Part shown: positions 1 to 64,000 of the stretch, piece after piece
Layout: each line of letters starts with the position of its first letter
How positions within the stretch are numbered: the stretch's first letter is position 1
Origin: an uncultured Acidobacteriota bacterium
Lineage (GTDB): Bacteria > Acidobacteriota > Terriglobia > Versatilivoradales > Versatilivoraceae
Direction of reading: 5' to 3'
DNA length: 64,000 bases
Assembly (NCBI GenBank): GCA_963803155.1
Contig: CAWDMN010000059.1
Coordinates: forward strand, 300,636 to 364,635
The notes under the pieces: generated by a model
Database searches by the model: none
Seen by the model: the letters and a program-made list of their open reading frames with translations, nothing else
What the model was told of the DNA's origin: nothing
Position numbers and translations under genes: made by a program

Positions 1-76
1 ACATTAAAGGCATGAAACCTCTCCCCATTCCGCCTTACGATATCTTGTCCTCGAAAAAAAAACCTTAAAAAAGGGC

Positions 77-140
77 TTGACAAAAAAACTTTCTCCGTAT
101 TACTGTATTAGTTGTATAGTACAGTGACACGGAGCGCTCG
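77..140 (+). promoter_or_regulatory. candidate promoter/operator upstream of GntR gene: TTGACA at 77-82; inverted repeat ACTGTA(102-107)-N12-TACAGT(120-125); TATAGT at 115-120
   Basis: Read directly from the sequence. GntR/YtrA regulators typically autoregulate through a palindromic operator that overlaps their promoter. Confidence 0.3.
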
Positions 141-142
141 CC

Positions 143-544
143 ATGTACTTTAAAATCGACCCTGCCAACGGATTGCCAATTTACCTGCAAATCATCCATC
201 AGGTCAAGACGGCAATCGCGATGGGGCGGCTTCAACCGGAGGAGTCGCTTCCTTCAGTGCGCCAGTTGGCCATGGACCTGGCCGTAAATCCCAACACCGT
301 GGCACGGGCTTACCTGGATCTGGAACACGAAGGGGTTATCTACAAGCGGCCGGGCCAGGGGACTTTTGTTTCCCAGCAGGAGGTGGAGATGTCGAAAAAA
401 GAACGCATGAAGATTTTTCACGATCATCTGGAGAAGTCGCTGGTGGAGGGGATCAATCTCGGCCTGGAGGCGGATGAGATGACGCGGGCCTTTGAGCAGC
501 AATTGGAGCGGATCCTCAATTCCCGCCTGGCGGGGAAACCATAA
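143..544 (+). CDS. GntR-family transcriptional regulator (YtrA-like, short C-terminal domain)
   Basis: The N-terminal winged-HTH region LPSVRQLAMDLAVNPNTVARAYLDLEHEGVI is a classic GntR signature. The protein is 133 aa. It is immediately followed by an ABC ATPase/permease pair, as in ytrA-type operons. Confidence 0.85.
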   Translation: MYFKIDPANGLPIYLQIIHQVKTAIAMGRLQPEESLPSVRQLAMDLAVNPNTVARAYLDLEHEGVIYKRPGQGTFVSQQEVEMSKKERMKIFHDHLEKSLVEGINLGLEADEMTRAFEQQLERILNSRLAGKP

Positions 545-621
545 CGCCGAGGCGAGTGGTGTGCGATTTGGCCGCTCTCCTTCCATGCAATACTCAGCTC
601 TTTGTCGAAACGAGGTAGACC

Positions 622-1587
622 ATGAACGATTCTGAAGAATTGGCAACTTCAGACTTTGCCATCGAGGTGGAGAATCTGACCCGGCATTTTGATGACTTGC
701 TCGCGGTCAACGAGGTGAGTCTGCAAATCCCGAAAGGCTCGATATTCGGGTTGCTGGGAGTCAACGGAGCGGGGAAATCCACTTTGATTAAAATGCTGAT
801 GGGACATGTGAAGCCCTCCGCGGGGACGATCAAAATTCTGGGCCGCACCCTGGAACGGGATTTTCTCGAAATACGCAAGAGGGTCGGTTACGTATCGGAA
901 AACCGATACCTTTATGAATGGATGACCGTAGCGGAAAAACTGCGGTTTGCCCGCTCCTTTCACGACGGCTGGGACGAGCGGAAAACCGCCGATCTGCTGG
1001 CCCGCTTCGGCCTCCCTCAAAACAAAAAGATTCGGGAACTCTCCCGAGGCAATCGGGCCCGGGTCTGCCTAGTGACGGCGCTGGCTTTCAATCCGGAGTT
1101 GATCATCCTGGATGAACCGACGTCCGGATTGGATCCCATTGTCCGGCGAGATTTTTTGGAAAACATCATTTGGGAAATCGGGCAGGAAGGCCGCACCGTG
1201 CTCTTTTCGTCCCACATCGTGGAAGAGGTGGAACGAATTGCCGATTATGTCGCCATTATTGACAACGGTCAGATTTTATCGGTATCGACGGTGGAAAAAT
1301 TAAAAGGGGCCTTTCGCCGGGTTCGTTTTTCCACGAACGGGAGCACCCCGGATTTAAAAGGACTCCCCGGCTTGTTGGCCGTGTCCCACGGCCTCCATGA
1401 GCAGATCTTGACCATTCAAAACTTTTCGGAGGACAGCCTGCGATTGCTGGCCGAGAGGGGTGTTAACAATCCCGAGTCAATTCCCATGTCGCTTGAGGAA
1501 ATTTTTGTGGATTCCGTCCGGGCCCGCCGCCGGGTCAACGGGACGGAAGATGCCTGGGAGGTTCGTTATGAATCGAAACATCGTTAA
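622..1587 (+). CDS. ABC transporter ATP-binding protein
   Basis: Walker A GVNGAGKST, ABC signature LSRGNRARV, Walker B LIILDEPTSGLD, H-loop SSHIVEE. Confidence 0.9.
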   Translation: MNDSEELATSDFAIEVENLTRHFDDLLAVNEVSLQIPKGSIFGLLGVNGAGKSTLIKMLMGHVKPSAGTIKILGRTLERDFLEIRKRVGYVSENRYLYEWMTVAEKLRFARSFHDGWDERKTADLLARFGLPQNKKIRELSRGNRARVCLVTALAFNPELIILDEPTSGLDPIVRRDFLENIIWEIGQEGRTVLFSSHIVEEVERIADYVAIIDNGQILSVSTVEKLKGAFRRVRFSTNGSTPDLKGLPGLLAVSHGLHEQILTIQNFSEDSLRLLAERGVNNPESIPMSLEEIFVDSVRARRRVNGTEDAWEVRYESKHR

Positions 1588-2377
1588 AGCCCTGATTTGG
1601 AAAGAATGGCGGGAAACTCGATGGAAGTGGCTGGCTTTCTACGCGGCTTTTCATATCCCGGCCTTGTTGGGGATCCTGGCCTTCACCTTTGACCGCTCTT
1701 TCCGGTTCGACATCATGGTGTTGAGCAATCCCATGACCCGTCAGTACCTGAACATTTTTCTGATCTTCCAATCGGGATTTGCCATCACGGCGGGACTCTT
1801 TTTGGTGGCGTTTTATGCCGCCAGCACGGTGGCGCCGGAAATCGAAGGGCGTCAGATTTTTTTCCTCTTCGAACGCCCAGTCCGGCGCTGGCTGATCCTG
1901 CTGGTTAAATTTGTGATGGGAGCCATCCAAAACCTGCTCTGCATCGGGCTTTCCATCCTTTCGACTCTGCTGCTCGGCTACGCGGGCCTCGTGCTGGTGG
2001 CCCATAATGTCACAATTCGCGGGTCCTGGAGTGAATTTTCCGCGGTATTCAGCAATGGATTGCGCGGCACGCTTTGGACTGCCGTGATTGGGTTGATGGT
2101 CTTTGCGGGAACTTTTATTTTCTCGGTTGTTTTCGAAAAGTGGTGGGTTGGAGTCATTGCCGGCGCCATCTCTTTAATTGGAATGTTTTACTTCATGGGC
2201 CGATCGATGTTCGATTGGATGCTCACCAATGTCGTCAATCAGCCAGGAGGCCCGGAGAAAGCCAAACTCGACCTCTATGCCAAACTGGAGCCTGGTCCCA
2301 TGCTGGCCATGCTGGGGATGAGTGTGGTGTTTTATTTGACGGCACAGTACCTTTTTGAACGCAAGGAGATGCGCTGA
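1568..2377 (+). CDS. ABC-2 type transporter permease (multi-pass membrane protein)
   Basis: The start was moved to the ATG at 1568 (MNRNIVKALIWKEW), which overlaps the upstream ATPase stop by a few nucleotides (translational coupling). There are at least six hydrophobic segments. The longer ORF starting at 1460 would run antisense-overlapping inside the ATPase gene. Confidence 0.6.
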   Translation: MNRNIVKALIWKEWRETRWKWLAFYAAFHIPALLGILAFTFDRSFRFDIMVLSNPMTRQYLNIFLIFQSGFAITAGLFLVAFYAASTVAPEIEGRQIFFLFERPVRRWLILLVKFVMGAIQNLLCIGLSILSTLLLGYAGLVLVAHNVTIRGSWSEFSAVFSNGLRGTLWTAVIGLMVFAGTFIFSVVFEKWWVGVIAGAISLIGMFYFMGRSMFDWMLTNVVNQPGGPEKAKLDLYAKLEPGPMLAMLGMSVVFYLTAQYLFERKEMR

Positions 2378-2407
2378 TTTCAAGAATCAAGCCGACGCCG
2401 TAAGTGG

Positions 2408-2537
2408 GCTTTTGGCCAAGCAACCAGAGGCTCTACAGAAAGCACGAAGCGACAGCGAGTGATCAGGGCGGCGGCAAAAGAATTCCAGGCCCCAGACAGA
2501 TGAAGCTGAGCTGATCGCTCGTTGGCACTTCGCGCTC
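2408..2537. repeat. repeat family R1, copy A: part1 2408-2466 and part2 2506-2537
   Basis: The sequence gcttttggccaagcaaccag...aagcacgaagcgacagcgagtgatcag and gctgagctgatcgctcgttggcacttcgcgct reappears reverse-complemented at 4463-4559. Confidence 0.7.
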
Positions 2538-2651
2538 CCTGCCGCATAAATTGCGCTCAATGTGGCTACCACACGGAGGGATGTTGAGCAGTTGCCATTT
2601 TTTTTTGAGCGACACTTTAAACGATTTAGCCATAAAGGCAAGAGGTGAATT

Positions 2652-4316
2652 ATGACGATTAAAAAAAAGAAAACCATATTGTTGATCACTGTGTTTGTCT
2701 GTTTCGCATTAGCCATCATTACCTGGCAATTTACCAAACCCACGGCCGCGGGCCCGCCGAGGCTGGAACGCTTCCTGCCGGCCACTACTCTTGGCTTCAT
2801 CCAGGCCTATGACCTGCGTTCACAGACCCTGCACATAACGGAATCCGAAGCCTGGAGGGCCTTGCTCGATGAAAATCCAACGGCGGGACCCCTCTTGTTG
2901 ATGAGCGCCAATCACGCCGGTCTTTTGGATGCCAGTTATGCGGTGGCACTTTGTGGCTTGGAAATTCAAAATGAAAAACCAGCTCCGGCGGGGGCTCTGC
3001 TGGCACATTTTAATTCTCATTATTCCCTGGGAATGTTTGAGCGGCGGCTCTTGGAAAAAAGAAAGAGCTCCGCAAATGGTGAGAAGCTCTACGAGGGGGT
3101 AAAGATCTCGATTTGGGAGGAAAAAGATCATCCTCCGCTCTATTATGCCAAGAAAGATACGCTGGCGGTGTTGGCGAACTCTTTTGCCACAATCACCGGG
3201 ATCCTCGATGTTGCCTCCGATAAAGCTCCCTCTCTAGCAGGAAACTCGCGGCTGATTGAGGCAAGAGGCAAGGCCACGAATAACGATGAGCTCTTTGGTT
3301 TTTTTGATAGCACGCAACTGCGTCAATCCTTGAAAAGCATTTCGGATGAGCAAAAACAAAAGAGGTTGAAGGAACTCCTACAAGAGACCGGCTTGGACTG
3401 GGTGGAGTATGGGGCCATGAACAGCAGCTTTGTGGAAGGGCGCGTCCTGGAGAGTTTTGAGCTGCACATCCCCCAACAGGGGGCTGGAATCCTGCGCGAA
3501 GTGCTGAACACTCCTCCCACTTCCGGCGCTTTGCTCTCCTTCGTGCCGGAAGGGGCATCGCAAGTCCTGGATGCATCGATTGCCAACGCATCGGATGCCT
3601 TAAACCAATTCCTGGCACTCATCGACCGGCTGCATTCCAGTCAAAATAAGCCGGGAGCAGAGGACTTTTTAAAACATATCACGGAAAAAACCGGACTCGA
3701 CTTTCAGGAAGATTTCCTTAAATCGCTGGGAGCGGAAATCTGTCTGGCCCAATTCTCCGCTGATCCCTCTGAGGGGCTGCTGCTCTTGAATCTTCTGGAT
3801 GAAAATCGTATGGAGCAAACATTGAAAAAAGTGGCGGATAAAATTCGCCAGCCGATTACAACCGCAACCTATCAGGGATTCCCCGTGCGGCAGATTGCGT
3901 TGCCTGGGAAAATGGCATTATCCTACACCTTCATCAACGGCAACCTGATCGTGAGCTCAACCCGAGGGAGCGTGGAAAAATCCATAGCAGCCTACCGCGA
4001 GGGCAAATCACTTTCCGCGAGCCCCTCGTACCTGGAAGCTCGTCAAGAAATGCTGCATCCATCCTCTTTCATCTATTACAGCTCTAATAAGGATTATTTG
4101 AAACAACTGGAGGTTGTGCTAAAGGACTCCGACAAAGATTTCAAACCCGGCGGAAAAGACTCAAACCTGAGGCCCAGTTTCGCTTTTGGTTACACAGAGC
4201 CGAATGGATACTTGATCAAGAGTCTCTCACCGCTTGGGATCTTCCCCCGCACCTTGATGATGGTCACTTCCCGCATTTCCGCGGAAATCGAAAAGGATGG
4301 ATCGCCACACACCTAA
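2652..4316 (+). CDS. hypothetical protein with N-terminal signal-anchor (possibly DUF3352-like)
   Basis: 554-aa ORF. The N-terminus is MTIKKKKTILLITVFVCFALAIITW (one TM helix). The rest is soluble with mixed composition. It lies between inverted copies of repeat R1. Confidence 0.55.
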   Translation: MTIKKKKTILLITVFVCFALAIITWQFTKPTAAGPPRLERFLPATTLGFIQAYDLRSQTLHITESEAWRALLDENPTAGPLLLMSANHAGLLDASYAVALCGLEIQNEKPAPAGALLAHFNSHYSLGMFERRLLEKRKSSANGEKLYEGVKISIWEEKDHPPLYYAKKDTLAVLANSFATITGILDVASDKAPSLAGNSRLIEARGKATNNDELFGFFDSTQLRQSLKSISDEQKQKRLKELLQETGLDWVEYGAMNSSFVEGRVLESFELHIPQQGAGILREVLNTPPTSGALLSFVPEGASQVLDASIANASDALNQFLALIDRLHSSQNKPGAEDFLKHITEKTGLDFQEDFLKSLGAEICLAQFSADPSEGLLLLNLLDENRMEQTLKKVADKIRQPITTATYQGFPVRQIALPGKMALSYTFINGNLIVSSTRGSVEKSIAAYREGKSLSASPSYLEARQEMLHPSSFIYYSSNKDYLKQLEVVLKDSDKDFKPGGKDSNLRPSFAFGYTEPNGYLIKSLSPLGIFPRTLMMVTSRISAEIEKDGSPHT

Positions 4317-4462
4317 AGACTCAGGAGGGAATTTCCGGTTCGCAACTCTCCTCCTTGATCGGGATGCCATTAAGAGCGAAAGAAAAAAGGGAACTACTCA
4401 GTCCCAAGTTCTTTCTCTATGGGTTTGAAGGGAATTCAATGGCAGGGTCTTGTAGGGCCACG

Positions 4463-4559
4463 CTGATCACTCGCTAACGCTTCGTGCTTTTTCGCTTTGC
4501 CTGGTTGCTTGGTTTCGCTAGGCCAAAAGCGCGAAGTGTGAACGGGCGATCAACTCAGC
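4463..4559. repeat. repeat family R1, copy B (inverted relative to copy A; part2 and part1 fused)
   Basis: The reverse complement reads gctgagttgatcgcccgttcacacttcgcgcttttggcctagcgaaaccaagcaaccaggcaaagcgaaaaagcacgaagcgttagcgagtgatcag. It matches both halves of copy A. Confidence 0.7.
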
Positions 4560-4721
4560 ATGACGTGCCTTGGTCTGCAATTCATAAGCTGCCACGCTCA
4601 GTGCTCTCTTTTGGTTTGGATTCAAAGGGAGATTCAAAGGGGGTTTAAAGGGTCAGATCTGGTTATTATGTAATATTAAGTTTCGATTCTTGATTAAAGG
4701 GAGCCAGCATCATGGGAGGCA

Positions 4722-6002
4722 TTAGTAGACGAATTCTCGAATATCATAGAGGGCCACTTGAGGGGAGTGCGAATCCTTCCGTTGGATTCCCATCCGAATT
4801 TCCGTTAATTGATTTTGAATTTTTTCACCGGATAAACTATTGATCCCCTGCTCCGTCATTTTGCGGCTGTAGAGATCGTCTTCAGTCGTTTTCAAAGGTG
4901 AGAGATAAATCAAATCTCCATGGCCCAGAGAAAGCGAATTCACCAATTTAAGAGTTTGACTCACATGGGTCTGCTCGTAACGATCGCCACCTACTCCAAC
5001 CAAGAGGATGATCCCAACCTGAATTCCGGCGCTTTTTAGATTCGCGACAACATCCAGGACTTGCTCGGGATGAGCGGATTTATTCATCCACTGTAGTAAT
5101 TCATCACAGCCGGTTTCCACGCCAAGATACACTCGCCGCAAATGGAGCCGCTGAAGATCTTTGAAATCAGCCACGCTCTTTCTCTCTCCGGTAAAGCTGT
5201 CCAAAAAAGAGTAGATCCCTTGAAAGACCGCGGAGCCATGTTCCAAAGGAACGGCTGTTCTGTCTTCTCCACGCCAGGTGAATTCCTCCTTCATTATGGC
5301 AAAAAACTCCACTAACTGAGGTTGAGGGATAACTAGCGCATTGGCGTCGGCCAGGAAGATGCTGCGTCTCAGTCGGATGGAGTCACCGAAGAATAGCTTT
5401 GCCTGTTGGATGTGATTTTGAAATTCTTCCAGGCTCTTGATATGGAAATGTGTTTGATCGTAAAAATGGCAAAACGTGCAACGATTCCAGTGACAACCTT
5501 CCGTGGCCTGAAGAACCAGCGCCTGGTACTGGTCTGGGGGGAGAATGGTGATCGGTTTGTAAACACGATTGAATTGTTCGCGCTGATTTTCCAATCGTTC
5601 AAGATTCCATCCCACAATCTTCTTGAGGCGGGCAAGAATCGTTCCCCTTTGCGAGAGGCTCGGCTGTGACGACTCTTGGGAACTCAAACGCCTCGTCGAG
5701 AGGTCAGCCGCCAAGCGGGAAATCAGTGCATAAGCGCTCTCCAAAACATGGAGTTTTTCAGAACCGCGGCACTCTTCGATTAATTTCCAGGGAGATTGGC
5801 CGAGGGGATCCCGTGATTTTTTGATGAGCCGGTTATCCAAAGTACGGAGATAGGTTCGATCCCCTTGCCAGGCCGTGAGAAATCGCCCTTCCAAATCGAA
5901 GGCATATACTTCCGAGTCATCCAAGCTGATTGCCGTGGATTCGACTTTTAAATTTAAAATGACCTTTCGGCCATCCCGGGAAAATGGAAAATCAAACAGC
6001 AT
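4722..6002 (-). CDS. putative radical SAM-like enzyme with non-canonical Cx4Cx2C cluster motif
   Basis: The motif LQATEGCHWNRCTFCHFY sits where radical SAM proteins carry CxxxCxxC-aromatic. A Gly-rich VGVGGD segment follows. The assignment is by motif only. Confidence 0.4.
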   Translation of the reverse strand: MLFDFPFSRDGRKVILNLKVESTAISLDDSEVYAFDLEGRFLTAWQGDRTYLRTLDNRLIKKSRDPLGQSPWKLIEECRGSEKLHVLESAYALISRLAADLSTRRLSSQESSQPSLSQRGTILARLKKIVGWNLERLENQREQFNRVYKPITILPPDQYQALVLQATEGCHWNRCTFCHFYDQTHFHIKSLEEFQNHIQQAKLFFGDSIRLRRSIFLADANALVIPQPQLVEFFAIMKEEFTWRGEDRTAVPLEHGSAVFQGIYSFLDSFTGERKSVADFKDLQRLHLRRVYLGVETGCDELLQWMNKSAHPEQVLDVVANLKSAGIQVGIILLVGVGGDRYEQTHVSQTLKLVNSLSLGHGDLIYLSPLKTTEDDLYSRKMTEQGINSLSGEKIQNQLTEIRMGIQRKDSHSPQVALYDIREFVY

Positions 6003-6341
6003 TTTTAACGCTCATTTTAAGAAGCCATTTAATCACTCGGTTCAAACCAAGGGCGTCCATTAAAATATCATCGTCAAAACTTGATAAGTCACAGGGGTCG
6101 CCTACAATCACAATTGAGAGACAAAAGTGGGATTGGTGTCCGCCAAATATAGGAATAATCTGGCAGGCTGCTTATGTGCGCTCGGTTGCCGCCGAAAGCA
6201 CCAACCGAGCTGAACAGTGAGGGACGAGCCCTCCATGCAGCCTGCGGGCGCTGACAGAAGGCCTGATTCTTCCCTGCATGGCGATTCCGAAGTCAAAAAC
6301 GGCACCCAGCGTGATACCTATTCCGCCCCGTGATTTTCCGG

Positions 6342-6530
6342 CTACTTTTTCAGGTTCTCGCGCCACAAAAGAATCGCCAATCCACCCGTAAATAGACACG
6401 CCACTGCACTCATCCACATTGGCACCATCATACTCCCCACGGTCACCTCCACTCGGGATAGAATCCGCAGGAGGTGCGCCAGAGCGATCACTGCCAAAAA
6501 AATCGTTGCCACCAAAGATGCCGGTTTCAT
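6342..6530 (-). CDS. small two-helix membrane protein (hypothetical)
   Basis: 62 aa with two hydrophobic helices (LVATIFLAVIALAHLL; AVACLFTGGLAILLW). No similarity recognised. Confidence 0.25.
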   Translation of the reverse strand: MKPASLVATIFLAVIALAHLLRILSRVEVTVGSMMVPMWMSAVACLFTGGLAILLWRENLKK

Positions 6531-6701
6531 AATTTTCCCCCTTCATCCATTCGATTATACTTCGCTGTCCAAAGAAGAGACTGATTTAGTGTCTCCCCTT
6601 TTCATTTTATCGTTCCCCGTCCCAAGGCGAAATTTTCACGCCATGGGGAAACAGCGGATTCCATGCCAAGCTCGCTGAGCCGGCAGCTGGACAGGTAAAG
6701 C

Positions 6702-7655
6702 TTACAATTTGCGCGCATACCTTGACGTTTTTAAAAGAACAATCACGCTGACAACAAGAATGGGACCCACTCCCAAAACAAGAGGGTAAAAGGCATCGTG
6801 AGGATTTTCGAGAGGAAAGAACAAACAGAAAACACCCGCTAGAACCATGAGCCATGACCATGCGATGAACTGTTTGGCCCCATACGCATTGATGTTGTAC
6901 CAATTTTCGGCTGACTCAAATGCCTTGGGAATTCGAACGCCGTACCAGTGGTTCATTTTGATTTTCTTTTGCCAAAGGGGAAGGCTGAAACTAATAATGA
7001 GGATGGCGCCTGCAAGGTTCACAATGCCAAATAGGATCTGTGGCCGGTTTAGGCCCGATTTCGAGTCTCCAGCCGGATGTGGATGGAGTTTGGATGCCTC
7101 TTTCTTGAAATATTCCGCAATCCCCTCAATTTGTACACTGGTCATTTGCGGCGCAGTCCTTTTGAATAATCCCTCCAGCGACTGAATCTCCTGAGGGCTT
7201 CCCGGATAGCCAATGTTAGCGCCATTTGCCATTGCTCTTGAGTCGGCGATTTTTGCTCCAGTCTTATCGAGAAAGACATAAAAGGGAAGACCCGCATTTT
7301 CCCCACCCAGATCGACCAGCAGCTTTTCCGCCCCGGGATTTTCCAGGATTTTCTTCGCTCCACTCTCCTTGACTGTGAGTTTGACCAAAATATAATGATC
7401 TGCCAGCAGTCTGCTTATTTCAGATGAGTATAAAGCAGCATCCAGCCGCTTGCACCAACCTCACCAGGAAGCCCCAAAATGGAGCAGGATGCTTTTATTT
7501 TCCGTCTGAGCCGCCTGAGTAGCATGGCTAAGAAGAAATTGTGCGGATGGGATTGTCGTGCTGGTTTTTTGAGACAGGATGTGTTTTGCGGCAAACAAAC
7601 CCAAAGTCATAATTAAGGCGGCTGTGAACGCAAAGTGTGTCCTAAAATGCTTCAT
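6702..7655 (-). CDS. candidate selenoprotein: secreted thioredoxin-fold protein with in-frame UGA (7461-7463) inside a W-U-G-W-C redox motif, fused to a C-terminal multi-pass membrane domain
   Basis: Two six-frame ORFs (7461..7721 and 6702..7388) lie in the same frame, separated only by TGA. Read through, the sequence is ..SILLHFGASW-[TGA]-GWCKRLDAALYSSE.., which is a thioredoxin-type UxxC motif. A 7-bp hairpin with a UGGAU loop starts 9 nt after UGA (7433-7451), which fits a bacterial SECIS element. The probable start is ATG 7655 (MKHFRTHFAF, signal peptide) with SD GAGAGG 6 nt upstream. Confidence 0.5.
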
Positions 7656-7733
7656 CTGGTCCTCTCTTCTACCGCTTCGACATTTGTGAAGGCTCATACT
7701 CTCCTCCTCCCATTCCAACAAACGGATTGAGGG

Positions 7734-8846
7734 CTATAATTTCACAAAAGTCTTTGTCCGGTACATCCAATACAAGATCAGCCAGAAGGCGGCAAAAGCG
7801 GCAGTGGCCTCAAGTAGAGCACTTGAGGGTCCCGCTCTCGGCAGCAGATGCCCGACAAAAACATTGCCCACCTGTCGGAAGTTAAAAAGCATCATCGCCA
7901 TATAAGCAGCGATAGAATTCATTCCAATCACGGTGAAGCCGAAGGCCCATTTTTTGAATCCCCACACATCGACAACCAGATAAAAAATGCCCAGGAGAAT
8001 AAAACTGAGGCCACCAGCAACGAGGACATATGAGCTTGTCCACAGCAGCTTGATAATGGGAAACCTTACGCTCCAGATCAAACCCAGACCGAGCGCTGTA
8101 ATGCCTGCGATCCAAAGGCTCGCGACTTTGGCACGCGGAGGCCTTCGAGATAAGAGGATCTCCCCAGCTAATACTCCCAACAGTACGGAGGAGGCAAATC
8201 CGAGATAGCTTAAAAACCAGGTATTCGTCCCATAGTGAAAACTTCCGAGTATCAGCCGGTCAAGATACGCCGCCGCATTCCCTTCGGGTGTCAGGACTCC
8301 CCCGCCGAAGTTGGGGACCGGGATCAGCATCAACAGCGCCCAATACGCCAGCAAAAATCCGGAGACTGTGATGAGCTGTCCTTTTGGAGAAAGATTCATC
8401 ATGACGATGGTGGCAATCAGGTATCCGGCCGCGATGCCATGAAGAACGCTGTAACACGGGTGCAACTGGCTCAAGTCGAACATCAAAAGATTGCCTTGCG
8501 CCACCATGCCAAGGATGAAGAGGATCAGCGCCCGTTTCACCGCATGCAGGTAAAGGGCTCGATTGCCGATTCCCATGGACCTTCGTTTTTCCAAAGACAA
8601 GCGCATGGCCACACCCACCATGAACATGAACAGAGGCCAAATAACATCGTAGAAATGCAATCCCTGCCAGGGCACATGTTCAAGTTGATTGGAGATGGTC
8701 TCTGTAATCTTGCCTGGGAACAGCGGAGCCAAGGCACGAAAAATTGCATCGCCGCCAATAATCCAAAACATGTCGAAGCCGCGCAAAGCGTCTAGTGATT
8801 TCAACCGTCCGGATGAAGCAGGGGGTTGCCCCAGGGAGTCCGCCAT
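7734..8846 (-). CDS. acyltransferase-3 / DUF5009-like multi-pass membrane protein (heparan-alpha-glucosaminide N-acetyltransferase-like)
   Basis: The N-terminal motif SLDALRGFDMFWIIGGD, followed by about 9-10 TM helices, is characteristic of the DUF1624/DUF5009 acyltransferase family. Confidence 0.55.
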   Translation of the reverse strand: MADSLGQPPASSGRLKSLDALRGFDMFWIIGGDAIFRALAPLFPGKITETISNQLEHVPWQGLHFYDVIWPLFMFMVGVAMRLSLEKRRSMGIGNRALYLHAVKRALILFILGMVAQGNLLMFDLSQLHPCYSVLHGIAAGYLIATIVMMNLSPKGQLITVSGFLLAYWALLMLIPVPNFGGGVLTPEGNAAAYLDRLILGSFHYGTNTWFLSYLGFASSVLLGVLAGEILLSRRPPRAKVASLWIAGITALGLGLIWSVRFPIIKLLWTSSYVLVAGGLSFILLGIFYLVVDVWGFKKWAFGFTVIGMNSIAAYMAMMLFNFRQVGNVFVGHLLPRAGPSSALLEATAAFAAFWLILYWMYRTKTFVKL

Positions 8847-9557
8847 GATTCCATCTCCTTAAACGAAGCCGAGGATCGAATGCTGATCATTACACTAATG
8901 GGTTGGATCCAGCTGAGCGGAAGAGTTCATAGTTCAATCAACAGTAAAGTAGCACAGATGAAAACTGGCAAGCAATGCCGGATATCCAGGCGAGTGCAAA
9001 TAAAAGGCGACTGTTTAGGCGGGAGGAACTGAACCCGAAGGGTTCACAGCCATTAGCCGTGGGTAAGGCCGTTGGGCCGCCACCCCCGGATATAGGCAAT
9101 AATGGGATCGCCCCCGATAGGGGTCGCAGCTTACGAAGGTGCTACGCCCCTTCAGGGTCGGATTGGTTCGCTCTTTTGACCGGTGGTTGAGCGTGTGACT
9201 ACCGGCACCCGCGCGGAGACAACGAGATCGCCGGACCGCAGTCCGACTCTCACTTTATGCCATCCACGGCATTACTTCCCTCTCACTTTTAATTGCGCCA
9301 TGTCCAAGCATTATTGACGAATGCTTGCGGAATTGGGTGAAGGGATCAATAAAAAGCGATCCCGGCGCCTCAATCGAAGTCAATGATCTTGGATGACGAT
9401 TATATGTTGTTGCCTTTATTGGCTGGGGTTTTGTGGCATTCGCACTTGGCATTTTCCACTTTTCAGTGGACAATGACGTTTGATTATCCTGCGGCAACAG
9501 CTGTATTTGGAAGAGCGGACTGGTCATACCGCGGAAGATGGAAGAGGTGCATAAAAG

Positions 9558-10490
9558 GTGAGCAAGGATAAACCCAAGTCAGTCCTTCTGGTCGTCAGTC
9601 TTCTCATCACCTGCATCACCTGGCCCTTGGCGTACGATCTTTGGTTTTCCCATGTGGAAACGGCTTTTGCCGTGTCGGTCTTTTTCCTCGGTTTGTCACT
9701 CGGACCGTGTCTGGCCGCTTATGCGCTGGTTCCCAAAAGCCGGAAAGGGGAGCTCCGCCGATGGGTGCTGTTTTGTAGCGGACTCAGCATCATAAGCCTT
9801 TCTATATTGGGCTCGATGAACCTGGACCTGGAAGGTTTCTTCATGCTCCTTATGGCGGGCACAATGGGAGCCGCCATCGGTCACACCATGATTACCGTCA
9901 TTGCGGGACCCATGCTTTTTGGCCGCTTTTTGTGCGGGTGGGGCTGTTGGCGCGCCATGATCCTTGAGTTACTGCCCATTGGCCGAAGTCCGGGCCGTCG
10001 TCAAGGTGCCTGGTGCTTTCTGCCAATAGCCGGATTGGGCGCCAGCATCGGGGGTGCGGCACTTTCATTTTATGTGCTGAAGCACCACCCGGGTGGCACT
10101 CCTCAGACAATGCATGGTGGAACTACCCTTCCCATAGCCGTGGGATTCGCGATCTACTATGCGGCTTCAATTAGCCTGGCTTTTCTGGTTAAGGATCAGC
10201 GGGCCTTCTGCAAATATCTTTGTCCAAGCTCTGTAATCTTGCGACAATCCAGCCGGCTTGCGCTCGTCAAAATGTCCGCCAGACCCGGACTCTGCAACGA
10301 TTGTGGGGCCTGTTCCCGAGTTTGTCCCATGGATATTAATGTGGCTCAATTCGTTCAAAGCGGACGCCGTGTGGCATCGGGAGAGTGTATCCTCTGCCAG
10401 CAATGCGCGCACGCCTGCCCAAAAGATGCGCTGCATCTCACCCTTGGATTCGACCTCGCCAGAAAGACTCCGTTTAATGGTTCGACTTGA
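9558..10490 (+). CDS. membrane-bound 4Fe-4S ferredoxin-type protein (NapH/MauN-like)
   Basis: Several TM helices are followed by two cluster motifs, CNDCGACSRVCP and CILCQQCAHACP. Confidence 0.7.
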   Translation: MSKDKPKSVLLVVSLLITCITWPLAYDLWFSHVETAFAVSVFFLGLSLGPCLAAYALVPKSRKGELRRWVLFCSGLSIISLSILGSMNLDLEGFFMLLMAGTMGAAIGHTMITVIAGPMLFGRFLCGWGCWRAMILELLPIGRSPGRRQGAWCFLPIAGLGASIGGAALSFYVLKHHPGGTPQTMHGGTTLPIAVGFAIYYAASISLAFLVKDQRAFCKYLCPSSVILRQSSRLALVKMSARPGLCNDCGACSRVCPMDINVAQFVQSGRRVASGECILCQQCAHACPKDALHLTLGFDLARKTPFNGST

Positions 10491-11334
10491 TTCCCGCGGC
10501 AATCCCAGCCGGGCGATACATGTCCCGCGATTTTAATCCGCACTCTTTGTACATTCGAATGGCGTAATCGAGGTTTCCCGGCTCATTGTCATGCCGGTTG
10601 CTTCCCATGCTGAACCGGCACCCCGCTTTCTGGGCACTCAGGATGAACTCTTTGCTGGGAATGTTGTATTTGGAGTTGAGCTCGATGGCAATGTGATTTT
10701 GGGCCGCCGCCTGGATGACTCTCTGCATCCGCTCTTTGGTCCAAAGCTGTGTGTATTGTGTTTGTAGTGAAATGGGCAAATAAGTGGGATTGCTCCATAT
10801 ATTGATGGGCTGATTCAAAATTTTTACATTGTATTCCACATACCTATCCATGAAATCCTGAGGATCAGGAAAAGTTACCTTTTCTCCCCAAAGCGCGATG
10901 GTGCGGCCATTTCGATCGGGAAACGTCAGGGCATCCGCGGCTACATAGTCCAATTTCGCCAAGACTTGAGGGGAATAACGTTTCTCCCAACCTAGCCCAT
11001 AGACTTGCAATCCCTTGTAAACCGGCTTGCCTTGCAGTTTATTGAGGAATTCCTGCAAGGATTTGTCGTCCTTTAAGCCCCATTTTTCGCCCCCTTCACC
11101 AGTCACTCCCAATTTTATTCCCGCTTTTCCGCTGACTCGAATCGTTTCATCGAGGTTCGATTTATCTTCCCAGTGGTAATGCAAATCCATCCAAGTTATT
11201 CCGATTTCGGACTTTTTGGACGAGGAGCCAGGGGATGCAATATTCAAGTTTGAAAGAAAGGAAACCGTTAGGAATAAGGCCATCAAAGCCAACACTGAAA
11301 ATAGAACTGGCCCCGCCATTCTTTTTTTCTTCAT
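10474..11334 (-). CDS. secreted protein, weak PHP-family metal-dependent phosphoesterase-like
   Basis: It has a signal peptide (MKKKRMAGPVLFSVLALMALFL). The N-terminal DLHYHWED and C-terminal MGSNRHD resemble the PHP DLHxH and GSDxH motifs. The call is tentative. Confidence 0.4.
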   Translation of the reverse strand: MKKKRMAGPVLFSVLALMALFLTVSFLSNLNIASPGSSSKKSEIGITWMDLHYHWEDKSNLDETIRVSGKAGIKLGVTGEGGEKWGLKDDKSLQEFLNKLQGKPVYKGLQVYGLGWEKRYSPQVLAKLDYVAADALTFPDRNGRTIALWGEKVTFPDPQDFMDRYVEYNVKILNQPINIWSNPTYLPISLQTQYTQLWTKERMQRVIQAAAQNHIAIELNSKYNIPSKEFILSAQKAGCRFSMGSNRHDNEPGNLDYAIRMYKECGLKSRDMYRPAGIAAGIKSNH

Positions 11335-11347
11335 ATTACCTCCTAAA

Positions 11348-11425
11348 AAAATCCCCCTTAATAAAGGGGGAATAAATTTTCATCATCTTGTTGTGACAGT
11401 CACGCTGGCATGCGTAGCTCCTCAG
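11348..11425 (-). promoter_or_regulatory. conserved ~78-nt leader element, copy 1 (terminator-like hairpin TCCCCCTT-ATTA-AAGGGGGA plus U-run, immediately 5' of SD AGGAGG and start codon)
   Basis: About 90% identical to 24754-24829, which sits in the same position relative to another minus-strand start codon. It lies between the GH38-like gene stop (11443) and the PHP-like gene start (11334). Confidence 0.5.
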
Positions 11426-11442
11426 AAGCCACGCCGCGAGAT

Positions 11443-13983
11443 CTAATCCAGCTCAAGCGCAAAAGTTCGAAATTGCCAGGGCTTAAAATCGACTGGCGAA
11501 GTGATTTTGCCCTGTGGTTCGCCGGCCAGATTTACTTCCGTAAAAGCTGCTTTGTCTCTATGAACTTGAAACGCCAGCTTCCCTCCCATCCCGTGATGTT
11601 CCCAAAAGCGGACATTAATCTGGCCTTTTTTGACATGGCAAGCCGTCAACAGGATTTGGGACGACTCGCTCGCGAAGATACCCGCCGTGGTTCCCGCCTC
11701 GCCATTACCCGGAGATCCTGCATGCACTGGGCAGGGGAAATTATAATCCAGCGCTAATCGATGAAGACCAGCTTCCCGCCAGGATCCTGAAAAGGGGCAC
11801 AACGCAAACTCATAGCTTAAACTACCATAAAGCATACGGGTCCCCCAGATATAATTCATGGCAAAAGCGAGCGGAAGCGAAAAACCGCCATCCGCCTCCC
11901 GGACCGACCCCATGGCGCCACGATTGAAATACGCCAGACCTGCCGTGCCATCGCCCACGGCTGTCCAATAATTCCCTTCCACATACCGGGCATCCGTTTC
12001 GACAATCGTGAAGGGAAGATCCCTGATCCCAATGGCGGAAGGTGGCAGCAAGGGAAAAGTCTTAAAGCGTAATTTTTCCTCATGAACAAAAGCGGATTTG
12101 TCATCCCGGAGATTCTCGCTTAACTGGCCGATTTTCTCGTTGTTGAACTCAAGGGTGACGCGATAATCCAGACGGGGAGTGTCACCGCACACAGTCAAAT
12201 CCACAACGTAAGGAATCCCCCCGATTTCTCCCTGTTCGCGCGCCACCACCCAGGCGGAGCCCTGAGGAGCAGGCATCAAAGTCCAGTTCCCCGTGGATTC
12301 ACAGACTCTTCCATCTATTCTGCCGGTCAGGATGCCGCTCCGTTTGCCCGATGCAAAGACCTCCTGGCCGGTTTGCCGATTTTTCAGAGAGGCAATCCCC
12401 CCTTGTGGATTCAACCGGAGGAGCCAATGAGGCGATGTAATCTGGAGCTGATGGGGATCGCATTGACAGGATGGAAATCCTGAAGGCTGGCGCTCATCTG
12501 AGGCAAGGACGGAAAAAGTGGCAAAAGAGAAGGGAGGCAGATCCGCCCAGAAGGCCATCCGAGCATCCCCCATCTTTTCCTGGGAAGACCGTTCGGCGGA
12601 AAGAATCAGAGAGGGAATCGTCTCCCCTTCCCTTTGGACCTGCAAGGATTTGGCAGTTCCCCGGGGCAAGGGCAAAGGGGTTTTCAACCATTGCCGACGC
12701 GGCCAGCAGTTCGGGTTCAAGACGGTGATCTGAGCCACTCCATCGGCCTTCAACCGGGAAGCCATGTACTCCATCGACCTTCGTTGAACCTCATGGGACC
12801 GTTCCATCGAGGCCGCCAAAAACTGCCGGGCCTCCCGGAGCAGCCCACAAATCTGGATATCGTGATGTTGAGCCACCAGCAAGTTTTTCCAGGCCTGATC
12901 CAGCGGAGCCTCGCGGCTCTCGCAGCCATGCCAGCACGCTAGCGCATCCATCCGTTCGGCCGTCAAAACAGCTACTTCGGCTTCGCGGCTCCGGTTCCAG
13001 ATTTCGTTCCCACAATACCCCCAGGGCATCCGCACTTTAAAATCGTCGGGAGCCGTCTTCATTTCTTCGGCCGGCTGAGGGAAACGCGATCGCAATTCCT
13101 CCAGCAAAATCCACCGATATCCGGGTTTCCCTTCGATTTCCCGCACCAACTCCTCCCGCCGCAAGCCGGAGTCGTCCGCTCGGCTGGCCAGCAGGGGCTG
13201 GATACGCGCGAATTTCCGCTTGAAATCAGCGGGAGATTCCTGGCACTCCTGGCTGGGATAACGCGTCAAGATCCAATTGTCGATGGGGGTCTTGCCAAAT
13301 TCCGCCCCTTCGCCTTTGTAGGTGGGGACTGTGGCAATTTTCGATCCATCGGCGCCCACCCACCACCCGATGGGCAGATCGAAGGCCGGATTATACCCAT
13401 ACATCATGTAATGGGTCCGCATGATCGCCCCCTGGAATTTGAATCCATTCAGAATCTGGGGGATCTGACTATGCATGGCATGCTCACTCATCAAATAGAT
13501 CGGCGGAGCAGTGGAAAAATAACGGCGGTCTGCCTCCAGGGCATAAGCGATCTGGCGGATATTGGACTCTTCATTGATGAACTGGGCCAACGGCTGTCCA
13601 TAAGTGCAGGTTCCAATCCCGAAACGACCAGGAAATTGTTTAAGATAACCTCGGAGTTGCTCCAATATTTCGGGGGCGACGCGAGCTAACTCATCATAAG
13701 TCCAAGCTTCATTATCCAGTCCGATTTTGAAACTGGGATACCGCTTCAACCATTCGATGGCACTGTTCAGATACTGGAGAAAATGCTCTCTTCCCCAAAG
13801 CACCAGCCCGCCGTGATCATAGGTGAGGAGGTAGAGAGCTCTTTCATTGGAGGAAGGAGAAGGATTTTGCGGAACGTTATCTTCAGCCCGCAGCTTCGAA
13901 TTTAGATGGCTGGAGGGATTTGCCATCCCCTCCCATGAAGTTGCCGTTATCCCCATCCAAGCTAAAAACCTGCGCCGATCCAT
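11443..13983 (-). CDS. TAT-secreted glycoside hydrolase, GH38 (alpha-mannosidase)-like
   Basis: Twin-arginine signal MDRRRFLAWMGITA. The N-terminal 300 aa have the layout and conserved acidic/His positions of the GH38 N-domain. The family assignment is by recollection, not by search. Confidence 0.5.
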   Translation of the reverse strand: MDRRRFLAWMGITATSWEGMANPSSHLNSKLRAEDNVPQNPSPSSNERALYLLTYDHGGLVLWGREHFLQYLNSAIEWLKRYPSFKIGLDNEAWTYDELARVAPEILEQLRGYLKQFPGRFGIGTCTYGQPLAQFINEESNIRQIAYALEADRRYFSTAPPIYLMSEHAMHSQIPQILNGFKFQGAIMRTHYMMYGYNPAFDLPIGWWVGADGSKIATVPTYKGEGAEFGKTPIDNWILTRYPSQECQESPADFKRKFARIQPLLASRADDSGLRREELVREIEGKPGYRWILLEELRSRFPQPAEEMKTAPDDFKVRMPWGYCGNEIWNRSREAEVAVLTAERMDALACWHGCESREAPLDQAWKNLLVAQHHDIQICGLLREARQFLAASMERSHEVQRRSMEYMASRLKADGVAQITVLNPNCWPRRQWLKTPLPLPRGTAKSLQVQREGETIPSLILSAERSSQEKMGDARMAFWADLPPFSFATFSVLASDERQPSGFPSCQCDPHQLQITSPHWLLRLNPQGGIASLKNRQTGQEVFASGKRSGILTGRIDGRVCESTGNWTLMPAPQGSAWVVAREQGEIGGIPYVVDLTVCGDTPRLDYRVTLEFNNEKIGQLSENLRDDKSAFVHEEKLRFKTFPLLPPSAIGIRDLPFTIVETDARYVEGNYWTAVGDGTAGLAYFNRGAMGSVREADGGFSLPLAFAMNYIWGTRMLYGSLSYEFALCPFSGSWREAGLHRLALDYNFPCPVHAGSPGNGEAGTTAGIFASESSQILLTACHVKKGQINVRFWEHHGMGGKLAFQVHRDKAAFTEVNLAGEPQGKITSPVDFKPWQFRTFALELD

Positions 13984-14282
13984 AATTCCTCCTACTAATA
14001 TAGCGTTGATGGAGACGGGGCGCCTCCACCTCGTCTGGGTTTGGCCAAACGTACTTTAACGGCCTGAGGGCAGGTTGTCTCCATCCGCTATTCTCATCCC
14101 CTTGTTGTGCAGCGCCGCCGCGGATGCAGTCCCCCAGAAAATCTCCATCGTCTGGTGATTACTGGCAGGATGCTTTCGGCGAACCCTTCCTACCGCGGGC
14201 ACTTGTGATCGCCGTTGCACTCGCACATTCCCCCTTTGCTCTATTCATCATCTGGATCTGGGCAGCGCGGCACTCCAACCGG

Positions 14283-16010
14283 CTATTGCGTCCGAATTCG
14301 GCGAGTCGCATTATCTCTTTTATACTTCTGCCGATCCGGCGAGACCGGCTCTATAAATCCCGCCAAAGCATAAATCAATGCGGCATTCCAGTTAATGGCA
14401 ATTTCATTGGTTTGATAACTGTCCTGAATGTCAATCCAGCTGACCGCTCCTCGTCCCGCCGTATCTGACCAACCCCCACCCACCAGATATCCGGGCCAGG
14501 GATCGACAACTGAGTCGCCCCCGGAACGCCGGTCATGAGGATGCATGGGAGGATCCAGTCCCAATCCGGTAACAAAAGAGCGATTGTAATAATTTCTTCC
14601 GAACAGGTGCCCCAGCGCATCCAGCGCGGTGTTCGAGTAATCGGGATTCGGCACCAGCCGGTTGGCGAGTTGCAGAACCACGGTTTGGCGAGCTACACCG
14701 CCATTGCATCCCCAATAATAAGAAGTGCCCAAAGGCCGTCCGTAACCGTGGGCATTTCGCTGTGCCACAATGGAATTGGCGGCTGAAAGAAGGGCCTCCT
14801 GCACACTCTGCCGCAGAGCTGGATTTTTGCCGCTCCGGCTGGAAAGCAGATAGGTGAACATCCCCAAGTTCTTGACGTTCCACCAATCCCAATCAATATC
14901 GATTTTGGGAGACTGAACATTAGCACGAGCTTCGAAATCACTCAAAAAAGCAGACTCGCCCGTGGTTTCCCACATTTCCGCAGCCGCCCACAGACGGTCA
15001 TCAGGATCGGTGGTTTCATAACCCCCGGTAGAAAAACCCGTCTGATCGGCATTGTGATTGGACTGGATGGCGGCTAAAAATTCATAGCTTTTCCGAGCCG
15101 CTTCCAGACAACGGTTGGCATAGGCAGAGTCGTAAGGTTGATAAATGCGGGCAGCCATGGCTGCCATGGCCACAAAGTCCGCGGTCGCCGCGCTGCTCCA
15201 GGGAACAAAGAAGCGGTCAGCCGTTTCCTTCTCAGGCAGGACAAAACCGCCAAAATTCAAGGTGCTGACCTTATGATAGACCGAGCCATCAGTAGCCTGC
15301 ATCGTGAGGAGCCAGTCCACCTCCCACTTCATTTCATTCAGGAAATCCGGCAAGCCATTCCCGGATTCCGGCAAATCCAGTGATATCTGCCGAAGCTTCG
15401 CCTGATATTGCTCCCAAGCCATGAACATCACCCCAACGGTCACCCCCGCATTTACTACATATTTGTTGTAATCTCCGGCATCATGCCAACCTTGTGTGCC
15501 GGTCTGTTTAATGTGGCTGTGCTCCACATAATCCAAATAAGCATCATTCATGTGGCAAGCTTCATGGGCATAAGTGTTGCCGTTATGCGTACCGGAGACT
15601 GCCGTCCCGCAACGCCAGAGGTACATTCCGCGCATGACGGTGTAATAAGGAAGATTATAAAGAGTCCGGCTGATTTGAAATGAAGTGGACCGGCCGACTC
15701 CGGGGACTTCCAAAAAAAACTGTCCTGAGTCCCGCGCCTCCGAGAAATCAGCCAGATAAATAGATTCAGCGGTATCGGCGTTTTGTACAGGTCCAGTGAC
15801 TGTCCCGCTGAAGACCGTGGAATTGTCAGAAACTCGAACAAGATTAAATTGTGCGCAGGAAGCTGCAATTGAGGCTCGCTTGACCTGCCAGGGAAGAAAG
15901 CCTAACGAGTTCAAACGGATTTGAGCATCCGAGGCATGCAGGACCGTCACGCCCCAAATTCCTAGCAACATAAAGAAAATCCCATGACGGTTTGTTCCTT
16001 TTGAAATCAT
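14283..16010 (-). CDS. glycoside hydrolase family 9 endoglucanase with N-terminal Ig-like (CelD_N) domain
   Basis: The GH9 signature GWHDAGDYNKYVVNAG is present, together with the catalytic region near the C-terminus. It has a signal peptide. Confidence 0.85.
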   Translation of the reverse strand: MISKGTNRHGIFFMLLGIWGVTVLHASDAQIRLNSLGFLPWQVKRASIAASCAQFNLVRVSDNSTVFSGTVTGPVQNADTAESIYLADFSEARDSGQFFLEVPGVGRSTSFQISRTLYNLPYYTVMRGMYLWRCGTAVSGTHNGNTYAHEACHMNDAYLDYVEHSHIKQTGTQGWHDAGDYNKYVVNAGVTVGVMFMAWEQYQAKLRQISLDLPESGNGLPDFLNEMKWEVDWLLTMQATDGSVYHKVSTLNFGGFVLPEKETADRFFVPWSSAATADFVAMAAMAARIYQPYDSAYANRCLEAARKSYEFLAAIQSNHNADQTGFSTGGYETTDPDDRLWAAAEMWETTGESAFLSDFEARANVQSPKIDIDWDWWNVKNLGMFTYLLSSRSGKNPALRQSVQEALLSAANSIVAQRNAHGYGRPLGTSYYWGCNGGVARQTVVLQLANRLVPNPDYSNTALDALGHLFGRNYYNRSFVTGLGLDPPMHPHDRRSGGDSVVDPWPGYLVGGGWSDTAGRGAVSWIDIQDSYQTNEIAINWNAALIYALAGFIEPVSPDRQKYKRDNATRRIRTQ

Positions 16011-16320
16011 GGTTCCCCCTTCTTCCCAAAACCACTAATCCAGCAAGCTCCCATCAAAGACATGGTACTTCCGGATTAGCTGCTCAATTGGAGCCATCTT
16101 AGCATAAGGGTGTTGCGGCTCCAATCCCCGGCAAATTCCAGCACGACTACGTCGCGGACCATGGGATTTTATGCAGGTGCATTCCGAAACTCAACTGAGA
16201 ATCGCCGGTTCTTTTAGTTCCTCCTCCTCGATCCGAATCTCCTTCCCCCAAAAAAAGTTGTATCTTTTAGACGAAAACCAGGACAAGAATCGTTTCTAAG
16301 GGTGACAATCGATTGTTGTT

Positions 16321-16866
16321 TTGGTCAATGGAGAGGGTCGAATGCTCGAAGACTGGCGACTGATTCAGCGCTTCAACCGCGGCGATCGCGAGGCTTTTCG
16401 CTCAATTTATGAGAAATATCGCGCTGACCTGCTGCGGGTAGCCCGCGTGTTGCTTTGCGATCCGGCCGGGATGGAAGATGCGGTACACGACGTTATGTTG
16501 AATTTCGCATCGCAAGCCGGTCGATTTCGGCTAATTGGCAGTCTGAAGGGTTATCTGGCAATTTGCGTGGCCAATCGGTCGCGAGATATGAACCGGATGA
16601 GGGAGCGCCAACAGGCTCGTCAGGTAGAGTTCCAGGAAGAAACAGTCCCGCATTCCAGGGATGGGATAGATGATCCTGAAGCGACCGGCCGGATTGCGGC
16701 AGCCTTGAACCAGCTTCCGCTAGAGCAGAGCGAAATCATTGTCTTGCACTTGCAGCAGTCTCTTCGATTCAGGGACATCGCCCGGCAAAAGCAGACTTCA
16801 ATCAATACTATTATGAGCCGCTATCGGTACGGACTGGAAAAACTCCGAGTCCTGCTTGGAGATTAA
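16321..16866 (+). CDS. ECF-type RNA polymerase sigma-70 factor
   Basis: Region 2 (RVARVLLCDPAGMEDAVHDVMLNF) and a region 4 HTH (LRFRDIARQKQTSINTIMSRYRYGLEKLR). About 175 aa. The start may be the ATG at 16342. Confidence 0.85.
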   Translation: MVNGEGRMLEDWRLIQRFNRGDREAFRSIYEKYRADLLRVARVLLCDPAGMEDAVHDVMLNFASQAGRFRLIGSLKGYLAICVANRSRDMNRMRERQQARQVEFQEETVPHSRDGIDDPEATGRIAAALNQLPLEQSEIIVLHLQQSLRFRDIARQKQTSINTIMSRYRYGLEKLRVLLGD

Positions 16867-16868
16867 AC

Positions 16869-18134
16869 ATGATCAATTTGAATAATCGAAAATTAGAACG
16901 GACAATTTCCGCTTATCTCATGAATATTCCGATCAAGGACACCCCAGAAGCCAGAGATCACCTGCTCACACAGGGTTGGAACGCCATGGAAGAATCCCTT
17001 CATTCGCTTCACCGACCCTTGCAGGGTCGCAGGGAGAAATCCTTGAATTGGCATATGGGCAAGATGGCAGCCATCGGGGCGCTTCTGGCTATCATCATCA
17101 TTGTCACCCTGCCCCACTGGCTGTCCAAACCCACTTGGGCCGTTGAACAGTCCATTCAGGCAATCCAGGATTTTCATGGACTGTATATCGAAGGGGCGTT
17201 TTTGAATGAAAGGGGAGAGTTGCAGGACTGTGAAATGTGGATCCGGGCCAGCCGGACCGGCCGCCAATCAAAGAATTTGCTGATGAAAACGAGTTCCGGC
17301 ACTATCTGTTGGACTGCCAAAGCTAAGACTTATTATTACATTCCCACTCAGGAGACAGTGTTTTATGAACAAGCTGTAACCGCGGGCATGACTCCATGGC
17401 CCGGACCGTATCTGCTGGAAACGCTGAGCAAAGCGGACAACGCCCAGATCAGCCACACTGTCGATCCCACCACGGGACGCAAAAGCGTCAATCTTTCGGG
17501 CAACATTATAGACGTCAAAGGCCCCCAGGCTTGGATTTTCAACTTCGATCTGGAAACCAAAAAACCAACCAGCTTTAAAACCTGGAATAATTTTGCCCGC
17601 TCCGGCCCCCCCTCTTTTTGGGCCAGGCAGATTACCTATTCACGAGAATTGTCCGATACCCAGATGACTCCCACCTTGCCGGAAGGAGTCAAATACGTGG
17701 AAAAAGAGCCCATTATTCAGAACCAAAACATGGCGCTATTGGCCAGCCCTCGATTCGGCATTCAGATGGAAGGGAGGACTACCCAGGAAGCCGCAGCCGA
17801 AATCCTGCATCGAGTCTACACGGCAATTATGCGCGGAGACATTGCCCAAGTGAGACAGCTCTGCCCTCTGACGGAATTATGGAACGATGAGTTCCTGCGA
17901 GCAGCTTTGATGAGACGCAGTCCAAATGACCACATTCAGGAAGTAACCAGCATCGGCCCTATACAACAAGAAGGCCATTCCGAAATTGGCCTTTTCGTAA
18001 TAATTCCCGTCACAATGAAGCGGCAGGATCAATCACGCTGGAAAGACCTGATGATCGTGCAATTCCGGGGAGACCCGCTGCCTCAATCCTGCGTCGTTTA
18101 TGGCCCTTATGGATTGCCCATGGAACTAGAGTAA
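16869..18134 (+). CDS. anti-sigma factor-like single-pass membrane protein
   Basis: It starts 3 nt after the sigma factor stop. There is one TM helix (MAAIGALLAIIIIVTL) about 70 aa from the N-terminus and a large extracytoplasmic domain. Confidence 0.5.
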   Translation: MINLNNRKLERTISAYLMNIPIKDTPEARDHLLTQGWNAMEESLHSLHRPLQGRREKSLNWHMGKMAAIGALLAIIIIVTLPHWLSKPTWAVEQSIQAIQDFHGLYIEGAFLNERGELQDCEMWIRASRTGRQSKNLLMKTSSGTICWTAKAKTYYYIPTQETVFYEQAVTAGMTPWPGPYLLETLSKADNAQISHTVDPTTGRKSVNLSGNIIDVKGPQAWIFNFDLETKKPTSFKTWNNFARSGPPSFWARQITYSRELSDTQMTPTLPEGVKYVEKEPIIQNQNMALLASPRFGIQMEGRTTQEAAAEILHRVYTAIMRGDIAQVRQLCPLTELWNDEFLRAALMRRSPNDHIQEVTSIGPIQQEGHSEIGLFVIIPVTMKRQDQSRWKDLMIVQFRGDPLPQSCVVYGPYGLPMELE

Positions 18135-18478
18135 TATATGCGGCAGTTTTATTGCCGAGAAAATAACCGTGAAAAGATAGAAAATCGAGCGTATAGGATT
18201 TTCTTTCTACCAGCTCATCGTGCCGCGCAGTTCACTCCTGCTGCTCAGAACTCATTCCATATTAGGATGGCCACCCAAACCGGTAGGAGCATCCGCATCC
18301 AGCTCGAATTCGTATTTCCAGCTGGCGGAAGGTAGTCCATCTCCTTTCACTCTGTCGCTGAGGTAGACTGCAGCGGAATCATAGAATCTCACGAACCGTC
18401 AAATCATGCCCAATCTCAATTTCTGGGTGTAATTCAACGTGAAACAGGGTTGAAGGTGTGTCAAGGGATGGAATGCAC

Positions 18479-18574
18479 GGGAGGGCGAGCCTCCCGCTTA
18501 GGCGGACTCCGCCTGGCGAGCTGCTCCAGGTCCACGGATTAGCTCTGACGGCTCGGTGGGAGCCTCGCCCTCCC
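18479..18574. repeat. REP-like GC-rich palindromic repeat doublet (family R4): gggagggcgagcctccc at 18479-18495 and gggagcctcgccctccc at 18558-18574, in inverted orientation
   Basis: The same 17-mer recurs at 34554-34570 and, slightly degenerate, at 35562-35617. Confidence 0.6.
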
Positions 18575-19180
18575 CGTCACCCCTTGGTTATTGAGCTAAT
18601 CCTGTACCTATCTCACCTGTCGCACTTTGAATTGCACCCTCAAGTTCCAATTGAAAGTCAGAGATTAATCCTGGTCCTGCAATTCCATAAACTTTCCCAG
18701 TGGCGTCCGAAAGTGACAAAAAACTTTTGACCCCAAAAATTGCGAGTTCAAATTTGCACGTTAGAATCATATTTAAATAATCCTGGTTTTTTTGTTTGGA
18801 GCCCAATCGCGAAAGAATGACAAGAGATTTCCGATGAGATGTTTTGTTCTGCACAGGATAGGCCATCGATCAAATTCAATTGCATTCGAGACAACTTGCG
18901 GAGGATTCGAAGTTGGTCGTGGTTTGTGATTCACCTAATTTAAATATTTGGGCGGCATTTTCCAAGTTCTCCTTCACCTTGGAGTGTCTTGCGTGTGAAA
19001 CTCAAGGAACTATGAATAAGGAGGCTTTACTCATCTCTGCGAGCAGGACCGGCATTATATTTTATTTCTCCTCATGACTATTCTTCCTGGATTCCGCGCG
19101 GTCTCATGACCTGTCTCTCACATTGGTAAAATTTTACGGCAAAAACCTTTGAGTATTGATTCCACAAAGGAGAAAAGAAG

Positions 19181-22100
19181 ATGAAGAGCAAATCACAGAA
19201 AACACGGGCAGGTTTTACCGTTCCACTTCGATGGTTCATATTGGCTGCAACAATCACAATTTGTCTCAATAGCGCAATTCCCCAGGCAGAGGCTGCCAAT
19301 GATTGGAGCCCCCGGAACGGTCCGGAGGGGGGATATGTTGGCGAAGTGGCAGTGGATTATACTGACTCTAACCTTGCATATTTGTCGAATTTTGGCGGGA
19401 TCTTTAAGACCACTAATGGCGGCGTGACCTGGACCAATTTAAATGCCTATTGGGGAGCATCATCAAAAATACTCCTCGACCCCACTAACCATACTACTGT
19501 TTATCTGGTAAGCGGCCGCATCATAAAAAGCACCGATGCTGGTGCCAACTGGACCATACTTGACACTAAGATCCCCTGCAACGATTTCGTGGTTGCCATG
19601 GTGATGGATCCCAAGACCCCCAGTACGCTCTATGCCATCATAGCGACCAGTGCGACGACCGGCTTTGACTATTACGTAATCAAGAGCACCGACGGCGGTG
19701 GCACATGGAACAAGCTAGCCTGGAAAGCTTATGCTTTGGCAATTGATCCGACCAACAGCAACATCCTGTATGCCAGCACGACCAGCGGCCTTCAGACCAG
19801 CACAAACGGCGGCAGTTCCTGGAGTCCTGCCGGAACCGGATTGCCCGCCACGGACACTTTGGGCACAGTCGTGGTGGATCCCAAGACACCCACCACGCTA
19901 TATCTGACCTCGGGCGGAAAAGCAGTGTATAAAAGCATCAATAGCGGCGGGCAATGGCAACTTTCCAATACCGGAGTTACGGGGGTCAATCTCAAAGATC
20001 CAGTGATCGATCCCATCAATTCCGCCAATTTATATCTCGTCGCCACGGACTCCACGACTACCTTCGGAGGCGTTTACAAAACTACTAATGGCGCGGGCCA
20101 ATGGAGTTCCCTTAATCTGGGCATATCGACGGCAAGTGTTCAAATTGTTGGATTGGCCCCCTCCAATCCCGCGAATGTCTATGCGGGAACCTTTCAGCAC
20201 GGTGTATTGAAAAGCAGCGATAGTGGAACCACCTGGGCAGCCCAAAATGCGGGATTGAAAGCTTCCATCGAATACATGGCCCTGGACCCTACCGATAAAA
20301 ATACCATTTATGCAGGAGTCCCTGGATTGGGCGTCTTTCAGAGCACCGATGGAGGCAATAATTGGATTTCTCGCAATGCGGGATTGGGAAGCCAGTTTGT
20401 TGTGGCCATTGCCATAAGTCCAACTACGAGCAAGACGCTCTGGGTTTCCATCAATAACGCCAGCGAAATAGATTTGGGAGGCGGAGTGAAGTTTTTGGTG
20501 CCGGGGATCTATAAATCCACGGATGGCGGGGCAAACTGGACGCTTACGACGACTCCAGCTGACGACTTCAGTTTTTATGCTCCAACCAAACTGATTGCGG
20601 ATCCAGTCAATGCCAATGGCGTCTATGCGCTGGGAGTTGCCAGCATATATCACAGCACTGATGGCGGGAGCACCTGGACATCCTCTAAAGCCGGATTGCC
20701 GGCCACTGCCGTTTTGAATTGTCTTGCCATCGATCCCAGCAGCCCGGCAACCCTCTATCTGGGTCTGTATGTCTCAGCTGCGGGTACGCCCTTAATCTAT
20801 AAGAGCGTCGATGGGGGCACGACCTGGAGTCCGTCTGGTTCGGGATTGCCCAACACACAAGGGATTTTTGATTTGGCCATTGACCCGAAAACGCCATCGA
20901 CATTATATGCTTCAGTCTTGACTTCGATCACGGTCAACGGCGGGGTATTTAAGAGTACCAATAGCGGCGGGAGCTGGCAGGATACCACATCAGGAATTCA
21001 ACAACTGATAACCAACTATACCGGCACTCTGTATGGAAATCTTCACTATCCGAGCGGTTTTCAATTTTGCTCGACCCAATTCCTGATCACGGGCATGAAT
21101 CTAGCCATAGACTCAACCACCCCGTTTACCCTCTTTGCCGTTGTCAATGGAATTGTCTTGCGCACCACGGACGCAGCTGTCACATGGAATATTGCTTCCT
21201 CCGGCTTGCCGTTCGTTCCATATCAAATTGGAGTGAGTCGTGCCGATCACACGGCCGTTTACGCGGCCATCCAGGGAATCTGGGTGTATGTCGGCAGCGG
21301 TGGAGGCGGAGGAGGAGGTGGCACCTCGTCGCTGTCCGTGAGTTCACCCAATGGCGGGGAAAGCTGGTTGATTGGATCCGCCCAAAACATCACATGGTCT
21401 ACAACGGGAACAGTGGGAAACGTGAAAATTGAATTCTCCACAAACGGAGGAACTAGTTATACCACCATTATCGCCAGCACTCCCAATTCGGGAAGCTATA
21501 GCTGGACCGTTCCCAATACTCCTTCTACCACCGTAAAAGTACGCATCAGTGACGTCGCTGGAACTGTCTCAGCCACCAGCAATGGCAACCTCACCATCAC
21601 TGCCAGCTGTTCTTATGCGCTTAATCTCACGAGCATCAATTTTGATTCTCCCGGAGGTATTGGCAATTTAAATGTGACTACCAGCGGCGGTTGTGCCTGG
21701 ACTGCCGCGAGCAATGTCAGCTGGATCACAATCACGTTGGGCTCCAGCGGCAACGGCAATGGAACAGTGAATTACTCCGTGGCAGCCAACAGCGGAGCTT
21801 CGGCACGAACTGGAACTCTCACTATTGGAGGGCAGACTTTCTCTGTCATTCAAGCGGGCACGGAAGGGAACACTTCCGCCACCCTGTTTGTTCCGATATT
21901 GCTTTCCCTTTCCGGCGCGGGCGGGTCATTCTATACCTCGGAGTTGACTCTTACCAACCGTGGAACCACTACCGCCCAGGTGGAATTCACCTACACTGCC
22001 GCATTCAGCACCGGCAGCGGAACAGCCACCACTACCTTGCCTCCCGGCCAAGTGATTCAAACGGATTCCATATCCTATTTGAGGGGCTTGGGCATTCCAA

Positions 22101-23335
22101 TCCCTGACTCAGGGAACCGTGGGGGAACATTGCGTGTCCGCTTCTCCAATCTCAGCTCCTCCTCCGCGGCTAGCATTACAGTTCGGACGGCGACACTCGT
22201 CAAGGATAGCGGGGGAAATTTGGTGGGGCGCGCCGGATTGGCCTATCCCGCCATTTCGATTGGCGAGGCGCTTACAGGGACTGCTTTTATCTGCGGATTG
22301 CGCCAAAACTCTTCTGACCGTTCCAATGCTGCTTTCCAGAATCTGGGAGCAAGCAGCGACGGCAGCATCACTTTGCAGGTGACTGTATTTGATGGGAACA
22401 GCGCCTTCTCCCAGATTTTACCCCCCGTTACTCTGGGGCCGGGCCAATTCTTTCAAATTGGGAATGTGCTGACATCGAATGGCCTTTCCCTGACCAACGG
22501 CTACCTGAAAGTGGATCGAACCAGCGGCACGGCTCCATATTTTGCTTATGGGGTTATTAATGACCAAGTCAATTCTGATGGTTCATTTGTGGCTCCGCAA
22601 TCTGTCCCAACGGCGCCTGTGGCGGGGTTGTCATTGCCTGTCATCGTGCAAACCAGCACATTATTGAGCGAACTGGTTCTGACGAATTGGTCCAGCCAAG
22701 CCCGCACCATTAATTTTGCCTTCGCGGATACGGCCTCTCATTTCACCATATCCTTATCGCCCGGCCAACAGCAGATTATCCCTGATATTTTCGCCTACAT
22801 GCGCGATCACTCCGTTCCCGGGATTGGACCCGCGGGAACCACTATTGTGGGAGCCTTGTTTGCAACCGCCACTGGCGGAGATATCGGCGGAGTTGTCGTA
22901 GGGGCCCGAACTTCCTTCTCCGGCGGCGCTGCTGGAGGCCGTTTTGGGCTATTCTATGCAGCCATCCCAATTGGCCATGCCGCCACCAATAGCGCCTGGC
23001 TTTTCGGCCTGCAGCAAAATTCTGAAAATCGGACGAATCTTGCCATTGTGAATACCGGCGAAACGGATGGCAGCAGTGACACCTTTGTCATCGATCTTTA
23101 TGATGGGGCGACTGGAACAATCGCGGCAACCACGGAACCTATTGTGCTCAACGCTCACCAATGGATGCAGAAGGGGGCCATCCTGACTTCGTATGCTCCG
23201 GCAGTCTCGCAAGGGTATGCGCAGGTCCGACGCACTTCAGGAAACAATCCGTTTATCGCTTATGCTGTGATCAACGATGGTGCGGGCGCCGGTCTGCTAA
23301 CTGGGGACGGCGCTTATATTGGAAGCAGCGATTGA
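19181..23335 (+). CDS. large secreted BNR/Asp-box repeat protein (sortilin/GH74-like beta-propeller) with poly-Gly linker, BACON-like domain and C-terminal beta-rich modules
   Basis: Signal peptide. There are more than 15 S-x-D-x-G-x-T-W repeats (STDGGGTW, TTNGGVTW, STDAGANW and others). A GSGGGGGGGTSS linker lies at about 21295-21324. A BACON-like block follows (CSYALNLTSINF...GGCAWTAASNVSWITI...TGTLTIGGQTFSVIQAG). Confidence 0.8.
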   Translation: MKSKSQKTRAGFTVPLRWFILAATITICLNSAIPQAEAANDWSPRNGPEGGYVGEVAVDYTDSNLAYLSNFGGIFKTTNGGVTWTNLNAYWGASSKILLDPTNHTTVYLVSGRIIKSTDAGANWTILDTKIPCNDFVVAMVMDPKTPSTLYAIIATSATTGFDYYVIKSTDGGGTWNKLAWKAYALAIDPTNSNILYASTTSGLQTSTNGGSSWSPAGTGLPATDTLGTVVVDPKTPTTLYLTSGGKAVYKSINSGGQWQLSNTGVTGVNLKDPVIDPINSANLYLVATDSTTTFGGVYKTTNGAGQWSSLNLGISTASVQIVGLAPSNPANVYAGTFQHGVLKSSDSGTTWAAQNAGLKASIEYMALDPTDKNTIYAGVPGLGVFQSTDGGNNWISRNAGLGSQFVVAIAISPTTSKTLWVSINNASEIDLGGGVKFLVPGIYKSTDGGANWTLTTTPADDFSFYAPTKLIADPVNANGVYALGVASIYHSTDGGSTWTSSKAGLPATAVLNCLAIDPSSPATLYLGLYVSAAGTPLIYKSVDGGTTWSPSGSGLPNTQGIFDLAIDPKTPSTLYASVLTSITVNGGVFKSTNSGGSWQDTTSGIQQLITNYTGTLYGNLHYPSGFQFCSTQFLITGMNLAIDSTTPFTLFAVVNGIVLRTTDAAVTWNIASSGLPFVPYQIGVSRADHTAVYAAIQGIWVYVGSGGGGGGGGTSSLSVSSPNGGESWLIGSAQNITWSTTGTVGNVKIEFSTNGGTSYTTIIASTPNSGSYSWTVPNTPSTTVKVRISDVAGTVSATSNGNLTITASCSYALNLTSINFDSPGGIGNLNVTTSGGCAWTAASNVSWITITLGSSGNGNGTVNYSVAANSGASARTGTLTIGGQTFSVIQAGTEGNTSATLFVPILLSLSGAGGSFYTSELTLTNRGTTTAQVEFTYTAAFSTGSGTATTTLPPGQVIQTDSISYLRGLGIPIPDSGNRGGTLRVRFSNLSSSSAASITVRTATLVKDSGGNLVGRAGLAYPAISIGEALTGTAFICGLRQNSSDRSNAAFQNLGASSDGSITLQVTVFDGNSAFSQILPPVTLGPGQFFQIGNVLTSNGLSLTNGYLKVDRTSGTAPYFAYGVINDQVNSDGSFVAPQSVPTAPVAGLSLPVIVQTSTLLSELVLTNWSSQARTINFAFADTASHFTISLSPGQQQIIPDIFAYMRDHSVPGIGPAGTTIVGALFATATGGDIGGVVVGARTSFSGGAAGGRFGLFYAAIPIGHAATNSAWLFGLQQNSENRTNLAIVNTGETDGSSDTFVIDLYDGATGTIAATTEPIVLNAHQWMQKGAILTSYAPAVSQGYAQVRRTSGNNPFIAYAVINDGAGAGLLTGDGAYIGSSD

Positions 23336-23634
23336 AATCAGGGGGCGAAGTCTCCCCTCAATCTTGAAACCGCAGGGAGAGCACGGAAGAGCTCCGGAGC
23401 TTTGGAGCTCTTCCAGGGTTATTCTCTTGGATTGCCGTTTTTTTTGATGTGGCCGATTCATCGCTGCTTCTAGAATTGGAATATTATTGATATCCAGGAA
23501 TTCAACACAAAACTACGATATGCTGGTTGGGTTGATAATTTCTTAAAAGTTGTCATCGCCCCCAAATAACGACTGAATAACGCTCTGCATCAAATGATAA
23601 TTCGAGAACATTAGGAACGGAATAGAGTATCCCC

Positions 23635-24741
23635 CTAGTGGGCTCCCCATTTGGCTACCAGGGAATGCATTTCCTCCTCCTGTTCCTCCATGGAAGCCAC
23701 CAGTTTGAACTGGGTGCGGCAACGATCCAGGTTGTGCCCTTCCCGATGGATCTTGAAATACTGATCTCCGGCCAGATAGTCGGTCAAGAAGCGCGTGCCA
23801 ATGATCAGCGTAATCAGCTTTCCAGCCAGAACCAAATGATCACGCTCGATGGGAGTGATAGATTCACCGATCGATTCGAGAAAACCTTTCACGATGGCCT
23901 CGAAGCGCGGCAAAAGCATGGTTACTTTGGATAAGTCCTGCTCATCTTCCTTGGCTGGGCTGGTGCTGGTACGGACTATATCTCCAAAATCAAAATGAAT
24001 CAGACCCGGCATGAGAGTGTCGAGATCGATCACGCAAATTCCTTCGCCCGTTTCATCGTCCAACATCACATTGTTCAATTTTGTATCGTTGTGTGTGACC
24101 CGCAGAGGGATTTCCCCCTTCTGGTAAAGGGCGGGAAGAACATTGAAGATGGCGGCATGACTGCGCAGAAACTCGATTTCTGGCTTGGCTGTAGCAGCCC
24201 GTTGGCAGACGTCCTCTTCCAACGCTTTCAAAAATACCTTGTACCGCATGGGACCATTATGAAAGTTGGGAATAGTATCATGCAATGCCGGACCAGATAA
24301 ATCGGCTAGCTGCCTTTGGAATTTCCCGAAAGCCTTGGCTGCTTCATAGGCCTGCGCAGAGGTTTCGAGCACATCGTAGGTCCGGGCCTTTTCTATGAAA
24401 ATGTAGGCACGCCAGTAATTGCCCTCGTCGTCCTGAAAAAAGCTTCCTCCCTTCCGCGTGGGGATCACGGTGAGCACCCGGCGGGAAACGTCTTTAGAGC
24501 CCTGCTGAATCAACTTCTCGCGAATATGGCTGGTCACCCGCATCACGTTTTCCATCAAGGCGGGAGGGTTCTTGAACACATTATGATTGATGCGCTGTAG
24601 AATATATGGCGCAATGGTCCCACCTTGATTAAAAACTACCCTATAGGTGTCGTTGATATGACCGGTGCCATAAGGGGCAGCTTCGACAAACTCGCCCAAG
24701 ATCTGGAATTGGCCGGCCACGGCCTTAACGTTATGACGCAT
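23635..24741 (-). CDS. APH-family phosphotransferase, anomeric sugar kinase-like (AmgK/NahK-like)
   Basis: Nucleotide-binding N-lobe (GHINDTYRV). The catalytic block HNDTKLNNVMLD...CVIDLD matches the APH HxDxxxxN...D motif. It neighbours a sugar-1-P nucleotidyltransferase. Confidence 0.7.
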   Translation of the reverse strand: MRHNVKAVAGQFQILGEFVEAAPYGTGHINDTYRVVFNQGGTIAPYILQRINHNVFKNPPALMENVMRVTSHIREKLIQQGSKDVSRRVLTVIPTRKGGSFFQDDEGNYWRAYIFIEKARTYDVLETSAQAYEAAKAFGKFQRQLADLSGPALHDTIPNFHNGPMRYKVFLKALEEDVCQRAATAKPEIEFLRSHAAIFNVLPALYQKGEIPLRVTHNDTKLNNVMLDDETGEGICVIDLDTLMPGLIHFDFGDIVRTSTSPAKEDEQDLSKVTMLLPRFEAIVKGFLESIGESITPIERDHLVLAGKLITLIIGTRFLTDYLAGDQYFKIHREGHNLDRCRTQFKLVASMEEQEEEMHSLVAKWGAH

Positions 24742-24753
24742 TTTGTCTCCCTA

Positions 24754-24829
24754 GAAAATCCCCCTTCAAAGGGGGAATAAATTTTCATCCTCTTGTTGTG
24801 CCGTCAAACTGGCATGTGCAGCTCCTCAG
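24754..24829 (-). promoter_or_regulatory. conserved ~76-nt leader element, copy 2 (hairpin TCCCCCTT-CA-AAGGGGGA plus UUUUCU, then SD GGGAG and start codon of the kinase gene)
   Basis: Aligns with 11348-11425, with only about 8 mismatches. Confidence 0.5.
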
Positions 24830-24841
24830 AACATAGCTTGA

Positions 24842-24913
24842 ATGGAGGCGGGGTGCCCCGCCTGAGTTTGCCACGCTTTCTCAGACGGCCTGAAGGCAGG
24901 CCGCCTCCATCAT
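24842..24913. repeat. structured ~72-bp repeat (family R3), copy 1; the arms atggaggcgg...ccgcctccat close a long imperfect hairpin
   Basis: Its reverse complement is near-identical to 34352-34422. Confidence 0.65.
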
Positions 24914-24984
24914 CCCATTTTCATCTTCATTGTTGTGCCAGCCGAGATGAATGGGCAATGCCAATCAGGCGGATCGGCGCCCCG

Positions 24985-25890
24985 CTAAAGTTTTTCAGGA
25001 TAAATGCCTGCCTGAATCAGTTTCTGGATTCCGGCAATTGCTATCTCTTTATCTTCGCGATAGGTGACCCCAAACCAGGAATCGGGAGTAGGCAACACTT
25101 TGACGCGGGCCTGCCGATTCGAAAGCAAGGTTCCCACCTCATCGGAAATGAAAAATTCCGCTTTGGGATCCTGCCCTCGCCGACCAAGGAAATCTTTGAA
25201 TTGGCTTTGCAGGCGATCAAAGATTGAGGGGTAGAAACCCCAGAGGTTCATGGAAACAATCTCATCACCCGTAAGGGGAAACGCCTGCCCTTCTTTCTCG
25301 ATGAATCGGGCGCCTTGTCCATTTTTTTCAATTTTAGTGCGCTCGACGATTTTGTTTAAAAACATCTGAGCATCGTGGGAGCAAACCCCCCGCGCCACAT
25401 ACCCATGTTCAGAGAGAGTGTTCCGCAGGGTATAGCCTACCATCGAGTAATCATCGCTATTTCGGAGAGAACCGTTGGAAGAAAAAAAGTCCGCAATGAT
25501 TTGGAATGAGTTTGCGCCATAATAATCGTCCGCGTTGATGACCGTAAAAGGCCCATCCATCGTCTCTCGAGCCACCAGAACGGCATGACCCGTCCCCCAA
25601 GGTTTCTCCCGATTCTCCGGAACTGCAAGATCTTCCATGCAACAATCGAGCTCTTGATTCACATAAGCTACCGGCAACTTCTCTTCGAATTTACTTCCGA
25701 CTTTCTCTCGAAACACTTCTGAAAAATGATCCCGGACGATGAAGACGACTTTCCCAAAACCGGCCCGGACCGCATCATAAATGGAATACTCGAGAATCGT
25801 CTCCCCATGAGGTCCAACCGGATCAATCTGTTTTAGACCACCATAACGACTCCCCATTCCGGCAGCCATAATAAGTAAAGCTGGTTTCAT
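24985..25890 (-). CDS. sugar-1-phosphate nucleotidyltransferase family protein
   Basis: The N-terminal LIMAAGMGSRYG is a variant of the GxGxR nucleotidyltransferase loop. 301 aa. Confidence 0.7.
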   Translation of the reverse strand: MKPALLIMAAGMGSRYGGLKQIDPVGPHGETILEYSIYDAVRAGFGKVVFIVRDHFSEVFREKVGSKFEEKLPVAYVNQELDCCMEDLAVPENREKPWGTGHAVLVARETMDGPFTVINADDYYGANSFQIIADFFSSNGSLRNSDDYSMVGYTLRNTLSEHGYVARGVCSHDAQMFLNKIVERTKIEKNGQGARFIEKEGQAFPLTGDEIVSMNLWGFYPSIFDRLQSQFKDFLGRRGQDPKAEFFISDEVGTLLSNRQARVKVLPTPDSWFGVTYREDKEIAIAGIQKLIQAGIYPEKL

Positions 25891-26634
25891 TTTAATCTCT
25901 CAAAATAAGTTCTTAAATTTGAATCCATATAAAATAACAGAAAGGATAATAAAATACGCTCCCCCTGCACCGGAGCAAACGGTATTGTGGCAAAACAACT
26001 GTCCGCCAGCAAGAATAAGATGATAATCCACATGATTTTTTTTCAGGGATACAACAACTGAGTGGATATTGGCGGAGCCGTCGATTGATGGCATCTACTC
26101 AGCTCTTCGCTGTCAACCGATCAAATCAAGAAGCACAAAACCTAAGAGAGTATTTAATTTCTTAATCGTTCACTTCCAAGGCTTAGGCTCAGGAATAAAC
26201 CACGGGAATCATGGGTAATCAATCACGCAATTCCCCACCCCGATCACTCGCTAGTGTTTCCCGTTTCTGTGTTTAATCGCTTTTCGGAGGTTTGCCAAAC
26301 AGTTGTTTTTTCTCTTTGCATTTTTTTTCAAGTGAAGGACAATTTCTCCGTTAGCTGGTTAGGATTAACATTTGGGATTGAGATCCTCATGCTGCATCAA
26401 TCCCGTCATCCCGTCAAAGCGGGAGCAGAAGTTTTTGAGGGTTTGGTATGCGCCACCCGAGCCTGGAGGGACCGGCCCGTCCAGGAAAAGCAGTGGAGGT
26501 TCTATAGCTTCAAAATTGCCCGTCAATCCGCACGGATCTTTGAGCGCGGATTATTGAATTATTGAAGAGTTTTTCATTGTGTTGAGTAAGGCTTGCCAAG
26601 CGCGGTGGTTTTGCGCGGAACGGATATCACGGCC

Positions 26635-27981
26635 ATGAAATCATTAAAAATAGGAATTTCCGGAGTGCGCGGAATCGTCGGAGAGACTTTTACTCCTGAG
26701 CTCGCATGCGGGTTTGCCGAGGCTTTTGGCACTTATATGGATGGCGGACGAATATTGGTCTGCCGGGACCCGCGCCCTTCGGGACCGATGGTAGTTGCCG
26801 CTGTTTCCGCCGGCCTTTTGGCTTCCGGCTGTGAAATCGTGGACTTGGAGATCTGTCCCACACCCTCTTTGCAAATAGCGGTTCGTCAGATGAAAGCCCA
26901 AGGAGGCATCTCCATTACGGCAGGCCACAATCCCATGCACTGGAATGCCTTAAAATTCGTGCGGGGCGATGGTCTTTATTTGAATTCCTCACAAGCGGAA
27001 GAATTGCTCGATGTTTTTCATCAGGGAGAATTCAACAAGGCCAGCTGGAGGGAAATGCAGACCTCCATCCCCAAAGGGGATGCGCTGGAACTGCATCTCG
27101 CGGCTCTGCGTCCGGCCTTCGATATAGAGAAGATTAGCTCTCGCAAGCTTCGTGTGGCCGTGGACTGCTGCAACGGTTCCTGCTCCGTTCTCAGCCCGCG
27201 ATGGCTGGAGGTGCTGGGTTGCCAGGTTCTGGCCGTCAATGATGACCCCTCGCTTCCTTTCCCCCGCAATCCCGAGCCTAGGCGGGAAACCATGGCCCAG
27301 CTTCGCGCGGTGGTCAAAGCCGGCCAGGCCGATATCGGATTTGCCCATGATGCCGATGGAGAACGGCTGGGAATCGTTACTGAGTCTGGTGAGCCCCTGG
27401 TGGAAGAAAAGACTTTGGCCATGGCAGTCCAAATTAAGCTTGCCCAAAAGACCGGGCCCGTGGTTACGAATATTTCCACCAGCCGGGCCATTGAATTAAT
27501 CGCGCAGCGATTTGGAGCTTCGGTCATCCGCACTCCCGTCGGCCAGGCTTATATTTCCGAGGCTATGCTGGAACATCAGGGAGTCATTGGCGGCGAAGGG
27601 AGCGGCGGAGTCATTATCCCAGAAGTGCAGATGACTCACGACAGCACTGCGGCCTTGGCTTTAGTGCTGGAATGGATGGCTGTCACCGGCAGCCGGATTT
27701 CAGAGTTGGCTGAAAGCATCCCTCAATTGGCTATCGTGAAACATAATATCTCCGTCCCGCCGAATCGTATTTATACACTTTTGCAGGGATTTTTAGAGCG
27801 GGTTGAGAGAGAAGAACCCGCGGAAATTAATTTGACGGATGGCATTAAGATCAATTGGCCAAATGGATGGGTGCATTTGAGGGCCTCGAACACAGAGTCA
27901 ATGATCCGGATCATCGCCGAAGCCGCTACAGCCGCTGAAGCACAACAATTTCTTGACTGGGCACGCGACCGGCTTTCCTGA
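26635..27981 (+). CDS. alpha-D-phosphohexomutase paralog 1 (phosphoglucosamine/phosphomannomutase-like) with catalytic Ser replaced by Gly
   Basis: Start taken at MKSLKIGISGVRG. The active-site loop reads ITAGHNP (codon GGC), where the family has TASHNP. The metal loop is DADGER instead of DxDxDR. The sugar-binding and phosphate-binding regions are otherwise conserved. Confidence 0.8.
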   Translation: MKSLKIGISGVRGIVGETFTPELACGFAEAFGTYMDGGRILVCRDPRPSGPMVVAAVSAGLLASGCEIVDLEICPTPSLQIAVRQMKAQGGISITAGHNPMHWNALKFVRGDGLYLNSSQAEELLDVFHQGEFNKASWREMQTSIPKGDALELHLAALRPAFDIEKISSRKLRVAVDCCNGSCSVLSPRWLEVLGCQVLAVNDDPSLPFPRNPEPRRETMAQLRAVVKAGQADIGFAHDADGERLGIVTESGEPLVEEKTLAMAVQIKLAQKTGPVVTNISTSRAIELIAQRFGASVIRTPVGQAYISEAMLEHQGVIGGEGSGGVIIPEVQMTHDSTAALALVLEWMAVTGSRISELAESIPQLAIVKHNISVPPNRIYTLLQGFLERVEREEPAEINLTDGIKINWPNGWVHLRASNTESMIRIIAEAATAAEAQQFLDWARDRLS

Positions 27982-28099
27982 CAAGTTGAAATTCGGCTTT
28001 GGGATTTTGACTTAGAAGCCCACTTCCCGCCGGAATACGCTCATCGCGCCTTCTCGACTTGTTGGCGAATGGAATTGTGCATTACCCTTTATTTTATCT

Positions 28100-28131
28100 G
28101 GATCTTGCCGCGATTGGTCGCGGCAAGATCC
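28100..28131 (+). promoter_or_regulatory. perfect 14-bp stem / 4-nt loop hairpin (ggatcttgccgcga-ttgg-tcgcggcaagatcc) between the two mutase paralogs
   Basis: Read directly from the sequence. There is no U-run after it. Confidence 0.6.
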
Positions 28132-28144
28132 AAACAGGTGGATT

Positions 28145-29507
28145 TATGCGTGCAATCCCCACATTAAAAATCAGCATTTCCGGTGTTCGCGGAGTTGTGG
28201 GAGACTCCCTGACACCGACGCTACTGACCCGTTTTGCCCAGGCCTTTGGCACTTATACGAATTCCGGCACCATTGTGATCGGACGCGACACCCGCACTTC
28301 GGGCGAAATGGTCCGACAGGCCGTGATAGCCGGATTACTCTCCAGCGGGTGCCGTGTCCTCGACTTGGATATCTGTCCCGTTCCTACCATCCAATGGATG
28401 GTCCGGCATTTGGGCACTCCTGGCGGCATCGCTATCACAGCCAGCCACAATCCCGCTGAGTGGAACGCCCTGAAATTCGTCGGCGCCAATGGACTATTTC
28501 TGGATTCCGGCCAAGCCCGCGATTTGCTGAACATTTATCACCAGGGGGAATATACTCTGGTGCGTGGTGTCGAGATGCGCTCGGTGGAACATGTCAAGGG
28601 CGCGTGTGACCTGCACATTGCCGCCATTCTCAAGGAATTGGGCCCCCTGGCGGGAAAAGAAAAAAAAATCCGTGTCGTGCTTGACTCCTGCAATGGGGCC
28701 GGCTCGCTGGCAGGCCCTCGGCTGCTCGAAGCCTTGGGCGCGGAAGTCATCCCGGTTTTTAACACTCCCGATGGATCCTTTCCCCGTCCGGCTGAACCGC
28801 TCCCACAAAATTTGGGGGTCTTGTGTGAATCCGTAAAGAAACATCAGGCCGATGTCGGTTTTGCCCAGGATATGGATGCAGACCGGCTGGCCGTGGTTTC
28901 TGAACAAGGAATTCCCATTGGCGAGGATTTTACTCTGGTTTTGGCCACTTATTATGTTCTCAGTCATACTCAGGGCGCGGTTGTCTCCAATCTCTCAACC
29001 AGCCATGCGCTGGATTGGGTCGCGCGCAAATTCCACTGCCCGATTGTAAAAAGCAAGATAGGAGAAGCCAATGTCACCGAGACCATGCGGCGGGAAAATG
29101 CCATCATTGGCGGTGAGGGGAATGGTGGAGTGATTTTTCCCCGCTTGAATTTCGCGCGGGACAGCTTGGTGGGAATGGCCCTCATCCTGCATCTGCTCGA
29201 AAAGTCCGGAAAATCCATTTCCACGCTGATCGGAGAGATGCCCGCCTTCCAGATGGTCAAGGAGAAACTGCCCTGCCCCTCCGACAAAATCCAGCCGGTT
29301 TTAAAAATGCTTCGTCAAAAATACGCAACTTACCCACAGGACTTGCGGGATGGGATAAAAATTGAAGTGCCGGGTGGCTGGTTTCATGTGCGCGGATCCA
29401 ACACGGAACCCATCATCCGCCTGGTTGCTGAGGGAGAATCCGCGAAAATTCTGGAAGACCTCCGTTCTTCAGTCTTCGGGCGGGTGAAGGATTTCTTGGG
29501 CTGCTGA
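28145..29507 (+). CDS. alpha-D-phosphohexomutase paralog 2 (intact active site TASHNP; metal loop DMDADR)
   Basis: Start taken at MRAIPTLKISISGVRG. All four phosphohexomutase domains are recognisable. Confidence 0.85.
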
Positions 29508-29582
29508 AATATGCCCTGCCCATGAAAAGACAAGCTCAGTTCTCGCTAAAGGCCTTAACGACTCCATCTTCACGGGGATCAT

Positions 29583-31397
29583 ATGACTCCAGCAAAAATC
29601 AAGAAGATTGGCGGTGTGCCTGTGAATGCTGCCACAGGCGAGCGCGTCCCATCGCGAAGGAACTTCTCAATTCGCTCTTGGTTCAAGAGCCGTGAATTCT
29701 CTTGCCTCACACGCATCATAATTTTTCTTTCCATTGGATTCTTTGCCATGATTCTATCCTGGGCTGACACTCCCAAAGCAGATCTGATTTTTTTCAAAGC
29801 CAAAATCTGGACCGGAATTCCCTCCGCACCCTTCGCGGAAGCCATTGCCATCAAGGGCAACAAAATATTGGCGGTGGGATCGAATGAAGAAATATTGGCC
29901 CTGAAGGGAGACCAAACCAAGGTCCAACCATTGCGGGACGAGTTGGTGATGCCCGGATTCATCGACAACCACACCCACTTTCTCGAAGGCGGTTTTCGCC
30001 TTATGAGCGTCGACTTGCGGGATGCGGCGAGTGAAGCCGAGTTTGCCCGGCGGATTGCCCGAAAAGCGCATGAGCTTGCTCAGGGACTATGGATTACCGG
30101 AGGCAGTTGGGATCACGAGTCCTGGCCAGGCGCTCCTCTCCCCACAAAAGAATTGATCGATCCCGTTACTCCTCGGCATCCCGTATTTGTCCAACGGTTG
30201 GATGGCCACATGGGTCTTGCCAACAGCCTGGCATTAAAGCTGGCTGGCATCACTGCCTCTACACCAGTCCCCGCGGGTGGCGAAATCGTCAAGGATCCCA
30301 AAACAGGCCAGCCCTCAGGCATTCTTAAAGACTCGGCCATGGGTCTGGTGGAAGAGCTAATCCCCGCCCCCTCCCGTGAAGAAGAAGACAAGGCCTTGTC
30401 TCTTGCCATGCGGGAAGCAGCCAGGCTGGGGGTCACTTCCATACAGGATGTGACTCCTTGGGAAAGCTGGGAAGTCTTTCAGCGCGCCCGCCAGACCAAC
30501 CAGCTCACCGTCCGCATTTACTCTCGCACTCCCCTTGCCCAATGGCAAAAGCAAGTGGACTGGGTTCAAGAACATGGAATTGGCAATGACTGGCTGAAAC
30601 TAGGAGGTTTGAAAGCTTTCATGGATGGCTCGCTGGGGTCGACCACGGCCTACTTCTTTAAACCTTATTCGGATGCCCCCAACACCTCTGGGCTGCTCGC
30701 CGACGATCTGGTTTCACCGACAATTTTTCAGGAGCGGCTGAGACTATCCGATCAGGCTGGTCTGCAACTCTCGATCCATGCGATTGGCGACAGGGCGAAC
30801 CACATGCTTCTCGATTTTTATGAAGCTATGGAAAAGCAAAATGGCCCGAGGGATCGGCGTCCGCGGATCGAACATGCGCAGCACTTGGCCGCGGAAGATG
30901 TCCCCCGATTTTCCCGTCTAGGAGTGATTGCCTCCATGCAACCCGCCCACGCGGCTGACGATGGGCGCTGGGCTGAAAAAAGACTCGGACCCGAACGGGC
31001 AAAGGGTTCCTATGTATTTCATTCTCTCCTGAAGAATCATGCCATGCTTTGTTTCGGCACGAACTGGCCGGTTGCTCCGCTTACTCCGATGTTGGGAGTT
31101 TACTCTGCCGTGACTCGCCGCACCCTGGATGGCAAACACCCTTCCGGATGGATTCCGGAAGAAAAAATCACGTTGGATGAGGCGCTTCGTTGTTACACAC
31201 TCAACAGCGCATATGCCGCCTTTGAAGAAAAAATCAAAGGAACACTGGAACCGGGCAAGCTGGCTGATCTGGTGGTATTGGATCGGGATCTTTTCCAAAC
31301 GCCTCCGGAAAAAATCCGGGAAGCCTCTGTCCTTTTTACTGTTGTCGATGGAAAGATTGTCTACCGCGCCCCTGCTAAACAAACAGGGACGAAATGA
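29583..31397 (+). CDS. amidohydrolase-family protein (Amidohydro_3-like), secreted/membrane-anchored
   Basis: The metal-binding motif is VMPGFIDNHTHFLEGG. There is an N-terminal hydrophobic anchor. The C-terminal region has the HAIGD and DxxP patterns of the family. Confidence 0.8.
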   Translation: MTPAKIKKIGGVPVNAATGERVPSRRNFSIRSWFKSREFSCLTRIIIFLSIGFFAMILSWADTPKADLIFFKAKIWTGIPSAPFAEAIAIKGNKILAVGSNEEILALKGDQTKVQPLRDELVMPGFIDNHTHFLEGGFRLMSVDLRDAASEAEFARRIARKAHELAQGLWITGGSWDHESWPGAPLPTKELIDPVTPRHPVFVQRLDGHMGLANSLALKLAGITASTPVPAGGEIVKDPKTGQPSGILKDSAMGLVEELIPAPSREEEDKALSLAMREAARLGVTSIQDVTPWESWEVFQRARQTNQLTVRIYSRTPLAQWQKQVDWVQEHGIGNDWLKLGGLKAFMDGSLGSTTAYFFKPYSDAPNTSGLLADDLVSPTIFQERLRLSDQAGLQLSIHAIGDRANHMLLDFYEAMEKQNGPRDRRPRIEHAQHLAAEDVPRFSRLGVIASMQPAHAADDGRWAEKRLGPERAKGSYVFHSLLKNHAMLCFGTNWPVAPLTPMLGVYSAVTRRTLDGKHPSGWIPEEKITLDEALRCYTLNSAYAAFEEKIKGTLEPGKLADLVVLDRDLFQTPPEKIREASVLFTVVDGKIVYRAPAKQTGTK

Positions 31398-31410
31398 CGA
31401 TAAGTTCATC

Positions 31411-31466
31411 TTAGGTGTCAGGTGTCAGGTGTCGGGTGTTGAGTAGTAGATGCCTGACGCCAAGGG
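31411..31466. repeat. heptamer array (AGGTGTC)x3 plus CCTGACGCC box; left arm of an imperfect inverted repeat
   Basis: It pairs with 31648-31712, whose reverse complement is ccaggcgtcaggtgctaggtgtcaggggctaggtgcccggtgccggaggttgggtgtcgggtg. Confidence 0.55.
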
Positions 31467-31647
31467 ACGGATTTGTTTGGAGGAAAAATATAATTCTAAT
31501 TGGGGAATTGGCAGAGCATTCTTTCGCATTTCGGAGTGACGCGGGAAGATGGCGAGCACTATGGGAGCGATTTTTCTCGCTTTGTTAAATCCCTCCCTCA
31601 GTCTGACAATCCCTCTCACCTTTGGCTGGAGTCCTTTTGTCGCCAAA

Positions 31648-31712
31648 CACCCGACACCCAACCTCCGGCACCGGGCACCTAGCCCCTGACACCTAGCACC
31701 TGACGCCTGGAA
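31648..31712. repeat. right arm of the GGTGTCA-type heptamer inverted repeat, ending 11 nt before the FliK-like start codon
   Basis: Read directly from the sequence. Confidence 0.55.
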
Positions 31713-31722
31713 ATTATTTATC

Positions 31723-33669
31723 ATGTCATCCATGCCATTATTGCCAATTCAGCCTACTTCCTCACGAACCGTCGTGGTCAGCACGACCGCGATCGAAGGA
31801 CTGCAATTGGCCATCGGCCAGGAAGTCTCCGCCCGGATTTTGGCCATCAATGCGCAGGGAGAATTGCTCCTCGATATGAAAAACCGGCGGCTCTGGGCAC
31901 AATCCGATCTGCCCCTAGAGCCCGGCCGCGCCATCAATTTGAAGGTCCTCGAAACCACCCCCTCCATCCAGCTTCAATTAATCTCTGCGCCTGAGGTTCC
32001 GGAAAGTCCTCAAGAGTTGACCGCCATGGCCAACTTGATTTTGGCCCAAAAAGCCGAATCGGGGGTAAAAACTGAATTTAATGCGCAGCTTCTCCTGGAG
32101 ACCTTGAAGAATCTGCTCCAAACATCTGATGTGGGAAAACCCAATATCCCACTGGAACAGTTGAAGCAGATTTTGGCTCCTTTGACCGCGGGAGAAGATC
32201 CTCGTCAATTCCTGCAGAACCTCAAAGCTCAACTGGAAAATTCCGGACTTTTTTTCGAGGCCCGATTGCGGACTCTCTTGGAGACTTTTCGCGCGACGCC
32301 GGAAAGCGTCCTGGGAAAAATGTCTTCGGATTTGAAGGTCCTGCTGGGTCAGGTGAATCAGGAATTCGAAAAAATCAATCCACCGCTGCCTCCGCCCCTG
32401 CAGGTTCTTATTGCCCGATTGGAGGAATTGATCGCGCAAATACAGCCGGAGGCAATGGCTGGCCTGGCGCTCCCCCAAACACAGCCGTCAGCTGCTGCAT
32501 CTTCCCCAATCTTGGAGAATGTGAATCTCCCAAACTCCGCGGCAATGGAGGCCGAATCGGATCCTGTTCAACAAATGACACGGGCTTTCATGGGGGAATT
32601 GCAGGATATTAAGCAGGAGGCCACCTCGCAAGCAGCTACAACGGCCGGCAATTTTCAAAGAGTTTTGGATCAGTCGGAAAGTGAGCTTCAACACGTTTAT
32701 ATCAATCTTGCCGGCGCTCCCTTGGCGGAAGCGGACTCCTCTCAAGCAGCAGCTCAAAGTGAAATTAAAGCGTTCGCCAATTTGCTCCAACAGATTAGCA
32801 AGGATGTTGAGATCCTCAAAGCCTCGCCAGAATTGGCTCTTCAACACCTGGCGGGGCAGTTGAAATCGCTCACACCGGCCTTGGAATCCATTTTCGGCAA
32901 GTTGCCTGAGACTTTCCGCTCCATGTTGCAGCCACAGCTGGAAACGTTGCATAAAATCATTCAACAAGTTGACCAGACCCTGCGGCAGGCGGTCATGGAG
33001 TCACGCTCCGCCGTCCAGCATTTCGGCGATCAATTGCGAACCATTCTCGCGAAGACTGAAGAAGATCCGTTTTTCTCCCAGGCAAAATTCAAGATGAACC
33101 CCGCCCAGGTCCAGGAAGCGTTGCGGAATGTACACTCGGAATTGCAGGGACGCCTAATCGAATTAGATCAGCCGTCAGACCTGACGGCCATTTGGAAAAT
33201 GGCTGGCGAGTTGAAAGCCGCTCTTGCCGATCAACTATTGGCGAAGCAGGCGGACACGGCCCTCCATTGGTTGCGGGATGGCAGCTTTGAAGCAGTGATT
33301 CCAATTCAATACCAGCTTTTTCAAAGCCCGGCCCGGATCCGTTTTCAAATTGATCCGGAAGGCCGAAAATCTGGCGGAAAGGACCGGCCCACCACCGTGG
33401 ATATCCGCTTGGAACTTCCCGGCTGGGGGAAGGTCGAAGCTTGGGCCCGCTGGTTCGAAAAGCAGATCGACGTCAAATTGTATTTGGAAGAGGCTGGCAT
33501 TGCCTCGGTCCTTGAAAAACATGCGAGTGAATTGTCTGCTGAGCTGCGGGAGTCCGGGTTCCGGCAGGTGACTGTTGAAGTTCGGGCAGACCCCGTGCGG
33601 CTTTATAAAAAAGAATTGACTCCGGAAAGAGTTGTACTCGAAGGAAAACTGTTGAGTGTTCATGTCTAA
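31723..33669 (+). CDS. FliK-like protein (flagellar hook-length control protein family, C-terminal Flg_hook-like domain)
   Basis: The protein is Q/L/A/P-rich and low-complexity, with a C-terminal block WARWFEKQIDVKLYLEEAGIASVLEKHASELSAELRESGF that is typical of the FliK C-terminal domain. It is followed by a FlhB C-terminal-domain gene. Confidence 0.5.
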   Translation: MSSMPLLPIQPTSSRTVVVSTTAIEGLQLAIGQEVSARILAINAQGELLLDMKNRRLWAQSDLPLEPGRAINLKVLETTPSIQLQLISAPEVPESPQELTAMANLILAQKAESGVKTEFNAQLLLETLKNLLQTSDVGKPNIPLEQLKQILAPLTAGEDPRQFLQNLKAQLENSGLFFEARLRTLLETFRATPESVLGKMSSDLKVLLGQVNQEFEKINPPLPPPLQVLIARLEELIAQIQPEAMAGLALPQTQPSAAASSPILENVNLPNSAAMEAESDPVQQMTRAFMGELQDIKQEATSQAATTAGNFQRVLDQSESELQHVYINLAGAPLAEADSSQAAAQSEIKAFANLLQQISKDVEILKASPELALQHLAGQLKSLTPALESIFGKLPETFRSMLQPQLETLHKIIQQVDQTLRQAVMESRSAVQHFGDQLRTILAKTEEDPFFSQAKFKMNPAQVQEALRNVHSELQGRLIELDQPSDLTAIWKMAGELKAALADQLLAKQADTALHWLRDGSFEAVIPIQYQLFQSPARIRFQIDPEGRKSGGKDRPTTVDIRLELPGWGKVEAWARWFEKQIDVKLYLEEAGIASVLEKHASELSAELRESGFRQVTVEVRADPVRLYKKELTPERVVLEGKLLSVHV

Positions 33670-33942
33670 GAACGGCGACATATGGATAGAGTCATTCGGC
33701 GCGGCAAGCAGATAAGAATCTGTAATTATATTTACGGCGGTTCTGATGATTGTTGCGAAACGGGAACAAACACTTGAATCAAGAATACGAAAGCCCCGGC
33801 CTTCGCCACGCGAATCAGAGAGATGGCTTTTTCCCACGCTCAGCTCTCGCAGCCAATCCCTTTCGCTCATCTCGTACCGTTTTTTATTTGCGAGCCCAAG
33901 AAACAAACGATGAGAGCAATTTACGTCTATTTTGGATGAACT

Positions 33943-34290
33943 ATGAATATGTCTGAAGAAAAAGAAAAACCGGTCAAAGCAGCCGCTTTAAAATATGAAC
34001 ATGGCAAGGATGCCTCTCCACAACTGGTCGCGAAGGGGCAAGGAATGGTGGCGGAAAAAATCCTGGAGCTGGCGAGGGCCAACAACATTCCCGTGCACGA
34101 GGATCCGGCCCTGGTGGAAATTCTTTCAAAAATGGAGATCCTGGACCAGATTCCTTCGGAATGTTATCGAGTCGTCGCGGAGATTCTCGCATTTATTTAC
34201 AAAACCCATGGCGCGGCTACGCTGAAGTTGCAGAACCGCGTGCCGCCCAAACCTATGCTCCCCGAACATAGCGCAAGTCCGGAACATTAA
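33943..34290 (+). CDS. FlhB C-terminal domain (EscU/YscU-like cytoplasmic domain) stand-alone protein, YlqH-like
   Basis: VKAAALKYEHGKDASPQLVAKGQGMVAEKILELARANNIPVHEDPALVEIL matches the conserved AVALxY...AP.VVAKG.G..A..I...A....IP motif of FlhB_C. Confidence 0.75.
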   Translation: MNMSEEKEKPVKAAALKYEHGKDASPQLVAKGQGMVAEKILELARANNIPVHEDPALVEILSKMEILDQIPSECYRVVAEILAFIYKTHGAATLKLQNRVPPKPMLPEHSASPEH

Positions 34291-34351
34291 AAAGCTCCTC
34301 AGAGGAGCCCCGCATGCCAGCATGGCTGGCAAAGCAAGAGGATGAATAGGG

Positions 34352-34422
34352 GATGATGGAGGCGGCCTGTCCAGGCCGTCTGAGCAGGCTTGGCAAACTC
34401 AGGCGGGGCACCCCGCCTCCAT
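34352..34422. repeat. structured repeat family R3, copy 2
   Basis: gatgatggaggcggcctgtccaggccgtctgagcaggcttggcaaactcaggcggggcaccccgcctccat is about 90% identical to the reverse complement of 24842-24913. Confidence 0.65.
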
Positions 34423-34553
34423 CCACGCCATTTTATAGGGAGTCGACGGAATCGAAAAACACTGGGCAGGAGAGATCCACGCCGAACTCAATCCGGCGAA
34501 CACCATGCAAAAAGAGGATAATTGGCAGGGCATTGCAAAAAAGGGCTCGCTGG

Positions 34554-34570
34554 GAGGCTCGCCCTCCCTT
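34554..34570. repeat. REP-like 17-mer gggaggctcgccctccc (family R4)
   Basis: An exact reverse-complement match to 18479-18495. Confidence 0.55.
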
Positions 34571-34620
34571 TTGGCTTTTCCTTCACGAGTTCACTCATCT
34601 GGGTGACAACCATTTTGTCT

Positions 34621-35337
34621 CTATTTTTTTGCTTTTCCGAAGAAGGCTACCCCTAAGATTCCACCTACAGTGGTGAAGATTGCGCAAATTACCAGCTTTG
34701 AGGCCAAGCCAAAGAAAATGACTAACGGGTGGAGCGGCTGATTAATAAACTGCATTATCCATTCTAAAATTCTCGCCGATTCCGGCGGAAGATTATCGAC
34801 GCTTTTGAAGATATCTTGAAATTGTTCGACCCCCCGCGAGCGGAAAATCAAGGTCAGAGGAATCGACATAACTTCCCATGCCACGGCGCCAATTGCCCCG
34901 GTCAAAAGACCCAATTTGGCTCCAGTTCCCGCTTCAATATTGCTCTTCGTCTCTTGGCGCAGGAAATAAACGGCCAAAATCCCTCCGGCAATGACCCACA
35001 GCCAGCAACAACAACTGACAATGGGCAGAGAGGAAGCCACCCCCATGATGACTCCGGCCAAAAGGGCCGGCCGGCTTAAATTGAGCGCAGGAGGCGGAGA
35101 AGTGGGTGCAGGTGGATAGTAAGAAGCAGCTGGGGGGGGCAATAAAGGTTCCGGCTGAGGCGGAGGCGCCGGCTCTTGCGCCTGATTTTCCGGAATCAAA
35201 GGGGGAGGAAGCTGTTCCTGGGAAATTTCGATGGGGCTGTTGAGCGGTTTTACCTCACTCACTGAACTCCCGCAGATGGGACAAAAGCGGGCACTTTCAT
35301 CTAGCAGTTGCTGACAGTTCGGACATTGTTTATGCAT
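34621..35337 (-). CDS. zinc-ribbon domain membrane protein (proline-rich linker, 3-4 TM helices)
   Basis: N-terminal CPNCQQLLDESARFCPICG (C4 zinc ribbon). A Pro-rich spacer follows, then hydrophobic helices. Confidence 0.6.
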   Translation of the reverse strand: MHKQCPNCQQLLDESARFCPICGSSVSEVKPLNSPIEISQEQLPPPLIPENQAQEPAPPPQPEPLLPPPAASYYPPAPTSPPPALNLSRPALLAGVIMGVASSLPIVSCCCWLWVIAGGILAVYFLRQETKSNIEAGTGAKLGLLTGAIGAVAWEVMSIPLTLIFRSRGVEQFQDIFKSVDNLPPESARILEWIMQFINQPLHPLVIFFGLASKLVICAIFTTVGGILGVAFFGKAKK

Positions 35338-35561
35338 AAGTTCCTCAGCAATCCAATTATCAAAAATCTATTATCTATCCCGCGGATTTTGTTTTCTCAT
35401 ATAAGATTGCTTACAATACAACAGACTAGGAAAGGATTCAACAGTATCCGTGCATTAGGGCCTGCGGATTTGAAGATCAAATCCGAACTTTTCAGGAAAT
35501 TGAGAATATTTCAAAATCGCAAGATTATGTGAAGAATCGCTTAATTCGTGAGGCCGAGCCT

Positions 35562-35617
35562 CCCGGCGAGCCGTTTCGGGTTCTGGTCTCGGCGGGAGCC
35601 TCGCCCTCACCTGTTCT
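35562..35617. repeat. degenerate R4-type palindromic pair (gccgagcctcccggcgagcc ... cggcgggagcctcgccctc) 70-125 nt upstream of the fumarate hydratase gene
   Basis: Read directly from the sequence. Confidence 0.45.
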
Positions 35618-35686
35618 TGCGGACTGGCCTCGCTGCTGTTTCCCTGGCTTATGACGGTTTGACACAACCTTGATTGGGATCACAAT

Positions 35687-37237
35687 ATGCAAGACAAAAA
35701 AGTGGAGACTCTTATGCAAAAATTTCGCGACAGCATTCTTGACTTAATCAGTCAAACTTCGACCAATTTGCCCACGGATGTGCGTCAGGCAATGGAGCCC
35801 GCCATTGGTCGAGAGAGGCCCAACACCCAGTCTTCACAGGCATTGGCGGTGATAGCAACTAATATTGATATGGCTGTCCATGCGACAGGGCCAATCTGCC
35901 AGGACACCGGGATGCCCACGTTTAAAATCAAAGTTCCGGTCGGAATCAATCAAATTCAGATGAAAGGGGAGATCCGGGAGGCGATAGCGAAAGCTACGCG
36001 GCTGGGCTGGTTGCGCCCCAATTCCGTGGATTCCTTGACCGGGAAAAACAGCGGGAACAACCTTGGCCCGGGTACACCCATTTTTTATTTTGACCAATGG
36101 GAAAGCCCTGACGAGATCGAAGTCAAGTTGCTGCTTAAAGGGGGAGGGTGCGAGAATAAAAATATACAATATTCCCTTCCCTGCGAATTGTCGCATCTCG
36201 GCCGTGCCGACCGCACTTTGGAGGGTGTCCGCAAATGCATCCTGCACGCAGTGTGGCAAGCCCAGGGACAAGGTTGCAGTGCGGGAGCTCTCGGCGTTGC
36301 CATTGGAGGCGACCGGACTTCAGGATATGCATTTGCTAAAGAACAACTTTTCCGTTCCCTGGACGACATCAATCCGACCCCTGAACTGGCCAAGCTCGAA
36401 GACTATATTATGAAAGCCGCCAATACCCTGGGCATAGGGACGATGGGATTTGGCGGCGATGTCACGCTGATTGGCTGCAAAGTGGGCGCCTTCAACCGGC
36501 TCCCCGCCAGTTTTTTTGTCTCCGTAGCATACGACTGCTGGGCGTTTCGTCGCTTGGGCGTGGTTCTGAACGCATCCAGCGGCGAAATCAAACGCTGGCT
36601 CTATCGCGACGCCGCTAAAGATAAAGCATTGTCGACCGGTGAAGGCTTCCCACGCACGGGCCGGGAAATTCGCCTGAGAGCGCCACTAAGCGAACAGGAA
36701 GTTCGAAATTTAAAAGTCGGAGATGTGGTCTTGATTGATGGCGAAATGTATACGGGCAGAGACGCTGTCCACGCCTATCTCACCAAGAACTCCGCTCCCG
36801 TTGACCTTCGAGGGCAGATCATTTACCACTGTGGACCTGTAGTGTTGGGGAAGGAAGGGGATTACCGCATGACTGCCGCTGGACCGACCACCAGCATCCG
36901 GGAAGAACCTTATCAAGGGGGCATTATCCGCAAATTTGGCCTTCGAGCGGTCATCGGGAAAGGGGGCATGGGATCCAAAACTCTGGCTGCCCTGCAAGAG
37001 TCCGGCGCTGTCTATCTCAACGCCATCGGGGGAGCCGCCCAATATTATTCACGCTGCATCGAAAAAGTGCTGGGAGTAAATTTTCTCGAATTCGGCATTC
37101 CTGAAGCCCTTTGGCATATCCAGGTCAAGGAATTCCCCGCCATCGTCACCATGGATGCTCACGGAAATTCCCTTCATGCCGACGTCGAAAAGGCCTCCGC
37201 TGCATTGCTCGGGCGCTTGGCGGAGCCGGTGTTTTGA
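35687..37237 (+). CDS. class I (Fe-S dependent) fumarate hydratase / L(+)-tartrate dehydratase-type hydro-lyase, fused alpha+beta
   Basis: The alpha domain has the cluster-ligand Cys context ICQDTGMPTF. The C-terminal beta-domain is also present. 516 aa, as in single-chain FumA-like enzymes. Confidence 0.85.
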   Translation: MQDKKVETLMQKFRDSILDLISQTSTNLPTDVRQAMEPAIGRERPNTQSSQALAVIATNIDMAVHATGPICQDTGMPTFKIKVPVGINQIQMKGEIREAIAKATRLGWLRPNSVDSLTGKNSGNNLGPGTPIFYFDQWESPDEIEVKLLLKGGGCENKNIQYSLPCELSHLGRADRTLEGVRKCILHAVWQAQGQGCSAGALGVAIGGDRTSGYAFAKEQLFRSLDDINPTPELAKLEDYIMKAANTLGIGTMGFGGDVTLIGCKVGAFNRLPASFFVSVAYDCWAFRRLGVVLNASSGEIKRWLYRDAAKDKALSTGEGFPRTGREIRLRAPLSEQEVRNLKVGDVVLIDGEMYTGRDAVHAYLTKNSAPVDLRGQIIYHCGPVVLGKEGDYRMTAAGPTTSIREEPYQGGIIRKFGLRAVIGKGGMGSKTLAALQESGAVYLNAIGGAAQYYSRCIEKVLGVNFLEFGIPEALWHIQVKEFPAIVTMDAHGNSLHADVEKASAALLGRLAEPVF

Positions 37238-37266
37238 CATAAGGTTTGACTCGTCCAAACTCTGAT

Positions 37267-37491
37267 TTATTCAACTTCAAAAATGGAACGGGGAAGGTTT
37301 GATTGGCGGATAATGGACTGCAGAGTCCCGATCTTTATTTCAGAATGGTTCGGAACCGGAATGGTGATGGTGGTATTTCCAACGCATTTTTGCATGACTA
37401 CATGGCTTCCTCGTTGACGAACTTGTTGGAAACCGTATTGTTCCATTAAGCGGCAAAGAGCCGATCCAGAAAAAACGCGCAGCTTACCCAA
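37267..37491 (-). CDS. hicA: HicA-family mRNA interferase toxin
   Basis: LMEQYGFQQVRQRGSHVVMQK is the YcfA/HicA dsRBD-like motif with the catalytic His. 74 aa. It overlaps hicB by 8 nt. Confidence 0.85.
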   Translation of the reverse strand: MGKLRVFSGSALCRLMEQYGFQQVRQRGSHVVMQKCVGNTTITIPVPNHSEIKIGTLQSIIRQSNLPRSIFEVE

Positions 37492-37711
37492 CGGACACCT
37501 CTAGTCTGGTCACAAACACTTCGTCATGCAAACGAGTCTGAATCTCAGAGATATCGGCAGTTTCAAAAAAAAGCTCAAGCGCTTCGATCAGATTTTGGCG
37601 AGCCTGCTCAATGCTGTCACCCTGGCTGGCAATGTCCAATTCCGGACATAATGCAATATAACCATCTCCCTCCCGTTCAATAATCCCAGTTAGTTGTCTA
37701 TATTGTTTCAT
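37484..37711 (-). CDS. hicB: HicB-family antitoxin
   Basis: 75-aa UPF0150/HicB N-domain-like protein (YIALCPELDIASQGDSIEQARQNLIEAL), directly upstream of hicA. Confidence 0.8.
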   Translation of the reverse strand: MKQYRQLTGIIEREGDGYIALCPELDIASQGDSIEQARQNLIEALELFFETADISEIQTRLHDEVFVTRLEVSVG

Positions 37712-38148
37712 ATCTTAATTCCTTTCTGACAAACCGTCTCATACCCACACCGACCTTCTCCAAGAGGAGTACCTTTGATATTGAGCAATCACGGCAAAAA
37801 GAATAAACACACACTCCTTTTCGGGGAAAACCATGAATAAGGCATCTGATAACTGTAGTATTGTAATGTCTTTTCCAATTCGGATGCAGCACCTTTTTTG
37901 GGGTGTCCTTAAAATAAGTCTGAAAACATCTCAGTCGCGAAAGAAGCGATTGGGGAATGGGGAAGATCCTTCGGAATGTCGCAAAGAAGCGTTGGTGCCC
38001 TTCAAATTAGCTCAATCAAGGCACCAAGCCAATACCCATAATGAATATGTTCGACTCCTTTCGGCTCGGCACAGGAACGACAAGAAAGCCCCGGGAAATA
38101 TTTCATCTTCACCGGGGGCTTCTCTGTTGAATGAGACAAATCTCAGGA

Positions 38149-39555
38149 TCAGTAAATGTCTCCCGTCCTGGTGAAGGAGAAACTTCCCATATCGCCCATA
38201 TTATTCTCGTCAAAATAAATAAATGCCGACTGGTTGTTCATGGTCACCGACCCGGCCGGGATAGAAGCAGCCCACATTCGCAGCGAGAACATTATCAGGT
38301 TATTGTCGAAGGGATCCTGAACTTGAAGAAGATAAGTGTCATTATTGACCTCTCCGGAAACCAGAAAATAATCGTTGGGAGAAGCTGGAGGAACCGCGGG
38401 GAATTTCCCGGAATCGATATGGAGGGTTCCGTACAACTGATCTCTCTCCTGGAACAACTCCAAAGTCACATTGCAGCTCACATTTCCACTGGTTCCAGCG
38501 AGGGAGCCTGACCAAATCCCAGCCATCGATCTGGTCACTTTGGTGGGATCGGTTATAGGAGACAAGGCAAAAGCTTCGAAGAAGCTGGCATCGCCAGTGG
38601 TCGCATTTCTCACGATAGAGTTGGCTACGATCCGGGGGGTCCCGCTGCCAGAAGGATTCGCGTTGGCTATTTCCAAAACCATCATGCCATAGCTAGGAAC
38701 ATTATTGCGAATGTCCGGGTTGAAGTACACACCGCTGGCCTTGATGGTAGCGGTGACGCGAGTACCCACTTCAGCGCCGTTGGAATCATAAAACTTAACC
38801 GTCAGATTGCCGTCGCCGGTTCCCACATTGGCCACGGATAAATTGGAAACCCAGGTACCACTTTTTATCGTAGAAAGAATGGCCAGCCGGGTTCCCGTTT
38901 TTTCCACGAAAGGCGCCGGCTTGTAAATCTGGTCGGCCACGGCCAATTCTACGGAAGGATCATCCACCGTCAAAGCAAGAGGAGTCCCCGAGAAAATGCT
39001 ATGAATGATGGAAGCCCAGGCGGTGACGGGTTGATCGGAATAGATCAACAGCCAGCCATAAAACGGAGAGGCGGTTCCGATATTAAAAGCCGAAGCCGGA
39101 TTGGCATTGGGATCCAATGAAACGATATTGCTGATCTGAACCATCTGGTTGGCTCTCACCGTCCGTGTGATGTAATTGGTCCCTCCCGAGGTGGCGGGCA
39201 TTTTATTTCCATTTTTGTCGAAAAGGTACATTTCCACATAAGCATCTGTAGAGGGCGCATAAACGCTTCCCTGAGAGAAATTGTTTATCCCGACATTCGT
39301 ACGATCTAATGTTTTCCCCGGATCCAACGAACAATAAACCAACGGAATAATATTTACGTAGGACACACCCGAACCCAAGTTGGCGCGTTGGCTCATCAAA
39401 TGTTCTACCCAGGCCCTCTGCGATTGCAGATGCGTGGAGTATTGATTGCCGGTTATGTTACGGGTGATATCACGGGCCAAAAGGAAGGATGCACTGCAGG
39501 AAAGAATCAGAGCCAATACCAGCATCTGGGAATAAACTTTCATCTTTTTCATCAT
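38149..39555 (-). CDS. secreted hypothetical protein (beta-rich)
   Basis: Clear signal peptide MMKKMKVYSQMLVLALILSCSASFLLA. No family recognised. Confidence 0.6.
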   Translation of the reverse strand: MMKKMKVYSQMLVLALILSCSASFLLARDITRNITGNQYSTHLQSQRAWVEHLMSQRANLGSGVSYVNIIPLVYCSLDPGKTLDRTNVGINNFSQGSVYAPSTDAYVEMYLFDKNGNKMPATSGGTNYITRTVRANQMVQISNIVSLDPNANPASAFNIGTASPFYGWLLIYSDQPVTAWASIIHSIFSGTPLALTVDDPSVELAVADQIYKPAPFVEKTGTRLAILSTIKSGTWVSNLSVANVGTGDGNLTVKFYDSNGAEVGTRVTATIKASGVYFNPDIRNNVPSYGMMVLEIANANPSGSGTPRIVANSIVRNATTGDASFFEAFALSPITDPTKVTRSMAGIWSGSLAGTSGNVSCNVTLELFQERDQLYGTLHIDSGKFPAVPPASPNDYFLVSGEVNNDTYLLQVQDPFDNNLIMFSLRMWAASIPAGSVTMNNQSAFIYFDENNMGDMGSFSFTRTGDIY

Positions 39556-39831
39556 TGCACCTCGCTGAAGTGTTTTCTTGTTTGGATGCCTGAAAGGAGA
39601 TTGCGGTTAGCTTGAAAGAGGCAAGCCTCTTTTACTCCTTTTCCAGAAAAACAGTCTTTATATCAAGCGAAATATTGAGAAGTGACGATCATCAGTGCAG
39701 ATTAGGCCAACTTCCAACGCAAAAAAAATGGATGCGCGATACCCAGGGGACCAACGCATCCATATTCAAAAAATATATCTAAAAGAAATTATGAATCCTG
39801 GTTCCATCAACCATCTTCAATTTCCCGGCGT

Positions 39832-41754
39832 TTACAACCGCCGGGAAACATCGTCAAAAGCCTTCTGGTTGACTTTCAATTTCCCAGCTTTGATCATCCC
39901 GTTCTTAACTTCATCCAGATAAGCCTGGAAAACTTGATCCTTCCGCTGCCCGGCTAAGGTCTCCCGCAGGTTTTCTTTTTCTTTGGCAAAATCTTCGGGC
40001 TTAATCGGAAATTTTTCCTTCAATTGAAAAACCGCCTGCTTTTGGCCCATCGCCACAACTGAACTTATTTCTCCCACGTTGGCGCTGAAGGCGAAACCAT
40101 CAATGGCGGAGGTGGATCCTAAATCCTGAATATTGCCATTCCGGGTAATCGGATCGCTGGTCTTGACAGTGCCTCCCATCGCTTTGACGGCAGCTTCAAA
40201 CGCGGCGCCAGATTTAACTTTGGCCACCAATTCCTGTGCCTTGATCCGGGCCACTTCCACCGACTTATTCGATTTGTAGTCTTGCTCCACTTTGGCGCGG
40301 ACTTCATTCAATTCCGGTACATAAGGCGCCTTGGCGCCGGTGAGTTTGGGAATGACATATCCACCCGGAATCCTTACGGGTGAGCCTATTTCGTTGGCCT
40401 TCATGGCAAAAAGCTTGCTGGAAAAATCGGGGGTGTTGCCAATGACCGGCACATCGCTTCCTTGGGCAAATAGAGGAGTGTCCATGACTTCGATCTTCAA
40501 CTCGCGGGCAATTCCTTCAAAAGAGGCATTGGTCCGGGTACGGCTGAATGCCTTGTCCGCCAGATCCTGCGCCATTTGGTCGGCTTTCCTCTGTTGAATG
40601 GTCGGCCGGATCAAATTGGCCACTTCCGCCAGCGGTTGAGTTCGGGCCGGCTGTTTTTCCATGACTTTGATGATATGAAATCCAAATTTCGTGGTCACCA
40701 AGTCACTGACCGCCCCTATCCCCAAAGTGAAAGCGGCTTGCTCAAAGGGGGGGACCATTTGTCCCCGTCCGAAGAGTCCGAGATCGCCGCCATTAGAGGC
40801 GCTGGTATCCTCGGAATATTTCTTGGCCAATGCGGCAAAATCAGCGCCACTCTTAACTTGCTTAAGCACATCCATCGCTTTGGACTTGATTTTCGCCACC
40901 TCTTCAGGCGGTTTTCCTTCCGTCTTGAACAGGATGTGAGAAGCGCGCACCCGCTCCGGCAATTGATAGGTCTGCAAATTCTGCTGGTAGTAATTGTTCA
41001 ATTCGGCATCCGTCACCTGCACTGAACCCGCAAGCCTCGCCGAATTCACATAAAGGCATTGGGCCTTGCGTTGTTCGGGGAGCCGGTAATTTTCGCGGTT
41101 GGAGTTGAAGTATTTTTTCAATTCATTCTCATCCACCGTGACGCCGCTGGTTAAATTCACCGGGTCAAACACCACATAGCTTACTTTTATTTTTTCGTTC
41201 CGATTCTGGTATTCTTTCTCGACTTCGGCGTCGCTGACCATCACCCCATCGGTTATGAGATCGTGGAGCCGCGTCCGCACAATTTCCTGACGGATTTCGT
41301 TTTCGAAATCCGTCGGGCTCATGCCTTGATTACGCAAGATGGCCTCGTAGCGGGCCATAACAAAGGCGCCATTATCCTGAAAGAATGGAAAACTGAGTAT
41401 CTTCTGCTGAATGTCACTCGCCGTGGCATTCAAGCCGAGGCGCTGTCCTTCCGAGATAATGACTTCCTGGGAAATCAATTGATTGAGAATCTGCTGATCA
41501 AACCGAAGGGCTTTCAGATATTGCCGGTCAAAAGGGATTCGGTTATTTCGCAGAAAGCGGCTGTAGGCGGTGGTGAATTCCGCGTTCGAAATTTCTTTTT
41601 TCCCAACTTTGGCCAACACCGATTGGCTTAATCCGCCACCCCAACTCCCGCCTGAAAAACCAGGAATCAGGTAAGCTACCAAACCGAAAATCAAAGGAAT
41701 GAGGAATAGGCCGAGAACCTTTTTTTTCTCCCGGCGCATAAAATCAAGCACCAT
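39832..41754 (-). CDS. periplasmic chaperone / peptidyl-prolyl isomerase PpiD-like (SurA-N domain + parvulin domain, N-terminal TM anchor)
   Basis: N-terminal anchor KKVLGLFLIPLIFGLVAYL. Parvulin block GGDLGLFGRGQMVPPFEQAAF...GFHIIKV. Confidence 0.8.
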   Translation of the reverse strand: MVLDFMRREKKKVLGLFLIPLIFGLVAYLIPGFSGGSWGGGLSQSVLAKVGKKEISNAEFTTAYSRFLRNNRIPFDRQYLKALRFDQQILNQLISQEVIISEGQRLGLNATASDIQQKILSFPFFQDNGAFVMARYEAILRNQGMSPTDFENEIRQEIVRTRLHDLITDGVMVSDAEVEKEYQNRNEKIKVSYVVFDPVNLTSGVTVDENELKKYFNSNRENYRLPEQRKAQCLYVNSARLAGSVQVTDAELNNYYQQNLQTYQLPERVRASHILFKTEGKPPEEVAKIKSKAMDVLKQVKSGADFAALAKKYSEDTSASNGGDLGLFGRGQMVPPFEQAAFTLGIGAVSDLVTTKFGFHIIKVMEKQPARTQPLAEVANLIRPTIQQRKADQMAQDLADKAFSRTRTNASFEGIARELKIEVMDTPLFAQGSDVPVIGNTPDFSSKLFAMKANEIGSPVRIPGGYVIPKLTGAKAPYVPELNEVRAKVEQDYKSNKSVEVARIKAQELVAKVKSGAAFEAAVKAMGGTVKTSDPITRNGNIQDLGSTSAIDGFAFSANVGEISSVVAMGQKQAVFQLKEKFPIKPEDFAKEKENLRETLAGQRKDQVFQAYLDEVKNGMIKAGKLKVNQKAFDDVSRRL

Positions 41755-42356
41755 GTCAGTTCATCATCTCCCTATGAAAATTTAATTACCAACAAGCAAA
41801 CAATGCCACTCTTTCCCAAAATTGACCCTTTTTGTGGCAGTCTTAAGCCACCAGAACACGGGGAAAACCATGTCGCACGCCGTCGAAAATCCGCCCCAAA
41901 AAACCTCCACAAACTTAACGGACCGATGCCGGGTGTCCCACTCCGAAACATCACCAAGGCTCAATTCCGACCCGAGGGAAATTGAACTTATGAAAAGTCC
42001 AAACATGTTTCAATAACGAATAGAAGAGGGAGATTGGATTTCCGGGGACCTTCCCTTTTGATCAGCCATGGAACAGATCCGATCGCTCTCCCCCATGAAG
42101 CGAATACGGTTCTCCCCACAGAGGGAAAAGAGTAAACTATAACATTATCCTTGGCAATCAAATTTATTCTATCGGGATGACGGCAAAGTGCCGAATAGAG
42201 AAACGATTGCAGGCTGAGCAGGCAATTTTAAGCTTGGATTGCGATACATTGAGGGTTTGACATTGATTATTTAGCCGAGTTGCGGCAAGGCAAAATCATC
42301 TCGGATTCCCGAGTTAACTATAAAATCTTGTTTTCTCATTTTGGCTGATTGAAACC

Positions 42357-43631
42357 GTGGCAAAACAGAAAAAACTGGAAATATATTGGTACACGATCAC
42401 CTATCGGACGGTTCTGCTGTGGACTCTGCTTTTAGCGGTTCTGGTTGCGTGTGCTTCTTTTCCATTTATTAAACAGCCAATCACGCGGTTTTTGGCCACT
42501 CAAGCCAAAAAAATTCTGGATCCGGAATCTAATCCCACCTCCCCAGGATTGGGAAAAAGCGGGGGCTTTGCCATTATCAAGGGGACGGTCAAAGTAAAAA
42601 AGGCCAGCTCTAACCAATGGATCAGCGCGGATTACCAGACCAAACTGGAAACCGGCGATTATATCCAAACCTCTTCCGATGGAAACTCCCGGATTCAATT
42701 TCCCGATGGAACCACCTACGACATGAAGCCCGACTCATTGTTGGTGGTTCAGGAAAATTCCGAAAATCCCCGGGATAACGCCAAGAAGGTCTCGGTGCGG
42801 GTGACTTCGGGGGCCGTGGATCTCTCCACCACCAAACGGGAGGTGAGCAATTCCCGCTCCGAAGTATCGGCGGCATCGGCTGTAGCGGTGCTGAATCAAG
42901 ACACGCGAATGGCCGTGGAAATGAATCCCGTTTCGCGCACATCTCAGTTCATGGTCAGTCGTGGGCAGGCCGTGGTGCGGCATCAGAATGGGGCTGAAGC
43001 GGAAATCAACCCTTATGAAAGCGTGACGGTGACTGAAAAACAAATGGTGAAAGAAAAAATGTTCGCGCCTCCCGAATTGCTTTCCCCGGAAAGCTTCCGT
43101 CCCCTGGTAGTCAAGCCGGGAGCGCCCGCCAAAGTCTTATTCTCCTGGAGGCCCGTCGCTAAAGCCACTTCCTATCACATACGCATCTCCAACTCGCAGA
43201 TTTTCTCAAAAATCTTCCGGGAAGAAACCGTCCGGGGGAAAACCGAATATGCGGCTGCCGGATTTAATGAAGGCACCTACTATTGGGCTGTCAATTCGAT
43301 TGACGAAATCAACAGACAGACCAGCAAAGAAAACGATCCCCCCGGAAAGTTCACCGTCATCTTCCAAACCGGAAGCGAAAAGGAGGCTTCCAACGTTTTT
43401 CTCACCATCGACCGGGTCTATCGCATGGGCAGTTTTTATCAGATCATCGGACGGACCACTCCCGGAAACACAATCCTGGTCAATGATGAGGCGGTTCTGA
43501 CGGAAATCGACGGCACCTTTAAACAGATTACTTCCCCAGTCCCGCACAAGGGGAAATTCCTCATTAGCATCACTGCGCAGGAACGGAGCGGGAACAGCAA
43601 AACGATCCCGTATTTCGTCGATATCGATTAG
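42357..43631 (+). CDS. FecR-domain membrane-anchored protein
   Basis: One N-terminal TM helix. A FecR-like beta segment follows (GDYIQTSSDGNSRIQFPDGTTYDMKPDSLLVV). Confidence 0.5.
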   Translation: MAKQKKLEIYWYTITYRTVLLWTLLLAVLVACASFPFIKQPITRFLATQAKKILDPESNPTSPGLGKSGGFAIIKGTVKVKKASSNQWISADYQTKLETGDYIQTSSDGNSRIQFPDGTTYDMKPDSLLVVQENSENPRDNAKKVSVRVTSGAVDLSTTKREVSNSRSEVSAASAVAVLNQDTRMAVEMNPVSRTSQFMVSRGQAVVRHQNGAEAEINPYESVTVTEKQMVKEKMFAPPELLSPESFRPLVVKPGAPAKVLFSWRPVAKATSYHIRISNSQIFSKIFREETVRGKTEYAAAGFNEGTYYWAVNSIDEINRQTSKENDPPGKFTVIFQTGSEKEASNVFLTIDRVYRMGSFYQIIGRTTPGNTILVNDEAVLTEIDGTFKQITSPVPHKGKFLISITAQERSGNSKTIPYFVDID

Positions 43632-43806
43632 CTCTGGCCCCTCTATTTTAAATTCCACTCTCCATGTCTGGGCTTCCAGCGCTCGCATAAAGATTACGCC
43701 AGAAACCTTGCCGCGGATCTTCGTTTGCTTGGGCAACCTTTGCATCTCCTCTGCCTTTACGGACAGTTGCCTCTCTAAGACAGGAATTGATATTCTTTGC
43801 CACGGC

Positions 43807-43865
43807 GATTATTCCGACTCCGATTATTCCGACTGAGATTATTCCGACTAGGGAATTTTCGACAT
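43807..43865 (+). repeat. three perfect tandem copies of GATTATTCCGACT at 15-bp period plus a degenerate fourth (ATTTTCGACA), about 50 bp upstream of mreB
   Basis: Read directly: 43807-43819, 43822-43834, 43837-43849. Confidence 0.8.
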
Positions 43866-43912
43866 TTAGAATATAATCCTCCCTGTCATTTGAACGGAGG
43901 AATCTATTCCCA

Positions 43913-44944
43913 ATGAATTTGAGATCTTTATTTCACCTGTTTTCGAGTGATTTAGCCATTGATTTAGGCACTGCCAATTCCCTGGTTTATGCCAAAGGGA
44001 AAGGAATAATAGTAAATGAGCCCTCGATTGTTGCCATTCATAAACAGACGGGCGAAATTGAGGCTGTGGGGAAGGAAGCCAAGGAGATGCTGGGGCGGAC
44101 TCCGGGAAATATCGTGGCCATCCGCCCTCTGAAAGATGGAGTGATTGCCGATTTTAAAGTCACGGAAAAAATGCTCAATCACTTCATCCAAAAAGCTCAT
44201 GGCCGCAAGATGTTGGTGCATCCCCGGATTGTGATTGGAGTGCCTTCGGAGATCACGCAAGTGGAAAAACGGGCCGTGATCGATTCGGCGTTTCGGGCCA
44301 AAGCCAGCGAGGTTTACCTGGTTGAGCAAGCCATGATGGCGGCCATTGGCGCCGGCTTGCCGATCACCGAACCCTCTGGCAATATGGTGGTGGACATTGG
44401 GGGGGGCACTACGGATATTGCGGTCATCTCGCTCTCCGGCATCGTCTATAGCCGCTCCGTCCGATTGGCTGGCAATGAAATGGATGAAGCCATCACCCAA
44501 TATATTAAGCGGAAATACAACCTCTTGATCGGCGAACGAACCGCCGAACATATCAAAATCGATATCGGATCCGCCTATCCTCTTGACGCCCCGATTTCCA
44601 TGGAAATCAAGGGGAGGAACCTCATCGAGGGCATCCCCAAGACTTTGGTGATCACAGACGACGAAATCCGGGAAGCATTGTCGGAATGCGTGAGCACCAT
44701 CGTGAATGCCGTGCGGGTGGCGCTGGAAAGAACTCCTCCGGAACTCTCCGCGGACATCGTGGACAAAGGGATTGTATTGACCGGCGGCGGCGCCATGCTC
44801 CGGAATCTGGATAAACGGATCCGTGAAGAAACCGGCCTGCCCGTCATGTTGGCCGACGATCCGCTCTCTTCCGTGGTGCTGGGCACGGGAAGACTGCTCA
44901 CCGACTTCAACCTCCTGAAACGGATTTCGATTGACTCCTTTTGA
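43913..44944 (+). CDS. mreB: rod shape-determining protein MreB
   Basis: Actin-fold phosphate 1 (DLGTANSLVY), phosphate 2 (VVDIGGGTTDIAV), adenosine motif, and C-terminal LTGGGAMLRNLD. Confidence 0.95.
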   Translation: MNLRSLFHLFSSDLAIDLGTANSLVYAKGKGIIVNEPSIVAIHKQTGEIEAVGKEAKEMLGRTPGNIVAIRPLKDGVIADFKVTEKMLNHFIQKAHGRKMLVHPRIVIGVPSEITQVEKRAVIDSAFRAKASEVYLVEQAMMAAIGAGLPITEPSGNMVVDIGGGTTDIAVISLSGIVYSRSVRLAGNEMDEAITQYIKRKYNLLIGERTAEHIKIDIGSAYPLDAPISMEIKGRNLIEGIPKTLVITDDEIREALSECVSTIVNAVRVALERTPPELSADIVDKGIVLTGGGAMLRNLDKRIREETGLPVMLADDPLSSVVLGTGRLLTDFNLLKRISIDSF

Positions 44945-45052
44945 AACAGTGGTCGATGGCCAGCGGCGGGTGGCCGGCATGCATCTTTGGCGCAAGTTGA
45001 ATCCACCCAACGAGCCCTGTCCGTTGGCCATTCATCGCGGACAACCGTTCCC

Positions 45053-45874
45053 ATGAAGCAAATTTTCCGATCCCGCGGCAATATGATCGTGCTCGGCCTG
45101 GCTTTTTTTCTGCACCTGCTGCTGCTTTCACTGCAGGCCGTCAAAACCACCCAAACGCCCTTGCTGCGCGGCTTGTTGATGGACTTCTCTTCAGTTTTTT
45201 TGCGCGCCTCCGATGGCGCGGTTCAGCGGATGAAAAATATCTGGGACGGCTATATCGATCTGCGCCAAGCGCGCGAGGAGAATCAATCGCTGAAAGCCAG
45301 CATCGCTGCGTTTGAAAAACAGCTAACCTTGAGCCGCGAAAAACTCAAGGAATCCGGCCGCTTCACTCTGCTGGAAGAATTGGACAAAACGCTGAATCTT
45401 CCCAGCGTCAAGGCCAGGATTATCGGAGCAGATACCAGCCAATGGTACGGCTCACGGCTCCTGAACCGGGGGAAGAACGCGGGAGTGTCTTTGGATTGCG
45501 CCGTACTGGCTCCGGAAGGAGTATTGGGCCGAATTGTTCATGTTTCGAGCACCACGAGTATCATGCAATTAGTGACCGACATCGAGAGTGGGGCTGGCGT
45601 GATTTTGGAAGGGAGCCGAGCCCAAGGGGCTTTAAAAGGAGAAGGAGACACTTCAGCCTCCATTGATTATATCCGCAGCAGTGAGACGGTGACGGTGGGC
45701 GAGCGGGTGTTGACTTCCGGATTGGATCAGATTTATCCGAAAGGATTGCTGGTGGGCACGGTGAGTCGGGTTATTCCCACGCGGCAAATCTATCAATCGA
45801 TCCGTGTCAGCATAGCGGCCCGGCCCGAACATACGGAGGAGGTCCTGATTCTTTTGAAAGGCCGCGAGAATTGA
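45053..45874 (+). CDS. mreC: rod shape-determining protein MreC
   Basis: Start moved to ATG 45053 (MKQIFRSRGNMIVLGLAFFL), just before the TM helix. Coiled-coil region, then a beta domain. Conserved position after mreB. Confidence 0.8.
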   Translation: MKQIFRSRGNMIVLGLAFFLHLLLLSLQAVKTTQTPLLRGLLMDFSSVFLRASDGAVQRMKNIWDGYIDLRQAREENQSLKASIAAFEKQLTLSREKLKESGRFTLLEELDKTLNLPSVKARIIGADTSQWYGSRLLNRGKNAGVSLDCAVLAPEGVLGRIVHVSSTTSIMQLVTDIESGAGVILEGSRAQGALKGEGDTSASIDYIRSSETVTVGERVLTSGLDQIYPKGLLVGTVSRVIPTRQIYQSIRVSIAARPEHTEEVLILLKGREN

Positions 45875-45875
45875 A

Positions 45876-46364
45876 ATGATGGAACTGCTCCGCCCAGCTC
45901 TGATCGGGTTTTTGCTCATCCTGACGGTGATCCTGCAATCTTTTATGGCGCACCAACTGCCCTGGCTGGCCGTATTGGATTTTCCGTTGATACTAATTCT
46001 ATATATTGCTCTGACCCGCGACCGTCTCCTGTTGGTAATTTTGCTCGGCATCGCTGTTGGGATTTGGCAGGACAGCTTATCTCTTTGTCCGCTGGGCATG
46101 AATGGTTTGGTCAAACTCTCCATTGGGACCGTGGCATTTTTCGCCAGCGCTTACATTGCCGTCGACCGCATCAACACCCGCTGGGGAGTGCTCTTTTCCT
46201 GCGCTTCCCTCTCTGCCCTTCTATTTTGGAGTCTGCGAATCCTCTTTCTCAATCGGAGCGAGTTCTTCCCGGGGCAAACTATTCTGCTGGGAGGTTTGAT
46301 GAATGCAACGGTGGGGTTGTTGTTTTTTTACCTTTTCGACAAAATATTAAAGAAACCGGAGTAA
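45876..46364 (+). CDS. mreD: rod shape-determining protein MreD
   Basis: 162-aa polytopic membrane protein immediately after mreC. Confidence 0.7.
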   Translation: MMELLRPALIGFLLILTVILQSFMAHQLPWLAVLDFPLILILYIALTRDRLLLVILLGIAVGIWQDSLSLCPLGMNGLVKLSIGTVAFFASAYIAVDRINTRWGVLFSCASLSALLFWSLRILFLNRSEFFPGQTILLGGLMNATVGLLFFYLFDKILKKPE

Positions 46365-46431
46365 TCGGGGTCTGGTCCATTTTTAAAGGATCGCTCCGCC
46401 TGAATCTCGATAGGCTGCTGGTGTTTTTTCG

Positions 46432-48288
46432 ATGACTCTAAAAGATTTTTATGAGGATAAGAAATTCCTGTTGGGGCGGGTTCCGTTGCTGCAAATCGTG
46501 GTGGTTGGTATCTTTATTTTTCTTCTCCTGGGCCTCTGGTACCTGCAATTGCTTCAACACCGATATTACGTGGAACTCTCCGACCGGAATCGTTTGCGTT
46601 CCATCCCCTTGACTGCGCCTCGTGGCCGAATCCTTGACCGGTATGGCCGGATTGTCGTCGAAAACCGGCCCTCCTACACCCTCTCAGCCATGCGGGACAA
46701 TCTGGCGCAAGTGCAAAACAATCTGGATTTGCTGGCAAAAGGGCTGGGCCTGGAAAAAGACTCCCTGCTGGCGCGAATCGAGAAGTACAAAGTCCAGCCC
46801 AGTTACTACCCCATCATAATCAAGGAAGATTTAACCATCGAAGATTTGACATTTGTTGCCGCGCACCGTTTGGAATTTCCTGGATTGGACATTACCCCCC
46901 AACCCCGCCGGCTCTATCTCGAAGGAGCATTGGCGGCTCACCTGTTGGGATACGTGGGTGAGATTTCTGAAAAGGAGCTGGCCCGCCCGGAATTTCAGGG
47001 GCTTCCGATGGGCAGCATTATCGGGAAGTCTGGACTGGAACGACAATATAACCGGATCCTGATGGGAGTGGATGGCCAAAAGAAAGTCATTGTGGACAGC
47101 CGCGGGAAAGAAGTCGCAATCCTCGAGACTGTGGAATCACAAGCGGGCAATGACTTGCGGATTACCATCGATCTGGACCTCCAACGAGCGGCCGAAAAAG
47201 CACTGGGCGAACAGACCGGCGCGGCCGTGGCCCTGGATCCCCGCTCGGGTGAAATTCTGGCACTGGTGAGCCATCCGGCCTTCGATCCCAACGCTTTCAC
47301 TTCCCGCATCAGCCGTCAGGAATGGGACGATCTAATCAACGATCCCAGAAAGCCCATGCATGACCGTGTCATTCAGAGCCGTTTCGCTCCGGGCAGCGTC
47401 TTCAAAGTAATCATGACCGTTGCGGGACTCGGTGAAAAAATTTTGGGGCCCGAGTCGGAAGATTTTTGCAACGGTGCAACCATCCTGTATGGCCGGCCTT
47501 TCCATTGTGACCGGGCGCGAGGCCATGGCCGTGTAGACCTTCATCGGGCCATCGTGGAATCCTGCAATATCTTTTTTTATCACCTGGGCCAAAAGCTTGG
47601 CATTGACAAAATTGCCGCTTATGGACAGAAATTCGGCCTGGGACAAAAGACCGGAATCGATCTCCCCGGCGAAGACAGCGGCATCCTCCCTTCCCCAGCC
47701 TGGAAAAGGAAAGTTTTTAAGACCGACTGGTATGCCGGGGAAACCATTTCGGTGGCGATTGGACAGGGGTATGTGGCGCTCACTCCGATCCAAGTGGCCC
47801 GCGCTTTTGGGGCCCTTGGCATGGGCGGGATACTGAAAACTCCCCATCTGATCTCGCCAGAAGAATCCAACCGTTTACACCTCACACCCGTGGTGGCGGA
47901 GAATCGGTTTTCCGTCGATCCCATCACGCTTCAAATTGTGACCAGCGGTCTATGGGGCGTGGTGAACGAGCCGGGAGGGACTGGATCACGAGCCGCCGTC
48001 GCGGGATTCGACGTCTGCGGGAAAACCGGGACGGCCCAGGTGGTTGGACGGGAAGCTCAAAAAGAAAAAGCCGAGGGCGGGGAGTTTGGCGATAACGCCT
48101 GGTTTGTCGCCTTTGCTCCCAAGGACTCTCCGGAGATCGCAGCCGCTGTCTTCGTGGAACATGGCGGGCATGGCGGCGCGGTGGCCGCCCCCATCGTCCG
48201 CGACATGTTTGAAACTTATTATCGGAAGACTCGCCCCCAGGCCGTTCACACGGAAATTGCATCAAATCCCGTGCCGCCAAGCCGATAG
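46432..48288 (+). CDS. mrdA: penicillin-binding protein 2 (elongasome transpeptidase)
   Basis: N-terminal TM helix. Transpeptidase motifs SVFK (the SxxK is in APGSVFKVIM) and KTGTA. Position between mreD and rodA. Confidence 0.9.
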   Translation: MTLKDFYEDKKFLLGRVPLLQIVVVGIFIFLLLGLWYLQLLQHRYYVELSDRNRLRSIPLTAPRGRILDRYGRIVVENRPSYTLSAMRDNLAQVQNNLDLLAKGLGLEKDSLLARIEKYKVQPSYYPIIIKEDLTIEDLTFVAAHRLEFPGLDITPQPRRLYLEGALAAHLLGYVGEISEKELARPEFQGLPMGSIIGKSGLERQYNRILMGVDGQKKVIVDSRGKEVAILETVESQAGNDLRITIDLDLQRAAEKALGEQTGAAVALDPRSGEILALVSHPAFDPNAFTSRISRQEWDDLINDPRKPMHDRVIQSRFAPGSVFKVIMTVAGLGEKILGPESEDFCNGATILYGRPFHCDRARGHGRVDLHRAIVESCNIFFYHLGQKLGIDKIAAYGQKFGLGQKTGIDLPGEDSGILPSPAWKRKVFKTDWYAGETISVAIGQGYVALTPIQVARAFGALGMGGILKTPHLISPEESNRLHLTPVVAENRFSVDPITLQIVTSGLWGVVNEPGGTGSRAAVAGFDVCGKTGTAQVVGREAQKEKAEGGEFGDNAWFVAFAPKDSPEIAAAVFVEHGGHGGAVAAPIVRDMFETYYRKTRPQAVHTEIASNPVPPSR

Positions 48289-48422
48289 GGTATATTCACA
48301 AGTTTTTCCAGATTTGATTTTGATGGGCCGAATGGGAAAATTGCCAAAGATGATTTGGGGGGATAAGGAAGCGGACTCCAAAATCACGGAACAATGAGGC
48401 CTGGACCAGCAAGGATTTTTTT

Positions 48423-49520
48423 GTGAATGACCGAATCAAACATTACTTAAAAGATTTTGACTGGCTCACTTTCCTGCTGGTTCTCATGGTAGCCGCGGTA
48501 GGAATCATGGAGATACGCAGTGCCACTCATCGCAGCCACACGGATGTTTTTTTTCTGAAACAATTGTACTGGGTTTTGTTTGGAATCATCTGCATGGTGA
48601 TCGTGGCCAGCGTGGATTATCATTCGATTGCTGAAAATGTTCCCTATATCTACTTGACGACCATTGTCTCTCTGGTCGTGGTGCTGGTATTGGGCCATAC
48701 CGTCTCCGGCACCAAAGGCTGGCTTTCCGTTGGTGGACATAATATTGGCCAGCCATCGGAGTTCGTGAAAATTGCGGTCATTCTGGCCCTTTCCCGCTTT
48801 CTGGCTGAGATTCGCACCGAATTTCTGCCCATCCGGGACATTTTCAAAGCGGGAGCAATTGCCGGCGCCCCCTTCCTTCTGATCCTATTGCAGCCGGATT
48901 TAGGATCTGCTTTGACTATCCTCCCGATCTTGGCGGTAGGTTTATATTTGGGAGGACTAAAGAGGAAATGGATCCTGACCGGTATATTGATCGGGACGAC
49001 GGTCATTGGGATGAGCTGGTTTTTGTTGAAGCCCTATCAGAAAGAACGAATTTATACTTTCATGGATCCTCAGCGGGATCCACTCGGGCGAGGGTATCAT
49101 GCCATCCAGTCGAAAATTGCCGTCGGGTCCGGCGGATTTTGGGGAAAAGGCTTGGGAAAAGGAAGCCAAACAGAATTGGGATTCCTCCCGGAAAGACACA
49201 CGGATTTCATCTTTTCGGTGATTGGCGAAGAAATGGGATTTATCGGAACCACATCCCTGCTCGTCCTCTACTTTTTAATTTTGATCCGGTTTATCCATGT
49301 CGCTCAGACCGCACGGGACAAACTTGGCATGCACATCGCCCTGGGAGCTTGCAGCCTGATACTTTTCCACATCATGATCAATGTCGGCATGGTTGTGGGC
49401 GTTATGCCCATTACGGGAATCCCCCTTCCGTTGCTTAGTTACGGAGGCTCTTCCATCCTGGCTACTTTTATCTTATTGGGATTGGTCATCAATGTCAGGA
49501 TGAGACGGTTTATCTATTGA
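48423..49520 (+). CDS. rodA: SEDS glycosyltransferase RodA
   Basis: FtsW/RodA/SpoVE family: 10 TM helices and the conserved block PDLGSALTI...SGGFWGKGLG. Confidence 0.9.
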   Translation: MNDRIKHYLKDFDWLTFLLVLMVAAVGIMEIRSATHRSHTDVFFLKQLYWVLFGIICMVIVASVDYHSIAENVPYIYLTTIVSLVVVLVLGHTVSGTKGWLSVGGHNIGQPSEFVKIAVILALSRFLAEIRTEFLPIRDIFKAGAIAGAPFLLILLQPDLGSALTILPILAVGLYLGGLKRKWILTGILIGTTVIGMSWFLLKPYQKERIYTFMDPQRDPLGRGYHAIQSKIAVGSGGFWGKGLGKGSQTELGFLPERHTDFIFSVIGEEMGFIGTTSLLVLYFLILIRFIHVAQTARDKLGMHIALGACSLILFHIMINVGMVVGVMPITGIPLPLLSYGGSSILATFILLGLVINVRMRRFIY

Positions 49521-50212
49521 GCCGAGTCTATCCGAAGTCCTGGTTACGAGTTTTGAGCCTGCCTAGGACTTAGGCTAAAAGTGGCACATTCCCTAAAAAG
49601 AAACGAGATATTTCTACAGGAAAGAGGATCCATTACCGAATAAATGAATACGGGCCTTCAAATGTGGGAATCAGCTCCGGGATTATTCCCATGATAAATG
49701 GTGAAAACAGGGTTTATTTGCCATTCGAAAAACTGTATAATCAGACCGGAAAAATATATTAGAGGTTTCTTTCCTGATGAAGCAGGTTGGCCTGACAGTG
49801 CAATCCTTGGAAGTCGAGAAGCGATCTTTAATTAAATTATTTATATATCAAGGCTTAACATTTAGCGGATTTTCGATCTAGGCAGGCATTGGAGTTTTTA
49901 ACACAGAATTTTTGGTTCACGGTCTTGCCGCACAATAAAGGTGCGTGCCTTGGATTTTCATTTTCAGATCTGTGAAACACCACAAAGAGCTCGCAGGATT
50001 GTTGGGAATCCAGAAATTCCCAACGCAAAAGCGTTGTCAATACAACGGAAACACACGGGTTTAGTAAAACGATCTAAAAGAGTGAGTGTTGGAGAACCTT
50101 TTGAATAGCTGCAATTCAAATCTAGGGGAAATTGCATCCATCACCCTTACGGGATCATCCCCGTCTTGCCATCCGCCGAGCTCCTCCGTGATTTCACGAC
50201 GAGGAGTTTTTC
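49521..50212 (+). promoter_or_regulatory. ~690-bp non-coding region upstream of the RNase E/G gene (long structured 5' leader is typical of rne autoregulation); includes an imperfect hairpin at 49536-49580
   Basis: No convincing ORF. Contains stem-loops (aagtcctgg...cctaggactt). Confidence 0.3.
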
Positions 50213-52855
50213 ATGCCCAAAGAGTTAATCATTTCCGTCTCTGGCAAAGAGACCAAAGCAGCCATTCTCGACAATGATCAGGTAGTTGAGATTTACATTG
50301 AGCGCGAAAAAGAACAAAGCATCGTAGGCAGCATCTGCAAAGGACGGGTGACCAAAGTGCTCCCCGGCATGCAATCCGCCTTTGTAGACATCGGTTTGGA
50401 ACGGGATGCCTTCCTCTATGTTTCCGACTTTTTCGAAGACACGGAAGAGTACGACAAAATTGTCACCTCCGCCGAGGAGCAGGTTGCCAAACTGGAACAA
50501 GGAGTCATCAAGGAAACTCCGGTAGCCGAAACAGAAGTGCCCACTCCGGCGGAATCGCCAGCCGGAACTCCCCCCCCCAAGTATGTTGATCGCAGAGGCC
50601 GAACCCGCCGTGCCCGGCGCAGCCGGTTGCGTGGAAAGCGCTTTGAAGAGACGGCTGTTGAATCCCCCGCCAAACCGGCGGCTGAGGAGCCCGCGGAATT
50701 GGAATTTCCTTCCATATTGCCGGGAGAATCCCTTGCCAAATACCAGCATACGGCTTCGGGAGAACCGGAATCGGCAATTGAAGAGCCGGATGAATCCGGC
50801 AGCCTGATTAGCGACATTGAGATGGAGATTCCCCCCGAAGAGGAGACCGAACCTTCTTTTGCGGAGGAGCCCGAGTCTTCGCTTCCAGAAGGAGCCGAAA
50901 CTTTTTTATCCTCGAGACGAGACACTATTCTGGAAGATATCGGGAAACGTCACGAAACTGTCGTTCTTTCTTCAGACGCTTCTGCTTCCAGTGAAATCCC
51001 GACGGCGGCTCAACAGGTTGAAGCCCCTCGGATCCTCCCATTCGCGGTTTCCTCAGAACCGGAAGACCAGCCCGAAGAGCCCGCTAAGGAGGCAAAACCA
51101 TCGGGAAAGATGAAAGCATTCTCTGAGCCTTCTCTTGAGGGAGGAGCGGAGAGAATTACTGCTGCCGGGGATGCCAAATCATCTGACGAGACTGCGGAGA
51201 AATCTCGCCGGGGGACACGGCCGGAGGAACCTCCGATGGACTTGCCCTCACCTGTGCGGAAAGAAGAGAATCCCATCGCAGCTATTGAAGAAAAAGAATC
51301 CGTGATTTCAGCCTTCCCCGCTGCTGTGGAGAAAGTCCCGGCTGAGCCAGACAAATCGCTTCCGGCTTTGGCGGTTAAATCTTCCATCGCCAAGAACGCA
51401 TCGGAAAAAGCAGATCAAAACTCCGAACTTCCCGCTCAAGAGGAAGCGGAATCGACCTCCGCTCTCAATGGTCCCGAAAAGACGTCACAAGTCCCAGCCA
51501 GTCAGCCTCCGGCCCAATCTCGCACCCCCATTCCCAATAAGGCTGACCTCCGCAATCCCTCAACCACCTCGCGGTTTTACCGGCATGGGCCCGAAAACCG
51601 CCGAAGGCCCCACAACTACCGCGATCGCAAAGAGAATGGAGCCGGTGGCGATATGCCCCTCATTGCCGATTTGCTAAAGGAAGGGCAGGAAATTTTGGTT
51701 CAGGTAGCCAAAGAGCCGCTGGGAACCAAGGGAGCCCGGATCACTTCTCACATCGCCCTTCCCGGACGTTTTTTGGTTTATATGCCGACCGTGGAACACA
51801 TTGGCGTTTCCCGAAAAATTGATTCTGATGAAGAAAGACAAAGGCTCAAACGGATTATCCAGGAGCAAAGGGGGCACTTGTCCGGAGGATTTATTGTGCG
51901 CACGGCTGGCCAGGGGCGCGGAGAAGAAGAATTCAAGAGCGACATCCAGTACCTGTCGGCTCTATGGGCTGACATACGGGCGAAGGCGGAAAAAAGGCCT
52001 GCCCCAACGGTAATTCATCGGGATCTCAACCTCGTACAACGATTGCTGCGGGACCACCTCTCCCCTGATTTTGTAGCTATCCGCGCGGACAACGAAGTGG
52101 AATATGCCGGTATCGTTGAGTTTGTGCATCGCTTTATGCCCTCCATGGTGTCCCGTGTCAAACTCTACTTGAAAGAGACTCCCATTTTCGAAGAATTCGG
52201 AGTCCAGGCCGAAATCGACAAGGCTCTTCGCTCCAAGGTCTGGCTGAAATCCGGCGGCTACATTGTGATTGACCAGGCGGAAGCCCTGGTCGCCATTGAT
52301 GTCAACACCGGAAAATATGTGGGCAAATCCAACAAGCTGGAAGATACCATCGTCAAGACCAATCTGGAAGCGGCCAAGGAAATTGCCCGCCAGATTCGCA
52401 TGAGAGATCTGGGTGGAATCATTGTCTGCGATTTCATTGACATGGAAGACCGGAAAAACCGCCAGAAAGTCACCCAGGCCTTGGAAGAGGCTCTGCGGGG
52501 AGACAAATCCCCTTCCAAAATTCTGCAATTCAATGATTTTGGATTAGTCGCCATCACTCGGAAGAGGGTAAAACAATCCCTGCTCAAAACTCTCTGCGAG
52601 CCTTGTTCCGCCTGCAGCGGATCGGGAATGGTCAAATCCCCTCAGACCATCTGTTATGAAATTCAGTCAGAAGTGAAGAAGATGGCAAAAACATTGGAGG
52701 ATCGTGAAATCACGCTGCGGGTCAATCCAGCCGTGGCCAAGGCACTCAAAACCGATGAAGCTGCCGTGGTGGCCGAAATTGAGACCACTTACAAAAAAGA
52801 AGTGATCATCAAGAGTGATCCCCTTTTACAGCAGGAACACTTTGACATATTTTAA
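50213..52855 (+). CDS. rne: ribonuclease E/G family endoribonuclease with a ~400-aa low-complexity insertion inside the S1 domain
   Basis: The first S1 half (ICKGRVTKVLPGMQSAFVDIGLERDAFL) and the second half (DLLKEGQEILVQVAKEPLGTKGARITSHIALPGRFLVYMP) are separated by an E/P/S/A-rich segment. The catalytic DNase-I-like domain is downstream, with AIDVNTGKY, DLGGIIVCDFIDM and the Zn-link CEPCSACSGSG. Confidence 0.85.
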   Translation: MPKELIISVSGKETKAAILDNDQVVEIYIEREKEQSIVGSICKGRVTKVLPGMQSAFVDIGLERDAFLYVSDFFEDTEEYDKIVTSAEEQVAKLEQGVIKETPVAETEVPTPAESPAGTPPPKYVDRRGRTRRARRSRLRGKRFEETAVESPAKPAAEEPAELEFPSILPGESLAKYQHTASGEPESAIEEPDESGSLISDIEMEIPPEEETEPSFAEEPESSLPEGAETFLSSRRDTILEDIGKRHETVVLSSDASASSEIPTAAQQVEAPRILPFAVSSEPEDQPEEPAKEAKPSGKMKAFSEPSLEGGAERITAAGDAKSSDETAEKSRRGTRPEEPPMDLPSPVRKEENPIAAIEEKESVISAFPAAVEKVPAEPDKSLPALAVKSSIAKNASEKADQNSELPAQEEAESTSALNGPEKTSQVPASQPPAQSRTPIPNKADLRNPSTTSRFYRHGPENRRRPHNYRDRKENGAGGDMPLIADLLKEGQEILVQVAKEPLGTKGARITSHIALPGRFLVYMPTVEHIGVSRKIDSDEERQRLKRIIQEQRGHLSGGFIVRTAGQGRGEEEFKSDIQYLSALWADIRAKAEKRPAPTVIHRDLNLVQRLLRDHLSPDFVAIRADNEVEYAGIVEFVHRFMPSMVSRVKLYLKETPIFEEFGVQAEIDKALRSKVWLKSGGYIVIDQAEALVAIDVNTGKYVGKSNKLEDTIVKTNLEAAKEIARQIRMRDLGGIIVCDFIDMEDRKNRQKVTQALEEALRGDKSPSKILQFNDFGLVAITRKRVKQSLLKTLCEPCSACSGSGMVKSPQTICYEIQSEVKKMAKTLEDREITLRVNPAVAKALKTDEAAVVAEIETTYKKEVIIKSDPLLQQEHFDIF

Positions 52856-52884
52856 ACGGAATCCACTCTTTTGATGATTCATCC

Positions 52885-52917
52885 AAGCCGCGGAGATTCA
52901 ATCCGCGGCTTTTTTTG
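52885..52917 (+). terminator. intrinsic terminator of rne (aagccgcgga-gattcaa-tccgcggctt followed by TTTTTTT)
   Basis: 10-bp GC-rich stem plus a 7-nt U-run, 30 nt after the stop codon. Confidence 0.8.
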
Positions 52918-53412
52918 TCAGATATTCTGAGGATCTCCTCATGCCAGCGAGGCTGTCACAACAAGAAAATGAAAACAAGGTGGGACCCGCGAGTGGGACG
53001 ACCCGTCGAGCATATGTGAATACACAGGATGGCGCGTGATTTGGGGTCAATGCATGATTTGGAGCCAAACCTGAACGGCGCTGCCTTAAGAGAGGTTTGC
53101 AGTTCCCCTTCTGAGAATCATTGCCGAGAGGAGCAACTTATTCATTTTTCCGTTTCAGGCTCAATTCACGCATCTCCCGGATCGTGTTTTCAAAAAAAAT
53201 ACATTGATATCCACAAGCACAAAGATGCGAGGATGGAAAAATCAATTCCGGCATTTTCTAAAATCCCTTCCCGAACTTGCCCACATACCGCTCACCGGCG
53301 CGCTGTTGGCGCGTCCGGTGAGTAGAATAGAATGGTTATATCATTGCTCCGAACCCCCTACCAAGCATGTCAAAAAGTGTTGGGGTTCATACCTTACCCT
53401 GGCTTACCGCTG

Positions 53413-53913
53413 TTAGCCGGTAATCTCGATGCGATTTCCCACTATTTTCGCGCCAAAGATACCATCACCTTTTGGAAATGCTTGAACTCTTGCCAATTGA
53501 TTTAATTGGCCGATTAAATTGAGGAATCCATGGTTTTGTTCCGCTCCTGCCTGTTTAGGATCGTTCCATACGGTGATGTGGCCGATGAGACAGATCTCAT
53601 CGGGCACTCTCGGCAACTGTCTTATGACTTGAGCGGCGGCTTGGCGATTGAATGGAAAACTATCCGTTGAATTTGAAAATTTATCGACTCCCCATAACAC
53701 CAAATGTACACCAGTCAAAGTGCCGCCGCTTTTCGCTATCACTCCAATACAAGATGTGAACTTCGAAAAAATTAGTTCGTCATTTGAATTAACAGTGTCA
53801 AATTCCTGTTCCTGAATACAGAGCGGGCCAAGCAAAGATTTTCTAAAATTGTACGGCATGAAGATTCCCCTTTCGATGTTAGTTAGTGTTGTCTGCGAAA
53901 AGCATCCTACCAA
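53413..53913 (-). CDS. hypothetical protein
   Basis: The ORF has coding-like composition. No family recognised. The start may be the internal Met (MPYNFRKSL). Confidence 0.3.
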   Translation of the reverse strand: MVGCFSQTTLTNIERGIFMPYNFRKSLLGPLCIQEQEFDTVNSNDELIFSKFTSCIGVIAKSGGTLTGVHLVLWGVDKFSNSTDSFPFNRQAAAQVIRQLPRVPDEICLIGHITVWNDPKQAGAEQNHGFLNLIGQLNQLARVQAFPKGDGIFGAKIVGNRIEITG

Positions 53914-54103
53914 ATACTAAATCCCCTCTTGCCTCTTGAAAACAAAGCCTAACGGGCCGGATGAGCGCGGCGCAACCTGATAATAAGGCCCGGTTGCACC
54001 GGTTATCAAGCAAGTACGCAGCTCGATCCATTGGTTGCGAGGCGCACAGCGCCGAATAGCCATCGAATCGGGCGAACCGCCTCCGGCCAGTTGTGCAAAT
54101 CAT

Positions 54104-54296
54104 CTATTTGCCTTGTGATCCTTTGACCGCTGCTGTGATCACAAATCCTGCGTTGATCCCAGCTGTGAGATTGATGGCTTCTTTGATTGCTGTTTCGTCA
54201 AGTTGTGACTCATTCGCTTTGGCCAGACGAGCCGCCGTGCATTCCGGGCAACCCTTTGTTACGGCCACGGTGATTCCAATCAGATGACGTTCTGGG
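54104..54296 (-). pseudogene. 5'-truncated remnant of a carboxymuconolactone-decarboxylase/AhpD-like gene (no start codon), abutting the Y1-transposase element
   Basis: The translation ITPERHLIGITVAVTKGCPECTAARLAKANESQLDETAIKEAINLTAGINAGFV has the GC-x-x-C core typical of the CMD family. The reading frame opens right at the IS boundary (54305) with no ATG. Confidence 0.3.
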
Positions 54297-54304
54297 GTAA
54301 TTTA

Positions 54305-55416
54305 GGGTCAGACCTTAATTGTTGTTAATTGAGTTTCATTGTAATTGTCCGGATCTGATTAACTTGCATGTTTTTTCGAGAAGCCGCCCTCGCGCAGGGT
54401 CGGTCTTGACTTCATTGGCCAGTATCTTCAAATGCCGGCTTACTGCCGCGCTACTGGCCAGCCCTAGCTGCCGGGCCACCTCCCGCTCGCTCAGCCCGCC
54501 CATTTCCACCAGCAGTTTCATAGCCAGCCGCCGTCCCGGATGTCGCGAATGCAAGCGCCTGAGTTCTTCGACCTCCATCCCACAGACCTGGCTGACGGCC
54601 TTCAGGATCACCGACGAATCGATTCCCACCTCCGTTCGCCTCATTCGAATCTCTTCGGGTGCCTGGAATTGACCAAGTCTCTGTTCTTGTTCCTCCTCTG
54701 CCCATTGGCAAAAGGTCCGATCGCCGATTGCCTTCGTCGAGTGCCCCATCACTTCCGCCAGCTCTTCATCCTTCCTGGCAATTCCGCTCTCGACAAACTC
54801 CCGATAAGCCCGGGCGCGGTCCTTTTTCCCTTCTCCCAGCCAGGCTGTCAGTGGCCCGTAATCCACAAAGGCTTCCTTCTGCTTTACCCCTGCATAGCCG
54901 CCGTAACTGCTCCAGCGATATTGCCGCAGCAGGCCAATCTTTTGTTTAATCGGCCATCCCCGCATGCGCTTAATCTTGACGGGATTCAAATGGACGTATC
55001 GGGTCAATTGCAGCAAGTAGCGGCTCTCCTCCACCAGTCGGGATTTATACCTTCCCTCCAATAAATGTCCATGCCGCTGGTGGCGCCGATTAAAGTAGAC
55101 CGTATAGGCGGTGCTGAAGTGCTGCATAAACCGGCTCAAGTTGGCCCGCGGGGTCTCCACCAGCAGATGCAGATGATTGCTCATGAACACGTAGGCATAG
55201 AGACGCACCTGGTAGCGCTCCAAGCTGGCCGCGAGCTTCTGCTGCATCACCTCCCGGTCGGAGTCATCGTGGAAGAGTTCCTTGCGCTCCTGACCCCGCG
55301 TAGTGACATGATAGATCGCCCCCGGATAAAGAATTCTAATCGATCGCGCCATATGCCAATATTACCCTGAGTTTGCTTTATGATTCAACATAATAGCAAC
55401 TATTAAGGTCTGACCC
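54305..55416 (-). mobile_element. compact IS carrying a Y1 HUH (IS200-like) transposase, bounded by 20-bp inverted repeats GGGTCAGACCTTAATWGTTG
   Basis: Left end 54305-54324 (gggtcagaccttaattgttg). Right end 55397-55416 (the reverse complement is gggtcagaccttaatagttg). 19/20 match. Confidence 0.6.
54336..55352 (-). CDS. IS200-like Y1 (HUH) transposase with C-terminal DnaA-C-like HTH extension (COG1943 long form)
   Basis: HUH motif SNHLHLLVE. The catalytic Tyr region is EGRYKS. The C-terminal 150 aa carry a helix-turn-helix (RQLGLASSAAVSRHLK). Confidence 0.75.
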   Translation of the reverse strand: MARSIRILYPGAIYHVTTRGQERKELFHDDSDREVMQQKLAASLERYQVRLYAYVFMSNHLHLLVETPRANLSRFMQHFSTAYTVYFNRRHQRHGHLLEGRYKSRLVEESRYLLQLTRYVHLNPVKIKRMRGWPIKQKIGLLRQYRWSSYGGYAGVKQKEAFVDYGPLTAWLGEGKKDRARAYREFVESGIARKDEELAEVMGHSTKAIGDRTFCQWAEEEQEQRLGQFQAPEEIRMRRTEVGIDSSVILKAVSQVCGMEVEELRRLHSRHPGRRLAMKLLVEMGGLSEREVARQLGLASSAAVSRHLKILANEVKTDPARGRLLEKTCKLIRSGQLQ

Positions 55417-55515
55417 CATTGGGACAGCAAAATGTAAACTGGAAAATTTAGAATTGCATTTGCAAAAGAATAAAGGCTGTGAATTTCAACATGCTGCTTT
55501 AAGAGACACATAGGA

Positions 55516-56391
55516 CTATCGTAAATCAAAGTTTACTTCGACAGTCATGCGAACAGCAGCCGGTTGACTGTTACGAATGGCTGGAGAGAATTTCCATTGG
55601 CTCAGTGCTTCAGCAGCTGATTCGTCCAAACCTAAACCGAGTGGGCGAACGATTTCCAAAATCTGCAGTTGTCCTTCTTTGTCAATAGATGCAAGGAATA
55701 TCACCGTGCCTTTTAATCCGGTATTCTTGGCAATCTCTGTGTAATGAGGTTCCACTCGCACAAGGATTCGGGGATATGTCATGTTTCCCTTCGGGTCGGA
55801 CCTTGGCGGGTAGTCTGGATTATCAATGTCTTTTCTTGGATCGTCACAATTTGGATGATTTTCCCGTACGCATGTGAGAAATGGCTTCCAATAGGCAGGC
55901 AAGTCTTCTGGATAGAGCTCGTCTGATCGGAGAAATGACTTTATTAGAAATTGTCTGAGGTTTACCGGGCGACCATCTGAAGAAGTTGTCGGGAGTTCCA
56001 TCTTGATTTTTTGCGGGGAACGGTATCGTGCTAGTTGTTTCCTTCCGGGTTCATAGATTAAATGAATGCGGTTGCCTTCGAGCACATAATTCTTGCCCTT
56101 CAGGCTAACCTTTCGTATCTCCAGCAATCCATCTAGCGTCCACCGACCAGGTTTCCCCCCCTTTACCAGCTTAAATTGGTCATCAAAAACCAAAGAGTCA
56201 CCGGAGGAAATATGGCGAAAAGTAACAACCTTCCCTTTTAGTTGTATTTCCGCTTGCTTAGTCTCTTGCATTTCTTGGGACTCGCCAGATGCGGGAGCGA
56301 TGAAGATCAATAGAATTGCCAAACTTAACAAGAAGCGTGAAATCATAAAGCAAGTTCCTTTGGCTGCGACATAATCTGAAGTGGTGCTCAA
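55516..56391 (-). CDS. TonB-like energy transducer (N-terminal TM anchor, C-terminal TonB_C domain)
   Basis: The C-terminus GTVIFLASIDKEGQLQILEIVRPLGLGLDESAAEALSQWKFSPA is TonB_C-like. The anchor is ISRFLLSLAILLIFIA. Confidence 0.65.
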   Translation of the reverse strand: MSTTSDYVAAKGTCFMISRFLLSLAILLIFIAPASGESQEMQETKQAEIQLKGKVVTFRHISSGDSLVFDDQFKLVKGGKPGRWTLDGLLEIRKVSLKGKNYVLEGNRIHLIYEPGRKQLARYRSPQKIKMELPTTSSDGRPVNLRQFLIKSFLRSDELYPEDLPAYWKPFLTCVRENHPNCDDPRKDIDNPDYPPRSDPKGNMTYPRILVRVEPHYTEIAKNTGLKGTVIFLASIDKEGQLQILEIVRPLGLGLDESAAEALSQWKFSPAIRNSQPAAVRMTVEVNFDLR

Positions 56392-56545
56392 CCTGCAATG
56401 CTGTAAAGTCGATCCGAGACCGAAACTAATCTCAAACCAATCATAAAAGGGAAAGTCCTAAACTTAGTTGAAAAAGGAGCATGACCTCACTTAAAACAGA
56501 GGTGTTTTACCGGCAAGTAAGACACTGAGATTAAGGAGATCATGC

Positions 56546-57299
56546 ATGGGACAGAGAGTAATTGGAGCCGGAAAAAGAAGCAAGGGCAAAGAGAGAAGAA
56601 AAAAGAGACAACAAATCCAAGAAGAAGTTAGGACTTTGGACAGTCGGTTTGAACTGATCCAGATGTTGATCCCTCTAGGCTTGAAAGCAGTGGAAGAAGA
56701 ATTACAGAAAGAGGTGGAACAGCTGGTTGGCCGCGGAGCCAGCCGGAGTCCGGAGAATCGACGCTGGGGAAGAAATCCAGGATCAGTCTACCTGGGAGAT
56801 CAGAAAGTCAGAGTCGAAGTGCCGCGAGTACGAAATGTAGCGGTGCGCCAAGAAGTGCCTCTGGAGAGTTATCAAGCTTTTCGAAAGACGAAGGTGTTGG
56901 ACCATCAGGTCCTGAATCGACTGATCTGTGGGATCAGCCAGAGGCAATATGAACAGGCGGCTCTCTGTGTGCCCGAGACGTTTGGGATCAAAAAGAGCAG
57001 TGTGTCGCGACACTTCATTCGAACCACGGCTCGGAAGTTGGAAACTTTTTTGAATCGGGATTTGAGCCAGCACGATCTTGTGGCGATCTTTATCGATGGG
57101 AAGCGGTTAGCAGAAACCGATATGATCGTGGCTTTGGGGATTACGCTCGAGGGTAAAAAGATCCTATTGGGATTTGTAGAAGCCAGCACAGAAAATCAAC
57201 GAGTGGCTCAGGATTTTATCCAGCGACTGCTGGATCGAGGGTTAAGAACCGAACAGGAGATTCTCTTCATTATCGACGGAGTCAAAGGGCTGTATAAAG
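56546..57299 (+). pseudogene. IS256-family (mutator-type) transposase, N-terminal fragment, interrupted by IS66
   Basis: ...HDLVAIFIDGKRL...ILFIIDGVKGLYKG is typical IS256 DDE region 1. The frame continues at 59823 (IKASLAEKALIQRCQWHKRENV, IS256 region 2). Confidence 0.75.
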
Positions 57300-57345
57300 G
57301 TAAGCGTCCATTTATCCCCACCTTGTGATTACGGGGGGACAGGGA

Positions 57346-58965
57346 TTATGATGACTGGTTTTGTGAAGAACGGCGGACCGGTTTGAGATCAACATTCCAG
57401 GGCAACAGTGGATCCAGATTTTGATTATCTCTGAGCGGCAGGTTGGGCAATTTCTCAAATAAAAGGAATAGATAAGCATAAGGATCCAGGTTGTTTTCTT
57501 TGGCGGTTTCGATAAGGCTGTAGATGATGGCACTTGATTTCGCCCCCTTGGGGGTGTTACTGAACAGCCAGTTTTTCCTTCCAATGACGAAGGGTTTGAT
57601 GGATCGTTCCGCCCGGTTGTTGGACAGTTCCAACCGGCCATCCTCCAGGAAACGGATCAGCTTCGGCCATTGCTGACGACAATAATTCACGGCCACGCCC
57701 AAAAGGCTTTTAGGTAAAACGACCAGAGCTTGTTCATCCAACCACCGGCGAAACTGATCCAACACCGGCCGGCTTTTCTCTTGCCGTGATTTCAAACGCT
57801 CTTCCGGAGTGCTCTCTTTCAGTCCCCGCTCCATGTCAAAGAGCCGATTAATCTGATCCAAGCCCGCCTGGGCCTGGCTGCCGTTCTTGCGATACTTGGC
57901 CGGCAATCCTTTCAGAGCTTCATCGAATTTTCTTCGAGCATGCGCCCAACACCCCACCAAAGTGACCTGGGGCAGGTCATGATATCCCGCATAGCCATCC
58001 ACCTGCAGATATCCCTGGAATCCTTTTAAGAATTCTTTGGGATGATCTCCAGCACGGCTTTGCTGATAATCATAGAGGACCATAGCGGGTCCTTCTCTTC
58101 CGGTCCGATACAACCACATGTACGATTGGCTCTCCGCCTCTCGTCCCGGTTCCTTCAGCACTTGGACCGTTGTCTCATCCGCATGGAGAATATCCCGCTC
58201 GAGCAACTTTTGCCTCAAACGAAGATAGAGCAACTCCAGCCATTCACTTCCCTTGATCATCCAGTTTGAAAGAACCGATCGGGACAGTTCGATGCCCATC
58301 CGCTGATAATGTTGTTCTTGCCGGTACAAGGGCACCCCTTCCACAAACTTCATCGTCATCACATAAGCCACCGACGAAGCCGAAGCCAGACCTTTTTCAA
58401 TCACCGGTTTGGGTGCCACCGCCGTTTTAATGGGTACTTCGATCCCATTCTTCTCGCAGTTCCGGCAGCTGTAGACAAAACGGACGTGCTGTAAGATTTT
58501 TACCTGCGCCGGAATCAGCTGCACTTCATGACGGGTCTCTTCACTCATTTCGTGCATCCGGCCGCCACAACAGGAACAGACCTGCTCCTCTTCCGCCAGC
58601 CGGTACTCGATGCGCTCCATCGGAAGGTCTTGCGGAATGGGCCGCCGCCCGGGCTTTCTTTTCCGTTCATAGCTGATGGTAATCTTGTCTTCGGCGAGAG
58701 CCGGAGCGGCTTCATCGACTGCTTCCGCCTCATTGAACAGGCTGGGTTGTTCCGGCACGCTGCGTTCACTCGATGGGCCATACTGTTTGGCTCGCGCCAA
58801 GTGAAACTGCTCCTCAAACCAGCGCAGCTTTTCCTCCAGCTGTTCGATTTTTGTGGCCTGTTGATTCAACTGAGCAACCAGTTCTTCGCGAGTTTCCAGG
58901 GGCTTTGGCAAGACCGTTGACATGCCTGCTATTATACGGATTTGCCCTTCTTTTTTCAAGTACAA
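57346..58965 (-). CDS. tnpC: IS66-family transposase TnpC (DDE, zinc-finger)
   Basis: N-terminal leucine zipper. Zinc-finger CSCCGGRMH...CRNC. The DDE core region matches IS66 Orf3. Confidence 0.9.
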   Translation of the reverse strand: MYLKKEGQIRIIAGMSTVLPKPLETREELVAQLNQQATKIEQLEEKLRWFEEQFHLARAKQYGPSSERSVPEQPSLFNEAEAVDEAAPALAEDKITISYERKRKPGRRPIPQDLPMERIEYRLAEEEQVCSCCGGRMHEMSEETRHEVQLIPAQVKILQHVRFVYSCRNCEKNGIEVPIKTAVAPKPVIEKGLASASSVAYVMTMKFVEGVPLYRQEQHYQRMGIELSRSVLSNWMIKGSEWLELLYLRLRQKLLERDILHADETTVQVLKEPGREAESQSYMWLYRTGREGPAMVLYDYQQSRAGDHPKEFLKGFQGYLQVDGYAGYHDLPQVTLVGCWAHARRKFDEALKGLPAKYRKNGSQAQAGLDQINRLFDMERGLKESTPEERLKSRQEKSRPVLDQFRRWLDEQALVVLPKSLLGVAVNYCRQQWPKLIRFLEDGRLELSNNRAERSIKPFVIGRKNWLFSNTPKGAKSSAIIYSLIETAKENNLDPYAYLFLLFEKLPNLPLRDNQNLDPLLPWNVDLKPVRRSSQNQSS

Positions 58966-59058
58966 AATTCCCTGAAACCCTCATATTTACTGGTATCTTA
59001 ACCGTTTTTGCCGTAACTTTTTCAGCCGGCCAAACTGGCTGTCCAATCTTTGCACAAC

Positions 59059-59412
59059 TCAGATCACCACCCGAGCCGCCACCGCCCGATGAGCTTGCCG
59101 CTGCTCCACACTCAATCCATCCAACAACCACTGCAATTGCCGCCGCCTGATGGCCAAGGGCTCCTCACCTCCCGACGGCCACTGGAATCGCCCCCGTTCT
59201 AATCGCCGGTAATAAAGCCAGAACCCATTATGTTCCCAACGAAGAATCTTCAACTTGTCCCGCTGCCGGTTGCAGAAAACAAACCACTGCTCCGAAAAAG
59301 GGTCCAATTGAAATACTCCACTGACCAGAGCCGCCAATCCATCGATCGATTTGCGAAGGTCAGTCGCCCCGGGTGCCAGATGAATCGGACTTACTGGCAC
59401 CTGGCTCAACAT
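59059..59412 (-). CDS. tnpB: IS66 Orf2 (TnpB)
   Basis: The 117-aa protein PIHLAPGATDLRKSIDGLAALV...RDKLKILRWEHNGFWLYYRRLERGRFQWP matches the IS66 Orf2 family. Confidence 0.85.
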   Translation of the reverse strand: MLSQVPVSPIHLAPGATDLRKSIDGLAALVSGVFQLDPFSEQWFVFCNRQRDKLKILRWEHNGFWLYYRRLERGRFQWPSGGEEPLAIRRRQLQWLLDGLSVEQRQAHRAVAARVVI

Positions 59413-59735
59413 GCCGCACCCACCACCTCCAGCACCTCGGCCAGCAGTTGCCGGTCAAATCCCCTCTCTACCTCCACAATCACTCGCCCAATCCTCAGGC
59501 GAATTCCAGTGTCCCGATTTGACGGATCTTCCTCGCACAATTGCAAGGGTATCCAGCCCATTCGTTTTTTCTCGAGGGATCGAATCGCCTGCTTTTTTAA
59601 TTTCCGTTGCCAATAACCCAACCGATGAATGGGGATCTGATGCTGCTGACAATATTCCCTTCGGCTTACTCCACTTTCTTGATATCCTCGGACTTGCTGC
59701 TGCCAATACTCTATGATCTCTGCTGTCGCCTTCAT
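59406..59735 (-). CDS. tnpA: IS66 Orf1 (TnpA, HTH)
   Basis: 109 aa, SGVSRREYCQQHQIPIHRLGYWQRKL. It overlaps tnpB by 7 nt, the typical IS66 arrangement. Confidence 0.8.
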   Translation of the reverse strand: MKATAEIIEYWQQQVRGYQESGVSRREYCQQHQIPIHRLGYWQRKLKKQAIRSLEKKRMGWIPLQLCEEDPSNRDTGIRLRIGRVIVEVERGFDRQLLAEVLEVVGAAC

Positions 59736-59822
59736 GATGGACTTTGCCTCCCTATTGTATTTTCGGAAGCATTATCCTCGGCAATGGTTTTTATTGGAAG
59801 GTGGGGATAAATGGACGCTTAC

Positions 59823-60339
59823 GTATAAAGGGATCAAGGCGAGCCTGGCGGAGAAAGCCTTGATTCAAAGATGCCAATGGCACAAGCGGGAAAATGTAGT
59901 CAGTTATTTGAGCCGGGAACAAGCAAAACGATTCCGGCAGAAAATGCAGACGGCTTATCAGCAACCCAGTTATGAAAAGGCGAAAGAAGCCCTGGAGCGA
60001 ATTGCTAAAGAGCTGCGATTGATCAATGGTTCTGCGGTGGAGAGCCTGAAAGAAGGGTTAGAAGAGACTCTGACTCTGCATCGTTTGGGATTGTTTGAAG
60101 AATTAGGCACCAGTTTTAAAACCACCAATTGCATTGAGAATGTGAATCGGCAATTGGAGCGGTTGACGCATCGAGTCAGTTACTGGAAGAACAGCGATCA
60201 GCGCCAGCGTTGGATAGCCACGTCGCTCCTGCAAATTGAGCCCGGGCTAAGAAAGGTGAAAGGCTTTCGTCATCTAAAAGCCCTTCGCAAAGCCATGAAA
60301 AAGGAAAGTCATCCAAAATCGGATCAAGCAGCCGCTTGA
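59823..60339 (+). pseudogene. IS256-family transposase, C-terminal fragment
   Basis: Contains the conserved IQRCQWHKRENV motif. It is in frame with 56546-57299 once the IS66 and one duplication copy are removed. Confidence 0.75.
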
Positions 60340-60498
60340 GGCTTATGCTCATTTTCAACTAAAAAAGGGCTTGACCCTCATAAAATCCTGCTGGGACTAG
60401 ACGGAGATATCGTGAGTTTGTACCTTTGCAAATCTGGCACCATCCTCCTGCGGCCAGCACGCTGGTGAATGTGTTCAATATGCACATGGTTCTATGAA

Positions 60499-60541
60499 GT
60501 CCAACACGGCGGCACACTGGCCAGCGTGCTTTTCGCGCTGG
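60499..60541. repeat. hairpin-containing ~43-bp motif (family R5), copy 1, about 105 nt 3' of the helicase gene
   Basis: gtccaacacggcggcacactggccagcgtgcttttcgcgctgg is similar to 62114-62164. Confidence 0.55.
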
Positions 60542-60646
60542 GGAATTTCCTGATCAGGTGAAGTAAGCTTGCTGGGAGTCATTTTTCAGAATACCTAAAT
60601 TCTAAGGGCCAGCACTGTTCCGCCTTTGCAGCGATCAAATCAACTG

Positions 60647-62107
60647 TCATGGTTGGACTTTGTTTTCGTTGTGCAAAGGCCTCAAACGTCCGTAGAAATC
60701 CAGAATTGTGCCGTCGGCCTTTACGTCGATCATGGAAATTGGACGGTCAAGGCTGATCCCTTCCATTGTTCTGCAGCGCGATAAAGCAACGTAGGTTTGC
60801 CCCGAGCAGAACGCACCTTGCCCTAAGTCGATTCTTACTGAGTCGAGCGTCATGCCTTGCGACTTATGAATTGTTATGGCCCATCCAAGTGTAATTGGAA
60901 ATTGCGTAAATGAGCCGACGACATTACTGATGATCCGCTTCTCGATGCGGTCATACTCATACTTAATCTTCTCCCACGTCACCCGTTCTACACTTACAGT
61001 GTTCCCTGTATTCTGGATTTCTATTCGTAGTTTATCGTTCTCGATGTTAATGACCCTTCCAAGGGTTCCATTAAGCCAATACGGTTTATTGTTCTTTACG
61101 AATAAGATCTGCGCTCCTTCTTTAAGTTCTAATCGATGCGGAGCCTGGAATCGATCTCTCTGCACGTCAAACTCTCCTTCAATGATCGCGTCAAACTTCC
61201 AGAGTGGGGCCTCCAGGGCGTTCAAATTCTGAGTATTGATCGATTTGGCGGCGGCATTGGTTGGAACGAGGAACAATGAGGGATTGGCGCTCGGTTTGCG
61301 GTCTCGGAAGCAATCGCGGTTGATCCGCGCCACGGCCTCACGGTGGTCATTGTTAAGTCTGATGCGATCAAGCAGGTCAACGAACTCTTGATTTGTCTGG
61401 CGAAACACTTTGGTCAGTTCAATAGAGATCACTTTCGCTTGGCCGAAAATATCGGCAGAGAAAAAGTGGGAAGACCGATACCTATCCGTGTAATATTGTG
61501 CGACTTCTGGATCTCTGACCACAGGCGGCAACTGGAGAAGATCCCCCACGAATATCACCGGAACCCCACCAAATGGGCGCGGATCCCTTCGAACTTTCTT
61601 GAGCGTGTTGCTCATACAATCGACTAAGTCGGGAGGGACCATCGATATTTCATCGACTACGAGTGCGCCGAGACATTCGATGACGGGAACGATCTGTCGC
61701 CTTGGCTCGAACGCCTCATCGGGATTCAGTGTTCGTGGAGGGATGTTAAAAAACGAGTGGATTGTTGATCCGTGAACATTGATCGCTGCAAGTGCAGTCG
61801 GTGCCACAACGGCACAATTTGCGATCTTTTCGGAAAGGAACCGGATAAGTGTGGACTTTCCGGTCCCCGCGCGTCCCGTTACAAAAATAGCGGGACATCC
61901 GCCCTCAATCGCTTCTAAGACAAATTGGTATTCTGGCAGAACTACAATCGTATCCGTGTCCTGCTTTGTAGCGGACGAAATACGCTTCGGATTCGTTCGC
62001 TGGGTCGGTGCAAGTTCGCGGTCGATCTTCGACAGATCAACCGGCGTTTGTGCATCCACGCCGAGCAAGCGTTTTGCCAGATTGCTTATACCAGACCAGA
62101 CACTCAT
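60647..62107 (-). CDS. SF1B Pif1/RecD-like DNA helicase (compact, 486 aa)
   Basis: Walker A VTGRAGTGKST. Motif II LVVDEISMV (DExx without the UvrD-type DEFQD). Motif III VIFVGDLLQLPPV (Pif1-type GDxxQLPPV). Motif V ITIHKSQGMTLD. Motif VI TYVALSRCRT. Confidence 0.75.
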   Translation of the reverse strand: MSVWSGISNLAKRLLGVDAQTPVDLSKIDRELAPTQRTNPKRISSATKQDTDTIVVLPEYQFVLEAIEGGCPAIFVTGRAGTGKSTLIRFLSEKIANCAVVAPTALAAINVHGSTIHSFFNIPPRTLNPDEAFEPRRQIVPVIECLGALVVDEISMVPPDLVDCMSNTLKKVRRDPRPFGGVPVIFVGDLLQLPPVVRDPEVAQYYTDRYRSSHFFSADIFGQAKVISIELTKVFRQTNQEFVDLLDRIRLNNDHREAVARINRDCFRDRKPSANPSLFLVPTNAAAKSINTQNLNALEAPLWKFDAIIEGEFDVQRDRFQAPHRLELKEGAQILFVKNNKPYWLNGTLGRVINIENDKLRIEIQNTGNTVSVERVTWEKIKYEYDRIEKRIISNVVGSFTQFPITLGWAITIHKSQGMTLDSVRIDLGQGAFCSGQTYVALSRCRTMEGISLDRPISMIDVKADGTILDFYGRLRPLHNENKVQP

Positions 62108-62113
62108 TTATTA

Positions 62114-62164
62114 GTCCAACACTGCTGCTCCCCTGACCAGCGCACTTTCCGCGCTGGTCAGGGG
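62114..62164. repeat. R5 copy 2: perfect 11-bp stem / 7-nt loop (ctgaccagcgc-actttcc-gcgctggtcag) between the OLD-family gene stop and the helicase start
   Basis: Read directly. It shares gtccaacac-gc-gc...ccagcg..cttt.cgcgctgg with 60499-60541. Confidence 0.6.
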
Positions 62165-62190
62165 AAGCAAGCTTGTTCGCATTTCATTCG

Positions 62191-64000
62191 TTACGAGTCA
62201 TAAAGCCTTCGGATTTCCTGCAACCATCCTCGGACATCACCTTGTGGATCCACAGCTGTAAGCAGTGTAGGAGTCATTGCAGACGCTGCCTCCGAATTAA
62301 GGCGTCTTTTTGTGCGACTGACCTTCTTTCGCTTCTTCTCTTCTTCAAGGTTATTCCAAGGATCGCACCCACCCCCAATATCGTGGATGTTTTGAGCGAC
62401 GATATCAGGAACATCATCGAAGTCGGTATAAGTGACATTGACTCCAATAGCTGAGTTGATAGCGTCAGGGTGAAGGTAGTTCTCCATTTCGCGTTTGCCT
62501 GTAAGTAATGCTCGGCCTCCTCGAGCGTTGATGGAATCAACAGCGCTCTGGTGTGAAGAGACTTTAGGAGGCAGATCGTCGCGATCGTAGAGATGAAATT
62601 CAGGTCGATTGAGACCGGCGAGCCTGTGAGTCCAAAGCGTGAGGTTTGAACCTCCTACGGGAATGAACACGAGTCGCCCCTGGCTTTCTAGTCCGCGCAA
62701 GTCAAGAACATCTTCCCCTGCTGCTCGTAGTACATCTGAAATATTGCAGAGGAAATCAATGTCGTTGACACCCTCAACGCCGATGAAAAGCCGAACATCG
62801 TGGTCGGCAATAACACCAAGAGAGGAAGCGATGTTACGATATGTGTCGGCTGCATTCTGATGAACGACCCGCCCGCCTGTTCCTTCTGTCGTAACATGCT
62901 TAAGGGCGCTAAGCGGAAGGTCTCGCACCAACAATGGGGTGTGTGTAGTGAAAATTACCTGACATCCGGGTTGCTCACTGAGATCGCGCAATGCTGTCAG
63001 AAGTAACCGCTGGTTCCTTGGGTGCTGGCTGGTTTCTGGCTCCTCGATTGCGTATATGACTCCGGGTGCTTCAGCAGTGGCTAAACGCTTCTCTGCTCTG
63101 GCTCTAAAGAAGTTCAGAAGTATTAGTCGTCGAACACCGCTACCTCGTTTGTTTATTGGTATCTGGAAGTCGTCCGTCAAGCTGATACCAAATACCTTCG
63201 CCCAGTTCGGCTTCGAGAAACGTGGATTCAGTTCTTGCGCAAGTGTCGGATCCATCTCACGAAGCTTCTCGACTGTTGCCCGTGCAATTCCGAGGACTTG
63301 ATCGCGAACAAATGTGGTCAGAGTCTCGAGTGCAACTTCCTGAATCTGCAGTGCTTCGTCAACAGCTGTCTTAAGAGGATCTTGGGCTTCTTCGTCTTGG
63401 TCGGTGCTCTTACGATCAGAGTGAAAAATAGCGAAAAGTGGGAGTTGCTTGGAAAGCGCCCCCCATATCTTCTTCGCGTCCTCCTTCTCGATGTCAATCT
63501 CCTGCTCGCGAGGATGAAGGGCTGGTGCTGAGCACCATATTGCTTGGCGGAGTTCTGAATTGACTCGTTGATCCACCTGACTGATGTCGACACCGAGTTG
63601 CTCTGCGCGATTCTTTAGGTCTCTGTTCTTCAAATATAGTAGGTCAGAGTATTTCTCCGCAGTAGGATGACTGGCGAAAATGAATGTGCGTGTGAGTTTT
63701 GGTTTCTGAAGTTCTCCATTGAAAACGCGGTGAATCTCCAAATTCCCTTGTCCATTGAGCAGCCATTCATCTGCAGGAGATACCTTGTGGTCAGTGTCGA
63801 TCAGGATGCTTTTGGGGAGATCGGAGAATTCACACATTATGGTCATATCGGCTTTGTTGCCAGTAATACTTCCATCGTCAGAATCTGGCATATACTCGCC
63901 GAAGAACATTGCGAGCGCATCCAATATTGCGGATTTGCCTGAATCATTACGCCCGATAAGCGCTGTAAGCGCTTCAAGGTTAATAGCTGTTTCCGCTTGA
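62191..64000 (-). CDS. OLD-family ATP-dependent endonuclease (N-terminal ABC-type ATPase + C-terminal TOPRIM), 5' end beyond window edge
   Basis: The frame stays open to position 64000 and reads ..QAETAINLEALTALIGRNDSGKSAILDALAMFF (Walker A of OLD/AAA_15-21 ATPases). The TOPRIM block is RLFIGVEGVNDIDFL...HLYDRDD. It has the same orientation as the helicase and sits 83 bp upstream of it. Confidence 0.7.
   Translation of the reverse strand, partial: QAETAINLEALTALIGRNDSGKSAILDALAMFFGEYMPDSDDGSITGNKADMTIMCEFSDLPKSILIDTDHKVSPADEWLLNGQGNLEIHRVFNGELQKPKLTRTFIFASHPTAEKYSDLLYLKNRDLKNRAEQLGVDISQVDQRVNSELRQAIWCSAPALHPREQEIDIEKEDAKKIWGALSKQLPLFAIFHSDRKSTDQDEEAQDPLKTAVDEALQIQEVALETLTTFVRDQVLGIARATVEKLREMDPTLAQELNPRFSKPNWAKVFGISLTDDFQIPINKRGSGVRRLILLNFFRARAEKRLATAEAPGVIYAIEEPETSQHPRNQRLLLTALRDLSEQPGCQVIFTTHTPLLVRDLPLSALKHVTTEGTGGRVVHQNAADTYRNIASSLGVIADHDVRLFIGVEGVNDIDFLCNISDVLRAAGEDVLDLRGLESQGRLVFIPVGGSNLTLWTHRLAGLNRPEFHLYDRDDLPPKVSSHQSAVDSINARGGRALLTGKREMENYLHPDAINSAIGVNVTYTDFDDVPDIVAQNIHDIGGGCDPWNNLEEEKKRKKVSRTKRRLNSEAASAMTPTLLTAVDPQGDVRGWLQEIRRLYDS

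What the first reader, a model, noticed from the sequence alone, without database searches (positions are those of the whole stretch)
60499..62164. The same hairpin-containing ~45-nt motif follows both genes of the OLD/helicase pair
gtccaacacggcggcacactggccagcgtgcttttcgcgctgg (60499-60541) and gtccaacactgctgctcccctgaccagcgcactttccgcgctggtcagggg (62114-62164) share a 5' box GTCCAACAC and a CCAGCG-loop-CGCTGG hairpin. The second copy forms a perfect 11-bp stem. One copy sits between the nuclease stop and the helicase start (it ends about 20 nt before the AUG). The other sits about 105 nt after the helicase stop. This placement suggests gene-by-gene transcript punctuation (terminator, attenuator or RNase processing site), or a short repeat used in assembling the module.
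Basis: seen in the sequence. Interest (0 to 1): 0.5.

Follow-up and report, generated by a model that had tools for sequence, protein, structure and literature searches.

The report
Integron attC sites flanking two cassettes
The repeated hairpin motif is best read as the recombination site (attC) that ends each integron gene cassette, so the OLD nuclease and the helicase look like two independently mobile cassettes lying side by side, not an operon with its own punctuation.

Summary
Two related units lie at 62114-62181 and 60499-60577. They share 54 of 67 aligned bases (z = 12 against shuffles), and nothing else in the 64 kb resembles them.

Both genes are on the minus strand. Read on that strand, each unit ends in GTGTTGGAC, which contains the integron core site GTTRRRY. 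Copy 2 has the full attC layout seen in all 12 class-1 attC sites I examined: R'' TGCGAAC, 5 nt, 3 bp, a 1-nt bulge, 6 bp, then the mirror arm, 5 nt and GTTGGAC. It is the only such site in the window on either strand.

OLD homologues (76-79% identical) in three other contexts lack the helicase. They start at the same G|TTCGC and are followed by an attC with the same R'' but a different stem. Helicase homologues (75-81%) lack OLD, and two sit among attC sites that a model trained on class-1 sites recognises.

Copy 1 is a degenerate copy. The helicase cassette's true R'' (GTCCAAC) overlaps its stop codon.

This is not a terminator, a known RNA, a widespread REP element or Gabija. No integrase is in view. 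Verdict: new members of a known kind, modest interest.

The parts
62191..64000 (-). OLD-family ATPase/nuclease ORF. It runs off the window end. The full protein is 616 aa and starts at about 64041.
   Evidence: Pfam AAA_15 and AAA_21, and PADLOC AriA, Old and GajA hits. The full length was read from the identical Logan contig L077. The best PDB match is the Thermus OLD nuclease 6p74, E = 5.6e-13.
62114..62181 (-). Copy 2: the attC site of the OLD cassette. On the gene strand it reads TGCGAAC-AAGCT-TGC-T-TCCCCT...AGGGGA-GCA-GCAGT-GTTGGAC.
   Evidence: It is the only site in 64 kb (both strands) that fits the canonical attC layout with 9/9 L-box pairs; 100 shuffles average 0.04 sites. As single-stranded DNA it folds at -26.5 kcal/mol, z = -7.8, with bulges on the 5' arm, like aadA1 attC.
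62175..62181 (-). R'' (inverse core) of the OLD cassette attC: TGCGAAC.
   Evidence: It is the exact reverse complement of the cassette's own first bases, G|TTCGCA (L077:104-110). Homologous OLD cassettes carry TGCGAAC (L082), CGCGAAC (L085) and TGCGAAT (L175) at the same place.
62129..62165 (.). Perfect 15-bp inverted repeat with a 7-nt loop. It forms the L box and terminal stem of copy 2.
   Evidence: the repeat finder I5; folding.
62114..62120 (-). R' core site GTTGGAC (GTTRRRY). The inferred crossover lies between 62120 and 62119. The helicase cassette starts TTGGAC-TAATAA-ATG.
   Evidence: Sequence. The same boundary is seen in L081: GTTGGGT-TAAAAAT-ATG.
60647..62107 (-). Pif1-family SF1 helicase ORF, 486 aa.
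   Evidence: Pfam PIF1, E = 4.6e-28. PDB bacterial Pif1-like 8bnv, E = 3.8e-92.
60652..60658 (-). R'' of the helicase cassette, GTCCAAC. It overlaps the last codons (K-V-Q-P-stop).
   Evidence: It is the exact reverse complement of the cassette start GTTGGAC. The same GTCCAAC opens a canonical 59-nt attC in the 81%-identical homologue (L176:2831-2889), which model R1 scores at 31 bits, E = 6.7e-5.
60499..60577 (-). Copy 1: a degenerate attC-type unit, 81% identical to copy 2. The R' GTTGGAC (60499-60505) is intact. The position aligned to R'' reads TCCCAGC. It has a 12-nt insertion at 60542-60553 and a broken outer stem.
   Evidence: Alignments. L-box layout only 5/9. It does not fold better than shuffles.
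60499..60658 (-). Possible long composite attC of the helicase cassette (160 nt), running from R'' GTCCAAC to R' GTTGGAC.
   Evidence: The DNA fold pairs AAGTCCAAC with GTTGGACTT (9 bp) and GGCGG.ACA with TGT.GCCGCC. Energy -26.7 kcal/mol, z = -2.2, with 4 of 200 shuffles as good. It is branched and non-canonical, so its function is doubtful.
60365..60379 (-). Terminator-like hairpin plus T-run (GAGGGTCAAGCCCTT TTTTAG), downstream of copy 1.
   Evidence: scan_promoters_terminators. It is not part of the repeat.
56546..60339 (+). Nested insertion sequences that end the array. A Mutator/IS256-family transposase gene is split into 56546-57328 and 59713-60339 by an IS66 element (transposase 57346-58965, minus strand).
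   Evidence: Pfam Transposase_mut halves and the IS66 domains. IS66 inverted repeats at 57295-57324 and 59798-59827, 93% complementary.

Best explanation
**What it is.** The two units are attC sites, the single-strand-folding recombination sites of integron gene cassettes. They share one sequence type and sit in a short cassette array on the minus strand.

**Order on the gene strand**
1. G|TTCGCA, just outside the window.
2. OLD nuclease ORF.
3. attC (copy 2, 62181 to 62114).
4. G|TTGGAC.
5. Pif1 helicase ORF, whose last codons hold the cassette's own R'' GTCCAAC.
6. About 75 nt.
7. A degenerate attC unit (copy 1, 60577 to 60499).
8. G|TTGGAC.
9. About 130 nt, then the nested IS elements.

**How it would work (inferred from established integron biology).**
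- The bottom strand of an attC folds into a hairpin.
- The R and L boxes of that hairpin bind an integron integrase.
- The bulged bases fix which strand is used.
- Strand exchange between the G and the TT of GTTRRRY excises or inserts one cassette.

**What is shown and what is inferred.**
- Shown here: the sequence anatomy, the layout, and the conserved cassette boundaries in homologues.
- Inferred: that an integrase acts or acted on these sites.
- Copy 2 looks functional. Copy 1 looks decayed.

**Consequence.** OLD and the helicase are separate, independently mobile single-gene cassettes, not a two-gene system.
For: **1. Core sites.** On the gene strand both units end in GTTGGAC, which fits GTTRRRY. 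In copy 2 this is 6 nt before the next ATG.

**2. Layout.**
- All 12 class-1 attC sites taken from plasmid integrons share one register: R''(7), 5 nt, 3 bp, 1-nt bulge, 6 bp, then 6 bp, 3 bp, 5-6 nt, R'(7).
- Copy 2 fits it 9/9.
- A scan of both strands of the window for that layout returns copy 2 alone, and only in the gene orientation. Shuffled windows average 0.04 hits.

**3. The cassette rule.** R'' is the exact complement of the first bases of its own cassette, for both genes.
- OLD: TGCGAAC against GTTCGCA.
- Helicase: GTCCAAC against GTTGGAC.

**4. OLD homologues.** Homologues 76-79% identical, in three other contexts (L082-84, L085-86, L175):
- start at the same G|TTCGC(A/C) followed by a ribosome-binding site;
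- are followed by an attC-like site with R'' (T/C)GCGAA(C/T) and an unrelated body, three of the four (this window's copy 2 included) forming a stable bulged hairpin and L085's not;
- end in GTTATGT, GTTAGAA or GTTATGC;
- have different neighbours on both sides.

**5. Helicase homologues.**
- In L081 (78% identical) the gene sits in a one-direction array of small genes (TIR, PIN, HicAB). They are separated by attC sites that my model R1 scores at 25-64 bits.
- R1 was built from 12 class-1 sites plus three sites from this same L081 array, but the hits include sites that were not seeds.
- In L176 (81% identical) a 59-nt attC opens with the same GTCCAAC, at 31 bits.
- R1 also finds an attC ending exactly at the GTTCGCA in front of the L082 OLD homologue.

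**6. Context.**
- No promoter-like site lies in 60300-62400.
- The two sites are 1.6 kb apart on one strand, which meets the CALIN criterion of Cury et al. 2016 (PMC4889954).
- That paper also reports that attC sites are more alike within an integron than between integrons. This matches the two units resembling each other (score 31.7) far more than they resemble attC sites of homologous cassettes (scores -9 to +8).
Against: - My covariance model aligns copy 2 in the correct register but gives it only 5.0 bits. That is not significant in the 64-kb scan, where two unrelated sites score higher. The same model also missed the clearly attC-shaped sites of L175 and the OLD attC of L082, so its reach is narrow.
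- IntegronFinder's own model could not be run.
- No tyrosine recombinase is encoded anywhere in the window. The DNA upstream of OLD could not be fetched, so only two sites are visible.
- Copy 1 fails the layout test (5/9). It has AGC where AAC should be and does not fold better than chance.
- The long R''-to-R' version is branched and unlike known attC sites.
- R'' of copy 2 (TGCGAAC) fits RYYYAAC only at C3 and the AAC.
- The OLD attC of L085 does not fold better than shuffles (z = 0.34).
- Not every helicase homologue lies in an attC context (L078, L169).
Confidence: 0.8

Rival explanations
1. Flanking duplication. Only one attC existed, that of OLD. Copy 1 is a duplicate of it, made when a helicase-bearing segment was inserted next to it, so the two units are the left and right junction repeats of that insertion.
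For: - In L169 a 75%-identical helicase is flanked by a 52-nt direct repeat of local sequence, 90% identical, spaced 1645 bp apart. The spacing here is 1615 bp.
- The helicase's own R'' lies about 75 nt upstream of copy 1.
- Copy 1 is degenerate.
- The bodies of attC sites from homologous cassettes elsewhere are unrelated to copy 1.
Against: - The similarity starts and stops at the attC limits. It begins just after R'' and ends at GTGTTGGAC, the crossover point. That is what homogeneous attC sites in one array look like.
- No known mechanism makes 70-nt target duplications at two unrelated targets.
- Both junctions obey the integron rule that R'' complements the cassette start.
Confidence: 0.1
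2. A dispersed genomic repeat (REP/BIME or MITE-like) that happens to occupy these two intergenic spaces.
For: - It is a palindromic, GC-rich, intergenic unit of about 70 nt, as REP elements are.
- The rest of the source genome could not be searched.
Against: - There are only two copies in 64 kb, both at cassette boundaries.
None resembles the unit beyond the pattern.
- This reading does not explain the conserved cassette boundaries or the attC layout.
Confidence: 0.05
3. Transcript punctuation. The hairpins act mainly as terminators, attenuators or RNase processing and stabilising sites between the genes.
For: - Copy 2 would be a very stable RNA hairpin, 21 nt before the helicase AUG.
- The helicase has no clear Shine-Dalgarno sequence.
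- From my own recollection of the literature, not checked here: attC hairpins in mRNA are reported to modulate translation of cassettes. A secondary effect of this kind is therefore plausible.
Against: - No U-tract follows either hairpin, and the scan calls neither as a terminator.
- No Rfam match.
- Copy 1 is not stably folded.
- Homologous cassettes keep the site but not its sequence.
Confidence: 0.05

Closest known systems
Integron attC sites (59-base elements), as in class 1 cassettes such as aadA1, cmlA1, blaVIM-2 and estX
   Same: - Imperfect palindrome at the 3' end of a promoterless ORF, in the ORF's orientation.
- AAC ending the 5' box and GTTRRRY as the 3' box.
- Identical spacing: 5 nt, 3 bp, 1-nt bulge on the 5' arm, 6 bp.
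- R'' complementary to the cassette's own start.
- Length 68 nt, within the 58-114 nt range of the sites I extracted.
   Different: - Primary sequence is unlike class 1 or Burkholderiales types, so my model gives 5 bits.
- The bulged base is T (A in the bottom strand) rather than the usual C (G).
- Copy 2 has a second conserved-position GAC, but it is paired, so no second bulge.
- Copy 1 is degenerate.
CALIN (cluster of attC sites lacking an integron integrase) or a fragment of a sedentary chromosomal integron (Cury et al. 2016, PMC4889954)
   Same: - Two attC sites less than 4 kb apart on one strand.
- No integrase within 64 kb on one side.
- Non-resistance cargo.
- IS elements abutting the array.
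- attC sites that resemble each other, as in chromosomal integrons.
   Different: - Only two sites are visible, and the upstream side is outside the window. An integrase may lie just beyond 64000, in which case this is a complete integron.
- Both cassettes (about 1.9 and 1.6 kb) are near the roughly 2 kb upper size quoted in that paper.
Phage-defence integron cassettes (bioRxiv 10.1101/2024.07.02.601719; Darracq et al. 2025, as cited in PMC12614218)
   Same: Defence-type genes (a stand-alone OLD nuclease, and an SF1 helicase) carried as single-gene cassettes. Relatives lie among TIR, PIN, HicAB, AbiE and NERD/Fic cassettes or neighbours.
   Different: - No defence function was tested here.
- The preprint never mentions 'helicase' or 'Gabija', and 'old' appears only as the ordinary adjective.
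Gabija (GajA OLD nuclease plus GajB UvrD-like helicase)
   Same: An OLD-family ATPase gene is followed by an SF1 helicase gene on the same strand.
   Different: - The helicase is Pif1-family, not UvrD-like.
- The two genes are separated by a recombination site.
- Their close homologues occur apart.

Membership tests
Integron attC site | 3' core site R' = GTTRRRY on the strand of the cassette ORF | tested here: met
   GTTGGAC at 62120..62114 and at 60505..60499 on the minus strand.
Integron attC site | 5' inverse core site R'' = RYYYAAC | tested here: inconclusive
   - Copy 2: TGCGAAC. C3 and the AAC fit; the other three positions do not. It is identical to R'' of the homologous OLD cassette in L082.
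- Helicase cassette: a perfect GTCCAAC at 60658..60652.
- The position in copy 1 that aligns with R'' reads TCCCAGC and fails.
Integron attC site | R'' complementary to the first bases of its own cassette (the circular-cassette junction) | tested here: met
   - OLD: TGCGAAC against G|TTCGCA, 7/7.
- Helicase: GTCCAAC against G|TTGGAC, 7/7.
- Homologues score 6-7/7.
Integron attC site | R box, unpaired spacer, then an L box with an extra-helical base on the R''-L'' arm, at fixed spacing | tested here: met
   - Copy 2 has the same register as 12/12 class-1 attC sites, with 9/9 L-box pairs.
- It is the only such site in 64 kb on either strand; shuffles average 0.04.
- Copy 1 scores 5/9, so the feature is not met for copy 1.
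Integron attC site | Significant score with an attC covariance model | tested here: not met
   - My model R1 (15 canonical sites) aligns copy 2 in the right register at 5.0 bits, below two unrelated sites in the window scan.
- R1 also misses other attC-shaped sites (L175, and the OLD attC of L082).
- IntegronFinder's curated model could not be run.
Integron attC site | Homologous genes elsewhere are bounded by recognised attC sites at the same positions | tested here: met
   R1 hits:
- L081:9384-9508, 24.9 bits, after the helicase homologue.
- L176:2831-2889, 31 bits, opening with the same R''.
- L082:7900-7988, 19.9 bits, ending at the GTTCGCA in front of the OLD homologue.
Integron (complete) | An integron integrase (IntI) and an attI site next to the first cassette | not testable with these tools
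   - phmmer finds no tyrosine recombinase in the window.
- The upstream side lies beyond 64000, and the 459-kb source contig was not returned.
- Only 103 nt upstream of the OLD cassette are known (L077). They are not clearly attC or attI.
Integron attC site | Recombination by IntI through the folded bottom strand | not testable with these tools
   This needs an excision or suicide-conjugation assay.
Gabija (GajA/GajB) | The OLD-family GajA is encoded with a UvrD-like helicase GajB as a conserved pair | tested here: not met
   - The helicase is Pif1-family (PDB 8bnv, E = 3.8e-92; no GajB hit in PADLOC).
- OLD homologues in three other contexts and helicase homologues in six lack the partner gene.
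Intrinsic terminator | GC-rich hairpin followed directly by a U-run | tested here: not met
   The scan calls neither unit. The tails read AGCAGCAGTG (gene strand) and AAGCAAGCTT (opposite strand).
REP/BIME-type dispersed repeat | Many copies scattered through intergenic regions of the genome | tested here: inconclusive
   - Two copies in 64 kb, both at cassette ends.
- No family member in 185,579 species genomes or in IMG/VR.
- The rest of the source genome could not be searched.

The most novel reading that the evidence does not exclude
**Reading.** The body of an attC site can be replaced or homogenised after a cassette has formed.

**Basis.**
- The OLD cassette keeps identical boundaries in four genomes: start G|TTCGC and R'' (T/C)GCGAA(C/T).
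- It nevertheless carries four unrelated attC bodies.
- In this array its attC body is 81% identical to the unit behind the neighbouring, unrelated helicase cassette.
- Integrase crossover at G|TT cannot move an attC body between cassettes. Some other process would be needed, such as gene conversion, repair templated by a neighbouring hairpin, or the flanking duplication seen in L169.

**Why it would be new.** It would be direct evidence on why attC sites are alike within one integron, which Cury et al. 2016 discuss as an open question.

**A weaker alternative.** Integron shuffling has here assembled a Gabija-like nuclease-plus-helicase pair from two independent cassettes.
Probability: 0.25. 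Interest if true: 0.5.

Novelty: new member of a known kind. Interest (0 to 1): 0.3.

Why it matters
- **It corrects the annotation.** The locus is not a two-gene OLD/helicase (Gabija-like) operon with its own regulatory punctuation. It is two independent single-gene integron cassettes in a short array that is cut off by insertion sequences.
- **It adds cargo types.** A stand-alone OLD-family nuclease (about 1.9 kb) and a Pif1-family helicase (about 1.6 kb) join the list of large, defence-type integron cassettes. This fits recent reports that integrons stockpile phage-defence genes.
- **It gives a small test case.** One cassette gene occurs with four different attC bodies, and one attC type occurs on two unrelated cassettes. 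This bears on how attC sites become alike within an array.

Tried and rejected
- **Terminator or attenuator:** rejected. No U-tract, no call by the scan.
- **Known RNA family:** none matched.
- **Genome-wide REP element:**
  - In IMG/VR it hit one conserved phage coding sequence present in 18 contigs.
- **Fetching DNA beyond 64000:**
  - The OLD ORF as read inside the window is truncated and is not on record.
  - Look-ups of the exact helicase and OLD proteins returned only a 3.8-kb Logan contig.
  - Cluster look-up gave no accession or organism name.
- **Metagenome scan with the helicase alignment:** it was swamped by general Pif1/RecD motifs and returned relatives mostly 36-45% identical, which were not useful.
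- **Covariance model from canonical attC sites:** it did not score the window copies significantly.
- **A broader second model:** abandoned. MAFFT could not place the 5-nt and 6-nt spacer classes in one register, and alignments cannot be edited. I replaced it with an explicit layout scan with shuffles.
- **attC read on the plus strand (genes antisense):** rejected. The layout fits only the minus strand.
- **Homology between the window's helicase 3' flank and the attC of L081 beyond R'':** unconvincing.
- **The 103 nt upstream of the OLD cassette as an attC:** the fold is not better than shuffles and there is no AAC box.
- **Host organism:** I ran no further search on identifying it.
Full report
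**1. The observation**

- GTCCAACAC occurs exactly three times in the window, two of them here.
- CCAGCG-N5-12-CGCTGG occurs three times against 0.05 expected, two of them here.
- Alignment shows a longer repeat than described: 62114-62181 (68 nt) against 60499-60577 (79 nt).
- 54 of 67 aligned bases are identical, and copy 1 has a 12-nt insertion.
- The alignment score is 31.7. Shuffles give -10.2 +/- 3.5.
- An HMM of the two copies finds no third copy in 64 kb.
- Copy 2 holds a perfect 15-bp stem and folds far better than shuffles (z about -7 to -8). Copy 1 does not.

**2. Orientation and genes**

Both ORFs are on the minus strand.

- The upstream ORF is an OLD-family ATPase/nuclease.
  - It has AAA_15 and AAA_21 domains, and its best PDB match is Thermus OLD 6p74.
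  - It runs off the window end.
  - The identical Logan contig L077 shows it is 616 aa.
- The downstream ORF is a Pif1-family helicase. It is not the UvrD-like GajB of Gabija.
- On the gene strand, copy 2 lies between the OLD stop codon (62193-62191) and the helicase ATG (62107).
- Copy 1 lies after the helicase stop codon (60649-60647).

**3. What the unit is**

On the gene strand both units end in GTGTTGGAC. This contains GTTGGAC, a match to the integron core site GTTRRRY.

Copy 2 reads TGCGAAC AAGCT TGC-T-TCCCCT ... AGGGGA-GCA GCAGT GTTGGAC.

To test the resemblance rather than rely on memory, I took real sites from public records.

- I extracted 12 attC sites from class 1 integrons on plasmids: aadA1, aadA2, aadB, psp, qacL, cmlA1, estX, blaVIM-2, aac(6')-Ib4, aac(6')-29a, arr-3 and dfrA5.
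- All 12 share one register: R''(7), 5 nt, 3 bp, a 1-nt bulge, 6 bp, then 6 bp, 3 bp, 5-6 nt and R'(7). L-box pairing is 8-9 of 9.
- Copy 2 has exactly this register with 9/9 pairs.
- I scanned both strands of the window for NNNNAAC-5-3bp-1-6bp...6bp-3bp-5/6-GTT with 9/9 pairs.
  - It returns one site, copy 2, and only in the gene orientation.
  - 100 block-shuffled windows average 0.04 sites.
- As single-stranded DNA, copy 2 folds like aadA1 attC, with single-base bulges on the 5' arm.

**4. Cassette boundaries in relatives**

*OLD homologues.* Homologues 76-79% identical were recovered in three other contexts: L082-84, L085-86 and L175.

- None has the helicase, and neighbours differ on both sides.
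- In all of them, and in the window's own contig L077, similarity starts at G|TTCGC(A/C), followed by a ribosome-binding site and ATG.
- About 10 nt after the stop codon comes R'' (T/C)GCGAA(C/T).
- After R'' comes a body of unrelated sequence. It forms a stable bulged hairpin in L082 and L175 but not in L085 (z = 0.34).
- After the body comes GTTATGT, GTTAGAA or GTTATGC.
- TGCGAAC is the exact complement of GTTCGCA. This is the expected signature of a cassette that circularises.

*Helicase homologues.* Homologues 75-81% identical were recovered in six contexts, none with OLD.

- In L081 the gene sits in a one-direction array of small genes (TIR, PIN, HicAB) separated by obvious attC sites. 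It is preceded by GTTGGGT-TAAAAAT-ATG, against GTTGGAC-TAATAA-ATG here.
- In L176 a canonical 59-nt attC opens with GTCCAAC at the homologous codons. It is translated as the C-terminal tail ...VQQDPGPNGLPPAGQQ that several 497-499 aa relatives share.
- In the window the same GTCCAAC survives at 60658-60652, overlapping K-V-Q-P-stop. It is the exact complement of the helicase cassette's start GTTGGAC.

**5. Covariance-model test**

I built model R1 from the 12 class-1 sites plus three from L081.

- It finds non-seed attC sites in L081, including one after the helicase homologue (24.9 bits).
- It finds one ending at the GTTCGCA in front of the L082 OLD homologue (19.9 bits).
- It finds the L176 helicase attC (31 bits, E = 6.7e-5).
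- It aligns copy 2 end to end in the expected register but gives only 5.0 bits.
- In the 64-kb scan two unrelated sites score higher.
- The model is dominated by proteobacterial primary sequence. It also misses the plainly attC-shaped sites of L175 and the OLD attC of L082.

I record this as a membership test that was not met, made with a weak instrument.

**6. Copy 1**

- Copy 1 keeps R' and the CCAGCG hairpin core.
- It has AGC where AAC should be, a 12-nt insertion and a broken outer stem. It fits the layout only 5/9.
- The stretch from the helicase R'' to this R' (160 nt) folds with AAGTCCAAC paired to GTTGGACTT. The fold is branched and only marginally better than shuffles (z = -2.2).
- I read copy 1 as a decayed attC of the same type as copy 2.

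A rival is that copy 1 is a junction duplicate made when the helicase segment was inserted. The helicase homologue in L169 is flanked by a 52-nt direct repeat of local sequence, 90% identical. Against this rival, the similarity between the two units begins just after R'' and ends at the crossover point.

**7. Context**

- No tyrosine recombinase is encoded in the window.
- An integrase, if present, would lie beyond 64000. That DNA could not be obtained.
- Downstream, the array stops about 130 nt after copy 1. There it meets a Mutator/IS256-family transposase gene that is itself split by an IS66 element.
- As seen, the locus meets the definition of a CALIN: at least two attC sites less than 4 kb apart on one strand with no integrase nearby (Cury et al. 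2016, PMC4889954). It could equally be the end of a complete integron.
- That paper also reports that attC sites are more alike within an integron than between integrons. This matches the two units here.
- No promoter-like site lies between the genes.

**8. Alternatives rejected**

- The units are not terminators.
- They match no Rfam family.
- They are not a widespread repeat.
- The locus is not Gabija (and the separate contexts of the homologues).

**9. Verdict**

- The 'punctuation' reading is not supported.
- The 'assembly repeat' reading is right in the specific form of integron attC sites.
- The 'pair' premise is wrong.
- This is a new member of a known kind, of modest interest.
- One point is worth following up: the same OLD cassette carries different attC bodies in different genomes, yet here it shares its attC type with an unrelated neighbour. 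Integrase crossover alone cannot produce that.
- Integron cassettes that encode phage defence are already described (bioRxiv 10.1101/2024.07.02.601719; PMC12614218).

Noticed in passing
L169:7875-7926 and 9520-9571: A helicase homologue (75% identical) is flanked by a 52-nt direct repeat, 90% identical, spaced 1645 bp apart. The repeat is the 3' end of the upstream amidohydrolase gene. The downstream neighbour is an AAA_15/DUF3696 ATPase preceded by GTTCGCC plus a ribosome-binding site, like the start of the OLD cassette. How this arose is unexplained.
   Followed up: partly
L176:2831-2889; proteins P0002-P0005 and P0007: In helicase homologues of 497-499 aa the attC site lies inside the ORF. 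It is translated as a conserved C-terminal tail (...VQQDPGPNGLPPAGQQ). The window's helicase stops right after R''.
   Followed up: partly
window 56546-60339: Nested insertion sequences. An IS66 element (inverted repeats 57295-57324 and 59798-59827; transposase 57346-58965, minus strand) sits inside a Mutator/IS256-family transposase gene (56546-57328 plus 59713-60339). A direct repeat of about 30 nt (about 56470-56497 and 60341-60368, read by eye) brackets the outer element.
   Followed up: partly
window 60456-60473 and 60513-60530: An 18-nt stretch downstream of copy 1 is 83% complementary to part of copy 1. It contains the small palindrome CCAGCGTGCTGG (about 60459-60470). It may be a remnant of a third attC body of the same type.
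   Followed up: no
L077:1-103 (window coordinates about 64060-64162, outside the window): The 103 nt upstream of the OLD cassette start contain a GGGACC...GGTCCC hairpin and a TGTTGGGAC box. There is no AAC inverse core, and the fold is no better than shuffles. This could be a decayed attC or part of an attI.
   Followed up: partly
L168:4208-4921: In a 4.8-Mb contig a helicase homologue (78% identical) lies three genes downstream of a divergent 237-aa tyrosine recombinase. That recombinase is 29% identical to IntI1 over 151 aa. This may be an integron-like platform.
   Followed up: no
window 60365-60379 (minus strand): A terminator-like hairpin with a T-run lies about 120 nt downstream of copy 1, at the edge of the IS nest. 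It is the only terminator-like site after the helicase.
   Followed up: no
window 36576-36598: A third CCAGCG...CGCTGG hairpin lies inside a 516-aa ORF (35687-37237). It has no GTCCAACAC box and no similarity to the repeat, so it is probably chance.
   Followed up: no

What the first reader, a model, noticed from the sequence alone, without database searches (positions are those of the whole stretch)
60647..64000. OLD-family ATPase/TOPRIM nuclease paired with a Pif1/RecD-like SF1B helicase: a Gabija-like but non-canonical candidate defence module next to nested IS elements
Seen in the sequence: two co-oriented minus-strand genes 83 bp apart. The upstream gene has an N-terminal P-loop (LIGRNDSGKSAIL) and a C-terminal TOPRIM (FIGVEGVNDIDFL ... 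YDRDD), which defines the OLD family. The downstream gene has SF1B motifs (GTGKST, DEISM, GDLLQLPPV, HKSQG, YVALSR). Established knowledge: OLD-family nucleases occur alone (P2 Old), with UvrD-like SF1A helicases (class 2 = Gabija GajA/GajB), or in retron and PARIS contexts. Here the partner helicase has Pif1-type motif III and lacks the UvrD DEFQD box. Inference: this is a Gabija-like variant, or a separate OLD-plus-SF1B system, and it has landed in a mobile-element-rich island (IS256, IS66, Y1 transposase and HicAB all lie within 25 kb). The left part of the system is cut by the window edge, so further partner genes may exist upstream.
Basis: partly seen in the sequence, partly recalled or inferred. 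Interest (0 to 1): 0.8.

Follow-up and report, generated by a model that had tools for sequence, protein, structure and literature searches.

The report
Solitary OLD nuclease beside unrelated Pif1 helicase
The two genes are real, an OLD-family ATPase/TOPRIM nuclease and a textbook bacterial Pif1 helicase, but they sit side by side only in this genome, so they look like two independent genes rather than a new Gabija-like defence system.

Summary
On the minus strand, a 486-aa gene (60647-62107) lies 83 bp downstream of a 616-aa gene (62191 to about 64041; 14 codons lie beyond the window). All quoted motifs are present.

The helicase is a canonical bacterial Pif1 (E 3.8e-92 to solved bacterial Pif1 structures across the whole core).

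The proposed two-gene system is not supported. Profile searches found no Pif1 relative in 100 other loci encoding relatives of the nuclease, and no OLD relative in 165 loci encoding Pif1 relatives. The closest relatives examined (72-81% identity, eleven distinct contexts) also lacked the partner. Neighbours of the nuclease vary and often include restriction-modification or mobile genes. It is also a solitary gene on the two plasmids inspected, out of 358 plasmid records carrying a homolog. Neighbours of Pif1 are mostly housekeeping genes.

Best reading: a stand-alone OLD nuclease (Class 1 by genomic context), probably a single-gene defence, next to an independently acquired Pif1. Both lie in an accessory segment that abuts a nested IS256/IS66 insertion. 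Interest is low.

The parts
62191..64000 (-). OLD-family nuclease gene. It is 616 aa in full. Codons 15-616 plus the stop lie in the window, and the start would be at about 64041.
   Evidence: Translation. Full length from the identical contig L001. AAA_15 at 8.6e-65. Foldseek on the full model is led by TsOLD 6p74 (2.3e-16), followed by GajA and the retron Eco8 OLD.
62857..64000 (-). ABC-type ATPase region, residues 15-395 in the window. It has Walker A GRNDSGKS, Walker-B-like YAIEEPE and H-loop H367.
   Evidence: Pfam AAA_15, AAA_21, AAA_23 and SMC_N. G30, K36, S37, E333, E334, E336 and H367 are invariant in 95 homologs. The ATPase motifs align to TsOLD, GajA and PtuA.
62194..62856 (-). TOPRIM domain followed by a roughly 75-aa helical bundle (residues 396-616). 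Candidate metal ligands are E423, D427, D486(-x-D488) and E518-x-E520.
62108..62190 (-). 83-bp spacer holding copy A of a palindromic element. It has a perfect 15-bp stem at 62129-62165, no T-run, and ends in GTGTTGGACT.
   Evidence: Sequence. Inverted repeat I12. DNA fold -26.5 kcal/mol, z -8.4. Aligns to copy B.
60647..62107 (-). Bacterial Pif1-family SF1B helicase gene, 486 aa.
   Evidence: Pfam PIF1 at 4.6e-28. phmmer against PDB: bacterial Pif1 8bnv/8bns at 3.8e-92, Bacteroides Pif1 5fhd at 8e-78, Thermus Pif1 6s3e at 5e-73, over residues 59-476.
60490..60600 (-). Copy B of the same element. It is degenerate, has a 12-nt insertion, and also ends in GTGTTGGACT.
   Evidence: Pairwise alignment. 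nhmmer finds only these two copies in the window and none in the 89 loci other than L001 (which carries the same two copies) held when the search was run. The fold is no better than shuffles.
60359..60517 (-). Short ORF (42-52 aa) with no family match. It is followed by the only canonical terminator-like hairpin plus T-run downstream of the two genes (60365-60379).
   Evidence: ORF list. No Pfam hit. Terminator scan.
56458..60358 (+). IS256-family element with terminal inverted repeats TTAGTTGAAAA / TTTTCAACTAA. It is interrupted by an IS66-family element at about 57300-59822 and forms the downstream boundary of the segment.
   Evidence: Sequences. IS66 inverted repeats, I1. Transposase_mut split at profile position 239/241, plus DDE_Tnp_IS66 and TnpB_IS66. 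Contig L001 breaks inside the IS256 end.

Best explanation
These are two independent single-gene units that happen to be neighbours in an accessory, IS-bordered stretch of a chromosome.

Gene 1 is a stand-alone OLD-family nuclease, Class 1 in the context-based classification. An N-terminal ABC ATPase, probably dimerising and sensing or regulating, is fused to a C-terminal TOPRIM nuclease. By analogy with TsOLD, BpOLD, P2 Old and Vc OLD, this nuclease would nick or degrade DNA by two-metal catalysis. Its most likely role is single-gene defence against phage or other foreign DNA.

Gene 2 is an ordinary bacterial Pif1 5'-3' DNA helicase. Its family is spread independently through chromosomes and phage genomes.

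The two do not form a conserved Gabija-like module. The adjacency is most simply explained by separate acquisition. The Pif1 gene is bracketed by two diverged copies of a 70-85-nt palindromic element, which fits its insertion downstream of the OLD gene.

Shown here: the folds, the motifs, the conservation, the lack of co-occurrence and the gene contexts. Inferred: nuclease activity, a defence role, and separate acquisition.
For: 1. Identity of the two proteins.
2. No co-occurrence. Pif1 was found in 0 of 84 genomic/metagenomic OLD-like loci, 72 of which have at least 1.6 kb downstream. OLD-like was found in 0 of 85 Pif1 loci, 49 of which have at least 2.5 kb upstream. Family profile HMMs at E<=1e-3 gave the same result, as did 16 and 80 viral loci.
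3. Closest relatives:
- OLD-like genes at 72-79% identity are followed by a NERD/Fic/HsdM fragment, HsdM-HsdS, a 104-aa ORF, unrelated short ORFs (L003), or no called gene.
- Pif1 genes at 74-81% identity are preceded by an unannotated 484-aa gene in a region that also holds an integrase and Mu-like transposition genes, an ABC-F ATPase, small unannotated genes in a block that includes a HicA toxin, a cut ORF and a 636-bp gap (L090), an unknown 441-aa gene, or T5orf172.
4. The OLD-like family has no conserved neighbour in 69 upstream and 69 downstream ORFs. What recurs is DNA methylase families and restriction components, plus NERD, nSTAND3, RT, integrases and IS elements.
5. 358 plasmid records (292 conjugative) carry a homolog. 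It is a solitary gene in the two records inspected.
6. Upstream neighbours of Pif1 are heterogeneous and mostly housekeeping.
7. The literature defines Class 1 as single-gene OLDs, and a bacterial Class 1 OLD (Vc OLD) gives phage defence on its own (PMC7049728, PMC10568477, PMC12392090).
8. The two repeat copies flank Pif1.
Against: - The genes are co-oriented and only 83 bp apart. The spacer hairpin has no T-run, and the only canonical terminator-like site lies after the short ORF downstream of Pif1. Co-transcription in this organism is therefore possible.
- Absence of the pairing elsewhere does not prove absence of functional interplay here.
- The sampled Pif1 loci from the metagenome and viral scans are mostly 31-53% identical. 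The test on close relatives rests on only eleven distinct contexts.
- The region upstream of the OLD gene is unknown, so a third gene cannot be excluded.
- No activity was measured.
- The C-terminal helical bundle and the 616-aa length resemble Class 2 (GajA-type) proteins more than TsOLD does.
Confidence: 0.8

Rival explanations
1. A lineage-specific two-gene module. In this organism the OLD nuclease and the Pif1 helicase are co-transcribed and act together. That would make it an independently evolved analogue of Gabija in which an SF1B helicase replaces the SF1A GajB.
Against: The pairing was seen in 0 of 100 OLD-like loci and 0 of 165 Pif1 loci, including the closest relatives of both genes. 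The only other instance, L001, is the identical sequence. A strong 15-bp-stem hairpin and a repeat boundary separate the two genes. Pif1 has no Shine-Dalgarno sequence, whereas OLD has AGGAGG.
Confidence: 0.08
2. An ordinary or variant Gabija system (Class 2 OLD GajA plus GajB).
For: PADLOC GajA profiles hit the protein weakly (best 8.3e-18, mostly the distal ATPase; one profile spans 270-568). GajA structures are among the top fold matches.
Against: The downstream helicase is Pif1, not UvrD/PcrA/Rep (no UvrD family among the Pfam hits). Among the 69 upstream and 69 downstream neighbours of homologs, the tabulated Pfam families (top 25 of 53 and of 60) include only one UvrD_C hit. The PADLOC 'Old' profile scores better than any GajA profile.
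Confidence: 0.02
3. A cassette model. The Pif1 gene, and perhaps the OLD gene too, is a site-specifically inserted cassette bounded by attC-like imperfect palindromes ending in GTTRRRY. The locus would then be a short integron-like array (CALIN) later hit by IS256. This is compatible with the best explanation and would account for the adjacency.
For: There are two homologous 70-85-nt elements, one at the 3' end of each gene. Both end in GTGTTGGACT. Copy A folds into a long stem with single-base bulges on one arm (-26.5 kcal/mol, z -8.4). The next start codons lie 10-14 nt after the GTT.
Against: There are only two copies in 64 kb, and none in the 89 loci other than L001 (which carries the same two copies) held when the search was run. 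The putative R'' box (TGCGAAC) fits RYYYAAC poorly. Copy B does not fold better than shuffles. No integrase appeared among the 37 window ORFs scanned with Pfam, but that scan was not exhaustive. Relatives of the OLD gene carry unrelated hairpins at the same place, which fits plain 3'-end hairpins. No attC covariance model was available.
Confidence: 0.1

Closest known systems
Class 1 OLD family nucleases (P2 Old, Thermus scotoductus OLD PDB 6P74, Vibrio cholerae Vc OLD)
   Same: [quoted passage not shown] It is a solitary gene with no conserved partner. The acidic metal-ligand pattern E-x3-D ... DxD ... ExE is present. TsOLD is the best hit for the full-length model (Foldseek 2.3e-16) and by sequence (phmmer 5.6e-13, profile 9.6e-19). 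The family occurs in bacteria, one archaeal MAG, prophage-like viral contigs and plasmids.
   Different: It is 616 aa, against 528 for TsOLD and 586 for P2 Old. A four-helix bundle is predicted after the TOPRIM core, which TsOLD lacks. Sequence similarity to TsOLD is confined to the ATPase motifs. Contrary to the older statement that Class 1 genes are not near other defence genes, homologs here often sit beside restriction-modification genes.
Gabija (Class 2 OLD GajA plus UvrD-like GajB)
   Different: The helicase is SF1B Pif1, not SF1A UvrD/PcrA/Rep. The pairing is not conserved in any relative. GajA profiles match only weakly.
Bacterial Pif1 helicases (Bacteroides BaPif1 5FHD, Thermus oshimai Pif1 6S3E, and the bacterial chains 8BNS/8BNV, deposited as 'AAA family ATPase' / 'AAA ATPase')
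   Same: Full-core homology (E 3.8e-92 to 5e-73). All SF1B motifs and the Pif1 signature stretch (...VRRDPRPFGGVPVIFVGDLLQLPPV) are present. The size is similar.
   Different: A roughly 55-aa N-terminal extension is conserved only among close relatives. Nothing else is unusual.
PARIS (Class 4: AriA ATPase plus AriB TOPRIM)
   Different: In this protein the ATPase and TOPRIM are fused in one polypeptide. The AriA profile covers only the generic AAA_15 ATPase (residues 4-358). No separate AriB-like gene is present.

Membership tests
OLD family nucleases | N-terminal ABC-type ATPase with a Walker A lysine plus Walker B and H-loop equivalents | tested here: met
   AAA_15 at 8.6e-65. GRNDSGKS, YAIEEPE and H367 are invariant in 95 homologs. 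These motifs align to TsOLD K34, E276 and H310.
OLD family nucleases | C-terminal TOPRIM fold | tested here: met
OLD family nucleases | Conserved acidic residues for two-metal catalysis (TsOLD E377/D431/D433 and D381/S478/E480) | tested here: inconclusive
   E423, D427, D486 and E520 are invariant and E518 is at least 90% conserved. D488 of the DxD is below 90%. The pattern and spacing match the published residues, but no residue-level superposition was made.
OLD family nucleases | ATP hydrolysis and metal-dependent DNA nicking or cleavage | not testable with these tools
   This needs purified protein.
Class 1 OLD (single-gene) | The gene occurs alone, without a conserved neighbouring partner | tested here: met
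   No family recurs in more than 6 of 69 upstream or 5 of 69 downstream neighbours. The gene is solitary on the two plasmids inspected. No helicase partner was found in 100 loci.
Class 1 OLD (single-gene) | Shorter than Class 2 and lacking the C-terminal helical domain (as in TsOLD) | tested here: not met
   The protein is 616 aa, and helices 544-615 follow the TOPRIM core in both models. This is a tendency of the class, not its definition.
Gabija / Class 2 OLD | [quoted passage not shown] | tested here: not met
   The downstream helicase matches Pif1 structures at 3.8e-92. Pfam gives PIF1 and no UvrD family. No PADLOC GajB hit.
Gabija / Class 2 OLD | The nuclease-helicase pairing is conserved across homologs | tested here: not met
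   0 of 100 OLD-like loci and 0 of 165 Pif1 loci show the pairing.
Retron-associated OLD (Class 3) | Adjacent reverse transcriptase and retron ncRNA | tested here: inconclusive
   No RT gene lies between the OLD gene and the IS256 element, and no Rfam family matches anywhere in the window. The upstream side lies beyond the window. Only 1 of 69 downstream neighbours of homologs has an RT domain.
PARIS (Class 4) | ATPase (AriA) and TOPRIM (AriB) encoded as separate adjacent genes | tested here: not met
   Both domains lie in one 616-aa ORF. The AriA profile hit covers only residues 4-358.
Pif1 family helicases (SF1B) | SF1 motifs I-VI plus the Pif1 signature motif, with homology across the whole helicase core | tested here: met
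   GTGKST, DEISM, GDLLQLPPV, HKSQG and YVALSR, plus the stretch RRDPRPFGG. Residues 59-476 align to bacterial Pif1 structures.
Pif1 family helicases (SF1B) | 2B SH3-like domain | tested here: inconclusive
   Pfam Pif1_2B_dom scores 21.2 bits (E 2.4e-4), below the 23.9-bit cut-off. The region is covered by the alignment to solved Pif1 chains.
Integron cassette / attC site | Imperfect palindrome bounded by R'' (RYYYAAC) and R' (GTTRRRY), with extrahelical bases, in an array near intI | tested here: inconclusive
   R' GTTGGAC is present in both copies. Copy A folds with bulged bases. R'' is a poor fit, copy B does not fold, there are only two copies, and no integrase was seen among the ORFs scanned. 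No attC model was available.

The most novel reading that the evidence does not exclude
In this lineage the solitary OLD nuclease has recruited a Pif1 helicase into one transcription unit. This would be a recent, independent origin of a Gabija-like nuclease-plus-helicase defence, built with an SF1B helicase instead of an SF1A one. A variant of this reading is that both genes are integron-type cassettes bounded by attC-like sites, which would make the locus a defence-gene cassette array.
Probability: 0.07. Interest if true: 0.6.

Novelty: new member of a known kind. Interest (0 to 1): 0.2.

Why it matters
If the pairing had been real, it would have defined a fifth genomic class of OLD systems and a first defence role for bacterial Pif1. 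The evidence points the other way, so the main value is corrective. Adjacency of an OLD gene and an SF1 helicase in a single genome is not enough to call a Gabija-like system.

A smaller practical point also emerges. This is a large, cross-phylum clade of stand-alone OLD nucleases, with more than 560 matches across the species-representative genome collection (185,579 species) and homologs on 358 plasmid records, including conjugative enterobacterial plasmids. Annotation labels it only as 'AAA family ATPase' or 'ATP-binding protein', because its TOPRIM domain escapes Pfam and NCBIfam. Defence-system catalogues probably under-count it. It would be a reasonable candidate for testing whether single-gene OLDs defend broadly.

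Tried and rejected
- **Recovering sequence beyond 64000.** Exact-protein look-ups returned only a 3.8-kb identical contig (L001), and the 459-kb source contig could not be read. Only 121 bp upstream of the OLD start is therefore known. One frame there stays open from the contig's first base and stops 20 nt before the OLD ATG, with an internal ATG that would give a 26-aa ORF. It does not resemble the upstream gene of the closest relative.
- **Sequence detection of the TOPRIM.** Pfam gave nothing on the C-terminal 221 aa even at E<=10. A 95-sequence profile against PDB sequences matched ATPase motifs only. The question was settled by structure instead.
- **A conserved partner for the OLD-like family.** An early guess was that the gene is embedded in type I R-M operons, based on 400-450-aa upstream ORFs. 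This is only partly true. R-M components recur but none is conserved, and DUF2130 is the commonest upstream neighbour at 6 of 69.
- **A conserved partner for Pif1.** None was found. The 441-aa and 484-aa upstream genes of two close relatives are unrelated to each other and to OLD.
- **Repeat family.** My first exact pattern for the hairpin was mis-registered and found nothing; the corrected pattern found the two copies. An nhmmer model found no further copies in the window, and none in the 89 loci other than L001 held at that time. A REP-like or long attC-array reading is therefore unsupported.
- **Names and accessions for the source proteins.** None are on record.
- **Rfam and tRNA scans of the window.** Both were empty.
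- **Literature search for OLD plus Pif1 plus anti-phage.** No papers were found.


Full report
**Observation**

The region holds two co-oriented minus-strand genes. One ORF spans 60647-62107 (486 aa, ATG start). A second reading frame stays open from 62191 to the window edge, giving 602 codons. The spacer between them is 83 bp.

A public 3814-bp contig with the identical sequence (L001) completes the upstream gene. It is 616 aa and starts MKLQRVRIRNFRCY, and an AGGAGG site precedes the start codon. Only 14 codons therefore lie outside the window. The 459-kb contig that also carries both proteins could not be read, so only 121 bp upstream of the gene is known.

**What the helicase is**

Pfam gives PIF1 at 4.6e-28, and no UvrD family is among its listed hits. 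Against solved structures, residues 59-476 align end to end with bacterial Pif1 helicases:
- 8bnv/8bns at 3.8e-92
- Bacteroides Pif1 5fhd at 8e-78
- Thermus oshimai Pif1 6s3e at 5e-73
- yeast and human PIF1 at lower scores

The SF1B motifs and the Pif1 signature stretch (VRRDPRPFGGVPVIFVGDLLQLPPV) are intact. The protein is an ordinary member of the family with a short N-terminal extension.

**What the upstream protein is**

The N-terminal 360 residues are an AAA_15 ABC ATPase (8.6e-65). PADLOC's best hit is a generic AriA/AAA_15 profile. Next come 'Old' (4.4e-22) and weak GajA profiles. No NCBIfam model reaches its cut-off.

Neither Pfam nor a 95-sequence profile searched against PDB sequences recognises the C-terminal 220 residues. 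I therefore modelled the protein.
- The full-length AlphaFold model (pLDDT 84) is matched best by Thermus scotoductus OLD (Foldseek 2.3e-16, 578 aligned columns). GajA and the retron Eco8 OLD follow.

In 95 homologs, E423, D427, D486 and E520 are invariant and E518 is nearly so. This reproduces the E-x3-D/E, DxD, x-E arrangement of the metal A and B ligands described for TsOLD and BpOLD (PMC7049728). The OLD-family assignment is therefore confirmed by fold. The catalytic mapping is inferred from pattern, not from superposition.

A four-helix bundle follows the TOPRIM core. TsOLD lacks such a domain and Class 2 proteins have one.

**Is the pair a system?**

I tested this by asking whether the adjacency recurs.
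- A scan of one genome per species found more than 562 loci encoding relatives of the nuclease, spread across many bacterial phyla and one archaeal MAG. 80 of these were fetched. tblastn with the helicase found it in none of them, even at E<=10.
- Adding four loci for the closest relatives gives 84 loci, 72 of which have at least 1.6 kb downstream. All were negative.
- In the other direction, 85 loci encoding Pif1 relatives (49 with at least 2.5 kb upstream) contain no OLD-like gene.
- Family profile HMMs at E<=1e-3 gave the same result. So did 16 viral contigs with the nuclease and 80 with Pif1.

The closest relatives matter most. OLD-like genes at 72-79% identity are followed by:
- a NERD gene, a Fic gene and an HsdM fragment
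- HsdM plus HsdS
- a 104-aa ORF
- unrelated short ORFs of 184 and 200 aa (L003)
- no called gene

Pif1 genes at 74-81% identity are preceded by:
- an unannotated 484-aa gene, in a region that also carries an integrase and Mu-like transposition genes
- an ABC-F ATPase in a housekeeping neighbourhood
- small unannotated genes in a block that includes a HicA toxin
- a cut 247-aa ORF followed by a 636-bp gap (L090)
- an unknown 441-aa gene
- a T5orf172 gene

. The only other instance of the pair, L001, is the same sequence.

**Context of each family**

The immediate neighbours of the nuclease share no conserved family. The commonest are DUF2130 (6 of 69 upstream) and N6_N4 DNA methylases (5 of 69 downstream). 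Other DNA methylase families (MmeI, N6_Mtase, Eco57I) recur downstream. Restriction components, NERD, nSTAND3, a reverse transcriptase, integrases and IS elements also appear.

The family also occurs on 358 plasmid records, 292 of them conjugative. It is a solitary gene in the two records inspected: an E. coli IncF plasmid, where it lies between parAB and the sil operon, and a Salipiger plasmid, where it lies next to a DUF262 gene.

This is the pattern of a horizontally mobile single-gene unit that keeps company with defence genes. It matches the context-based definition of Class 1 OLD nucleases. A bacterial Class 1 OLD has been shown to defend on its own (PMC10568477, PMC12392090).

The upstream neighbours of Pif1 are heterogeneous and mostly housekeeping (aconitase, IPP transferase, an arginyl-tRNA synthetase and others). 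Pif1 relatives are also abundant in large phage contigs.

**Local anatomy**

The window is a chromosome. It carries mreB-mreC-PBP2-rodA and RNase E/G at 43.9-52.9 kb, with metabolic genes before them. From about 54 kb come a Y1 transposase-like gene and a TonB-like gene. Next is an IS256-family element (56458-60358, terminal repeats TTAGTTGAAAA) that is itself split by an IS66-family element (about 57300-59822). Contig L001 breaks exactly inside the IS256 end.

Between that IS and Pif1 lie a short ORF of unknown function and the only canonical terminator-like site in the segment (60365-60379).

The 83-bp spacer contains a perfect 15-bp stem with no T-run. With its flanks it folds at -26.5 kcal/mol (z -8.4). 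A diverged copy of the same 70-85-nt element, with a 12-nt insertion, lies just after Pif1. Both copies end in GTGTTGGACT. There are no further copies in the window, and none in the 89 loci other than L001 (which carries the same two copies) that had been fetched when the nhmmer search ran.

So Pif1 is bracketed by direct repeats. This fits its insertion behind a pre-existing OLD gene. An attC-like reading is possible, given the GTTRRRY end, the bulged stem and the short leader to the next start codon. It is weak, however: the R'' box fits poorly, copy B does not fold, no integrase was seen among the ORFs scanned, and the OLD relatives carry unrelated hairpins at the same place.

**Conclusion**

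The genes and their domain calls are right. It is also right that this is not canonical Gabija. The proposed OLD-plus-SF1B module is not supported, because the two families are distributed independently and the adjacency is unique to this sequence.

The best-supported reading (confidence about 0.8) is a stand-alone OLD nuclease, probably a single-gene defence acting by ATP-regulated two-metal TOPRIM cleavage, next to an independently acquired ordinary Pif1 helicase in an IS-bordered accessory segment.

A lineage-specific functional coupling cannot be excluded, because co-transcription is possible and the upstream flank is unknown. I put it near 0.08.

The finding is a new member of known kinds and of low interest. 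There is a minor annotation point: this large OLD clade is labelled only as an AAA ATPase, because its TOPRIM domain is missed by sequence profiles.

Noticed in passing
window 62108-62190 and 60490-60600 (minus strand): Two diverged copies of a 70-85-nt palindromic element bracket the Pif1 gene, one at the 3' end of each gene. Both end in GTGTTGGACT (GTTRRRY-like). Copy A folds at -26.5 kcal/mol (z -8.4) with single-base bulges on one arm, and copy B is degenerate. The element could be attC-like, an att-site remnant, or a local repeat.
   Followed up: partly
window 56458-60358: An IS256-family element with imperfect terminal inverted repeats starting TTAGTTGAAAA. Its transposase is split at Pfam profile position 239/241 by an IS66-family element (about 57300-59822, inverted repeats GTAAGCGTCCATTTATCCCCACC). 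No clear 8-bp target duplication was seen for the IS256 copy. The independent contig L001 ends inside the IS256 terminus.
   Followed up: partly
window 62194-62856 (OLD residues 396-616); plasmid loci L267, L268: The TOPRIM domain of this OLD clade is missed by Pfam and NCBIfam. Homologs on 358 plasmid records (292 conjugative, many of them Escherichia, Salmonella and Enterobacter plasmids) are annotated only as 'AAA family ATPase' or 'ATP-binding protein'. This is likely an annotation and defence-catalogue gap.
   Followed up: partly
L001 3-101 (beyond the window, upstream of the OLD start): A co-oriented reading frame is open from the contig's first base and stops 20 nt before the OLD ATG (...TLTSKMENDIVRIIQKHFGEKLLGPTFAVGP*). 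It could be the end of an upstream gene or a 26-aa ORF. It is unlike the upstream gene of the closest OLD relative.
   Followed up: partly
window 60359-60517 and 60365-60379 (minus strand): A short ORF (42-52 aa, no family match) is followed by a canonical hairpin plus T-run. It lies directly against the IS256 right end and is the only terminator-like site downstream of the OLD and Pif1 genes.
   Followed up: no
window 54336-55352 (minus strand): A 338-aa protein with an N-terminal Y1_Tnp (IS200-like) domain (7.7e-14), about twice the usual length of such transposases. Its C-terminal half has no match. I did not check whether it is a REP-associated (RAYT-type) transposase.
   Followed up: no
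loci L002-L089 (neighbours of OLD-like homologs): DUF2130 is the commonest upstream neighbour (6 of 69). DNA methylase families (N6_N4_Mtase, MmeI, N6_Mtase, Eco57I) recur downstream, and a 72%-identical relative is followed by HsdM-HsdS. This contrasts with the published statement that Class 1 OLD genes are not found near other defence genes.
   Followed up: partly
L270-L272 (262-1587) and L273-L274 (250-798): Close Pif1 relatives (74-78% identity) have tightly coupled but mutually unrelated upstream genes. One is an unknown 441-aa protein at a 13-nt gap. The other is a 182-aa T5orf172-like protein overlapping by 4 nt. This suggests that this Pif1 clade moves between different small operons.
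   Followed up: partly
viral loci L187-L266: More than 550 viral contigs, many of 90-150 kb, encode Pif1 relatives at 31-40% identity. This clade of helicases is therefore shared extensively between bacteria and large phages.
   Followed up: no
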